Assembly: GCA_047967505.1 (NCBI GenBank)
Contig: CM106538.1
Origin: Dipteris shenzhenensis
Taxonomy: Eukaryota
DNA length: 64,000 bases
Direction: 5' to 3' (one strand)
In this document: positions 1 through 64,000 of the stretch, in pieces
Layout of the letters: each line of letters begins with the position of its first letter
How positions within the stretch are numbered: position 1 is the stretch's first letter
The notes under the pieces: model-generated
Databases searched by the model: none
The model's input: the letters and a program-made list of their open reading frames with translations, nothing else
What the model was told of the DNA's origin: nothing
Position numbers and translations under genes: made by a program

Positions 1-290
1 CTTTAGCATGGATAATCCCTAGTTACTTTAAATGGTGCATATCATGTTGGAATCATTGATTGGGGTATGGCACAAGACATTGAAAAAGAGCCTAGAAAGG
101 CTTTCAAAAAATTGAAGCACTTGCCAAGCAAGAATTTAGAGGATTGGCATTGATGGCGGATCTAGGAATGCGAGCATGAACATGCTTGAAAACATTGGTT
201 TGCACTGGAACTGCAAAATTTTTCAAGAAGAGGTAGATATAGTTCAAGACACTTTTGCCCTTGGTTGGATTATTAGTGAAATGATCCACT
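1..290 (+). pseudogene. Degenerate protein-kinase fragment (catalytic loop to subdomain IX)
   Basis: Across frames: FSMDN..LVTLNGAYHVGIIDWGMA (catalytic loop plus DFG-equivalent DWG), HWFALEL (APE-like) and DTFALGWII (subdomain IX). Contains stops and frameshifts and abuts a truncated copia gag at about 292. Confidence 0.45.
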
Positions 291-291
291 T

Positions 292-3200
292 CTTTCATTA
301 CCATCCTCATGGGATACTTTTCGTACTGCTATCAGGAACTCTACACCTGGTAGAGCATTGAACTTTGATGATGTGGTTGGTAGCTTGTTGGCTGAGGAGA
401 TTAGACAGAAGTCAATGGAAGGCAACAAGCAGGATGCAACCTTAAATGTGCAAAGGGGCAGATCACAGTCGAGGGGGAAGTTTCAAGAAAGAGGAAAGTC
501 CCATAGCAAGTCTAGGGCACAGAAGATTAAGTGTCACCATTGTGGCAAGAAGGGCCACATGAAAAAGGATTGCTACAAGCTTAAAAGAGAGCAAAAGGAT
601 AAGAAAAAGAATGCAAATTGGGGTGCAAATCAAAAGGAAGAGAGTCCAAGGGAGGACAAAGGAAAAGTGAAGATCGAGGAGATCAATGCAGTCACACATG
701 ATAGTGACAATGACATTCTCTTCATGTCTAGTTTATCTACAAAGTTGCTTACCACTTCAGATGATGCATATTCCCAAGATTGGATTTTGGATTTTGGTGC
801 TTCATTCCATGTTACTCCCCATAGGGAATGGTTCTCCACTTATGATAGTGGAAAGACAGGTTGTGTGCATCTTGGAAATGACTATCCATGTGACAATGGG
901 AGTAGGTGACATAAAGCTTTCTTTTGCAAATGGGTTTGCATTTATTTTGAAAAATGTGAGACATGTGCCTAAGCTGACCAAGAGTCTCATTTCAACGTGT
1001 CAGCTAGATGAATCTAGTTTTCAGACCATCTTTGGTTCTGAGAGTTGGAAAATTGAGAAGGGCTCTATGCTTTTGGCCAAGGGTGCCAAGTGTGGGACTT
1101 TGTATCCCTTACATGTATCAGGGGTGTTTGATCATGTTGTTGCAATAACCGAGCAGCCAAGCACTTCTTTATGGCATTGCCAATTGGGCCATATGAGCCA
1201 AAATGGGATAAAGAGTTTGAAAAGCTTGATTTTGTGCATTCAAACATATGTGGTCCCATGGCTACATGGTCATTAAGCGGCACTAAATACTATGTGACAT
1301 TCAGTGATGATGCAACTAGGAAAGTGTGGGCTTATGCTACAACTCATAAGATTGATGTGTTTCAGGTATTTCAAAAATGGCTGGCCTTGGTTAAGAATCA
1401 GTCAGGTAGAATGCTTAAATGCCTATGGACTGACAATGGTGGAGAGTATCTCTCTCATGACTTTCAACATTTCTGTGATACACATGGGATTAAGAGGGAG
1501 CTCACATCCTCTCATACTCCAGAGCAAAATCCAGTTGCAAAAAAGATGAACCGTACCATTCAAGAAAGGTTGCAATGTATGCTTTCCAATGCAAGTCTTT
1601 CTGGTGGTTTTTGGGCTGAGGCAATGAAGACTGTAGTGCATGTGATCAATAGATCACCTAGTAAGAGTTTGGATGGTGGTATTCCTAAAAAGGCAAGGAG
1701 TGGCAAGAAGCCCTCTTACTCTCATTTGTGTATATTTGGGTGTGAGGCATATGCACATGTGCCAAAAGAGCTTTGAAAGAAGCTAGATCCTAAGTCTAGG
1801 AAATGCATTTTTTGGGTTATGGTGAAAGTGGAGGGATGGGCTATCGTCTCTGGGATCCAGAAGCAAAGAAGATCATACGCAGCCATGATGTAGCCTTCAA
1901 TGAGAAGAAGATGCATAAGGCACCCATGAGGGATATGGAAATGAGGAGAATCACTTTCCATGACGTCAATCCACCTGCATATGTTGCTAGACAGCAAGCC
2001 ATCCATGCACCAAATGTGCAAGAAATGGTACCACCAAGTACTCCCACATGTATACAATCAAGGGTAGATGATGGATCATCTATTGGTGGAAATGATGAGC
2101 CAAATGCATCTGATATGCAAGTGAGACAGCAAGCTAAAATGCCCTTGAGAAGATCATCTAGAGTGTCTAGACTGCCTGATATTGTTCTAGGGGTAGACTA
2201 TGTGATGCTTACTGATTGCAAGGAGCCTTCTTGCTACAAAAAGGCTATGATGCGCAAGGATCAACGCAAGTGGGAGTATGCCATGCAATCAAAGATGAGT
2301 TCACTTATGAAGAATAAGACTTGGGACTTGGTTTCTTTGCCACATGGAAAGAAAGCATTGCCATGTAAATGAGTCTATAAGATGAAGGTCACAAGTGATG
2401 ATGTGCCTAGGTACAAGGCTCGTTTGGTCGCTAAAGGGTTCAAGCAAGAGAAGGGTGTGGACTTTAATGAGATATTCTCTTTGGTTGTGAAGATGACCAC
2501 ACTTAGATGCATGCTTGGACTAGTGGCAGCAGAGGATATGGAGCTTATGCAAATGGATGTCAAGATAGCTTTCTTGCATGGGGATCTGCATAAGGAAATT
2601 TACATGGTGCAGCCAGAAGGCTTTGAAGAAAAGGGCCAAGAGCATTTAGTTTGCAAGCTGAAGAAGAGTCTTTATGGTCTTAAGCAAGCGCCTAGAGAAT
2701 GGTATCAGAATTTTGATTCTTTCATTCGGTCCTAGGGTTTTAGAAGGAGTGAAATTGATCACTGCCTTTGCACTAAAAGGGCTAAATATAATAGCCTGAT
2801 ACTCCTGGCACTATATGTGGATGATATGCTATTGGCTAGCAAGAATACTTATGAGCTAGATGCATTAAAGGCCAAGTTGCATGAGGCCTTTGATATGAAG
2901 GATTTAGGACTTGCAGATCATATTCTTGGTATGCGCATCACTCGTGATCGGAGTAGGAAACTCATTTGGCTTTCACACAAGAGTATGTTACAAAAGTATT
3001 GCGGTGTTTCAATATGGAGGGGGGGAAAGCAATGAGTACTCCATAACCTCCATATGTGAAACTGAGTCATACAGATAGTAGCCTCAAATCAGATGAGGAG
3101 AGGGCCATGATGGCCAAGGTTCCTTATGCATCAACGGTTGGGAGTCTTATGTATGCTATGATAGCTACTAGACTAGACATTGCATTTGCAGTGGGAGTTG

Positions 3201-3760
3201 TTAGTCGATATATTGCTAATCTAGAAAAGAGGCATTGGGAGGCGGTTAAGTGGATCATGAGGTACATGAAGGGTACCAAGGAGATGTGCATCTGCTTTGG
3301 TAGAGGAGACATGTGTGTACTTGGGTACATAGATTCAGACTATGCAGGGCATGTGGATAGTAGGAGATCCACTTCTAGTTATGTGTTCACCTTTGCAGCT
3401 GGTGTGGTGTCGTGGATGTCTCGCACACAAAAGTGCATTGCTTTGTCTACCAAAGAGGCTGAGTATGTTGCAGCCATAGAGGGTTGCAAGGAGGCTATAT
3501 GGCTTGATTGGCTAGTGGGAGATTTGGGGATTCATACAAGTGTACCGACATTGCATAGTGATTCCATGAGTGCTATTCAGCTAGCACGGAATCTAGGCTT
3601 TCATGCAAAGACCAAACACGTTGAGGTCAGGTACCATTTCATCAGGGAGGTGTCAAGGTTCATACAGATGATAACCCTGCAGATATGCTGACGAACAGTC
3701 TACCTAGTCAGCAATTTGAGTATTGTCATGTATTGATGGGCATTGGATAGTATGCTCACT
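292..3760 (+). mobile_element. Ty1/copia (Tnt1-like) gag-pol, 5'-truncated and degenerate
   Basis: Gag LPSSWDTF..NFDDVVGSLLAEE and CCHC knuckle CHHCGKKGHMKKDC; protease WILDFGASFH; GAG-pre-integrase LWHCQLGHMS; integrase TDNGGEY..TPEQN; RT YKARLVAKGF, QMDVKIAFLHG, YVDDML; RNase H YIDSDYAG, KTKHVEVRYHF. Many frameshifts and stops. Confidence 0.95.
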
Positions 3761-3792
3761 AGTTGTTCCCCCTCAAAGGCACATTTTCCTTT

Positions 3793-4010
3793 AAGTGGGA
3801 GGTTGTGAGCATTAAAGGTCACTGTGCCTTTACCCCGGTTATGTACGATACTCAAACACATATATATAAATGAATGAAAAAGAAGATTAGGGTGTCCTGC
3901 ACCCACCAAAACTTGTGTGGCTCTCTATTTCTCTCTCTCCCTCTTCTGTTCTGCTTCCGTTGAGAGCACTCTCAGTAAATTTCTTTTTATAACTTGGATT
4001 GTATGACTTT
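3793..4010 (+). mobile_element. Polypurine tract and start of the 3' LTR of the copia element
   Basis: AAGTGGGAGG at 3793-3802, TGT at 3804 and TATATAAAT near 3862. The LTR end is not defined, so the end coordinate is approximate. Confidence 0.55.
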
Positions 4011-5249
4011 ATTGAAATTGCTTTTTTGATTATTGAAGATAGTAAATTTAAAGGGATAGATCAATTTTTTGTGCAAGGGCTACCGGAACAATCGCCAATT
4101 CTGTTAATGAAAAGAGGGTTGCAGTGACAATCTTTCCCTTGTTAGGGAGAGGGAAATTCAAGCAAGAAGGAGAGAAATAATAAAATTGATCTAGCAAGTG
4201 TTCTAGGCATGTCTTTTGTAAAAACTATAGTCCCATTCAAGGGGAAGACATCAAAAGAGACGCAAATGTGGAATAAAGAGCTCGATTAGCTACCATTTTG
4301 GAGACCCACAAAGATTTTTTATAAGACGAGCTAGCAGAATTTTAGAAGATTTTAGAGAAATAGAAAGTAACCATATTTGGAAATTCGTATGTCCATGCCA
4401 AGGATTTAATTGTAGACAAAAAGCTTTAGATTCCCATCAATAGGAGGTTTGATAGCTTTCTGGAAAAATACAAAGCAGTTTGTAATATTCATAGTGAAGA
4501 GTTTTTGATGACTTCTAGTATTTTGGTATGGTGAATCACCCAAAGTAAGGTTTTGTGGTCCTTTGTCTTTACCAGTCATTAAGAAGAAACTATATTGAAG
4601 CATCTAGATCAAATAAATGAAATCAATATTTGAAAAATGAAAGCTTATGCTTACTTCAAATGTGCTTCTCTGATTGTACACTAAAATCCTTTGATTTTTC
4701 TTTTGTGATTAATGTATCAAGTGCCCTATTCATAAGTGTAATGGTCACTCTTGCAATCTTTTTCTCTTTAACAATTTCACTTTATGACAAATATAAGCCA
4801 TCCCTGACACTCTTCAAATGTGATTTCGTAGAATTGAACCATTCTTTTTTGTAATTGTTCAAGATCAACAAAAATATTATTCCAAGGATTATACATAGTG
4901 GTCCCCTTACTACCTTGAAATACATCCTCAATATGCAACCACTGACCAATAAAATCATCTACTTATTCATTGAGTGAAGCTCTTAAATTCCAAACTTTTG
5001 TAAGATTTAGAAGAAGCACACGTTTGATCCTTTGATCTTTAAAAGTTGATGACACTACTCTGAAAATAGAAGAGTAGCCTTTCTTGCTAACTCCACTCTC
5101 GTCGAGAGCCTCCTAAATTAAGTTTACACAACTTTATCCCTTTCCATGAATTGTTGCACAACATTGCATTTGATGGTTTTAAACTTCTTTTCCTCAATCA
5201 TCCCTTTTGCAATAGTCTTTAGAAATAGACCTTTCATTTGTTTTATGAG

Positions 5250-5960
5250 AAGAGCATTCATATCAACATTTTCCTTTTGGGGCTCCAAAACTTTCCTATA
5301 AGTCGGATGCATAAATAAGAGTTAAGATAGGAAGATTTACGTAGCCACATTGTAAAGCTGCGGTCATTATAAGAGCACCTCTTACACAAGGCTAAAGAAA
5401 ATGATGAATTGCAACAAGAGCTCATGAAAAGGCCATTTTTATCCACCTCTCTCTTTTCAGATAGTATAGTTTCATAGAAAGTACAAAAGCATCAATTTTG
5501 AGGAGCTTCTAGTTTTGTGAGGTACTACTCATCAATAGGGATGGGTGGATAAGTTTAGCTTGGATTTGGAGTTTAGGGGATCAAAAATGAAGACTTATTA
5601 ATATTTCATCTAAACATCTTCCATTAATGCCACTAGAGGAGATACTAGAAAACAAATTTGAACTATCATTGTACAAGAAATTAGAGAATGATAATATTTG
5701 TACAATGAAACAAATGGTCACATAATAATAATATTGGTGTCTATTAGAGAATGTCATAAAGAAATTTATCTTTTGTGGGTGTCGTGGATGATATTTCATG
5801 TTGATGTGCATTTGGATGTTGCACTCATGAAACAATAATTTAAGAAAGAGAAGATTCTCCACCTTAACAAGTTTTTTACATGTCTTAACACACATGTGGC
5901 TTTGTTGGTCACTGACTTGACACACATGTGATTGCACCGATCACCTTTATATAGGCACAA
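5250..5960 (-). mobile_element. Possible highly decayed hAT-like transposase remnant
   Basis: Minus strand reads RCNHMC..KATCVLRHVKN (BED zinc-finger-like), followed by weak KREVDK..GY motifs. Heavily frameshifted. Confidence 0.2.
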
Positions 5961-6851
5961 CAATTTCCAAGTAATAATGAGTGACCTTCAATCAATGAAA
6001 GTTAATATGGTCCTTGAGAGATCCCCATTAGGGTCCAAGACATATTGACAAGCCATATATGTCCCAGTGGCATCATTCACCCACAAAACCACTTTGGTGA
6101 TAGGTGATTCCATGTAAACCATTGCAATGGATGGAATCAAACTTCAATTACACTTTCATGCATGAATTCAAATAATCATGAGTTGCCTTTAATTGGTATT
6201 TTTTAACTAAGATGTTCTGCCAAATTCGTGTCGAATTAATCACATGCCAGACCGTTCACATGTCTAATAAATCTTGAGTATCCTTCAATCAATCAATCAA
6301 TCATGCATCCAATGCTAGTGAGGTGGCTTCATTCATAATATACAAACCACCAAAATAAGTCTTCATTTTTGGTAAAATGGCTCGTACAAATACGAGGTGA
6401 ATACTAGTTCATTTGTATGAATACTAGTTTGTTCATACAAATAAAATAGCATAAAACGTCTAGTTCATTTTAAATAGAGAAAAACATTATTTTACTAAAT
6501 TTTTCAAATTAAAAAAATCGAACGAATTAATGCAACTTAGCCACAATGCCAGGTGTCGCATTCTGAGTTCTAGTTCCATCTCTTATCCTATCTCAAATAG
6601 CATATGATATGTTTTGTACTTGATTTTCCTTGAGCTATTGAGCTCTTTTTTTCTTTATTTCAGTATAATACTCAACAAGGGTCTTAGTGCGCCCTTTGCT
6701 CTAGCCCTCAGTGGCCTATATGAGTTTCTTTCCCTTTTAGTTACTTTGCACTTTGTCCCATAGGCTCACGAGGCCTCCCGCAGATAATATCTCTCTTTAT
6801 ATATATTTATTTATTTATTTATATATACGTACTTACATATTTTCCTCCCCC

Positions 6852-9480
<2,629 letters not shown>

Positions 9481-9534
9481 CCCCACACCCTCGGTGTAAG
9501 CATGGGCTCGAAAAAATGTAGTTCAAAAACGTTC

Positions 9535-9805
9535 CCATGGAGAGGTTGACAAATACAAGGTGAGGTTGGTAGCCAAGGGATATGCCCAAGAATATAGTAA
9601 ATATTATGAGGAGACCTTTGCACCAGTTGCAAGATGACTATCGTTAGGACAACCATGGCTCTTGCAGCTCACTTTGATTGGCCCATCCACCAGATGGATG
9701 TGAAGAATGCCTTCCTTAATGGTTTTTTGGATGAGGAAATCTACATGATGTAGCCTCCAGGATATGCTATTAGCGGGATGTAACAAAAGATTTGCAAGTT
9801 GTCGA
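9535..9805 (+). mobile_element. Ty1/copia reverse-transcriptase fragment
   Basis: KYK..LVAKGYAQEY..YYEETFAPVARM and WPIHQMDVKNAFLNGFLDEEIYM motifs, interrupted by stops. Confidence 0.85.
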
Positions 9806-11869
9806 CTTGATACATTGTCCAACATAAGAACAGATTTCAAATACCTTCACCAAACCACTTTCCCTTGATAAGTTTGCACACTTTTGACATCAGCTTGGTC
9901 TTCACCAATTGCAACATAAGAGGGGGAAGTGAGGGTTAAGTTGTACATCTTTGTACATACTTTTTTTGCTGTGCTCTTTTTGCACTCTTGTGCATCTTTT
10001 TTAATCTTTATTTTTTTTGCTATCATGCAACATTCAAAAAAATCCAAACATTGTTTTGTAAAGCACCCTCTTCTTATGTAGTGTAATTAAAGAGGCGGTG
10101 TTGAGAATGGTGTATAGATTGAACCATAAGGTTTATGGGAAAAACCCCATCCGCAACCCTAATGGGTCCATGTATACATTCCTAATATGTGGATGCCATG
10201 TTCTGTGCTACCATGTTCCATGCTATGGTCATCTTATGGACTTGTGCTTTGGCATGCTTATGACATCGATGTGTGCATTCATGCTTTGATTTGTCTTTTT
10301 TTTCAAAGGTCTTACCAATTGATTTCTTTCAATATTGGCAATGTCTAATTGCATATGGTGGTTCTAACTTAACAGGCGCATAGAGCTCAAAAAGGCAATC
10401 GCTTTTTGTTTTTGGAGCGTGTGCAAATTCTTCCTGGATTGGAAGTTACGGCTTGTCAAAGTTTTGATCAAAAAAGGGGCCTTTGATGATGTGGCTTGGC
10501 TATTCATATGCTGCTTGTTGCAGGACTGTGCTTGGCAACAAGGGGTTACTATGCTGAGGTGGCACTATGCCACTTGGCAATCTTCTGACCCAACTAGGTT
10601 AACCCAAGGTTACATTATTTTTACCATGGTCCAATTGAACCTAACCATAACTTAACCAAGGTTCAAATTAACCACACCCACACCCATCCTTATCTGCCAT
10701 GTGTCCTATCAAGGGATTGCCATGTGGCCTAAGGTTCAACCTTAGAGCTGTCTAGCTATGGTGAGAAGGAAGAAAGAAAAAAACTGAGGCTTCAGAGACG
10801 ATGATGATGATGCAACCTACGCGACATGACTGGTTGGAGAATGTTTCACGATGGAGGCGTCCGGCTATTTGGTGTAGCCCGTGGCCCATGTGTGCACCAT
10901 GAGCTATAGTGTGGATAGGACAGTCAGCACGTCCTGCTTTGGTCGTCCCCCATTGGGTGCCTATCAGAGTTGGGGAGCTAGTACCTCAAGCTACCACTAC
11001 TGGGGCCGGAGACCCTTCTCTTCAGGTAGGAGACATTTTGTCCTAGTTCCATGTGTAGATGAGACTTCCCCTGCCCTTTCACGTGTTCATGTGCACAAGC
11101 ACTCACCTACGGAGAACCTCTCTCCAAAGACCCTTGCCTTACTTGGAGAACAATGCCAAAGTCATGGCTGAGGTCATGTAGATTCATGCTGAGGTCATGC
11201 AGCAGCACCCCCTTCTTCTCTTGCACTTTTGTCTACACCTAACAAAGGTAAGGGGGTTATTGGTTCCACTCCTCCTTCCACAAGGCTCCTTCCCACTCTA
11301 TGCCAGAGGTACTTTGCAAGAATTCATTCTCAGTTCTGGCAGACTTGGCTGTGAGGCAGAGGAGGAGTTTGTACCCTTTACGCTCAAGGAGCACATCTTT
11401 CAAACATCCGTGGACAGAGTTTCCCCCTAAGCAGGTGTAGGTGTGCTTTCGCCAGTTGACTTCCCTCCTCTTAATAGGAGGAACTTTTTGCAGGAGAGGG
11501 CTTTCTTTGCTACCAGGTCTGGTAGGATCTTCCATCCAGCCTCCTCCTCTCGCAAATGAGGATTGTCAGCTGGAACGTTTAGGGCCTTGGGGGTGTACCT
11601 CGCATCACCACCCAAAAGTTTAGCCCAAAAATGACCTAAGATGGTGGTGCTGGACATTGACAATGATGAGGAAATGCATCAAGCATGCAAACAAGAGATA
11701 CCCCAAGCCCAAGAGGACCTTGAGGTAGGAGAAATATAGACAAAGCAATTGACTATCCAGAATGTAGATCATGGTAACTCTAATATACAAGATCAAGAGG
11801 TAGCAACCCAAGAAAATACAATAAAAATTGTATGGGCAAGAGTCTCCATGTATACCATTTTAGAAGGTG

Positions 11870-12350
11870 CGTGCATTTTTAAAGGTGCATGCACATTCTT
11901 GAAGTCCAAGGGACAGGTGAATTTCTTGAGGGGTTGTAAGATCTCATGCCTACACCAAATATGATAGAATATGTCACTCAATTTATAACATCGTATCAAA
12001 GCAAAGAATGCCAAGAGGATAAATATGGCATATTGACTCAAAATCAAAAGCCTATTCATAGCTATCTCAGTAGTTTGATAGTGTGGAAAGCCTTTGAATT
12101 TCCAAATCTAGAGGAAAATCATACTTTGAGACTTCTAAATACAAGGTTATCTCAAGTCCAAAATTATTTCACAAAGCCAAAAAAATTGGGTATGTGATAG
12201 GATACGATTCTAGACCCACCAGAATGTAATGAAGCATCTAGGTTTATGGCAGAGATATTGAGCCACAAGGGAGTATGAAAGCAATTCATACCTATTTGGC
12301 ACTCCTTAGTAAGAAAAGATATGGAATTGGGCTAGTCATGTATCCATGTT
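11870..12350 (+). mobile_element. Remnant of a retrotransposon accessory ORF (plant transposon protein-like)
   Basis: IEYVTQFITSY..KAFEFPNL pattern resembles gypsy extra-ORF proteins; fragmented. Confidence 0.3.
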
Positions 12351-12666
12351 TCTAGGAAAACACAGGGATAGCATCCATAATGGCAAGAGCTACATCTCCC
12401 ATCTTCTTGCCACCATCATTGGCATATGTGATCCACCAATACAAAACCTCTATAGTAGTCTACAAGGTATAAATGAATTTGATACTCTACGACTACCTCC
12501 TATATGGGAATCAAAATCCCAACTAGCTCTCAATGAGAATGAATTGGAAGTCAATTGATTAGAGCATGTTACAAACTACTACGATTGACAATGAGGAGCT
12601 CTAGAAAAAATGATGCAAGTCAATTTAGAATTGCTACTGCAAGAGCCACTACAAATTGATAGTAAT

Positions 12667-13027
12667 GAGTAGAAATAGAAGGCAACCACATCTCACATAG
12701 AATTAGCTTGTGGACCAAACAATGCATCTAGACAAAGCAGCACAAGTCAATAATGTCACCGCCCTTACTATTTGATTGACAAAACTGCACACCAAATCTA
12801 GTGAAAATCGAGGCATGACTCTAACTTGCATGCTTTTGGCTCCCTCCCTGTGTGCCTCCCCTGTGCTATTTCTTGCTACCACAAGAGCCGGCTTAGAATT
12901 ACAACCACAAGGGCCACCATAGATTGATTCTAGTGAGTAGAAACAAGAGGCAACCACATCCTACATAGAATTAGCTCTGTGGACCAAACAATGCATCTAG
13001 ACAAGGAACACAAGTCAACAATTTCAC
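12667..13027. repeat. Imperfect ~95-bp direct repeat (12667-12760 and 12933-13027)
   Basis: GAGTAGAAA..GGCAACCACATC..CATAGAATTAGC..TGTGGACCAAACAATGCATCTAGACAA is present twice. Confidence 0.85.
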
Positions 13028-14466
13028 TAACCTTGCTCTTCCATTGGCACAATTGCAATAGAGGATGTTAGGTTGGAGAGGGGCAGTGAGATCGATGTGG
13101 AAGATGAGATTTTGTGTGTGGAGTGCATCGAAATGCATCTAAAGTGTTTAGGGAATTGTGCATGAGGTTAATGTGTACGTGGCAAGTTGTGCATAGACCT
13201 CCCTATATATTGTGAACTCATGCTTCTCCCTGTCTTCCAGTGTGGACTCCTCTAGCCATCCAGGGGTGCAAAGCTACTCATTTTTTGCTTGTAGTGCGAC
13301 AGTGAGGGATCGCTCTTGAGTGAGGAGGTCTTGAAGTGCTTGGATTTATTGGACGGATAGACCTTTCCTTGGCATGTGTCCATTGCTCTTTCACAATTCT
13401 GAGGCTTGATTCCACCTTGTCTCGCTGGTCCATCAAGGTCTAAACAGAGAGCTCATCCTTGAGCTTTGTAACAATAACCTCCAGGTCTTTCGACCATGAT
13501 CCTATACTCCTCTGCTTTGTTGAGGGAGATTCGCCTACTAGTTTGTGCAGTGACCATGAGGGTGTGGCTATCATGAGCCCTAACTTATGCTTGTAGTAGA
13601 GAGGAGGGCAGTTGGGAGGTATGCTCTTGCCTCCACTTCAAAATTGTGAGCAGTACCTGAGAGAGTTGGGCCATTGCAGCCAGTAGTAGTTGGAGCTCCA
13701 TGTTGTCCGCCTTTGATAGCTGTTCGGCCGACATTTGCCATATCCCATGTGTTCAGTACTTAGGTGCATTGCAAAACTGTAGGGCTTCTATAAGCTTTGC
13801 CCATGGAGAAGAGAAAGAGCCTATGACAAAAGAAGCTAGATCTTGGGGCTATACTGTGGTGGTGGCTGTCGTCTGGTAAACAGAGGGGGTGGGGGGATAC
13901 TTGCTATGCTGAGGTAGAGGCCAATATTCATTATATCTTTGCCTAGAAACATTTCCCACATCAATGGGGCCTTGGATTTTCACCTTGCCTTTAGATTGAT
14001 GGTTTGTGGCCTCAAGGTGTCTGTCTCTCCAAGTATTCCTGCAATTAATGGTCCTCATATTGCTCCCTCAGTTGGCTATCGAGTTGTGGCTATTGGGTAG
14101 GGCGGCTTGGTGGGGTCCCACTTGGATCAATTCTCAGCAATTTGGGATTGGCCACCATTGTCTCTTCTTCTGTTGGAACATTTCCTGTGGCTTCTTTGTT
14201 GGCAATCCCATATCCGATTGGTGGCTAATGCTCCAACATGTGGTACAGTATGGGCATATAAATCACTGGGTTGCCTAGGAGATTGCCATATATCTTTAGG
14301 TCCTCCCTCATCTGAGTATAGAAATAATATGCCCAGCTGGTGATCTATAGCTTTGCTAGCCTCAGAAGGATGTTTAGCACTATAGATTGATGGTGGTCCA
14401 TGTGATTGACTTGGGTCAATAGCTGAAGTACTCTTGCAAATTTATCGAGTACAGCCACAGTGAACT

Positions 14467-14916
14467 CTAAGAAGTCGATGCGGCCCTTGCTTCTCTTCCT
14501 ATCGTAGTTGTTGATCTTGTCAAGGGGCTCATGCAAATTCTTCTAGTGTGAATACTTTTCTGCATAACTACTGGTAGTAGGCCAAAGGCCGAGCGTACTA
14601 CATCCACATTGAGGTGGTGGAAGTGGGGGCTCCCTATTGCATTGCAAAGGATGCCAGCCTGTGAATTTGAGTTGTAATTGCCAATGAACTCCTCGACTAG
14701 CTTCATGTTAAGGTAACATGGCAATCGGTCTGCAACAACGGGCTTGAGACCTATCATCACCAAGGAGGCTTGCACCTTTGGATCCTTAAGCGCTTGGTAT
14801 GTGGCCATGGTACAATAATAGAGGGTGTAATCTTGACACTCATAGACGTTTTTGGAGTGGATCGTGCAGCCATTGAGTTGTTGAAGCCAGGCTTCTCGGA
14901 GCAGAGAGTGTGCCAA
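14467..14916 (-). mobile_element. Remnant of a retrotransposon accessory ORF
   Basis: 149-aa ORF with LNMKLVEEFIGNY..VVRSAFGL, the same pattern as the ORF near 11.9-12.3 kb. Confidence 0.3.
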
Positions 14917-15260
14917 TGACGTTACAACTTAGAACTCCCCCTATGTTGGTGCTAGCGTGCGCTTCTTGGACCATTGAGAAGGAGGGGTGGCGGCCACTGC
15001 TGATGGCTCCTGAGAGGTCTGTTGCATTGTGATCTCCTCCCCGGTTTAAAGTTCAATTGTAGGGATGATGGATGGCATCCTGATTGACCTTGAGGGTGTG
15101 CTTTGGGATTCAAATGGGTAGGTGGGCAGGGGATCTATAGGTGCTGGATTTGGGCCCCAGATCATTGCCTTAGCAAAAATAGTCAGACTCTAGCAAATTT
15201 TCCACCAAAATTTCCATAACTCCTTGCCTCTTTCCCTCTTATCCCCTAGCCACAATTTGA

Positions 15261-15556
15261 ATGTCCTCTGCCTTCGTCCTCCTCCAAGACTCATTTGTTA
15301 CCCACCTGTCCACCTTCTTTCCAATGGATCTTGAAAACAAATTCTTCGAATTCAAAAGGGAAGATAAGGGGTCCTTTTATAGTTTGCATATGGATGCAAG
15401 AGATACAGTAGATGTGTACAACCAAAAGTTTTGGGATGCTTATTTGCAGGTTGCACCTTTCAAAAAGATCTCCAAAGGAACCCAAATGAGAAAGTATAGA
15501 GCAGCAGGTCTCAGTCCAAGAATTCAGGCAGTAGTGAATGCTTCCCAACGGCCAAT
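15261..15556 (+). mobile_element. Gypsy retrotransposon gag (capsid) fragment
   Basis: F..HLSTFFP..TVDVYNQKFWDA..MRKY..GLSPRIQAVV matches the Retrotrans_gag pattern. Confidence 0.6.
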
Positions 15557-15838
15557 GGAATGGCTATATGGTGATGATCCAGTGAGATGGTTGTATGAGG
15601 ACGATCTGGTGGGATGGCTATATGGTAATGATCCGACGGGATGGCTGTATGGCGATGATCCAACGAGATGGCTATATTGCAATGATCCAGCAGGATGGCT
15701 GTATGGCGACGATCCGATAAGACGGTTGTATGGTGACGATTTGGTGGGATGGCTATATAACAATGACTAGACAAGATGGCTGTATGGTAATGATCCGACG
15801 GGATGGTTGTATAGTAACAATCTGACGGGATGGCTATT
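15557..15838 (+). repeat. 27-bp minisatellite, about 10 copies, in frame with the gag fragment (WLYGDDPxG)n
   Basis: Consensus GGGATGGCTRTATGGYGATGATCCGAC repeated head to tail. Confidence 0.92.
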
Positions 15839-17899
15839 GTCAGAGATGTTGAGGGGGGTGTTGATGCTGAGGGCGCTGTCAGGAGGAAAAACAATGGTGG
15901 ACAGACTTGGGGATGTAAGGACTCATGAGTTCAACATTCAAGGATGCAAAATATGAAGAAAATGCACAAAAATGTATTGGCCGCATTCACCTAATGCTGA
16001 CCGTGAATGTGAGTGGGTGCATTGGAATACCAAGGCATGTGAGTGATATGCCTACCATACAAACTCACCTAGATCTGGACTTGATGATCGTGCACCTTAA
16101 GGGGGCGAGGGGTCAATTACGTGGAATAAAATGGGCTTGAATGCCAAGTAGCAACATACTTTGTCCATCAGCTAGGTAAAGCATGTGCTGAGTTTGTGCA
16201 TCATCTTGGTTGCCTGGTGTGTATCGACATTGTGGCATTCACTTTGATGGACCTCTCTTGGAATAAGGCACGCGGGTTCTTGTGTGGCTATATCTGAAGC
16301 ATGGGTAGGTTCTTATTCTTATTGTACCGTAGCCTTTGATTTGATAGGAGGAGTAGGTCTGCGTGATAGCGTGGGTGCTCCCCTAAGTATGGTAACTTCC
16401 GATGGTGTTCACATGGGCTTGGATGAAGGTTCTTGTGTAACTACCCCACTTTTAGGGGTCGGTTCTTGTGTTGCTTCCTCGATAACCTTGGCGACTTTCT
16501 CATTGAGTAATAATATACATGGAATCATGATATTCTTTGGGTCCACGGAATTGTTCATCGTGCTAGGCTCGAGGCTAGGTTCTTGTGGGGCTGCTTGATG
16601 CAAGTTCTTGTGTTACTACTTTATGAATCCCAGTGAGTTGAGGTTGTGTATTCGGTGTCATTGGAAGTTTTGGAACCCAAATGTATCGCTCGCCTTGATA
16701 GTAGCCTTGGGATTTTAGGAGCCTTGTCGCAACCCAATGCTTGTGAGACTTTTGCCCGTGGAGTGTTGGAATTTGTCCTTGCAGGCAAGGCAATTGGAGT
16801 TGTTGAGATGGAATTGCTCATGTTGGCACAGGTAAGAAGGGGTCGGAAACCCTTTCATAGCTTCAAACTTCCAAGGTTGTTGTCCTTTGTTAGAGTAGCA
16901 TTGTGCACGAGAGACAGCCTTGTGCACCCATAGTCCGCAGAATCTCTGGGTGGTGCTCATAGCATTAGGCGTGGGAAGTAGAGGTGGGAGGGTAGTTTGC
17001 AGCAAGGGTTTGCTTTTATTGAGATTAGGGTTAGGACTTCGAGCAGCATTTGGATGGATTTCCTTCTAAGGCTTGGACCAAGGGGCATTGGAGGCCTCTA
17101 GAGCTTACATATGGGTTCCACCAGTAATTATCCACCTATTAGCAGTGATGGGTAGACCCTAACATTGCCATGTCTCAAGTAACAAATGTACTAAGTGTTA
17201 TCAAGTCTAAGAGTGTGGGGAACTTTAAACATGACTGCAACATCTTTAGTGCAATGGAGGTGCACATGCTTTTCATTGAAATGCATGTTTGCACCACGTT
17301 TATACACATTGGCATTTCAACATATCAACATGCATGGTATTTTTGGGTTTAATTATCTTATTATATCTTGCTAATTGGCTTCCCCAACTGAAGAGGATTC
17401 AAAGTAAATTAACGAGCATAAAGAGCAGAGCATAGGAATAAGACAAGGGAAGGTGTAAAGAAGATTAGAGTGACTAATGAGGAAGTCCCTTGATTTATGA
17501 GGGGAGGGGGGCTCTTCTCACTTATCTATGAAGGCAAATGTTTTAAGACAATTTTTATTCTATATCTTTCATAGCATCTTCATGTACCCTAGTGTTAAGA
17601 GCTCATGAGTCTGTAATGGATGTCTTGAGTTAAGTCCCCCTTTGCATTAAATCTTGAAGCTATCCTTTGACCTTAACTTAATTGGGATCTCAAGGGGAGT
17701 TATTATATGTAAACCCTTAATATCACATGCACTCAAGGCCTAACTTTTAAATCACTTATCTATGAATATTTTATTATTACAAGATACCCTTTGTCTATAC
17801 AAATCTAGTATAACTTGTCTTCTAAATGTTCCAATAATTTGTTGAGATTAACAACATTTAGGAGATGCTCAATTTTTCTCCTCCTCCACTCCCTTTTGG

Positions 17900-20060
17900 A
17901 TGGCGTCCCCCTTACCCCTGGTGGAAGCCTTCAGGATTTTGGAACTTCAGAGCTTCGAACCTAAAGGGGGCTCTTCCATGGTACTCATGGAACTAGCTAG
18001 AGAGGTAATTCTACTCAGTCGAGATCCCCAATTAGAGGAAAACTCATGGTAGGCAGTAGTGGCACCCACATATATTAGCCAATGGAGGTTTGATTTGACC
18101 CTTATTGCCCCCCTACTCACCTCATGAGGTTTGAGCATGTTAAACATTTTGAGGGGCACCACTGTATTCAACTCTTCATGCTTAGGGGTTGTTATTTGGA
18201 ACCCTATTCTTTCTGGGACATCAATGTTTTCCAAAATGTGCATCTAATTTTGAGAGAATTTTGGCTCAGGGAGAGAGGCATACAAAAACTCATCTACCTC
18301 CTTCCCATCACTCTCTCTCTCACAAGTTTGGAACTGTTTCAAGGATGCGGTCCTATCCATTGTGTCATATTCCATGGCAAATTGGTGGCCTAACCGTGGG
18401 TGGGACTTGTACGTGTGCAAGTCCACTCGTGCGATTTGCTCCTCATGATATAAAAGATGTCCATGGGCTAATCATATACGAGTTCTGACATTTTCAGGAA
18501 GGGCCAACCTAGGATGGCTTCATATCCGAGCTACTAGGTGAAGTCCATAACCACAAATTGAACAGGGTACGTGAAGCTAAACACCTTAATGTTAATACCT
18601 ATGAGAACTCCTAGGGGTTCAGCAGTTCCACCATCGGCAAGCTTTACTACCAAATGCTTTTGCCTGAGGAAAGCTCTTCCCGGCCTCTCCCAACATTATT
18701 TGGTGTAGACACTCACACATGCTTGCCCACATCCAGGATAGCATCAACCTTTTGGTTCCGGTAGGTTATGGCGATAGATGCATTAATGACATCACCTTCA
18801 AAGTATTGGCCTAACTTATTAATGGGGACCTTAGATAGGCTCCAACCCTCCTCCTGTGGTGGGTTGTATGCAGGTTTGGTAGGACCATGGGCCAGGATTT
18901 GTCAGTTCATCCAGTTTGAGAGGTCTCACTAGAAAATAGGATTCCCCCTTAACAAGGATGCAATTGGCATCTTGACCTCTAAGGAGAGGAAGGCCACTAA
19001 CCTGACAATATCATGTGGTTCCTGAGAGGTCTCCCTCCCCACCGATAGTGGCTCCTCGAAGCCTTAGAGGTCTTCCTCCTCTCTTAGGTTCTATAACACT
19101 CGGTCCTCTTGAAACATCAGTGCATCAAGTCTAGTGGGTGGTTCCTCTTCTTCCACTCTCTCTAGCACCCTAAGTGCCTTTGCCCCCCTATGAGTAGTCA
19201 AGTGGTCTATGTGGATGATATCGGACCCTATGTTGACCTTGAACCTATGCTCGGATTTCTCTTGGCATTCCCATATCAAATTTTGGGTGTCTATTAAGTA
19301 TTGTTTCTCTAAGGTTGGGTCTGGATATGCTCCCTTATAAGAAGGTGGAGATGTGAGGCCTTAAGCCCACATTGGCTTTTTTACATCCAGATATAGGGGC
19401 ATACTAGGATCATCCCAGGAAAAGGCTTGTCCGAATGTAGAGGAGTTGGTGAGGGTGGTTGTCTCCTCATCTAAACCATCTTGGATAACCACTTGATTCT
19501 TTCGTTCACCCACCCTGGTGACCTTCTTGGACTTGGTCTGCAGGGGCTGGGGTGACTCTGGAATTTGAGACGTGGGAGTCCTGGCAAGGAAGTCTGCAGG
19601 GGCTGGGGTGACTTAGGAATTTGAGACTTGGGAGTCCTGTCCTTCCTTGTTGCCTGCTTCTTCATTTCCTTGCCTAGGGCCTTTAAGTGCATCCTTGTGA
19701 TGAAATTCAAGGAAACTACCACTAATTGACCTTATTCAATGCTTAGTAAATTGATGCTAGTGCTCTTCAATGGGGTGATCGGAGTCTTTGGTCTCCTTAA
19801 GGGACAATCCTTGAATCAATGCTCCACTCTACATCCAACACATAAGGGCATAGGACTCATTGTGGGTGGGACCATAGGGGTAAGATCCTTGCATGGGCAG
19901 TCCTTTAAAAAGTGCGGCCCTTGGCGTTTAAAACATGACACAGGGGGGTTTGTTACACCCATATATGGACATTTGCTTGCCCTATGTGGACCTTGACATG
20001 TATGGCATTGGATCAGGGGCCTTCGCACCAAAAAATTCATGTCTCTTCCCCTCATGACCA
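17900..20060 (-). mobile_element. Degenerate Ty3/gypsy gag-protease region
   Basis: Three zinc-knuckle-like motifs (CHTCQGPHRASKC, CFKRQGPHFLKDC, CVGCRVEH.FKDC) at about 19800-20010. Aspartic protease VDAILDVG..VKLADGGTAEPLG..PVQFVVMDF at about 18540-18750. Boundaries approximate. Confidence 0.7.
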
Positions 20061-20818
20061 TGGCACTATCTGATATACTGGAACATGCTAATCCTCATGT
20101 AAAAGGTAGTGGCTTATGATGCCACTTCCCTCCTCATAAGGATGATAGTCAGGATGTCCATGATCATGCTCAAGCTCTTTCCCAGTCATTAGGTAGTTCT
20201 TCCACCAATACTTGGTTGACTGGAGTTATACGAGGCAGGGGCAGTTGTGGAGCTAGTATGGGTAGTGATAATGGAGCATGTTGTGCCCTGGATTGGCTAA
20301 AGGGGCTCCTTGCACATTCATCGGGTGGGGTGGGACAATCAGGGCCAATTGGAGCCTCAGTTGGTAGATCGATCGAGGAAGGACGTTCGCGAATTGGCAT
20401 TGAGAGATATCATGGCTCCCCCATCTATAGTAGTGTGCACCGTAGAGGGCTTGCCTTGCTCTGAGGCGGGGGCACTCATTTGAGAGGGGTGATTGCTGTT
20501 CCATACCTCACACCACCCATTGTCTCTTCTCGGGAATAAGTGAGGGCTAGTCAGTGTTTCCTTGGAGGTTCCTGCCTCATTTTGAAATTAGTGCAAATAG
20601 TCACCTATGTCCAAAGGACCATGTGAAGATTTGGAAACCTTTAGCATATTTGCCATCCAAGCAAATTATGGGGATGGATGCCAAGCTTTACCGGTCACTG
20701 CCAAGCGCCCTGACAATTTTGTGAGCCTAGTAGTGCATGGGAGATGCCACCATGAAACCTTTATAAGGTCAAGGGTTCTAATTTTGGGGACACAGCTTGC
20801 AGAGGGTAACGAACACTT

Positions 20819-20886
<68 letters not shown>

Positions 20887-22199
20887 CCGCGTGCACACGT
20901 GCAAACCCTACAATGAAGGCTTTTCACAACACCTCTTGGTTGACTTTCTCCTTCGGGCTAAGGGCCCTATACCATTAGCCTACCTTGCCATCTAGGTTGA
21001 GGCCAAATGCATTAACCATTTCCAGATCTCCAGGAGCACCGAATGCTTCACATATTTGCTCAAATCGCCCCACGTGGGAGATCGGATCCCCTCCCCGAGA
21101 AATTTAGTTATCAGCTTGGATATGGCTATGGATTAACTCTTAGAGGGATTGGTTTCTTCCCTGTGGGAAATACGGGTACAGTCAAGGGTGGAGAGGCCCC
21201 CCTTCCTAGTGCATCCACTAGGATGCACATTGCATCATCTGATAGCACTATTTGGAAGCTTGTGGAGGCAGCACTATTGTGCAATGTGGACCTAATAGGG
21301 CGTAGAGGTGGGCCTCGAGCCTTGCTCGGATAGCGGGCTCCATTGGGTACCGGTACTGACATTGGGGATGTGCAGCCCTCTTCCTCGTATATTAGGACCG
21401 TAACTGTGGGAGTAAACTATAGAGCTCCATGAGGAAGTGGGTTACCAGGCATCTGCATGGTTGGTACTGTAGGGTGGAACTTGCAAGAGCACATAGCCGG
21501 CAAATGTTAGGGGCACCTGGAAGGTCAAAGGTTCATAAGAGTTCCCCCATTGGAAATCCTGTGAGTTTCCAAGGCTGGGTTTTGTCTCACAAAGTCCCTC
21601 ATCCATGATTCTTCGTCTTCCATGCACTGTGAGTCAGGGTGCCCCTTAAAGGCTATGGGTCCCAAGTCCATAAAGACGGCCTCAATCCCTGCTTATGGCT
21701 CAAGAACTGGGTGTCGTTAGCCTCCCTTTTTCATGGGCATTCTTGTGAAAGGGTTCTCCATTTCTACTGAATCCAATCACCATCCAAACATGTTGGATAT
21801 AGTCCCCCTTAATCTGGAGGCTACAAAAAGAGAAAGGAAATGAGGTGGAGCTATGCTCGTGTAGGGGGCTTCGGAGCCCTCGAGCCAGTGGATTCTTTCA
21901 TTTCCTCATTCAAGCTCTCGATCTCGTCTGAACTAGAGGGACCACTACGTTGGGGCCCCAACACTGAGTGAGAGCTGGGAATTGAACATCTTATTGGAGC
22001 TGAACCAAAAGTGGGGCAAAAGTTAGGTTGTGAATAGTTCAAACCAATATCCTTGGACTCGAGTTCAGGCTCCTTGGACAAAATTCTCCCAAACCTCAAG
22101 TGCATGTATGAGATCATTGATGTGCGGGTACACCCTGGTTCAAATTCAATTCTATTATTTTTGTCAGAGAATCTATTCCTAGAGCTATCCCTCGGGTTG

Positions 22200-22660
22200 G
22201 GGGGTCAGCTGTATGCCAGCAGGTCATAGGGATAGTCTTAAGGTGACGGTTGGTGGAATAGCAGTTGACACGTGTTGACGGGTTAGGTTGAGGTTGGTAT
22301 GCCTCCGAGTTGGTGGGTTAAATTTAAAGCAATAGGCGGTGGGATATTCAAGTCAATAGGATGTAAGTATGGCAACGGTTGTAGGATTAGCATTGAAGCA
22401 ACGGGTGACGGGATGGCTTGCCTCGAAGGGATACCAAAATGGCACTGCTCAGAGGCTTAGTTATATGCCAATGGGTCGTAGGGATAGTCTTAAGGCACCG
22501 GGTCAACGCCTATTAGTAGGATGGCGGGATAGCAAACCCTGACACGTCATAAATAAGGCGGTGGGTTAGGTGATTGACTTGTGTCAGGTCGGTGGGATAG
22601 AGCTAAGGCGATGGGTTGTGGGGATAGCGAGCTAAGGTGATGGGTCGTTGGGATAGGAAT
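22200..22660. repeat. Degenerate GGGATAG-containing short-repeat array, probably non-coding retroelement sequence
   Basis: Recurrent GGGTCGTAGGGATAG / GGTGGGATAG / CTAAGGCGATGGG units. Confidence 0.6.
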
Positions 22661-23509
22661 TATCTGGGAACACGCTGTGTCACCAGCTCCCTTTTGATGA
22701 TTCCTGGTGGTTATCCAACTTTTGTTCCAAGTTTTTGTGCCTGGGGGGTTTGTTAAGGACCTAAACTACCTACCAAAAACAAAAAACATCACAAAACAAT
22801 AACTTTTGGCACCCAATCAAGTGGTTTCTACAAGTTGGACTGTCAAGCACCCAAAACCACTTCCTTGTATAAGCAAACATTGAAAAACAAGCTCAAATGC
22901 ATGACAATGGCTTTATGGATAGAAAGTTGAAAAGTGAGCTTTCCTACTCTAAAATCACTCTTTCTTCACTAGTTTCTGCTTCCAATCCACTCCTAATCTC
23001 GCTAAAAAGGCCTAAGGACATGTACAATGGGTAGTTTATGGGAGGGAGCTAAACAAATGCAAAAGCATACTCGTATCTCCGTGGCGGTGGTGACAAAGAT
23101 GTGTTGTCTAGCAAAGGCACACGGGTGCTGGAAGTGTGCTGACTAAGCTCCTCACTCCCGTGCAACTCCTTGTGGGAGCATTGCATAGTAAATCCTTCAC
23201 TCATGTCACTTGAGTGTCAACCGGATCATTGCAATGGGGTTTCCATTGAGAAGAAGGGAGAGAGAAAGAGAGAGAGAGAGGAGGGGGAGGGAAGAAGGGA
23301 AGGGGAGGGAGAAAGAGAAGAAGGTGAAGGGGGATCGTGGCAAACACCAAAGGCAAACAAGGAGAGCAAGCAAACCTCAATCTCAACACATGAGCAAGAA
23401 GAAAGCTTGTGTTTCTCAAAGGTTGCATACAACAATGAAGACCAAAGTCAACCACTTGGCCTTTAATACAAGTCACCTTTTCAAGGGAAGGCCAACCCTA
23501 TTCCTTGTA

Positions 23510-23550
<41 letters not shown>

Positions 23551-23789
23551 ACAACCACTTGGGCCCGTATGGTGCGAAGGCATATGCTGATTCTCACAAC
23601 CTTCCCTTTGTCTTCAAATGGCTCTTGTGTTATCCATATATGGGATCCAAATGGCTCTTGTGTTATCCTTGCCAATTTGGGTGATCCTGATGACTACTGC
23701 GATCCTGAGCCATTTGCCACTCAAAACTTGTAGGGTTTGGGCAGGCAGATCTGTTATCTTGTTCCATGGCTGTTAACAAAGGCAAAACC

Positions 23790-26700
23790 ATGAAAAAAAC
23801 CTAAAATAATTTGCTTTACCAACTACAAGCAAATCAATGATCCTGAAAACTACTACAAAGTGCTATGTATTATGTTCTTTCCAAATCACGATCTTGAGCC
23901 AACACTTAATGAAAGTACCCCTACATGGCATGATATGTACAATGACAACAAACATATCATAGACCCAAACAAGGAAAAATTCAACAAGCTTATTCCCAAA
24001 TTTTCTATAAATTTAACAAGTACCTCTAATACTTCCATCCTCAAGTAATCAATATACATTCAGAAACATTGATACATATGACATTGGAATCAACATGCCA
24101 AATCCAAAAAAACCAAATCAAATCCATAATGGATCCTTACTAACCTACAAACTTGTGCCAAAAATTGAGTATTACATTACCTTTAAAAAACTCAACATTG
24201 AACAACACCTAATTTTGGAATACGTCATGATAAAAAAAAGAATCAATCCAGCAAAACGGTTCCATCTTTTCTCTGTCAGGGAATGTTAGAATAGGTAAAA
24301 ATTTTACACTAACGGCCATGGTTCAAGCCCTTCTAAGGAATTACTCACACAAACAAAGATACAATATGGAATTTCCAAAAGTTCTTTTACTAGCTTACAC
24401 TGACAAAACTGCATTCAATATTGTTGGCACAACAATACATTCAGCTTTGCATTTACCACTAATAGCATCCCACTATGCAAGTCTTTCCAGAGAAAAGTTG
24501 CAAGAACTATCGCAATTGTACAGGGACCTTCAACTAGCTGTTTGTTATGAAGTCTCCCTCATTGGTCATAGTACATTAATTGCAGCAGATATGCATCTAT
24601 GGCAAATCAAGCACAACCACTTCCAACCATTTGGAGGACTTGATGTTCTCTTACGTGGGGATCTATGCCAAGCTATCCCAACAAAAGATTCATGGATTTT
24701 CGTGGAGCAATCAACAAACACATCACCGATGACATCTTTTTGGAAAGATAATGTCTTACTCTATGACACAATAAGGACCAGGCAATACACATTGATTGAC
24801 ATCTCCTACACAAATGAACACTACTTAAGAAAACCATTGCAAAAACAAAATATTCCCCCCTTCTACACTAATGCTGGAAAAAATACCCCATGCTGTCAGC
24901 CATATGTAATCTTGAACCTTGCAAAGCCAAAGGTGATCAACTTTGGCAATCTCTATGGACAACCTTTGAAGGTATTAAAAGCCAAATTGTCTTCTCTGGC
25001 AAAGGGGCTTTTATGTCACTAGACTCAATTTTGATCTCTATTATACTTAAGGAGGCTGTTCTCTATGATGGAGAGTTTGCTATGGCTTCTGAGCTCTTCA
25101 AGAAAGGACTGCAGTGTTGGGGTCAGCTATGGAGCAGAGATGAGGTCAGGTGGAAAACGTGGATAGAGATTAGGAGGGAGTTTAGATTAAATAATCAAAA
25201 CTAGATGTTGATCATGAACAGAATCCACCTCTCAGAGGGCAATCAGCAATGGAAAGGTGGATCTTTTTTGGTCTACAGCAAAAAGTTCAGTTACTTCCTT
25301 CTTCCCTAATCCTACCCCTGCCAAGGGTATAGGGGATCTTTTCATCGTCCTTAAACTAGATGGAAACTGCAGGATTCTAGGGGCAATTGGAAATTCAGAT
25401 TCTGTAGCATCTGGTCAAGCTCAATCCTTGAGAAAATGTATGCCCTGCTTTGGCTAATAATGCAAAAGTTGTTTGGACCAACAGTAGAGGACTGAGAATT
25501 GGAAAGGGAAATGGCAAGTGCAAGAGATGTCCCTCTGTAGAGGAAGATGTCTTCCACCTCTTTGTTGCCTATCCAGCTACTAGAAAGGTTTGGGAAATAG
25601 TTCAATATGAAACAGGAGAGCCCATCAATTGGAAAGCTATTCTGTTAGGGGACTCCTCAAAGACAAAGCAAGAGATATGGGCACCCATTAGAGCACATGC
25701 ACTATGGTTTACTTGGATAGCCAGAAATAATTTTCAATTTGACCAACTTGAGTTGCATGCTGATAAACTTTATCTCAATTGGATGCACAGGACCAAACGA
25801 AAATTGTAGAACTCAGTTCAGATCTGATGCTGCCCTATTTAATGCTTATCTTCAAGACCATGTACAAAGATGCTTTGCGATGGACAACACTACCCCCTTT
25901 GAAATCCCTGCTGAATTTACTTATTTTCTTAAGTAGATCCAGCCTCCAACTGTGAAGAAGGAAACAGGTTCACAGAGCGAAGCTCATGTTGCTACCTCAG
26001 ATGACTCTGACAATACTGGGGACTCATCTGATATGTGTTTCAGATACTCTAACTACTTTATTGATGATGGTATAGATGATACAGATGATTCACTAGTACC
26101 CACCTTTTAATTTTGCCTATGGACAAACTCATAAGTTTCCAAAAATTTTAGGTTTTGTCATAAGTATATTGCTGAAGAAACTTCTCCCCATGGGGGTTGG
26201 CTTTTCTACTCTAAAGACTATGTACTGATATAATATATTATAAACTTTTTTCTACCCAAAAAATAAAGACATTCACAACAAAGAAGTGTAAGTGTTTGAC
26301 TATCCATATATATTGACAAAAGACACAAGACATGCAACAAAACCATAACAATACCAACAAATCCAAAAGACAAAGCAAGCTTGCACAAAGCACTACATTT
26401 GAAACTAGGAATGATTATTGAAGTTTGCTCTAGCAACTTGGACATTCTTGATGGGTTGGTGATTGGTGCAGATTGGATATTCAAACACTCAGACACAACC
26501 ATAGAACCCCATGTTGCTTGGGTTTTGTTTAACAACAAAAACATAAGAAGACAAGCTCGCTTCAATAACTCATCTCTTCACAATGACAACATTCCATCCG
26601 CCTAGACTCTAATACATCCAATTACAAAAGAATTTCGAATAGGCAAGAACAACTTGAACACAATTTCCTGATGCCAATTTCCCATACAACCCGCTGTAGC

Positions 26701-27593
26701 TAGAACAATTCATCGTTCGCACAGGGACTATCCATGGATTGCCTAGTGTTTGACCCCTCTTTCATCCAAAACACATGGCCTAGCATACACATCCCTATCA
26801 CACATACACAACCCAAAACCTTTTTCTCATCAATCCACTAGAACCAAAACACATCAAAGTAGATAACAAGTTCTACAAAAGATTGAATACTTGCAAAGCG
26901 AAAAAAAAACTTCTCAAACCAACAAAGCCAACACAAAACATTGCAATCCCTCAATACACGAGCCTACATTCACATTGTGAAGGTATACTTAACGACAAAA
27001 GTCTCCTAAGTGCCACAATCCTATGCTTCAAGAATTGCATAACAAAACATCAAATAAGCTCTTCTTACCTAAATTCACATGCTTGCAAAAGATAAATGGT
27101 GTCAGAATTGCAACTTGCTACAAGACGTACACTTGCAAGACGAAGAATACATCCATGAAAAAGGTTGTGCATGCTTGTGCTAATAATTTTTGCAAATAAT
27201 AGTTCTAACAAAATTGCCATCATCAATGTGTACAAATCACCCTCATCACCTCAATGTGTACAAATCACACTCAACATCACCTTATCACTTCTATCTTTTC
27301 TAGAAAATCTTCTAAACAAAATACAAGCAACAACACCAACAACAATCATAGGAGACTTCGACATAAACTACAATAACTCAAACACTACCACAACACAACT
27401 TTGTACATGCAAGACACACCAAAAATTGACACAATTGATTCATCAACCAACAACTATACATGGGTCGACTATTGACCACATATGGACCAACACCCCACAA
27501 CAACACAAAATGTTTGTAACTGACTTCAATTATTGGTTTGACCACTCTCTTATTTACACAAACCTACATCTCCTTGCAGGGCAAGCCTTCTGA
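23790..27593 (+). mobile_element. Decayed rolling-circle element (Helentron-type): PIF1 helicase plus C-terminal AP/EEP endonuclease
   Basis: DPENYY..MFFP; LNIEQ; decayed Walker A near 24275-24310; LLAYTDKTAFNIVGTTIHSAL; YEVSLIG; FGGLDVLLRGDLCQ; LKLGMIIE..NLDILDGLVIGA; QFPIQPAVARTIHRS. Then VYKSP, IIGDFDIN, PTTIHGSTIDHIWTN and WFDHSLI (EEP motifs). Split by a LINE. Confidence 0.8.
24873..26261 (+). mobile_element. 5'-truncated L1-type LINE (zf-RVT and 3' end) inserted in the helicase
   Basis: CKRCPSVEEDVFHLF..TRKVWE and LWFTWIARNN motifs, with an A-rich end at about 26258. Removing it rejoins the helicase as FYTN|KDIHN. Confidence 0.75.
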
Positions 27594-28928
27594 ATGTAAT
27601 TCACCTTTAAGTTGTTTAAACTATACATGTAATAGGATCCAAATGAAACTCAAATCCACCACATACGAAAAGGCCTCCACTACCATGTACATTTCTAGAA
27701 GTTGGCAACTTGTGTCTAGAAAATACCAATGTCCCCAACGAGCCTGAACAAGGTATGCTCCACTCCATCTGCTTCCACCATACCTTTTAGAGATCTCGCT
27801 GCTTCTATCACACGCTTCACTGCTTCGGTCGTCTATCACGCTACTTCTATCTTGCTGCTTCTATCACTCACAGCTTCAGCCATCTATCACACTACTTCTA
27901 TCTCGTTGCTTCTATCACTCGCTTCATTGCTTCCGCCATCTAGTGCATCAAACGCTCATCCGCATGCAAGTTAACTGTTGGTATTCCTACATTGTTGCAT
28001 TCCTGTGTTCAATCCATGCAATGCTTTACATCCATCCTCCTACAGATTGATCGTCGTTTTTACGTTCATCATTCGTTTTTCGTTGTTTGTTGATGCATTT
28101 CCGCCACTTGCTCACAGTTCGTAGCTTCCTGCATGCATTTTTGCACAGCCATTGCATCCAATGTCCCTGCCAACCAATTCTACATGATCCAATTCTAGTC
28201 TACTTTGAAGCAACACAGGGCAGTGATGCGGCAAGTCTATATGCATGGACTACCCCATGTATGTAACACTCTAGAAATTGGCACAAGAAGTGGTTAATCT
28301 CAACGGATTGTGATGTTTTAGAGTGATGGATAACACAAAAACTGTCATATACATTATGTTTTTATGAGACCACAAATTCACTTGATATACATGCATTTTT
28401 AGAGTTCTTAAGAGGTGATGACCAAACTAGCACCTCGTGGTCTCAATTGCTTCCCTCTCGTGTATTGTAGGTATTGCACCATGGCATACTCATTCCCCTT
28501 TTCGTTCCATGGGTTCCAACCCAATGGACAACCTCGCATGCACACCCAATGTTCTTCAGAGACTTCCATTGTAACGCCCGCTCCATCTACCATGCAACAG
28601 CACGGACTCTCCTCACCATCATTGCCTCCACAATTGCCAGGTTTTCCACGGATGCCGATCATGGACCTGAACACATTGACAATCAGGACTCCCTTTTTCC
28701 AGATGTTGATGTTGTGCCTTCATCACAGTACATAGCCATGGATTTGCCCTCTGCTCCACTTTCCACTCATGATTCCCACACACATGTTGTAGAGAATCCA
28801 CCACCCACTCACACAACATCCTCTCATGGCATTGAAAGCCAAACAGGCCTTCCTAGCCGAGAGGCAAAGGCCGAGCCTCGAAGCCTACCAAGTCCGCAAT
28901 ATTTGATAATGGAGATGGCAAAATGATA

Positions 28929-29342
28929 TGGACCATGTCAACTGTTGGTACTTTGTGTAAATGCAAATTCCTCTTTGACAAGCGTCACAAAGAGGGAGGG
29001 CTCATGCAAAAAATCAAGACTTTTGAGGAGCAATGGTAGAAGATTGCCCAAGATTGCGGCGAGGCGGGATTGCAAGTAAAGTGGGAGCAAGCCCGCGATA
29101 AACATTCCAAAATCTGGCCTCAATATCAATGGGTTTGCGACTATGAGGCAAACATACCTTCAGGAAAGTCCTCATACTGGTCTCTAACCCCAAAGCAACG
29201 TGTAGCTGAGGGAATGAAGGTGTCCAGGTTCATGCGCAAGCTATGGGATATCATGCATCCAATCTTCCATAGAAAGCGGTGCGTGGATCCAACTGCTAAT
29301 GTGTTCGACTCTTCCGCGGGCGGTATATGGATCTCTATTTAG
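28929..29342 (+). pseudogene. Myb/SANT-like trihelix domain pseudogene (SH4/ASR3-like pattern)
   Basis: W..CK..EQW*KIAQDC..G..WEQARDKHSKI..QY..VCDYE..SYWSLT..QR..F..KLWDIM, with an in-frame TAG at 29037. Confidence 0.65.
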
Positions 29343-31101
29343 TGGAAGCACATAAGCATACCTTTCCTTCAGGTCGCACAAAGCTCCATGAGAATTATTA
29401 AATGCTCACAATTTGGTTCTAATTGCAAGTGGAGCTTCAACGTCGCACCAAGGGTGCATGTCTAGCCTTGTGTGCACAAGGCCTAAGAGCGATTTCACAA
29501 GCTTCCATTGAAACCCTGCACATTGTTACTTCACAACATGATTTTACCTAGTTCTTGGAAGCAAACCTGTGTGCGTTGCACATTCTTGTGTCACCACTGC
29601 ACCTTCTCCAGAATTCAAAAATGGACAAGTGTGGTGGGTGAGGATGGGAGCATGTTGAACAAGGCAAGCCCTTCACGCCACTTCTTGTATTGTGAGGATG
29701 GGTGCTATGTGGCAAGCCCTTCACGCCACTTCTTGTATTGTCTCTTCCTTCTTCAAAGACCTCATTTTTAGGAGCTTTGTGAAGGTGACATGTGTAGAGA
29801 GAGCACATTGAGTTCTAGAGAGTAGTATGGGTTTCAGTTTTTGCTATGCATTCACATAGAGCAGACAAAAATCTAACTTCGCCCGTCTACCAATCATCTG
29901 CTGCCACCTTGCAATTTTGATTTTTCTTGTTCACCCACTTGTAAAAGGCATGGTTTTGTAGGCATGTGTTTCGAGTGGTTGTTCTGTGTCCACGGCGATG
30001 ATGTTTGCAGATGCTTGTTGCGAAACCTACCTACGTCATCTCCACAAGAGTTTTGATCTTGACCAATGAATCAAAACTCTTTTTTAATTCTAAATAGGAC
30101 ACTACACACGAACCAGCTAACCATCTAGTCTACACACTACACACTAACCAGCTAGTCTACACTAAAACTAGCTACAAACAAAGTCGTATTTACATGAAAC
30201 CAATCATGCCGGTGACATCGACCAAAACACCAAATGGCCTAGTTAAAATTGTCAAAAAAGTACCAAAAGACCCCATGGAGTGTACCTTGTGCAATGTGGA
30301 GAGCAGGGAGGAAGGCAAAGCGACGTGCTGCTTTTCACAGGCAGCGTTCAGAGATGGCATTCAATCACCGAATGTGCAGGTTGCAAGCATGCGGGTGCGG
30401 AAATGCCCGACTGGAGAGACCCAATTCGCGTCTGCAGAGGGGCGAATTGACGACAGAGACGGGCGTGGCATAGATGGGGGGAAAGGTGCATGCATGATGC
30501 ATTTTTGCCCATGTCTAGGGAATGGAGTCTTAGAAAACAAGTGGCCAAGCATTCTAGTGTCGAACTCAAAACTGAGGCAACCAACCACCAAGTCAGGGTG
30601 GCAGGAATGTTGGCTGGGGGAGGGGGGGAATGGTGTGTCAGGGTCGATTCCGTGGGGAACAGCTTCGGAGGGGGAAGATTAGAGGTGGGAATGGGGGGTC
30701 TGAATCTATTCTAAGGCTAGTAATACGTAGAGAGGGAGGCAGCGCTCTTTCATCGCCATCGCCATCGCCATCGCCATCGCCATAGCCAGCTCTTCTTCAT
30801 TCTCCTTCATTCAGACCAACGCCCTGCCTCGTCTTCACTCCGATGCGATGCCTGCAACTCCGTAGCAGCAGCTGCTGCTTCTCCTTGCTTTGCTTTATTG
30901 CTTTCTGCTGCCATCGCCGCCCTCTCACGGGTTTCCCCTTCCCTTTCTTCTCCTCTTCCCCATCCCTCTCCCTCCTTTCCTCCCCTCCCTCCCCAGGCTT
31001 TTCCTCCCTTCCCTCCCAACGATTTGGTTTCTTGCCCTTTCCTCTCGGACTCCCTCCCTCACGGTCATGAGTGACAACCACTCCCTTGCTTCCCCCCCAC
31101 A

Positions 31102-33115
31102 ATGCCTCTTGCCGAATTCCGCATCCGCCCTTCTCCTTGCCGGAAATTCTACCTCCTATTCATCTTGCTCTGCCAGCTCGCCTGGATTGTGCCTTCCACA
31201 TTTTTCTTCCTCATCCAGGCCTCCACGCCCAGAATCGTCATTCTCCAGTCTTCCGAGTCGCAAGGCCCTAACGCCACGATCAGCTCGCAAGGTTTCGCCG
31301 GACCTGTCCGTGTTTTTGGCGTCGGAGAGCTCGATACGGTGAACAGGATCTACGAGGAATGGGAGAGCTTCTGGCCAGCAATGAGGGACCGGCTTCTCGC
31401 GAGAGGCTTTGTGGAGCCTTCGGGAAAGACCTGCTTCATATGGCTTGAAGAGTGCTACGCCTTGGCAAAACACGAAGGAATGCTAGACGTGAGCTTCCCA
31501 TGACTCGATTCTCGTTTTATGGTATGTTCCGTCGAAGCGCCCTCTCTAACTGGTTCCTGTGATTTCTCCTCCAGATTGTTACTGCTATTATCGGGCCGAG
31601 GGTTTTGCTATACGGGATGACGGTCTGGCGGGGGCGTAACGAGATTTTGCAGCGGTTTCACAGGGATCTCGAGGTCGTTGGCTGTCCCAAATCTTTGAAC
31701 GTGGTGCTGGGTGCCAGCGTGCAGTTCATGACCCAGTCCCACAAGATTCCCGAGCGATCGCTCCAGCTGCTGTTGCGCAATATGCAAGCGTTGGAGGAGG
31801 AATCGCTGGGGATTTCGAGCCCCAGAGAACGAGCTGCGTTCGTAGAAAGGGTAAGAGGAGGTAGGAGCGTGTGTTCCATTATCAGCTTGCGATCGGTGAT
31901 CAATCGAGTGATTGACGATATCCGTTTTTGGTGCAGTCTTTTGGAACGAGGGTTAAGAGGATGATCAGGACCCCCGACATCCGATTGGCAACCCTGGAGG
32001 GGCGGGAGGGAGAGGCCGTGTTCTTGGAGGGCAGGACGACGTACCGTGTAGGCGAAGCTTCCGGGACGAAGAAGGCTATGCTCTTGCAATTCATCTCGGC
32101 GGATTGCAATCTACGCGATCCACGCAACCTGGCGTGGGGATCTAACGGGTTGGATAAGAGCGTTCTCATGCCGCCTGCCCTGCTGGTGTCCGGGGATCGC
32201 ACGTCGCTCAAGGCGTCCAACGATGTTCGTCTGGGGCTGGTTAAGGCGGAAGCGTGGAAGATTACAGCCAGCGGAGGCCTGGTTCTGGACGGAAGAGAGG
32301 AGGGGCAAGGGGACGACATCAGGAGCTACAGGTCGGACCTGTTTCGGAGTGTTACGGTATTTCCGAGGCCCAATGAAACAGTAGCGGCATGGCAGGAGGT
32401 GGGGAAATGGAGGTCCCAGGAGTTGGGAGTGTTGTCGACATCGGTGCTGGCGGGGGGTAGGATAGAGCAATTCTATCTGGCGAGGGCGGAGGGGGCGGAG
32501 CGGGTGGAATTCCGGAAGGCAGAAGGGGATCGAGTGATAGTGGTGGTGCGTGGAGAGATGCTCTACTTCCGAGCTAGCAAAGATGGAGCTGGAGCTGGCG
32601 ATGGCGATGGAGATGGGCTTAGCTTCTGTGAGCTGCTGGAGCTGAAACCAGGGAGCGCAGTGCGCTTGAACGAGAATCTGCTCCACGCGCTGGTGCCTTC
32701 GGGGCCAGGGGTGGCCTTCGTCTCCTTCCGCTGGGCTGGCTATGGCGATGAAAAGCTTGGAGCAGAAGAGCTTGATCATCAAACTGGGTATGGCGATGGC
32801 GACGACAAGCTTCGACCGTTCACAGAAGCCACGGATGGTCGCACCATCTCCCTGTCCAGCGGGCAGGCCTACGACCCGGATAACGATGAGAATTGCGACG
32901 TTGTCGTGATCATAGTGGACGGTCACCTCCTACAGATCCTCCCCTCCAAAGAGACAGCGCAGGCACCGGATGTGTTGCTCATCCCTGCCGGCGAATCTTG
33001 TGTGCTCTGGAACGTCGGCGGTCCTTCTGTCCGATTCTTCGCCATGCACCTCTGCCGATTCAACGGCACTGCCCAAATCTCCACCTCATTCGGAGCAAGC
33101 GGAAAGGTTTTCTGA
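31102..33115 (+). CDS. 613-aa protein: hydrophobic N-terminus, PhyH-like Fe(II)/2OG dioxygenase domain, cupin-like C-terminus; exons 31102-31488, 31575-31850, 31937-33115
   Basis: Two 86-nt phase-0 GT-AG introns (GAC|GTGAGC..CTAAC..TCCAG|ATT and AGG|GTAAGA..TGCAG|TCT) join three ORF-track ORFs with no stop. Motifs: GFAGPVRVF, LAKHEGMLDIVTAIIGPRVLLYG, FHRD, VQFMTQSH, EGEAVFLEGRTTY, VIVVVRGE..LKPGSAVRLNENLLHAL. Confidence 0.85.
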
Positions 33116-35299
33116 TGAGAGAGACGACTTTCACTTCCAGCCACTCTCTTCTTTCCGGCTTTCGTCATTGGGTTCCTCACATTTCTTGGATGCGCTGGAC
33201 CCTGGAGTCTGTACCATGATTTTGCGACACGAACATTAACTATTCTTCGCTCTTCTGCGATTTCGAGAAGCTTCCGCTCTCCAGTAATGCACAGAGACCG
33301 GCAACTCAGAAGCTCCAAGCTGAACGAAGATTTCAAGATCCACACCATTTTTTCAGTGTAAACAGGTTTCTATGTAGTGCACAGTCAGAGTTTGATGTTT
33401 CTGGCTCTCAAAACAACAATGGAGACAAGCTTTAAGAATTTGTCATTAGGCGCCACCGAATTGGTAAGGCGATGTTGTGCGGCCTGGCTATGCCCAATTT
33501 AGTACTTCCGATTTCGTTTAAGCCAAACTGGATGGAGAGATTGGACAATTTCTGATGCTTTCCAGTTGGTTGCAGATCTTTTCTATGCATCTTACTTTGT
33601 ATAAGTCCTTGAGCATTTGAATTTGCAGTGGACGATTGCTAGAGGGTTGGTTCCCAATGTACAATTACGTTACTTCTTAACATTTATTGCCCCTGCAAAG
33701 CGAGGGATGTGATGAACTAAGAATCCCGTCCTTATGCCGAAGGGATCCCTGTGGAGATCTTCGTATATTATTTCTGATCCCTCGCCTGCCTTTATTTTTT
33801 CTAAACAAAACTTTCCAGGTGACAGTTTGGAGAAAACGTTGCTTAATATTTCAGTTTTTGGTTACCATTTTGGCAATTTTACTACTTGCCATGACAAAAA
33901 CGTTAGGGGGTGTAAGAACAACCGTTAACCAGCCAAGGAACGCCCACGTTCTCGGAACTTATTCTCTGGCGTTCTGCTATCTGAGAAAAAGCCAAAAGAG
34001 TATCGAATGGTACCCAGCTTCCTTCTCTCAGCCCCTATTTTAGCCCCCCCTCCTCTCAGCCCCAGCCCCCGCCAGCCTCTTCTAAGCTCTCAGTCCCTTC
34101 TCTTCTGCAACAAAATTTGCAGCCCTTTTGCTTCATTTTTTTAATCTATAGCTACTATGATGTATCATCCATGATTCCATCCTTGGACCTCATGGCATTA
34201 TGCGCATTGCAAACATCTTCATCAATGTACTTTTTATTATGTGTTTTAAAAAGTTTAAAGCTGAAATGGAAAGTTAAAACTGAATTTGTTTTCCTATTCT
34301 GGTACATTTCCATGTGCTTTGATTATGTATCACGAGCTCTTTACAAAAGAGGGGAAATACATGGGTGCACAATTTATGAGGATGGCATCCGTATGGATCC
34401 AAAAAACAGTTAAGGCTATTCTTCAATGGCCTTATCTCAGAATTGTTGAAGGTTTACTTGGGATTATCTGGCTTTTCAGAGGGTTCATAAAAGATTATGC
34501 CAAAAGTTGATGATTGGATGACGGAGCAGCTTAACGGGAAGGAAAGACCTTTACCTGGCAAGAGGTCGAAAGTTCTGACGCGTTATAGCCCCTGCACTAA
34601 TGTTAAATGTGACAGATCCGAATCTACCATTGTGGTGGAAGTGGATGCAAGTGACTTTGCTGTGGGAGCAGTGCTGATCCAGGGAGACGGCCAGTAGCTT
34701 TCAAAAGTGAAAATGTAGACTCAGCACTACAAAAGTTGTTCAGCCTATGAAAATGGAGGTTTTGCCTATTATCCGTGCTTTCAAGGCATGGAGGGACTGT
34801 TTATAAATGGTTCTAAATTTGAGATCCTCATGCATTAGGAAAGTATCAAATGGTTGTGTAACCAAATTTAGTTAAATGGTTGTGTATGAAGACTTTGTAT
34901 AAATGGATGCTCAAGTATGTGTGGGTGTGTGGATTTGTATGTGTGAGAGCATACTTTTATACTATGCTCTACACCCACTGTTGGGCGCTGATGACGTCAG
35001 TGGGGATGTCATAGTAGCTAGTCCCTGCTATGCATGATGGAGTTTATGGTTCTCAATCTTATGAGTGACAACTGCACATGCAAATTTCACCTTGTGAAGT
35101 TTTAGTCCAAGTTGCGGCCTGTTGGTATTGGGATAATTCTTTCTATCTTAAATGATGAGTTGCCCTACCAGCTAGATTTAGATTTAGATGCTCGTTTGGG
35201 AGAGACTAAAATGAAATCGTTTAGACTTCACAAGCAGTTGTAGCTTGAATGAAGAGATTTGGACTATTTGATTAGCCTTCTCCTTTAGTGCTAGCCTTC

Positions 35300-38200
35300 T
35301 GTTGAGATTGACATCTCCAGGCCTCCACAGGGCGCGCTCCTGCACCCCACCAGCTCCCACGCGACAGGGCCGAAGCAGGGGGACAGAGGGGGTAGACCAG
35401 GCCGACCAGCCCCTGGCCGACCAGCTGGTCGGCCCAGTTGGCTGACCGACCAGCTGGTCGGTCTAGGCCAACTAGACCGACCCTCTACCCTGGCCTTCCC
35501 TATATAAGGGCCCTCCCCCTCCTCATTTCACTCACCCACTCCAGCAGCTCCTCAGGGCTTCAGTTATTGCCTGCTCCTGGCCGTCCCTACCTGAGCCCCT
35601 TAGCTGCCCTGTTGGCTGCCCACGCTCCCTCTGCAGATCCCTCATTCTTTTCCAGGCTCCTCCTGCCTCCTCGCTCCAGGCTCCTCCAGTCTCCTTGTTC
35701 CCAGGCTCCTGCCTCTTCGCTCTAGGCTCCTCCAGCCTCCTCGTTCCCAGGCTCCTGCCTCCTCGCTCCAGGCTCCTCCAGCCTCCTCGTTCCCAGGCTC
35801 CTGCCTTCTCGCTCCAGGCTCCTCCAGCCTCCGTGCTCTCAGGCTCCAGCCTCCTTGTGCCCCTATCCTCTGCTCCAGTTCAGCCCCTTCTGCAGCTCCT
35901 GTTTCTCATCCTGTTCAGGACTCCTTGTATTACAGTTGCTGCCCTGGTTTATGGGCTGAGTTACAGCAGATCTGTTTGTGGCACATCTTGTTGTCTCTAG
36001 TGTTCTCTGTGTGATTCTGTAGCTTCAGTTTGCTTACATCTTCCGCTGCCACTTTTAACATGGTATCAGAGCACCAGAATACTCTCTGATCTTGGAGCTC
36101 CTGTATTGATGAAGTTGAAGGAGCTTGTCCTCGTCGGCAACTCTCTTTCCCGCTGACTACAGAGCTCTCTTCTTCCCCTTTTTTTTTTTTTTTTTGCTGC
36201 CTTTCTCTTGTCGGCAGCCCCGTTCTAGATTTCGATCTGCTCACCAGCACCTATTCTCCTGGTCGGCTGTTCTCTTCAGCCCCTGGTTGCTGTCCACTCC
36301 CTGGTTTCAGTCATGGCTGCTGAAACAAAGGATTCTGCTCCGGATCTTCGCGTTCCCCCTATGTCCAGCTTCTTTCAAGAGTCTGACAAGCCTGTACGCA
36401 TCCCCACTCTTCCTACATTTCCAGATGCTCGGCAGTTAGATGGGACCAACTATTCACTTTGGAAAATTCAGATGGCATCTGTATTGATCTTGCCGAGTTT
36501 GTTGATCCTGGGATCCCTCGTCCGTCTCCTGAGGAGGATCCACATGCTTCTCTTATCTGGGACAAATTGAATGCTCGTGTGCGCTCGTTCATCTTTCTCA
36601 ATTGTCAACCAGGGGTTCTCAATCATATCAAGCACCTTACTTCTGCACGTGCTATTTGGGAATTTCTTGATGGCATGTACCTTCGCGTCACTCCCATGAA
36701 ACGTATCTCCTTGGAAGTTCAGCTTCGTCGCCTCGATCCGGCTACTTCCTCTTCCATACGGGACCACATCAATAAAATGCAGAGCATGCATCAGGACATC
36801 CTCCATGCAGGCAAGGCTATCTCCTCCGAAGATATGGCTATTACTCTCTTATCTCATGTTATTGCTGACAGTCGATACGCCGCATTCTATTCTTCTCTTA
36901 TTACCTCTGGCCGCCTCAGCACCATCACTTGGGAGGAACTTGTCCCCATGATGATGGATCAGGAGGAACAGTTCATTAAATCCTCTGATGGCCCTTCTGA
37001 GGCTCTTGTGGCCCACCATCCCAATCTTTATCTCTTTCATGAAGGACAGCTTCATACCTTCATCATTCTTTATGTGGATGATCTGATTCTTAGTGGGAGT
37101 CATACCAATCATATCCTTGCCATTAAAGTTGCTCTTCAAACTGAATTTGAGATGACGGATATGGGCCTCCTCCATTTTTTCTTGGGTCTCGAGATTTGGC
37201 AGACCAAGAGGGGGTATTTTGTCTCTCAGCAGCGCTATGTTCACGAGCTCCTCGAAACTTTCCACATGGCTGACTGTCGGCCCATCACTTCTCCCATGGA
37301 TCCCAACTCTAAACTCTCTGCTTCTGGGTCCACTGCTTATCCTGATGCCTCCCTCTACCGCCAGCTTGTTGGTTCTCTTATCTGGCTACTTAACACTCGA
37401 CTGGATCTCGGCTTCTCTGTCGGCATCCTCAGTACCTTTATGCAAACCCCTTCGCTTTCTCATTGGCAGGCTGCTCGACGTCTCCTCCGCTATCTTCAGG
37501 GGACCTCTACTTTCGGGCTCCTATATACTGCCGGTGGCTCCTCTCCTTCCCCGCTCACTCTCCGAGGTTGGAGTGACTCTGATTGGGCTGGCGACCCCGA
37601 TTCTCGCCGCTCTACCACGGGCTATGTTTTCTCCTTTGGCTCTGCGGCTATCTCCTGGTCCAGTAAACGACAACCCACGGTCGCCCTATCCTCCACCGAG
37701 GCTGAGTATCGTGCTATGTGTAGTGCCACCTCTGAGGCTGTGTGGCTTCGGCGCCTTCTTCTCGATTGTGGTTTTCAGCAACACGCTCCTACCACACTTT
37801 TTTGTGACAATCAAAGCTGTATCGTCCTTGCTCGCAATCCGGTCTTCCATGCTCGGACAAAACACATCGAAATTCAGTACCACTACACTCGGGAGAAGGT
37901 TCTTGACGGTACCATTTTGCTCCTCTTTAGCACCACTACCGACAACGTCGCCGACATTTTCACCAAACCTGTTTCCTCTCCCCTTCTCCAGTGTCAGGGC
38001 TTCAGTTATTGCCTGCTCCTGGCCGTCCCTACCTGAGCCCCTTAGCTGCCCTGTTGGCTGCCCACGCTCCCTCTGTAGATCCCTCATTCTTTTCCAGGCT
38101 CCTCCTGCCTCCTCGCTCCAGGCTCCTCCAGTCTCCTTGTTCCCAGGCTCCTGCCTCTTCGCTCCAGGCTCCTCCAGCCTCCTCGTTCCCAAGCTCCTGC

Positions 38201-38502
38201 CTCCTCGCTCCAGGCTCCTCGAGCCTCCTTGTTCCCAGGCTCCTGCCTTCTCGCTCCAGGCTCCTCCAGCCTCCGTGCTCTCAGGCTCCAGCCTCCTTGT
38301 GTCCCTATCCTCTGCTCCAGTTCAGCTCCTTCTGCAGCTCCTGTTTCTCATCCTGTTCAGGACTCCTTGTATTACAGTTGCTGCCCTGGTTTATGGGTTG
38401 AGTTACAGCAGATCTGTTTGTGGCACATCTTGTTGTCTCTAGTGTTCTCTGTGTGATTCTGTAGCTTCAGTTTGCTTACATCTTCCGCTGCCACTTTTAA
38501 CA
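35300..38502 (+). mobile_element. Internally deleted non-autonomous Ty1/copia element with TSD CCTTC
   Basis: TGTTG..TAACA termini; CCTTC at 35295-35299 and 38503-38507; 5' LTR 35300-36060; PBS TGGTATCAGAGC (tRNA-iMet) at 36061; partial 3' LTR 37994-38502. Confidence 0.95.
36313..38036 (+). pseudogene. Copia gag fused in frame to RT C-terminus and RNase H (protease and integrase missing)
   Basis: LDGTNYSLWK gag start with a frameshift near 36487. A 525-codon ORF then runs gag ..EALVAH|HPNLY..LYVDDL..WSDSDWAGD..RTKHIEI..ADIFTK. Confidence 0.9.
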
Positions 38503-39549
38503 CCTTCGTCATGGCTGAGTTTGCCCTTCACCTCCGGAGTGCCGATAGAAACTTAGTATGAAGACTTTGTATAAATGGATGCTCAAGTATGTGTGGATGT
38601 GTGGATTTGTATGCGTGAGAGCGTACTTTTATACAATGGTCTACACCCATGTTGGGCGCTGATGATGTCAGTGGGGATGTCATAGTAGCTAGTCCCTTCT
38701 ATGCATGATGGAGTTTATGGTTCTCAATCTTATGAGTGACTCTCGTGAGATTGAAACTGCACTATGTTGTGTTTTTAGAGGATGAGTTTGGGAATGTTCT
38801 TGGATTCATCTAGGTATATATTAGTTATGAGGTCGAATGGCCAAGTGGGCTGAGTTAATGTATGAGTTTGATTTTGAGTTAGGTATCTTGAGAGGGCAAG
38901 CGTAATGTGGTAGCTGATGGGAATGTTAAGACAAATTGAGTTTTATTCAATTCTATAATGATTCCTAGAGTCCTAGAAGTTAGATGTGAGCATGATGCCT
39001 ACTATTTTTTGATATATGGAAGGAAGGGACTTCATGGTTGAAGTAGCTATAATAGGTGTGGAATCCATAGTTGATACACAAAATCTTTGTATTAATGATA
39101 CATCAATGGACGTTGGTGACTGTAGTGAGGTATTCCAAGTAGTTTCATGAAGAGAATGTGAAGCACCGAAGTTGGTGCTAGTGAAGCACCCAAGTAGAAA
39201 AAGTATACTTTAGAAAATGGTTATTTACTTAATACAAGTAGAGTGTGCGACCTACATGATAAAAACTTTAGATGCGAAATACATTTTGTAAAAGACTTCA
39301 TTATTTTGAAGAGAGAGTTCTTTTGGCCAAGTATGAGTAAGAATGTCCAAAATTATGTTGATAGTCACCACGAAATTTTGTTGACATAGGAGAAACAGGT
39401 AGAAAATTTTATAAGTGAATGTGTGTGTGTTGTGGGACTACCTCTAGAGCACACCTTGCTCAGGCCTTTGTCACTCACTTTGCTAGCTTAGATTCTTGCT
39501 CACAGGATGTTTTGTTGGCACTAAAGGAAGCCAAGGCCTTGCAACTTGA

Positions 39550-40140
39550 GGCACCTTTCAAAGAAGGGAACTCATTGATGCAATAAAATCGTGTGGTAAA
39601 TGGAAGTCTCTGGATTGGGATGGCTTCCTGTGGAGTTTTTTATTGCATATTGGGCTGCTCTCAAGCCTGTTTTGCTGCATATGATTAATTATGTTTGGGA
39701 AAATGAGCAACTGCTTGATGCTTGGAAGAAGGGTTTGTTCAAGATGCTCCCAAAGAAGCTAAAATCTCTGTGATTCATTTGCTGATACCCTTTACCCTCA
39801 TGCTAGTCATTTAGAAGGTGGTTCCCAAAATGGTGGTTGATAGAATTAAAGGTTTGCTGCATGATCGTCTTCATCCTACCCAATATGGCTTCATATCATG
39901 GATAATGTTGCTAATGCCTATGTTGGGATATAATATTCCAAGCACACTCAACAAGATGTACTTTTGTTGCAGGTAGACATTGCCAAAGCATTTGATACTG
40001 TACAAGGGACTTTTATCTATGCGCATACGCTTCCAATTTGTGAGGCCATCTTTCACTAGAGCAGGCACAAACTCACAAGGTCCTATATCCTTGCAGGGAA
40101 TACTAGCTAAATGGCCTTTCAGCCGTGTAACAGACCCTAT
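39550..40140 (+). mobile_element. LINE reverse-transcriptase fragment
   Basis: WKKGLFKMLPK, LHPTQYGFI and QVDIAKAFDTV motifs. Confidence 0.75.
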
Positions 40141-40679
40141 TTTGCTTATGCCGCAATAGTTGCATCTCCACTTCTTGGAGCCGCCACCTCCTTTATAACT
40201 ATCCAGGAGCGAGACATGGACCCCTTAAGGATCTCTCGGCATTGAGGATGATGGAGAGGTGAGAAAGGATGGAGAGGTAGAAGGAGGATGGGGAGGTGAA
40301 ACAGGATGGAGAGGTAGGAGGAGGATGAGAGGTAGAAGGAGGATGGAGAGGTAAGAGAGGAGCGGTAGTGGAGGGATGGAGAGCTGAGAGCAGGCTGAGA
40401 TGGAGAGCAGCTGCCAGCCTGCATGATGGAGAGGATGGAGAGTAGGCTGCAGCCTATGGGGTGGAGAGTAGCCTGCAAGATGGAGGGATCGAGAGGAGAG
40501 CAGGCTGTGGGTGGGTGTGAGGGCCCAGGAATCAAAGATGGAGAGAGGCTGGAGAGCAGCATCATGGGGGGCGGTGGAAACGACGACAGGATGCGACAAA
40601 TCTGCGAAAAACAGTTTAATCAAAAGAGGACAAAAAACAATGATTACGACTAGAAGAAACCTCGTTTCTGTTTCTGCGT

Positions 40680-41166
40680 TTTTGTTTCCAGGCTAGAAAC
40701 GGCTGTTTCTGGTAACTATGCTCGGCTTGCCCATCTTGTTCACATCCTAAGGAGACAGTCCTGCATTTTCTTTGGACTTGCTTGGCAATGCGTGATTTCC
40801 TTCCTAGAATGGGGATGTATCTTTTTGCTTGCTTTCCTGGCATCTCTTTTGGTAGGTAGTTTGGGAGATGCTTCTACACGGGACTGTGTTCAGTTATTCA
40901 GTTGGTGTCAGTATTCGGCTCTGTGGTCTTTATATCATGCCCGTGCCCATAACACTCAGTTTTGTGGGCACTTCTTTGTGGATGTTTATCGTTTTTTCCA
41001 TTCCTCCATGCATCACTCCCTTCAAGACACGCATTCTTTGGGAGATCTTCTCGGGTCTAGTTAGAAGTGTTTTTCCTCGGTTTTTATTTTGAGTAGTAGT
41101 TGCTCCTCGCTAGAGCAGCTATGAATGTACATTTTTCTTAATGAGATAGTCCTTTACAAAAAAAAA
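40680..41166 (+). mobile_element. LINE 3' end (zf-RVT) with poly(A)
   Basis: ACPSCSHPKETVLHFLWTC; ends in CCTTTAC(A)9 at about 41158-41166. Confidence 0.7.
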
Positions 41167-41389
41167 GGAGTGTGTGTGTGTATGCACATCTTTGGATCGT
41201 GACTTGCGCCTGGGTGGTTCTTGGACAATGAACAAGCAGCAACTAGATGATGTTGTTCAGCAATGTTTTAGTGTACTGTTTGCCTCTTCTCCTTTGCTAG
41301 TGGGGATTGATGCCAGATTTGCTTTCCTCGTCACGTTTGTCCAATTCTCTCTTGTAATGAGGCAGCCTCATTGGAGTTGCTTTTCATAG

Positions 41390-42400
41390 ATCAAGAGTGG
41401 AAAGGGGCCTTATTTGGATTGGAACACTCCAAATCCCCAGGTGGGATGGCCTCACAGCGGAAATTTTTGTTGAATTTTGGGATGAGATCAGTCCCATCTT
41501 ATTGTACATGATTAATGATGCTTGGCTCTCAGTCTATGCCTACTTCTTGGAAAAAGGGTTTGCTGCGTCTGATTCCCAAGAAGCCTCTCTGCAAATATTT
41601 GTCCAATTGGCACCCCATTACTTTGATGCTTGTCATTTACAAACTCATTTCTAAAATGCTGGTAATGCGTATAACAGATATTTTATACATAGGCTTACAT
41701 CCTGCGCAATATGGATTTGTGCCTCGTAGACAGATTATGCATAACATTGCAAATGCTTATGTTGATATAGAATATGCTAAGTATAATCAGGATGTCTTGA
41801 TCATGCAGATTGACATTGAAAAAGCCTTCGATACTATGAGATGAGACTTTATTGCTAATGTCATGCAGTGGTTAGGTTTTGGACCAAAGATGCAAAGTGG
41901 TTTATTGGCTGTATGAGGGCGGCATTCATCTTGTCTTTTATCTGATGCACTCTCTTCTCCATGGACATTGGGACGCTGAGCTCGTCAGGACTGCCCCCTC
42001 ATTGTTTTGCTTTTCCCATTGCCACTTATCCACTTTTGATGTATACGGAAGTTTTGGTGTCACACCAGCATCTGTATGGTATTCAATATCCCAAAGGTGC
42101 TCCATTTGTCTGTTAGGCCTATGCGGACGACTCCTTTCACAGTAATTCTGCATCTTATGCAAGCTCGACTTGTTTGGACATGCGGCTGGGTTAAGAGTGA
42201 ATTTTGCAAAGTCCAAACTCCTGCCGTTGCATGACCGTGATTGGCATCACATTTTATGGCCTGGGCTTGTATTGCCCTCTGATCAGAATGTGCATCCTTA
42301 GGATACCCCATTGGTTGGCACATTTCATTACCACAGGAAAGACTTTGGGTATTACAATTTTATGCAAGTCGATGAAGCACTCATATGATGGGTGGGTCTA
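41390..42400 (+). mobile_element. LINE reverse-transcriptase fragment
   Basis: WHPITLM..YKLISK, LHPAQYGFVPRRQI, QIDIEKAFD, RQDCP, AYADDS, GLRVNFAKS. Confidence 0.85.
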
Positions 42401-45294
42401 GGTTGGCAATGGGTCATTGAGAGGGTGAGCCCCCAAATGAGGAGGACCATGAGCAAAAGAACTAGAATCTTTTAAAGATGTAAAGGTTGTGGAATGTCGT
42501 AAGTTTTCTATGAGGCATTGTTAACCATTCTCAATACTTCCGAGAATTGGTGAGCTTGCTCACAAACTAGTTCTACTTTTCATGCTAGCTGGTTAAAGAA
42601 AGAAATAATAAAATTGAATTTTAGGTGAAAGGAAGAGGTTTTGATATATTTGATTGAATTGTTGGCTCTTCCGCACAGATCGAAAAGAGTTCTTGCTAGC
42701 TCTACTTTTCATGCTAGCTGGTTAAAGAAACAAATACTTGAAATTGAGTTTTTGGTAAAGGAAGAGGTTTTGATATATTTGATTGAATCATTGGCTCATG
42801 GATCGAAAATAATTCTTGATATAAAAGAAAAGTGTATCAGCAATTCAATAATATTTGTTAAGTGGAAGGATGGTTCAAAAGGGAGCACTATTTGGGACAG
42901 TAAGCAAGCTTATGAAAAGGTTTCTAGGTAGTGTTTCCAAGAACATCAACAAATTTTAATGAAAAGAGAATGTTTCATCACCTATAATGGCGATTAGGGT
43001 GGCTTACACCACTGAGAAGGTTATTATGCTCTACTGAGGGTTGTCACGCCTTGGAATTGGGGATAAGAGCTGTGAATCATGGGCTAAAACCACTGGAAAT
43101 GGAGGCTATGGATTTTAGGTGATCACTAGAAGTTAACGAGGGGGTACCTCTGTAAAAGGACCCTAGGGGGTGAATATGCTAGAAATTTCAGGCATGTATC
43201 ACTCTTGAGTCTTGACCTTGATAGCGTGCTAGACATGGAGGGTCTTGCTCAGAGATAGCTTAACCTATGCAGAAGAAGACCAAAGGAAGAACTTTGAACC
43301 AAAGGGAAGTACTCAAGTTAATCCAAGTTCTGTATGCACAAATGTCTCCCCCAAGAAACTCGGATCTGAGCTATTGAGTAGTAATAAAGGACTGCAAGAT
43401 AACTCATGTATGTTTCACCAAAATGTAGGTCAACTCATAAGAAGTACCTCACAGAAGTAGTGCGCTTGGTAACTCCATTTGTAATGCACCAAAATGTCAA
43501 TCAACTCATACTACGGTACTTGATACAAGTGCTCAAGACCTGCAGCAGACCTGCTGCCAAAACACTGCAGTATGAAGCCTCGAATATAGCTCCCAAATCT
43601 TCTTCTCAGGATGTGTGCTCCCTTTGTGGAGTGTCGGTGGGTATTTGGCAAGGGCATGACTGCCCCTTTTTATAGATGGGGTGTGGGCAGATCTGTCCCC
43701 TACAGCCTGGCCGACCAGCCTGTAAAATCGGACTAGCCAGCCCTGTTCTTGGCCAACCCCGCACCGGACCGAAGGTTGATTGCCATGTGGCAGTCGCCTT
43801 GTTTGTGACCTATGACTGACTCCACTGACTCGGTTATATGGCTAGGCAGCAGTCTGCTGGCTGCCCCGTGACTGGCGCCTGTAAAACTTCTCAGCCGTGT
43901 GCCATTGTTTGGCCTCCATACTGGTCCATATCAAGGGCTCTTCTCCACTTCCCTCTGCTGGCCTTTGTCCCCAGCCCATATTCTTTATCAGATGCTTCAT
44001 TTTGCAGATTTGCTAGCCTCTTCATATGCAGAAATATCCACGCTTCTTGCAGCCCATCTAGTGCTCTCTTCTCAAGCAGCCTATGCAGTCCACATGGCAG
44101 CTCTACATGGTGCTTCTACCCGTCTTTGCATCCCATGTGTCAGCCCATATGCTGTTCACATGGCAACCCACATTCTCAGAACCCACTGACCTAATATGCA
44201 GGTGCCATGTCCCTTTGCTATCCTTATATGATGGCTTACAGGTAGGACATCGAACCTTCTAGTATCCTTTACCAAAACCATCAGATGGTTAGTGTCAAAT
44301 CTTCAGAGGCTGCCCAAGAGCAAATTGCAAGTTCGGAAGCTCGCAGACGGTTTGCAGGTGAGAGATTGCGATTTGCAACCTGAAGGGTGATAGTCAGTCG
44401 TTTGCAGAGAGCAAGTGTGATTTGCAGACATGAATGCAGAGGCAATAGTTATCTGCCGATTGTCATGCACACAGGTGCACTTTCTGCATGCTCTGGTGAT
44501 TGCAATTTACATACACGAATGTTCATAGATTGACAATGCAGGCTGGCCTAGTTTGGAACTTGTGCATTTTTCTGGTAGCCAAGCTAAATTTATCTGTCTT
44601 GCTTTTTCAGCTTAAATTTAATTGTCTGGCTTTTCCCGCTTAAAAGAGGGCTCTAGTCGGTGCAATTTTCATCAGGGAGCTCATCAGCATATCTTGCTCA
44701 TCCTAGCTCTTGTTCCTGTCGGCTAGCCTGCTGCTTACCTCGATTTGCTTCCCTTGCAGATAATCGATCCTCTCTTTCTCAAATCACAAGTCCCAGAGCA
44801 TCGACTTTCTGTTCTCTACTTCAGGAATTGCAAGCTAGCTCTAGCTTAAAGTTCCTACCATGTATCCTTCAAACACTAACTACTACTCAATCGACTCTTG
44901 CGATGGCTGCCTAGTAGTATTTCAGCTGGAGTTAGTGTTCCACTCCTGTTATGCCCAGTGGTGGTTGAACCCAACTTTACGAGTGGGATCCTTATCTCAC
45001 AGAAGATTCTTGTATCAAGCTATTCAGAGTTGCATACGGAATTTTAGAATCAAGCGTCAATGATACAAGTAGAATCAGCTTTCTACCATTATGACTTCAC
45101 TCATCCAGCTTTTGAGTTGGCATTATACGTCAGGAAAAAGAAGGAAAAACAAGTGTATGTTGATGCCTGGCTAGCTTTCCCAAAGAATTGGCGTCTTTCA
45201 CAGGTATAGTTGCACTCAAAAGGCAAGGCATATATTTGTTGGTTAGACTCAAATTCGAAGCCTGTGATTTGGGTCGAGTTCACAAAAGTAGTGA

Positions 45295-45630
45295 GGTGAC
45301 ACTTCTATCTGTGAATGCTTTTGAAAATTATTAAAAGCTTTACAATATAAAGATGACAAAAGGATCGATAGGTGACACTTCTATCTGTGAATGCTTTTGA
45401 AAATTATTAAAAGCTTTACAATATAAAGATGACAAAAGGATCGATAATTATGTCCAGGAAATTGAGGACTAGAGGAACAACCAAACAAAGATGACAAAAG
45501 GATCGATAGATGACACTTCTATCTGTGAACGTTTTCGAAAATTATTAAAAGCTTTACAATTTATTATAAAGATGACAAAAGGATCGATAATTATGTCCAG
45601 GAAATTGAGGACTAGAGGAACAACCAAACA
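45295..45630. repeat. Compound tandem duplication (~76-bp unit x3 plus ~40-bp unit x2)
   Basis: TGACACTTCTATCTGTGAA..AAAGATGACAAAAGGATCGATA is repeated. Confidence 0.9.
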
Positions 45631-46499
45631 TGTTTTTTCGTAGATTACTGCAAGAATATTTGTTGAAAGTGCTTTGAAATTACGTTAGTACACTTATATG
45701 TTATGCTAAGATCTATGATGACACTATCACAGCCATGGATAATAATAAAGGGGAGGACTCGTGATTCTTTGAAAACAACCTTCATATTATTGCATGCTCC
45801 TACTGCTGCTGCTTTCACTTTATGATATTGAATTGTCAGAAAGTGGAGGAATCAAAGAGGACACAAGCACTAAAGAATAGCTTATGCTACGAGTACATGC
45901 AACCTGGGCATTTTGCTTGTGATTACTGTCCCAACTTTATGAGCAATCCATCAAAAAGCAAAGTTTTGTAAGTTCATGTAAAAACAAATCACTTTTATTT
46001 GAATATTGCATTCAAATGGTAGTGATTGCAATTGATCCAAGTTTAGCACTTTGTTTTTGGACCTCATGATTTAATTCACGTATCCGGATCTATTAGAGGA
46101 AAACTTGTGCCTGTTTGGCAAGGGGTCAACTCATGATTTCATTGATTCTTGTTTGGTGCATAAGCTCTAGATTCCAACTAAAGCACGTGACACTCGTATG
46201 TGGTTCTTTGACGCTATTGTTTTAAATGTTGAATTCAAATTAAGAATTATAGTGAAGTTTGTAAGTTACCTCTAATGAACTTGGATAAATCTGATGTAAT
46301 TTTTTAAAATGGGACCTTGTGTATCATTTGTTTTTTATAATTGCCCTTTTGCAATACCGTTGATAATGACAGTCAAGACTACAACGTTGAATGTTAACAT
46401 TGATCGTTGAACTGAATAATAAATTCACCTTTGAAACTTTAATAGTACAATTAATTAAATAGGACTTTTAGGACATATAACTCGAGGGATTACCATATG

Positions 46500-49450
46500 A
46501 TCCCCCACTACACAGTGTTATGGATCATGGTATTGATTACTCTTTGGCAATTAACTTGTCTTCCAACAAATTTTCAGGTTTAACAAAGCAGAGGATGATG
46601 AGGTCGCTAAACAATACTAGGGATATCTCAACATCCATTGTTAAGATATTTTGAAAATGAATGCTTGTACCAAACTAGAGGTAACAAGAGTGGAAGTGTC
46701 TAATTCTTTGTCAAGATGAAGGATATATTTTCCTACACCAGTAAAGATTGAGTCCTCTTTTCATCTTATTTTAAAGTCTCCAACTAATTTGAATGTAGAG
46801 GCATGTTAATTAATTAGTGTATCGCCCCCCCCCCCCCATTCATTCACAATTATTCATTCAGCATTGCGCGGGAAGTTTGCGTTGTGCCTCTCCCTCACTG
46901 CGCATTTGCCTCTCCTACCTTTGCCTCTACTCCCCTCTGGCCTCTCCATCACTGGGCTTGCTCGTCTGTCCTGCCCTCCCTTGCTGAGCCTCAGACTCTC
47001 CATCCTTTCCATCACTCCTTGCCCTTGCCTCACCTCCCTCTTATATCTGTTCAAGGTGGTCAAGACTTTTTGGATTTGGAAATCCTCGAACCTTCTCGAA
47101 TCTGTCGATTAATGTGTCAAATCACTTACCTTGTGGGGGGGCCAAATCTTCTCTTTATGGCATTTGTTTGCCTTTCCTTTATGAAGGCTTTGGTCTTCTA
47201 TTCTTTGTTTACCAGAGGGAGAGAGTCGAGTTGTTTTTGTCCGTCAAGTTGGGTTTTCGACAACTCTAATTTTGTCTTATTAATGAGCATCTAATCATGT
47301 ATATCATTTTGAAGCTAATCTAATGATTTCTAGACATCATTATACTACCTAATCATTGCATCAAATTTGGCTACTACTTTAAGCTTTTTAATAATACCTT
47401 GATCAAGGATTTGATTTTACTTCACACCGTTTTTTGTTGTTGCATCATTTACACTAGTCTTATCAATTGCATGTATTGCACTAATTACACTTTGTGCAAG
47501 GTTTATTATTCATTAGTATTGCAAAATCACATGATGGCATCATCTTCTTAGCTAAATTTTAAAAGATTGTCTTCCACTTAGAGAAATTGTATAATCATAA
47601 AAGGGAGAAAAGAGTAGTACCAACTACATCTTGCAAAGTAGATAAAGTCAAGGCGCAATAGGCAAAGGTCTCTTCATTATTTGTGCTATATTCCAATGAA
47701 GAACCTTTGGTGAATAAATTTGCTTTACATTTTTCAACCCTTCCAACTTAATGAAACTTTATTTTATCTATACAACTATTGGCCTCCTTTTTATACAATA
47801 TTTTCTTAAGTTGACGACATCTTCTCACCTATGTAGTACCTATAGAGACACAAATGATAGTTTTGTTGACATTATTTGTTCGTCTCATCTAGAATTTTAG
47901 TAGAAGATGATTCACTAAAGGCTTACATCTATGAAAGCTTTTTCTATAGTAATATTTTGTAGGATTGCAGGACTTCTGCTCACCAAATAAATTCTTGCTA
48001 TACGTGTTTCAAAACTTAATAACACCCTGCAACGTTCTTTTCATCCAACATGCATCTAACAGATTTTGCAACAACTTAATTATTTTTTTCTAATGCTCCA
48101 CTCTGTTCCAAAGTGTCTCTACAAAGCTATCATTTGATTCCATGAAACCTAGATAGTTCATTTAGGTCAACTAATTTGCATTCTCTTCCATTGCCACATT
48201 TTGCTTTTGCTTTGCTTTTATACAAAAGCTTGGAACTCTTGAAAAGCACTTATTACATTTTTAAAAATCAAACCAAGTCTTTTGGAAAATGTCATTATAG
48301 AAAAAGGCATTATTCATTGATTTGATTGAGGTATAATTCTAAATCTAGAATGAATCATCTGAAGTATATATGTATCCTAAACTAACAATGTTACTTACGC
48401 ATTCAATCAAAATTCACAAACATTGCTGTAGATATAAACTCATTGAAGAGCTTGAACCACAGTGGATCTCTTCAACAAGACCAAAGTTTTAAAATTTTGG
48501 ATGAACAAATATCATATGCCACAAAATCCTACATATGCATCCTAATTTGGTAATCAGTGATGAGTGCTCTTTGGATAGCACTACTCGAAGTTCAATTGAA
48601 CATGGTGCCGATCTTTTCTCCTTTTGCAATGATAGTATTTAAATCATTAAAATCTCTAGTTGTACGACCAATTTGATGAATATGAGCTCCATATTATTTT
48701 CGTCACGTGCTAAAGTGAAAGAAGATTTTGTGCAAGAGTTGGAGTTGAAAATGCATCAACAATACCACTTGCAATATCGGTTTCCAAGCATTGTGTGTTG
48801 TCCATTTAGAATATTCCTTTGTCTCTTTTTGCATTCAATTTTCCACTATCCACATAATTGAATATCTTGTGTTACTGTTTTGAGTTATTATGCTAGTGAT
48901 ATGTGCTCAATTTACTCTAGCTGCTTGAATCTTGATGATAGTGACCTAAAAAAGATGTTGAAGATTGATATTTGTGACGATTTGTACTATGAGAACAATT
49001 ACCTTTGGCTTCTTTATATTTATTTCTACATGTGTTGATTTTGGCATGTACCTCTTGTGATCTTGTTTCCTCCAGTGGAGAAGGAACATCTATAGGCATT
49101 TGAGAACTTGAGTAGTAATACTAGTTGGCATTGTGTATTGAACTTATCTATATGGTTAATATGACTATGAATTGGCATCTATACCAATGTGGGCTAACCA
49201 TAATAATTAGTTGTTTCATCCATAATCACATCTATGGCTAATGTGATTGTGAGTTGGCATCTATACCAGTATGGGCTGACTATAGTCATCCATAATCACA
49301 TTGCTAATTATTAGCTATCTTTTGATAGGAGCCCAAAGATGGTATTCTTTTTGTTCATCACTATAGAAGTGAGTACACATTTCTAAGATTTGGAATCGAG
49401 CTTCTTTCTCAAAATTTTATGATGATTTATCCTAGGATTTCTTCCAATGA
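46500..49450 (-). mobile_element. Heavily decayed Ty1/copia remnant(s)
   Basis: Minus-strand KKLDSKS.KC, GKLNAKRDKGIF and EQSGALE..VRCML integrase-like motifs; PPT-like AGTGGGGGA at about 46501-46509. Confidence 0.5.
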
Positions 49451-49899
49451 GTTTTTGCAGTAGTCATGTTATTCAAATAGCAGTACAATTCCTAATTGTG
49501 AGAAAAACATTGTAACAAACAGTTGTATTAGGTAGCTATAGAAGACCGATGCATCTATGAGACTAGAAAAACCTGATACAAATCCAGCTAGAGGGGTGGA
49601 GCTACTAACCAAGCATCCACACCCATACAAAAATAGAAAACTGTATCACACATAGTCATATCAAACTTTAATAGTAATCATCTACAGCAAAACCATCCTC
49701 CACTACCATCATAAGATAGAATGAAGTGTGCTCCAGGACAGTGTGGCCTCTCCCCTTGTCAACAGTGAGGGAGTGATAGCATGAAATCAGATATGGAGTG
49801 CTGGCTGCCCCTAGTGGCTGTAGCCCTACGCTATCTCCTGGTCATAACTCTCCTTGTTCTTTGCACAAAATACCACATAGTCCACAGAGATAAGCAGTA

Positions 49900-50425
49900 G
49901 CAAAGCATACCCTGCAATCTGAACACCTTCCTTGCTGTGTCCTCTCTTCCAACCCCTCCAAATCATCAATAAAGAGATCAAACAGTGTTGGTGAGAGGGG
50001 GCAACCTTGCTGAACCCCTAAATCACTATTTATTACAGCTTTTCTTGTGGAGGAAGATCCATCTACTAGTGGCTATACTAGCTGTACTAGAACCTTCTCA
50101 TAGAGACGATACGTGGCTTCTCTAAGTTCTCGAGGGACTTTAATCTTTTCCAATCTTTTCCATAACTTCCTCCGTGGGACTTTATCAAAGGCTTTCTTGA
50201 AGCCTACAAAACAACATCAGACAACCTCTTTCTTATGCTTGACTCCTTGGCAACCAAATGATCAACCGTTGATTGTTTGGGGAGGAACCTTGCTTGGGAT
50301 GTGCCCTGACTCCTTGTTCCTCAGCCCAACTACTGATGTTTCGCTCAAGTATAGTGCCATAAAGCTTTGCCATTAGGCTGCTCATGGTGATTGTTCGATC
50401 ACGTTTGATGCCATGCAACTTCAGA

Positions 50426-50466
<41 letters not shown>

Positions 50467-52400
50467 CAAAGATATGATATGATATGATATGGTATGATTG
50501 TATTAAAGTCCACGCGAGACCCTTCATGATCTATGGGATGGGCGGTCACTATCAACTAATAGTGGTCCCTTACATCTAGTTGAGATTAATATATTACAAA
50601 TTGTTACGGAGTGTACCTATTGGGCTACCTCATGTGCTAGTCCCACTACCTTGTTCCAAAATCTCTTCAAGTACCTTCCGAGCTGTTTGGCTAGTTGTTC
50701 CAGCAAATTTTTCAAATTATCTTTGCTGACCTCATAATGTTCTCTATTGTGTGTGTAGGCTCTACATCTTAGGAATACATGCTTCTAATTTTCTGTCTCT
50801 TGTGGGGCATATTTTGCAGGTTCTTTCGTCTCTAGGGATCTTGGGTCTTACCCGCCTATGCCTCTCTATCTCAAGACATGTTAACTAGTTCTGCTTTTAT
50901 GGATTGGATGCCTTTTACATACTGACATGTCTTTCCCGAGGTATTTCTGCATTCCGTAGCTGTCCATTGAGTTGATTTCCTGTTTACAGAATTGTGTTTT
51001 CGTCCCTGGGTTTTGCCATAGTTTTTGTAGCATTTTCTGCATCACAATTTCCCTTATTTCACATGCATCTTTTGGGATATCAACGGCTGTTATACCCCAT
51101 GATTCCATCCAATTCATTTCCTCTCTGTGCTAGCCCAGGATTCGCAAAGCTTCCATTGCCTTGTGTGGGTATCCTACCAGCATCCATCTTCTCAACTTTA
51201 TTGAGGTAAGCCATGAATTGACATAAAGCTTCCCCTTCTAAAGATACCATACATGTTTCAACCCATAGGATGGGGTAGGGTGTTTGTGCCTTAACCCCCA
51301 AGTCCCCTATCAGGAAACGTTTGTGCAAAGTTTCTATTCTTACACAGTATATCCTAGAGAGTCCGAGTGCCCAAGCTGGGAGGTAAGCCATGAATTGACA
51401 TAAAGCTTGCCCTTCTAAAGGTATCATACATGTTTCAAACCATAGGATGGGGTAGGGTGTTTGTGCCTTAACCCCTAAGTCCTCTATCAGGAAACGTTTG
51501 TGCAAAGTTTCTATTCTTACTGTTTACACAGTATATCCTAGAGAGCCCGAGTGCCCAAGCTGGGCATCAATAAAGAATTATTGTATGTACAAGCATGGTG
51601 TACATAAATTTTTTCATTTCCCAAATCCACAAATGCGCCTTCCTGCATTTATTTTGGAGGCTATGTAAAGCTTTTAAACCTCCCAGAATCCTCCTTTCCA
51701 CGCATGCATTCCACCTTTAGTTGTCTGTGAAATCCAACCCTAGATATTTCTATGTATTGACTATGTCCAAGGGTTCCCCTTCAAATGTGACATCCACTTG
51801 TTTATTATGTGTCCCAATCACCATTACCTTTGCCTTGTCTATATTGACCTGCATTCCCGAGTGTTTGAAGAATTCCTTCAGTACATCTAAATGTGCTTGT
51901 AGAATGTCCTTTTTTGTGAAGAGTACCACATCATCTGCATAAATAAGCATTAGCAAAGCTTATCCTGCAATCCGAACACCTTCCCTACAGTGCATTCTCA
52001 CCCACTCTTCCAAATCCTCAATAAAAAGACCAAAAAGTGTTGGTGAGAGGGGGCAACCTTGCTTAACTCCTATGTCACTCCTTTTTATAGCTTTCCCATC
52101 GGAGCATGATCCATCTATTAGCCACTATGCTAACTCAGCCAAAACCTTCTCATAGAGTCAATATGTGGCTTCTCTCTAAGTTCTTGAGGGACTTCAAGGT
52201 TTTTCAATCTTTCCCATATTTTCTTATGTGGCACTATGTCAAAGGCTTTGGCTCCTTCCGTTCTAGCCCTTATGGCAACCATTGTTGAGTGCTTGGGGCA
52301 AAATCCTGGTTCCTCTACCCACTTGCTGGATTTTTGCTCAAGGATAGTGCCATATAACTTTGCCATTAGGATGCTGACCATGATTGTCCGATAATTCTTT
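49900..52400 (-). mobile_element. Two degenerate non-LTR (LINE) RT segments, one with an internal ~175-bp tandem duplication
   Basis: KAFD.VP, GVKQGCPLSPTLF, LIYADDVVLF, MQVNIDKAKVM and YLGLDF. The segment 51203-51378 is duplicated at about 51380-51562. Confidence 0.85.
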
Positions 52401-53006
52401 GCTAACCTGCATATTGATTAACTCAGTCAACGTGGACATCACTTGAGGTGTCGGGATGGAAATGCATTCTGGGATCACTTAATGGATCCCTTCTTTTCTG
52501 GCTATATCATCTGTCTCTTCCATTTTCTAAATTGATTTGTTGCAGATGTGTTTTGAGCTTTACAATGTCCTGCTGTAGTGGAAAAATGTGTTTCTTGCAT
52601 ATCATGTAGACTTACATTGTGCCAGGGACTGAGCAACTTGGGGGCCGTCACTGCTGCAGTTGACTTGTGCATACTGTCAATCTGTTTGTGTAAACTGTCA
52701 ATGTGGGTTTGGCCTTTGGCATTGAGGATGACTTGGAGGCTGCCCAGGTCTGCATGATGTCTTACTGCCTCCAATATCTGACTTCTTCCCCCTGTTTTTG
52801 TGGGCCCAGGGGGAGCTGATCTACTGGTTGAACTAGAAGTGAGTCAAAGGCGAATAATGTTGGAGGTAAGGGCAAAACGAGGGACTCGCAAGCTGAGCGG
52901 AAACTCAGTGAAGAAATGGGCTGCAGCGGAGAGGATAGATGGGGCCTTAACAAAGAGGTCTGCGATAGAGAGACAACAGCACCATAAACAATTGCCAACC
53001 ATATAG

Positions 53007-56000
53007 TGTCATGTGCACGGATTGGTATCTGACGTGTACTAGGTACACAGGACTAGCTCAGGTAGCCTGGGGAGGCTTAGAGCTAGGCAGGCTTGATTCT
53101 CGGGTTGAGTGGCAAGGGTACGAACTATTTATAGGTCTTCGCTATTTTTGGCTGCTAGGTCTGATCCTGGATTGAGTCGCGGACGTGGGCCTGCATCTTA
53201 GCATAGCCCAAGGCCCAGTGACAGATCCAGGGCTTCACAGCCCCACCTGGTGGTATGGGACACCAGGCTGGTTTGGATCTGATTGGGAGTTCGTGCCAGT
53301 AGCCCAGCTCGTGGCTCGGAGGGGACATCTCCTGATTCGGGATCACATCCCGTAGATGTCATGGTTGGGTGGTGAGCAGCCTGCTCAGTTTCTCACGTGG
53401 TGTGTGTTTGTTTGCAGATCAGAGGTTTCAGGAGTGCGGGGATGTGTCAGTTGGTATCAGAGCCAGCTCCTGAGGTAGGAATTTATGATGCGAAAATTTT
53501 TGACGATTTCTTCCTCCAAGTATGCCCTAAAATTCGAAATTTGCTGCTGCAAATTTTGCTTGGTTCTTGGGTTATCAGGGGTGGACAGGATGTAGGGAAA
53601 AGGTAGGAGAAAGAGAGAGTCTAGATTTCGAAATTCCTGAAGGATTACTGTGAGAAAGGGATGCGTGTAGCAGGGAGAGAGCAGAGAAGAAGGAAGGAGA
53701 GGTGATAGGGTAGCTGAGTTGCAGGCAAGCAGATAGTGACTGACGGGGCTGCGGTGGAGGCTGTGTTGGTGCGATGGCTGGTAGGATTTTTGGCCAGGGC
53801 AAGGGAAAGGTGCAAGGAGTAGGAACAGGGTGCGGCCACCCTGCGAGAGGTGTTGCTTTTTTCGAAAAAGCACCACCCTCCAAAGCTGGGAGGGTGAGCC
53901 TTTTTTGGAAGCAGGGCTTCCTAATTAGGCTGCCCTGTTCCCTATATAGTTGGACAGGGTTCCAGCCCCAACCATAGCCTTGCAAGGAGCCCTCTCTGCC
54001 CTACGAAGTGATTGCGCCATCGAGATTCGTGACAGCCAGCGCCGGGCCGGCCGTACAGCCTGTGTCATCGGCCGTACAGCTTACATCAGCACCGTACTGC
54101 CTACGTCAGCCACCGTACGCACACGTCAGCGACTGTACGGACTGCGTCAGCATCCGTACGGCTGCTGACGCAGCCGTACGGATCGCATCAGCATCCGTAC
54201 AGCCACATCAGCCATCCGTACAGCTGCGTCACCTGTACGGTCAGCAGGAGGGTACCGTACGGTACGGATTGCTGCAGAATTCCGTACGCTGCAGCCTGCA
54301 TCGAGTTCAGCCAGACTCCGGGATTTTTGCGCCTCCGGTTCGCCAGTTTTCAGCATCTCCTTTCGTCAGCATCTCTTGGGACGGTTTTCCTCTGCTCCAT
54401 TCTCCTTTCCGCTTCGATTCACTCAGTTATTTCTCTCAGTTTATATTCAAATCAGATTTCAGTTATGTCTGATTCTGCAAATCCCGAGTTCACCATGGGA
54501 GAGCAGGATTTGGATTACACTCCTGTGGGAGAGGAGGATCAGGGTCTTTATGATGACCTGATTATGAAAAAGGCCTTCAGTGAATTCACCACTGCTCTGG
54601 ATGGTAAATTCGAGCAGGTTAATGCGAATCAAACGGGGTTGACACAGCAACTCCAAGGGATTCAAGCGACTCTCACTCTTCTGGCTAGCACCGTGTAGGC
54701 ACTCACGCATGTGGATGCCATGGCTTCAGTGCTAGGCCCGAACATAACTCCAGACCCTTTTCCGGGAGGTCAAAAGTCTCGAACGAAGGAGGTAGTTGAC
54801 ACTTGGTTACACAAGTGGCAGGTACACTTTCAGTTCCACCCGTACCCAGATGAGAAGAAAATCCAGCTTGCAGCCGGTTTCATGTCAAGTAAAGCGTTGC
54901 TATGGTGGAAGGAACTCCAGCCTAAGCCAGATACATGGACAGATTTCGAAGGGGTCTTCAGGAAGGAGTTCCTGAAGAAGGAGGACGATTATGATATCGT
55001 TGGCAAATTTAAAGCCCTCGATATGTCAAAGCTAAACTTGTCCTTTGAAGTTTATCTTCAAAGATTTCGGGATCTGCAAACCAAGGCCACAAAGATGGAT
55101 CCAGTGACCTTGTTAGGTTTCTTCGTGGATGGTTTGCCAGATTCATACAAGTTGCAAATAAAGAACAACAAATGCACAACGTTGCAAGAGGCCATGAATT
55201 ATGCGCGTATTTATGATGATACCATGGCCGGTGCAAAAGCAACTACAGTTTCCGACACGAGTGGAAAGAACAAACGCAAGTTCTTTCAGCCTACGACTGG
55301 TACTGGGGAGACGAAGTCTACGGACAACGCCTCCAAGAAAAACCTGACTCAAGCAAAGAATGGTCAAGCCCGTTTCCTTCCCACATTGAAGCTCAAGAAA
55401 GGACGTTGCTTCTATTGCGAGGAGTGGGGCCACACTAAGAATGAGTGTCAAAGCGCAAGAATCACAAGTTGGTGCTTGGATCGAAGCTCCAGGCGGGTAC
55501 AGGTACCAAAGCCAAGGGAGCGAACCAAGTCTCGATGACAGGTATTTCTGTAAATGTCATTACCTGCCCACTTTCTTATAATTGCACTTTCAATACTTCG
55601 TTGTTTGGTTCCCGTGATCTTTTCTGAGTTTATGGAGAAGTTATGGACCAACACGTTCACATTCTCTTTGATCCGAGCAGCTCTCACAACTTTGTTAATT
55701 ACAAATTTGTGCAGAAGATGGGGCTGTCCACAGTACCTAGTGATCACACCTATGAGGTGCAGCTTCCAGCTGAGAGAAGCAGTTTTGGGATCGCAAGGTT
55801 GAAGCGCTTCCTATCCAGATTCAAGCTTACACAGGCGCTCTTACATGTTATGTTATGCACCTAGAGCATGTAGACTTGTTGATCGGAATAGAGTGGTTTA
55901 AAACCCACAATATTCAGATTGGATGGACGGAGCATACACTTTCTTTTGTAGATAAGGACACCCAATTTTGTATTCAGTGTGATAAAATTCCCTCTTCTCA

Positions 56001-59000
56001 GGGACCTATCGTATTTGCGATGTAGCTTCGGAATATATTAAACACTTCTCATTATGATGTCTATTAGTGTGTTTTGATTCCGCTTTCTTCATTTGTTGTC
56101 TCTGTAATAAACAAAAATGATTTAAGTGTGTTTGAACACCGTGAATTGAGAATGTTGTTAGATAGTTTTACGGATGTATTCCCTGCTCAACTGCCGGAAG
56201 GTTTACCTCCAGAACGGGCAGGCATAGACTTAGTCCCAGGGGCTCAACCTATCAGTGTACCACCTTATAGGATGAGCCAGGTAGAGGAGGATGAGTTAGC
56301 TTCACAACTTCAGGATTACCTGAATATGGGCTATATACGCCCAAGTAAATCACCTTGGGGTGCACCTATCCTCTTAAGAATCTACCTGGAGAATGTGTAT
56401 AGATTATAAACGATTAAATAAAGTGACAATTAAGAATCGATATCCTCTACCTCGTTCCGATGATTTGATAGACCGTTTGGCCGGAGCGAAGTATTTCACT
56501 AAGATTGATTTGCGTACGGGTTATCACCAAATCCGTATCTATGCTAAACACATAGATAGAACCGCATTCCGAACTAGGTATGGTCATTACGAGTTCCTCG
56601 TATTACCTTTTGGTTTGACCAATGCTCCTGCCACTTTTCAGCAGATGATGAACGATTTGTTTCGGGATTATCTGGGCAAATTTGTTGTAGTGTTCTTAGA
56701 TGACATCTTGGTATATAGTCGAACGCTTCAGGATCACATAGGACACCTCCGGATTGTCTTAGTTATTCTAAGACAGCATAAGCTCTATGCCAAGATGAGT
56801 AAATGTGACTTCTTTATGAAGGAGATCATTTACTTAGAACACAAGATTTCTTCTGAAGGTATTAGCATTGATCTGGATCGTATCCAGAAGGTTTTAGAAT
56901 GGCCTATCCCTCAGATTGTGAAACAACTTCGTTCTTTCCTAGGATTTACGGTATTTCTTCGGAAGTCTGTGCGTGATTATTCACATATCACGGCACCCTT
57001 GACAAACATATTGAAAGGTCACGGACGCAGGTCTACTCAATCAATCTCTTGGAATGATGCAATGAACAAGGCTTTTGAAACCTTGAAGTTCTCCATCAAG
57101 GAAGCACCCGTTCTTGCATTACCTGATCCTACCCGGCCTTATGTTTTAGAGGCCGATGCGAGTGATTATGCGATTGGGGCAGCTCTATTCCAAGAGTGCA
57201 GACCTGTAGCTTTCGAGAGTAAGAAGCTAGACGACACTCAATATCGTTGGCCCACACTCGAGAAGGAACTTTATGCTGTAGTGTATGCTCTTAAGGTTTG
57301 GAGACACTACTTGTATGGTTCAAAGTTCCTTGTATTGACTGATCATCAGTCAATTAAGTATGTGTGTGATGGATCAGAATTGAGGGGACGGAAAGCTAGA
57401 TGGGCAGAATTAATGCAGGATTTTGATTTTGAAATACGTTATCGTAAGGGTTCGTTGAATAGTGTGGCGGATGCCTTGAGTCGAGTTAAGTTTGTAAATG
57501 CTTTGTCATTTATGAAAATATCCTCGGACCTATTTCAATCCTTGAGAGGGCTATACGCAACTGATAGTCATTTTAGTTCTTATTGGCAGAGAGTCCAGGA
57601 TGGGAGCTCCATGGTTGACCAGGACTCAGGGATTGTGCCACCTACGGTACAGGCGGCGGGAGGTCAGTGTTCCGGAATGAAAAGATTTGTGTGCTAGATG
57701 TTCTGGACCTTAAATCCAAGATACTCTGGGAGTGTCATGATGCTCCTAGTGCTGGACATCCGGGTATACATAGGACTCTGTCTCTGGTGAAGCATACCTT
57801 TTATTGGCCTAAAATGCGTGCATTTATTGAGAACTATGTAGTAGGTTGCCGGGTTTGTCAAGTTACTAAGGCAGAACGCCTTGGAAGCGCGGGCTTATTA
57901 CAACCATTACAGATTCCAGGTAATAAATGGGAAAGTATTTCCATGGATTTTATTACTGGTTTGCCTCGAACGCGCAAGGGTCATGACTCCATTTGGGTCA
58001 TAGTCGACCATTTGACAAAAATGGCCAGGTTCTTACCTCCTAGAACAACTATTTCAGTTGTTTAGCTGGCTCACGAGTTTGTGGACCACTTGTTTAAGCT
58101 ATATGGTTTGCCATCTGACATAGTCAGTGACAGGGACTCAAAGTTTACAAGTAACTTTTGGACACTTGTTTTTGAGAAGTTAGAAACTACTCTAAGTATG
58201 AGTTCCTCGGATCATGCACAATTCGATGGCAGTACAGAGAAGGTTAACCAGTTGGTTGAAGACATGCTTCGGGCATATGTATCTAAGAGACAGTCTTCAT
58301 GGGAGGATTATCTACCTATGATTGAATTTGCTTACAACACTGCAAAGCATTCTAGTACTGGTTACAGTCCTTTTATGCTCATGTACGGGTTTCAACCTAA
58401 GTCACCAGTTATGGTTGGATTAAAAGGGATTCAAAATGATGTTGCTGAGAACTTCTTGCTAGACATGCAGGAAATGTTGCAGTTTGCCAAGGAGTCTATT
58501 AGAAGTGCCCAAGATCGGGACAGATTTTATGCTAATAGACATCGTTCACCCAGAGAGTTCTCTGAAGGAACGATGGTATATTTGCGAATTCCTAAGGAAT
58601 CCAAGAGCCTAAGTACTGGTTTGGTTCCAAAATTATCCCCCAGATACTGTGGCCCATTCAAGGTCATTAAAAGAATTGGACCAGTTGCATATCGACTAGA
58701 ATTGCCTCTTGATGTTAAAGTCCATCCAGTCTTTCATGTCAGTAGACTGAAAGAAGTTTTGGGTGCGGATGATCAACTTGTTTCTCCTCACGAGATAATA
58801 GAAGTTACAGATTTGACTTTTATTCCGCACGAACCTGAGTGTATTCTTGAATTTCGTGACAGACAGATTCGCAATCGATCTATCACAGAATACAAGATCA
58901 AGTGGAAGGATCGTGTTGAGGAGGATGCAACATGGGAGACATTACAAAACCTCCAAAGAACATTTCCGGGTTTTTTAGCGAACTCAGGAGTGAGTTCTTA

Positions 59001-59533
59001 GAGGAGGGGGAGTATGTCGTGCACGGATTGGTATCTGACGTGTACTAGGTACACAGGACTAGCTCAGGTAGCCTGGGGAGGCTTAGAGCTAGGCAGGCTT
59101 GATTCTCAGGTTGAGTGGCAAGGGTACGAACTATTTATAGGTCTTCGCTATTTTTGGCGCTCGGGGCTCGAGTCTATAAAAGGGGCCCAGGGGGTTCAGT
59201 TCTCAGTGTGCAGTTGGGAGCAAGTTTCGTTCCCAGGTGCTAGGTCTGATCCTAGATTGAGTCGCGGACGCGCGCCTGCATCTTAGCATAGCCCAAGGCC
59301 CAGTGACAGATCCAGGGCTTCACAGCGCCACCTGGTGGTATGGGACACCAGGCTGGTTTGGATCTGATTGGGAGTTCGTGCCAGTAGCCCAGCTCGTGGC
59401 TCGGAGGGGACATCTCCCTGATTCGGGATCACATCCCGTAGATGTCATGGTTGGGTGGTGAGCAGCCTGCTCAGTTTCTCACGTGGTGTGTTTGTTTGCA
59501 GATCAGAGGTTTTAGGAGTGCGGGGATGTGTCA
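53007..59533 (+). mobile_element. Full-length Ty3/gypsy chromovirus with TSD TATAG
   Basis: TG..CA LTRs at 53007-53449 and 59015-59533; TATAG at 53002-53006 and 59534-59538; PBS TGGTATCAGAGCC at 53452; PPT AGAGGAGGGGGAG at 59000-59012. Confidence 0.97.
54465..59001 (+). pseudogene. Chromovirus gag-pol (gag, PR, RT, RNase H, INT, chromodomain) with several stops and frameshifts
   Basis: CFYCEEWGHTKNEC; ILFDPSSSHNF; CIDYKRLN, FGLTNAPATF, FLDDIL; DASDYAIGA; ECHDAPSAGH, ISMDFITGLP, SDRDSKF, GPF; YKIKWKD..DATWE. Confidence 0.95.
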
Positions 59534-59806
59534 TATAGTATTTCCAAATGCCTCGACAACTATGCAGCCTACAAATTTCATTCTTACTATTAACATTGAA
59601 TTCTGTGAAATCCATCACTCTTAACCACATAAATCAACTGATGAGAGTATTATATCCACTAATAAGTCTTCATTTAACTGGATTTGCTAATCAAACTAAT
59701 AATTACATGATCAGCATAGACAATGGGCCTAAATATTTGCAATACAGTAGCTATTTGTAACTGGATTTAGTCTTTGTGGAGTTAAGGATGCCATCTTTGT
59801 TGATAG

Positions 59807-62800
59807 TCAGCTATCCTTCCGTATGGTCTCATGGAAATGTAGCCACTCAAATCCATTTGGTGTATCTGCCTGCCAACACAGCAGAAATGCTCCACAGTTT
59901 ACAAAACTATAAAGAAAAGGCCTTGCTTATTTACTTATTCAGTTTATACTACCTTGGCAATTAGAACTGCACTTGCGAAGTAGCCTCGTCTTTCCCCTCC
60001 TGACAGGTAGAGGAGTGCACATCATTCAGAGATTCCATGTCAACAACATACATTATCTGTATATCAAGAAAGGTACTCTATTCATTGTGATCAATCTGCG
60101 TAGAATAGTTTGTGCTATGGCATTCATATAGAATTTCCAAAGTAAAAATGAATACATGTTTATGATGTCATTGCGTTAGTTTATTCTCTTTCTTCAGGTT
60201 TCTTTGGAAAATAAAGTGTCTGTGCCCTCTAGTAAATGGCGGTATTGCTAGAAGCTCAGAACATTCGTTGTACCTGCTAATTGCTCCCAAGGTTGCCAGG
60301 TCACTAAATAAACTCCTTCTGCCAACTTCCTTTCCTGAATGTTGTCAAACCAGGTGCGAAATTCCTTTCCTTGCATTGAACCATACCTTTGCATTATTCC
60401 ACAGAGTGATTCTGCTAGATTTGACTCAGTCCCCCAAGGATAGACAACCTTTGCACCCTTACTCTGCAAAACATGACAAAACATCATATTAGCTGTATTC
60501 ATACATGATCATTAAATAAGACAAAACTGGCCTACCAAACTGAACAATCTTGCTTCACCACAAGTTCATATGCTTTGGTACTTCATGTATTTGTGGATGA
60601 AGTACCAAACACACAAGACAAAACTGTACTCATGATATTTTCAATACCAGTACATGATTGAAAGAGAGGCTGGTTGCATGGGTGTCAATGGTTGACGATC
60701 AATTGTAAAGATGATCAATTGTTTGGTGGACCAGATGTACACTCTGCTTTTTTTTTCCATACCTAGATAGAGTGCCTGTAACGATGCAGGGGTAGGAGGA
60801 AAGAAAGATTATGCAGGTTGTAACCCTCATGGCTTGACGGGGGTCAGAGGAGGTGGTGACAAGCACTGGGGAGAAGATATATAGCTAGGAATGGAAGGAG
60901 GTCTTGCAAAATGGGAACAATGAGGAGGCAGCAATGTTGGAGCAAGCAAATCGTCAGTTTCTGACCTGTTTCTTTAGAGGAATGTATCTGAAAGGAAAGA
61001 CATTTTGGAAATGGATGTCAATAGATGTATGGATCATGATAACAAAGAAAAAATACATACAGTCTTGCCTTCATGAGAGCAAACTCACAAAGCATCAGAT
61101 CAGATACCGCATCCTTCATTGCATGAAGTATATGCTAAAAATATTGACAACTAGCTGCAGCTCCTATAATCGTACATGTATGAAAAAGTAAAGTTTCTAC
61201 TGTTTCCCTAGAGGCGAAAGGCAGAATCAGCCATGGCACTAGAGAGTGTATATGATCAAATGCAGGCCTTTGTTAGCCAGCATTCGGGACTATTGTAAGC
61301 ATCTGCAGGATAACAATGACATCTTTGAGTACTTTCTCGATGGTTTGAGACTAATGCCCACCTAGCACAACATTTTCATACAATTAACCAACATTTGTCA
61401 CCATTGCAAGCATCATGATGGCAATGACACCTTTAAATACTTTCTCGATGCTTTAATACTAAAGGCCACCCACCACACCATTCCAACACTATTATGCTAA
61501 GATGGTAAATTAGCATACATACAGTGGCGAATGTTTAAGATGAACACATTTCACATAAAAAAAAGAGGTGGATAATTGGATACATAGAACCCAAAGAATG
61601 CTTAAATGTCAGCTACCAATTTTCATGCCCTCTCATAAACTCAACTCTAAAGAAAACAGTTTTCAATGCCCAAAACACTTGAAATGACTGTCATAGCAAT
61701 CTCAAAAAGCATTCGAATAATTGGGTCTTAGGATCTTCAATTGAATAGTTACAAGGTTGGAGTCTCATCATGTCTACAAAATGAAACTAACATGGTGGTT
61801 GACTATGGTGACAAGGCTTTTGGAAAGTTATCCTCACAAAGAACAATTGGAGACTCATAGACACAACAGGCGCATTACAAGTTGGTCAGAAAATTGCCTG
61901 CACTAGCAAACGTCAGTTTTTGAATGCTCTCTCCCTCAAATGCTTCCATTCTGTTTTCCATATTTAGAGATGTATGAGGAACAATGTGAAAACGTGTCAT
62001 AAGGGTGAGCGTTATGAGAGCCTTCAACAATAGAACATAAAAGCATAAAAGGAAAGATCAAGTCTGGATTTCTAAGAAAAAAAAGGAAAAGAAAAAGGTC
62101 AAACTCACAACTACTCCGGTTAGACGCTTGAAGGTCTCATGCGTGTTTGGAACTTCACCGCAAAGCCACTTTACCATGAACACATTGAATTCAACAATTT
62201 CCCTCTGAACTGAGCTAGGACTAGCTAAATAGCCATTCTGAAATGTAGAAAAAGAAGGCACATAATCATGATTTATTCTGTCGCTTGGAGACAAATGTGG
62301 ACCGAGGTTGAAATGCTCCAACGCCTGGATGATACCACCAGCACATCTTTGGCTTGCACAAAATACTTTGGCACTTGAACCATGCAACTGGTACCATTGA
62401 ATGAGCTCTTCCTGAGCATTCGAAACCTACATTCTCAGCATTTGAGGGAAAAAATAAGTATGGCATATCATGAAGGACGCAAATTTTGTTCCAATGTGCA
62501 TCATACCTGGCACCGAAGTCTATTACTAGTTGACATACATAAAAGAAACACAGTATACAAAATAAAAGCAGTTGATATGTTCTCACAATTACTCCATGGA
62601 CTCCTTCCACTGTAAAAAGATCTATGTCATTGCCTGAGTCTCCGCAAACAAGTATGTTCTGTTGCGGGCAGTCTCCTTGATTCAATTTCTGAAGAAGATA
62701 TGCAAGAGCTTGCCCTTTGCTTGCTTTATATGGTAACACATCCAAATCTATACCGCTACTAAACAATAGTTTGACCCTGAGCTGCATAGTTAACCGACTA

Positions 62801-63806
62801 AATGAGATCACGAGCAAACAATTCTAATAGTCACACTTCCATTGAATTTTGCAAGACCTTACTGCTTTGAAGATGAAGAAAAGACTGAGCTTCATCACTT
62901 GTTTTGGTACTTAATATTATTTTTCTTGTGAACAAGACCGGGACCAGTACAAATAATTTGAGAGTGACCCAATCGACAGTCCTAATACAATTGCACTTTG
63001 GATCCTTTATAATGAATTTTTCTCATGGAAAAGACCAGGACCACTACAAATAATTTGAAAGTGATAATAATTGTCACAAGCAGACCCGAGTATCCATGTT
63101 TGCTAAATGAGATGGTCCTATCACAAATTGTATTTCAGGACAAGGACACGAATAATAAAAGCAGTCCGAAGCAACGTTTAACGTGTAATCAACAATGTAG
63201 CCTTTGGCTGGGACCGAAGAACTATGTCCATAGAATAAGGGCAACAAGAGGTACCCCTCGTTCCTGTAGCCTTGTTGAAAGCCTCCTTTGAATTTCTGTT
63301 GCCTTTTCCTTCTCCAATTTGAAGCTCACCTTATGAGGTCCCTGATCTGGCTCTTCCTGCCCACGGTGATCCAAATTAGCTATCCCTTTTTTGAGAGCAA
63401 AGACTGTAAATACCCTTGAAACCAAGGTTCTATCACTATTTGGTATTAAAACATTGAAACAATCGATCTAATTTTAAACTAACTTAGCATGGAAGACGAT
63501 CCGCACTTGAAAACGAAGATCAGAGATTTTCATGGCCTCCTCCACTATAATGTCGCGGTTCCAACCATCGTCTAATTCTCTCTCCCAATCTGTATCAGGC
63601 TCCAAAGATGGGCCTAATCGAATCTCTGTGCCCACTGATAAAATTAGAACTCCTGGAGTTAACATAGGAACTTCTTTCCTAAGCTCTAAGTATCTCTGTA
63701 GTGAGCGACCAGTCGAATATACTAAGAGGGAGGAGTTAGCATATTCGGCTGCCCACAAACAATTGAAATTGAGCAATGCTGCATGTGATAGGTCGTTGTG
63801 ATCGAC
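59807..63806 (-). CDS. SPP: Sucrose-phosphate phosphatase, 5' exon(s) outside the window; exons 63806-63507, 63356-63255, 62781-62587, 62426-62109, 60463-60274, 59999-59953, 59869-59807
   Basis: [67 protein letters not shown], plus the plant SPP C-terminal domain ending [12 protein letters not shown]. All exons are GT-AG and phase-consistent. Confidence 0.95.
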
Positions 63807-64000
63807 CTGCAACCATTCAACCAAACTTTAGTGTCCTTCGAATATGTACAGCATGTTCCCTGTTCCAACTTTCGGCTTTCTTCTCCTTTAGTGGGGACAC
63901 CCGGATTTTTAAAGGATAGTATGAAAGCAAGAAGTGCCCGAAAGTGTAATTTGCGATCAATTCTTGGCTTTGTAAGCCTGTGCTTTTATTCTACGACACT

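Follow-up and report, generated by a model that had tools for sequence, protein, structure and literature searches.

Does a repeat-rich stretch of a fern genome hold an overlooked gene, and is the product of this gene an oxygenase of bacterial descent? The question was raised by a first-pass annotation of 64,000 nucleotides of DNA from Dipteris shenzhenensis (contig CM106538.1 of GenBank assembly GCA_047967505.1), a stretch that we call the window. The annotation proposed a three-exon gene for a membrane-anchored, PhyH/SyrB2-like dioxygenase fused to a double cupin, possibly acquired by horizontal transfer. Here, we compared the gene and its product with contigs of public sequencing runs, plant homologues, solved structures and bacterial proteins. 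The reading that we prefer, with a probability of about 0.6, is that the locus is an intact and constrained fern-type gene of a vertically inherited family, whose product would be an extracytosolic binding protein or a non-canonical enzyme.

Gene model, splicing and constraint

The gene has the following parts, with positions counted from the first letter of the window.

30795-31101, plus strand: 5' untranslated region, minimum extent; the spliced contigs of runs X2 and X1 start at 30795 and 30841, respectively
31102-31488, plus strand: exon 1, coding part; residues 1-129, with the ATG start, the putative signal anchor and the beginning of the predicted PhyH-like domain; aligns with homologue N-termini
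31489-31574, plus strand: intron 1; 86 nt, GTGAGC..CAG (GT..AG), phase 0
31575-31850, plus strand: exon 2; residues 130-221, 92 codons, core of the predicted PhyH-like domain
31851-31936, plus strand: intron 2; 86 nt, GTAAGA..CAG (GT..AG), phase 0
31937-33115, plus strand: exon 3, coding part; residues 222-613, 392 codons and a TGA stop
33116-33600, plus strand: 3' untranslated region, minimum extent; contigs X1 record 2 and X2 records 9 and 12, which extend beyond 33600

The three exons, joined and translated, form a coding sequence of 1842 nt with one terminal stop, and this sequence encodes 613 amino acids. Read without splicing, the frame meets a stop after 133 amino acids. Because the introns are 86 nt long, neither is a multiple of three. 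Contigs that skip both introns were found in both of the public runs, X1 and X2, which come from two studies and have an RNA label that is a guess and not on record. These contigs are ~99% identical to the window, have joints at 31488>31575 and 31849/50>31936/37, and cover the gene except for segment 32434-32478. Homologues of about 600 amino acids align end to end with the three exon products and are gap-free at the junctions. The three-exon gene is real, with splicing that is well beyond chance. The first-pass model, with two canonical phase-0 introns and one open frame of 613 codons, was exact in its coordinates, and the junctions that it had singled out for a transcript check, 31488/31575 and 31850/31937, are those of the spliced contigs. 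The 5' leader (30795-31101) is CT-rich and contains upstream ATGs.

The coding sequence differs from the X1 and X2 contigs at 6 synonymous and 3 non-synonymous positions. Over 448 synonymous and 1391 non-synonymous sites, this corresponds to a pN/pS ratio of ~0.16, and differences in the untranslated regions are several times more frequent than those in the coding sequence. Judged from this comparison, purifying selection acts on the coding sequence, in agreement with the earlier suggestion that selection maintains the gene.

Predicted fold of the two halves of the protein

From the N- to the C-terminus, the 613-residue protein would comprise a signal anchor, a PhyH-type domain (~61-307) that includes a helical hairpin, a variable linker and a bicupin (~379-594). 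The following features were located.

31147-31215, plus strand: hydrophobic N-terminal segment FYLLFILLCQLAWIVPSTFFFLI; residues 16-38, preceded by R7, R9, R14 and K15
31282-32194, plus strand: predicted PhyH-like double-stranded beta-helix domain; ~residues 61-307, in a span that includes both introns (P0021 model and hhalign)
31659-31667, plus strand: H158-R-D160, in exon 2
31734-31742, plus strand: QSH, residues 183-185, in exon 2
32042-32044, plus strand: Tyr257, at the distal-His position (residue table and hhalign)
32408-32740, plus strand: predicted cupin barrel 1; ~residues 379-489 (P0006 model, Foldseek and alignment)
32585-32617, plus strand: low-complexity insert GAGAGDGDGDG inside cupin barrel 1, specific to the window in the family alignment
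32837-33055, plus strand: predicted cupin barrel 2; ~residues 522-594 (P0006 model, Foldseek and alignment)
32861-32902, plus strand: string GQAYDPDNDENCDV of cupin barrel 2, conserved in the family alignment
32984-33013, plus strand: PAGESCVLWN of cupin barrel 2, a motif-2-like string

Segment 16-38 has a Kyte-Doolittle 19-residue maximum of 2.15, as would suit the membrane anchor proposed earlier, and a hydrophobic N-terminus is common to the full-length rows of the family alignment. The segment may be a signal anchor or an uncleaved signal peptide. Cysteines at positions 106, 113, 161, 273 and 567 of the homologue P0006 are invariant in the alignment, in which columns of N-glycosylation sequons also recur. 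The anchor, the four invariant cysteines of the first domain and the recurrent sequons point to a location in the secretory pathway or the apoplast.

All the motifs listed in the first-pass annotation are present in the protein: GFAGP (residues 64-68), HRD (158-160), QSH (183-185), GEAVF and the cupin strings. At E<=10, no Pfam family was matched by the three exon products, and the family profile matched none of the PDB sequences. The Pfam PhyH model (PF05721) gave no match of any kind in the six full-length homologues. Since Pfam gave no match at its threshold and the PDB none by sequence, the fold assignments rest on predicted structure, one profile-profile comparison at 93% and language-model features. 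The structure models are those of two homologues, P0006 (~50% identity) and P0021, and not of the window's own spliced protein. The HMM and structural searches that the first-pass annotation had proposed thus differed in outcome: no Pfam PhyH or cupin model matched the window's exon products, while the homologue models gave structural matches both to PhyH enzymes and to bicupins.

The AlphaFold model of the N-terminal domain of P0021 has a pLDDT of 87.7 and a pTM of 0.86. Its best Foldseek match in the PDB is GriE (5nch, E 1.7e-7, TM 0.53), and the other top matches are proline hydroxylase H11, ThoJ, EvdO1, the CurA halogenase domain, SnoN/SnoK, PtlH and EctD, with TM-scores that are modest (0.5-0.58) and a high rmsd. 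A Pfam-verified bacterial PhyH profile retrieves ten of these Foldseek entries by sequence. When the family was compared with this type of profile using hhalign, a probability of 93.4% was obtained (E 2.4e-7, 192 columns), and the FHRD string of the family was placed on the WHQD motif of PhyH. In whole bacterial genomes, the family profile finds standalone PhyH genes at E ~1e-4 to 1e-5 per genome. The N-terminal domain is therefore assigned a predicted PhyH-type fold, which holds only by remote methods and which agrees with the fold and motif order given in the first-pass annotation.

Structural comparison suggests the same fold for the first domain as for the PhyH family (PF05721), which includes GriE, EctD, PtlH, SnoK/SnoN and human PHYH. 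The order of motifs is collinear: GY/GF..P, LIGP..L, WHxD/FHRD, PGSH/QSH and a G-x-hydrophobic strand. However, the plant protein lies under every Pfam threshold, its distal His is replaced by Tyr and the PhyH Arg by Lys. In the homologue models, a hairpin of two helices is inserted between strands of the PhyH-like domain. This hairpin, the membrane anchor, the four invariant cysteines and the fused bicupin are additions of the plant protein and are not typical of soluble PhyH enzymes.

The C-terminal half can be assigned to two consecutive predicted cupin barrels, again by remote methods only. The AlphaFold model of P0006 has a pLDDT of 70, and its top PDB matches in Foldseek are MncA (2vqa, E 4e-9), the oxalate decarboxylase OxdC, 11S/7S globulins and 3-hydroxyanthranilate dioxygenase. 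The E-values of these bicupin matches range from 4e-9 to 1e-7, with low TM-scores of ~0.35 (TMt 0.31-0.37) and a high rmsd. The double cupin of the first-pass annotation is in line with these matches to solved bicupins. Pfam cupin models have no match in the window's exon 3 product, and in three of six homologues they have sub-threshold matches at both barrels (Cupin_2 with E 0.081 and 0.093, Cupin_1 with 0.08 and Cupin_6 with 0.061, against cut-offs of 22-27 bits). Barrel 2 is the place of the sub-threshold Cupin_2 matches.

Cupin barrel 2 is the best-conserved part of the family in the alignments. In the window protein it contains the strings DPDNDENCD and PAGESCVLWN; the Cys of the second string, C576, occupies the position of the motif-2 His, and 19 of 19 rows have Cys there. 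Cupin barrel 1 retains a single His, in the HAL string. In enzymatic cupins, the metal ligands are provided by motif 1, HxH...E, and by the His of motif 2. The plant protein keeps a motif-2-like PxGxxCxxxN string in cupin 2, whereas variable residues, Asp and Cys take the place of the His/His/Glu/His ligands. Seed globulins are non-enzymatic cupins that lack a metal site, and the plant bicupin, with no such site, appears more like these globulins than like the enzymes.

Catalytic residues and putative function

The complete triad, HxD/E and a distal His, is found in none of the 18 family proteins that cover both motif regions. Ten of them combine HxD with Tyr or Phe, two have HRN with His, one has HRH with Phe, and the first His is absent from the remaining five. 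In the distal-His column, 13 of the 19 rows have Tyr, 4 have Phe and 2 have His. In the window protein, H158 and D160 are kept and Tyr257 replaces the distal His. The conserved PhyH Arg that follows the distal His is said to bind the C5 carboxylate of 2-oxoglutarate. This residue, invariant in the alignment of bacterial PhyH proteins (R203 of P0036), aligns with Lys266 of the window, in a family column that is unconserved and has Arg in a few fern rows only.

That the protein is an active, membrane-anchored Fe(II)/2-oxoglutarate hydroxylase or SyrB2-like halogenase of the ER or Golgi, with the cupins as substrate-binding or second catalytic modules, seems unlikely to us. The predicted PhyH-type fold with its matching motif order, the HxD motif of the window and of 10 of 18 family members, and the purifying selection on the coding sequence would fit such an enzyme. 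Its topology would have a precedent as well, since the prolyl 4-hydroxylases of plants are 2-oxoglutarate oxygenases with a type II anchor. The ligands, however, argue against it: the only two rows with a distal His have HRN, the position of the PhyH Arg is not conserved, and in Selaginella and Nymphaea the first His is missing, as aligned. Moreover, it is cupin 2, and not the PhyH site, that is best conserved. With Tyr257, Lys266 and a triad that no member has in full, the active dioxygenase or halogenase of the first-pass annotation is not upheld. The retention of H158-x-D160 in ferns and conifers would be odd for a functionless site, so that a metal site at this place could be completed by a different residue.

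The halogenases SyrB2, CytC3 and CurA-Hal have the PhyH fold class in common with the first domain; the CurA halogenase domain is among its top structural matches, and SyrB2 and CytC3 are retrieved by the bacterial PhyH profile. In these enzymes Ala or Gly replaces the carboxylate and the distal His is kept. The window protein has Asp160 at the acid position and no distal His. A SyrB2-type halogenase, which would need Ala or Gly at this position, was rejected because the motif is HRD instead of HxA/G.

In our preferred reading, of a binding protein or non-canonical enzyme outside the cytosol, the anchor would place the protein in the secretory pathway or the apoplast. Canonical Fe(II)/2-oxoglutarate oxygenase function would have been lost. 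The protein would probably act through the conserved pocket of cupin 2, GQAYDPxN..CDV..PxGxxCxLWN, either by binding a ligand, as a pseudoenzyme, or by catalysing a non-canonical reaction.

A vascular-plant family and its origin

A word-indexed search gave eight significant matches, all of them proteins of ~380-650 amino acids that lack a Pfam domain. A second search of this kind, which used the family profile and a cut-off of E<=10, returned 11 proteins, all from the family. An exhaustive phmmer search of 1.84 billion representatives gave 16 matches at E<=1e-3, of which 14 are family members or fragments; family matches have E-values from 1e-123 to 2e-15. The bacterial proteins P0023 and P0024 were rejected as relatives, as they match only the DGDG low-complexity stretch (query 213-254). 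Seven of ten clusters that were looked up could be named, and they belong to Ceratopteris, Adiantum, Diphasiastrum, Selaginella, Cryptomeria, Taxus and Nymphaea. All carry the label 'hypothetical' or 'uncharacterized'.

The family was seen in ferns, lycophytes, conifers and Nymphaea, and among the 1.84 billion representatives phmmer found no member from bryophytes, algae, bacteria or any other angiosperm. Among angiosperms, a member was found in Nymphaea colorata alone, and the view that the architecture is foreign to angiosperms holds to this extent. The relatives include KP509_26G052300 and KP509_01G038700 of Ceratopteris, LOC9644925 of Selaginella, LOC131033664 of Cryptomeria and LOC116267241 of Nymphaea. 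They have 32-44% identity to the window's exon 3 product, and the window protein is collinear with them over its whole length and shares the anchor, the cysteines and the cupin-2 motifs. No function has been assigned to any of these relatives, and none has a Pfam domain or a paper. A literature search for the family, or for a PhyH and cupin architecture, returned nothing; the 'bicupin' passages of a hornwort genome paper deal with common Cupin_1 proteins of the storage type and have no bearing on this family (PMC7027989).

In a tree of 19 rows, the lycophyte and fern clades are starred, the latter with support of 100/100, and the seed-plant clade (94/95) is slightly below the threshold for a star. 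The window sequence branches early inside the fern clade, and this copy splits off ahead of the duplication found in Adiantum and Ceratopteris. The branching order agrees with the plant phylogeny. By alignment and tree, the window gene is a member of an uncharacterised family that is vertically inherited in vascular plants. Because the gene tree follows the plant tree, nothing marks the copy in this genome as acquired, and a recent transfer into this genome was rejected. Horizontal acquisition, which the first-pass annotation considered possible, is not supported as a demonstrated or recent event, in view of the orthologues in ferns, lycophytes, conifers and the water lily. Its question of orthologues across green plants was answered positively for vascular plants only, and any transfer would predate these plants.

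The case for an older, bacterial ancestry comes mainly from language-model features. In the ESM Atlas, P0006 lies nearest to three all-bacterial clusters (score 0.94), with 161-165 of 256 features shared, fewer than the 170 that are typical of same-family matches. These clusters consist of proteins of 516-560 amino acids, have 50, 51 and 144 members, and are 100% PhyH and 100% Cupin_2. These clusters are also retrieved, with a score of 0.83, when the query is the window's exon 3 product. According to the output of the Atlas, such matches are leads, and a row from another domain of life is no sign of transfer. The likeness to bacterial PhyH-cupin fusions noted in the first-pass annotation is thus recovered in feature space. 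These fusions, in which the Cupin_2 part is AraC-like and ligand-binding, have the same domain content as the plant protein, to which they are likened by language-model features alone, and a length similar to that of the plant protein minus its anchor. Unlike the anchored plant protein, they are bacterial and presumably cytosolic.

Searches of bacterial sequences did not yield such a fusion. A tblastn search with P0006 against 72,556 plasmids gave five records, all at E 7-9 and not significant. A plasmid PhyH gene beneath one of these non-significant records was taken as the bacterial PhyH reference, and none of five longer relatives of this reference contains a cupin. At E<=0.01, eight of 401 Pseudomonadota genomes contain a match to the family profile; six of these matches lie in the PhyH part and two in the cupin part, and no fused frame is among them. 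The two cupin-region matches, a SpoIIE/response-regulator protein (a chance match) and a Cupin_8 protein, were rejected as relatives. PF05721 itself was matched in 115 of the 401 genomes, which belong to one class, and no frame of 480-620 amino acids occurs among the 150 PF05721 matches listed. Patterns from the family alignment had 35 matches in GTDB genomes, none of which encodes a relative.

We consider it doubtful that a single transfer brought a bacterial PhyH-bicupin fusion into the vascular-plant ancestor, where it would have gained introns and an anchor and lost its catalytic ligands. The all-bacterial neighbours in feature space, the lack of relatives outside vascular plants among the representatives and the recognition of bacterial PhyH genes by the family profile would agree with such an event. 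But the feature matches are leads below the typical count, no fusion appeared among the PhyH relatives, the 401 genomes or the GTDB pattern matches, similarity to bacterial proteins is limited to the generic PhyH core, and the gene tree follows that of the plants. A bacterial origin of the family is unproven. It is conceivable, if improbable, that the fusion entered a pre-vascular-plant lineage more than 400 million years ago, was retargeted to the secretory pathway by the anchor and persisted, its iron triad lost, as either a ligand-binding protein or a non-canonical enzyme. We are equally hesitant about the sequel, in which the gene would have been kept in ferns, lycophytes, gymnosperms and water lilies and lost by most flowering plants.

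The gene lies in a GC-rich island, with a GC content of 0.52-0.53 at 30-34 kb against 0.33-0.50 in the rest of the window, and is flanked by fragments of retroelements and of PIF1 helicase, as expected from the earlier description of an island among decayed transposons. The 64-kb window holds no second copy of the gene, and Pfam families were matched by none of nine ORFs, which comprise the neighbouring ORFs and an antisense ORF of 272 amino acids (32111-32929). The retroelement fragments on either side, the microsatellite insert at 32585-32617 and the upstream ATGs might suggest a decaying pseudogene, a transposon-captured open frame or an assembly or contamination artefact among repeats, but we give this almost no credence, given a 613-codon frame unbroken across two splices, spliced contigs from two studies, the low pN/pS with more divergent untranslated regions, full-length collinear homologues in four plant lineages, and a frame that is single-copy in the window and without transposon domains.

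Throughout the history of vascular plants the family has been conserved, and it is under purifying selection, yet it has neither a name nor a Pfam domain. For annotation, the locus is a real gene in repeat-rich DNA that HMM libraries miss. With the predicted architecture, a set of 'hypothetical proteins' gains a structural identity, that of a membrane-anchored PhyH-like domain joined to a bicupin, and with it a testable hypothesis, namely an extracytosolic pseudo-oxygenase or non-canonical enzyme with its key pocket in cupin 2. Outside the family, only rare bacterial fusions share this architecture, going by the feature-space link, which raises the question of ancient gene transfer; if the bacterial-ancestry reading is true, the family would be a vascular-plant-specific protein of bacterial descent, unrecognised by domain databases. 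Given where the family occurs, it may serve as a marker of biology that was lost in most flowering plants.

Gene structure and surroundings

The gene lies on the plus strand and consists of three exons. They are listed below with the other features of the window to which the text refers.

Features of the gene and its surroundings
280-1776 and 36387-38036: copia-type gag, zinc knuckle, integrase and reverse transcriptase (RVT_2)
24234-25022: PIF1-helicase-like piece
31102-31488, plus strand: exon 1, 129 residues, ATG start
31575-31850, plus strand: exon 2, 92 residues
31937-33115, plus strand: exon 3, 392 residues, TGA stop
32111-32929, minus strand: antisense ORF of 272 aa opposite exon 3, no Pfam family
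32585-32617: coding microsatellite, giving a cupin 1 loop its GAGAGDGDGDG insert, absent from homologues
54699-59001: Ty3-type element with gag, RT-RNaseH and chromodomain integrase

The first-pass annotation had predicted three exons joined by two phase-0 introns of 86 nt; its coordinates are exact to the base and the joined frame is open, so that the gene itself is confirmed. Both introns are GT..AG and fall between codons, and their length is not divisible by three; read unspliced, the frame meets a stop after 133 residues. The spliced coding sequence of 1842 nt encodes 613 residues with a single terminal stop, and has a GC content of 0.67 at third codon positions. The exon products are collinear with homologues of about 600 aa over their full length, and gapless at both junctions.

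A search of sequencing runs for 31000-33300 returned two small public runs from two studies, X1 and X2, each with 0.67 of the sampled words and typed 'RNA?', which is a guess only. Over 30700-33600, the contigs of each run (about 99% identity) skip 31488>31575 and 31849/50>31936/37, both GT..AG, in agreement with the predicted junctions. The spliced contigs start at 30795 and 30841 and extend beyond 33600. The segment 32434-32478 has no contig cover in either run, yet it is in frame and can be aligned to homologues. In these runs the microsatellite at 32585-32617 causes contig breaks and loose ends, and a spike in depth (352x).

Contigs and window differ at nine coding positions, six synonymous and three non-synonymous by our own classification. 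This gives a pN/pS of about 0.16 (448 synonymous and 1391 non-synonymous sites), from small counts with the two contig sets pooled. Differences per base are several times more frequent in the UTRs than in the coding sequence, and tblastn of the protein found no second copy in the window. Both runs carry T265R and R587Q (32067 and 33033) relative to the window, and X1 has a 20-nt deletion in the 5' leader, at 30995. Such differences suggest that the gene varies between alleles or closely related species. The contig-covered leader contains upstream ATGs at 30843, 30848 and 31067, the last opening a 92-codon frame (31067-31342, plus strand) that runs across the main start at 31102 in another reading frame; this could alter how the main ORF is translated.

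GC content is 0.52-0.53 at 30-34 kb, against 0.33-0.50 elsewhere in the window, and the long frames that surround the gene represent mobile-element fragments. The PIF1-like piece could be part of a Helitron. No Pfam family was matched by any of nine further frames adjoining or antisense to the gene, and the GC-rich codon usage of the sense gene probably explains the 272-aa antisense ORF. An HRHRHR-type repeat is found near 30740-30790, and GDGD-rich codons near 32780-32800.

The PhyH-like domain and its iron-ligand positions

Pfam gave nothing at E<=10 for the exon products and no PhyH in six homologues, and a profile of the plant family found no PDB sequence at E<=10. The motif order attributed to the PhyH family was borne out by remote-homology methods. 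The natural N-terminal fragment P0021, a plant homologue, was modelled with AlphaFold2 from a 20-row family alignment that included window exons 1 and 2 (pLDDT 87.7, pTM 0.86). Foldseek aligned this model to 203 PDB matches at E<=0.001. The best is GriE (5nch; E 1.7e-7, TM 0.53), and the other leaders include proline hydroxylase H11, ThoJ, EvdO1, the CurA halogenase domain, AviO1, SnoN/SnoK, SptF, AndA, PtlH and EctD.

As a reference we used P0036, a bacterial gene (L001:2471-3301) annotated as PhyH and confirmed by Pfam (PF05721, E 9.8e-26). A profile of P0036 and five relatives finds 6zyk, 5epa, 5ep9, 5nch, 7dt0, 7dzz, 6ec3, 2rdn/2rdq, 4xaa and 3emr by sequence, and likewise SyrB2, CytC3 and human PHYH. 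With hhalign, the plant family aligned to P0036 alone at 92.4% (E 5.1e-7, 100 columns) and to the six-sequence profile at 93.4% (E 2.4e-7, 192 columns). The alignment pairs family FHRD with WHQD and VQL..SH with the PGSH strand; the distal His falls on a Tyr/Phe/His column, and the invariant PhyH Arg on a variable one. The family profile also finds standalone PhyH genes in bacterial genomes (per-genome E about 1e-4 to 1e-5), always through positions 44-157. These remote methods support a PhyH-type fold for the first domain.

The proposed activity as a PhyH/SyrB2-like dioxygenase is not supported. The window protein has H158-R-D160, with Tyr257 in the distal-His column and Lys266 in the Arg column. 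None of the 18 proteins spanning both regions has HxD/E together with a distal His: ten have HxD with Tyr or Phe, two HRN with His, one HRH with Phe, and five (two Diphasiastrum isoforms, two Selaginella copies and Nymphaea) no His in the aligned column, although H-Y-E is possible in Diphasiastrum if the alignment is moved by one. Of 19 rows, 13 carry Tyr in the distal column, 4 carry Phe and 2 carry His. The family is therefore unlikely to perform canonical Fe(II)/2OG chemistry. In halogenases the motif reads HxA/G, and that activity was rejected because the window protein has HRD. The HxD kept in ferns and conifers may form a non-canonical metal site.

The Polypodiales have two paralogues, represented in the family alignment by P0010, P0011 and P0021 against P0006, P0009, P0013 and P0025. 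One clade has HRN with the distal His, the other HRD or HRH with Phe; after the duplication, the former iron site has therefore changed in opposite directions in its two halves.

The bicupin half and proposed membrane topology

The cupin patterns noticed in the C-terminal half correspond to two predicted barrels in P0006, a homologue about 50% identical to the window protein. Its full-length AlphaFold2 model (21-row alignment; pLDDT 70, pTM 0.62) has beta-barrels at about 373-474 and 507-587, with linkers of low confidence. The best PDB matches in Foldseek are bicupins, led by MncA (E 4e-9), with low TM-scores of 0.31-0.37 of the target; other matches are oxalate decarboxylase, 11S and 7S globulins, 3-hydroxyanthranilate dioxygenase and gentisate dioxygenase. 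Sub-threshold Pfam cupin matches (E 0.06-0.09) cover one or other barrel in three of six homologues.

Cupin 2 is the most conserved region of the family, and GQAYDPxN, CDV and PxGxxCxLWN are near-invariant from lycophytes to Nymphaea. Set against the classical cupin motifs, the His/His/Glu positions are variable, variable and Asp in cupin 2, with Cys in place of the motif-2 His in 19/19 rows; cupin 1 has one His left (HAL). Judged by these motifs, the standard metal site is absent from both barrels.

Four basic residues precede a strongly hydrophobic stretch at residues 16-38 (Kyte-Doolittle 19-residue mean 2.15), and such an N-terminal segment is common to all full-length family rows. Five cysteines are invariant (106, 113, 161, 273 and 567 in P0006 numbering); Cys also occupies position 532 in 17/19 rows and position 585 in 14/18. 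The family alignment has four columns with recurrent N-x-S/T sequons; in the window protein, sequons lie at N57, N367 and N597. From these three features we infer that the protein is either anchored as type II or secreted, and that it carries disulfide bonds and glycans.

The plant family and its origin

A word-indexed search with exon 3 found eight proteins at E<=1e-3 (1.3e-123 to 7.2e-77), of 382-654 aa and 41-54% identity, with no precomputed Pfam domain. Exhaustive phmmer against 1.84 billion representatives gave 16 matches at E<=1e-3, 14 of them family members or fragments. The bacterial repeat proteins P0023 and P0024 were rejected as relatives, since they match only query 213-254, the microsatellite insert. 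Seven of ten clusters looked up carry names, all hypothetical or uncharacterized, from Ceratopteris richardii, Adiantum capillus-veneris, Diphasiastrum complanatum and Selaginella moellendorffii among ferns and lycophytes, and Cryptomeria japonica, Taxus chinensis and Nymphaea colorata among seed plants. This single-sequence search found no member among bryophytes, algae, fungi, bacteria or angiosperms other than Nymphaea.

A maximum-likelihood tree was built from 19 rows, leaving out isoforms P0012, P0015 and P0027 and fragments P0018, P0020, P0022, P0026, P0034 and P0035. The lycophyte and fern clades are starred (fern clade of 13 rows, 100/100); the seed-plant clade, at 94/95, is just below the star threshold, and Nymphaea is on a long branch. 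The window gene branches early in the fern clade, before the duplication that left Adiantum and Ceratopteris with two paralogues. The tree and the distribution of members indicate an old family with vertical inheritance in vascular plants.

ESM Atlas features agree with the resemblance to bacterial PhyH-cupin fusions from which a bacterial origin had been proposed; the searches given here found no fused bacterial frame. The three clusters that lie closest to P0006 are all bacterial (50, 51 and 144 members; 516-560 aa), with PhyH and Cupin_2 in 100% of members, at a score of 0.94 and 161-165 of 256 features shared; the exon 3 product reaches the same clusters at 0.83, by the tool's rating a lead only. 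None of five longer relatives of bacterial PhyH has a cupin. The family profile matched in 8 of 401 Pseudomonadota genomes, never within a fused frame; the two hits on the cupin part were set aside as a chance match and a Cupin_8 protein. PF05721 was matched in 115 genomes out of 401 from one class, and none of the 150 matches listed (85 more exist) lies in a 480-620-aa frame. Pattern scanning of GTDB yielded 35 matches, none of them a relative, and tblastn against plasmids nothing significant. Gene transfer from bacteria is possible, as a minority hypothesis; if real, it would be older than the lycophyte-euphyllophyte split.

Full-text literature searches returned nothing on the family or the PhyH+cupin architecture, though transferred-gene lists in plant-genome papers may yet include it; the 'bicupin' passages of PMC7027989 are irrelevant to the family. 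Remote homology supports the structural part of the interpretation, and the enzymatic reading is not supported. From sequence and models, the product is most likely an extracytosolic PhyH-like pseudo-oxygenase that is anchored in the membrane and fused to a bicupin without a metal site, in which cupin 2 would be the functional pocket.
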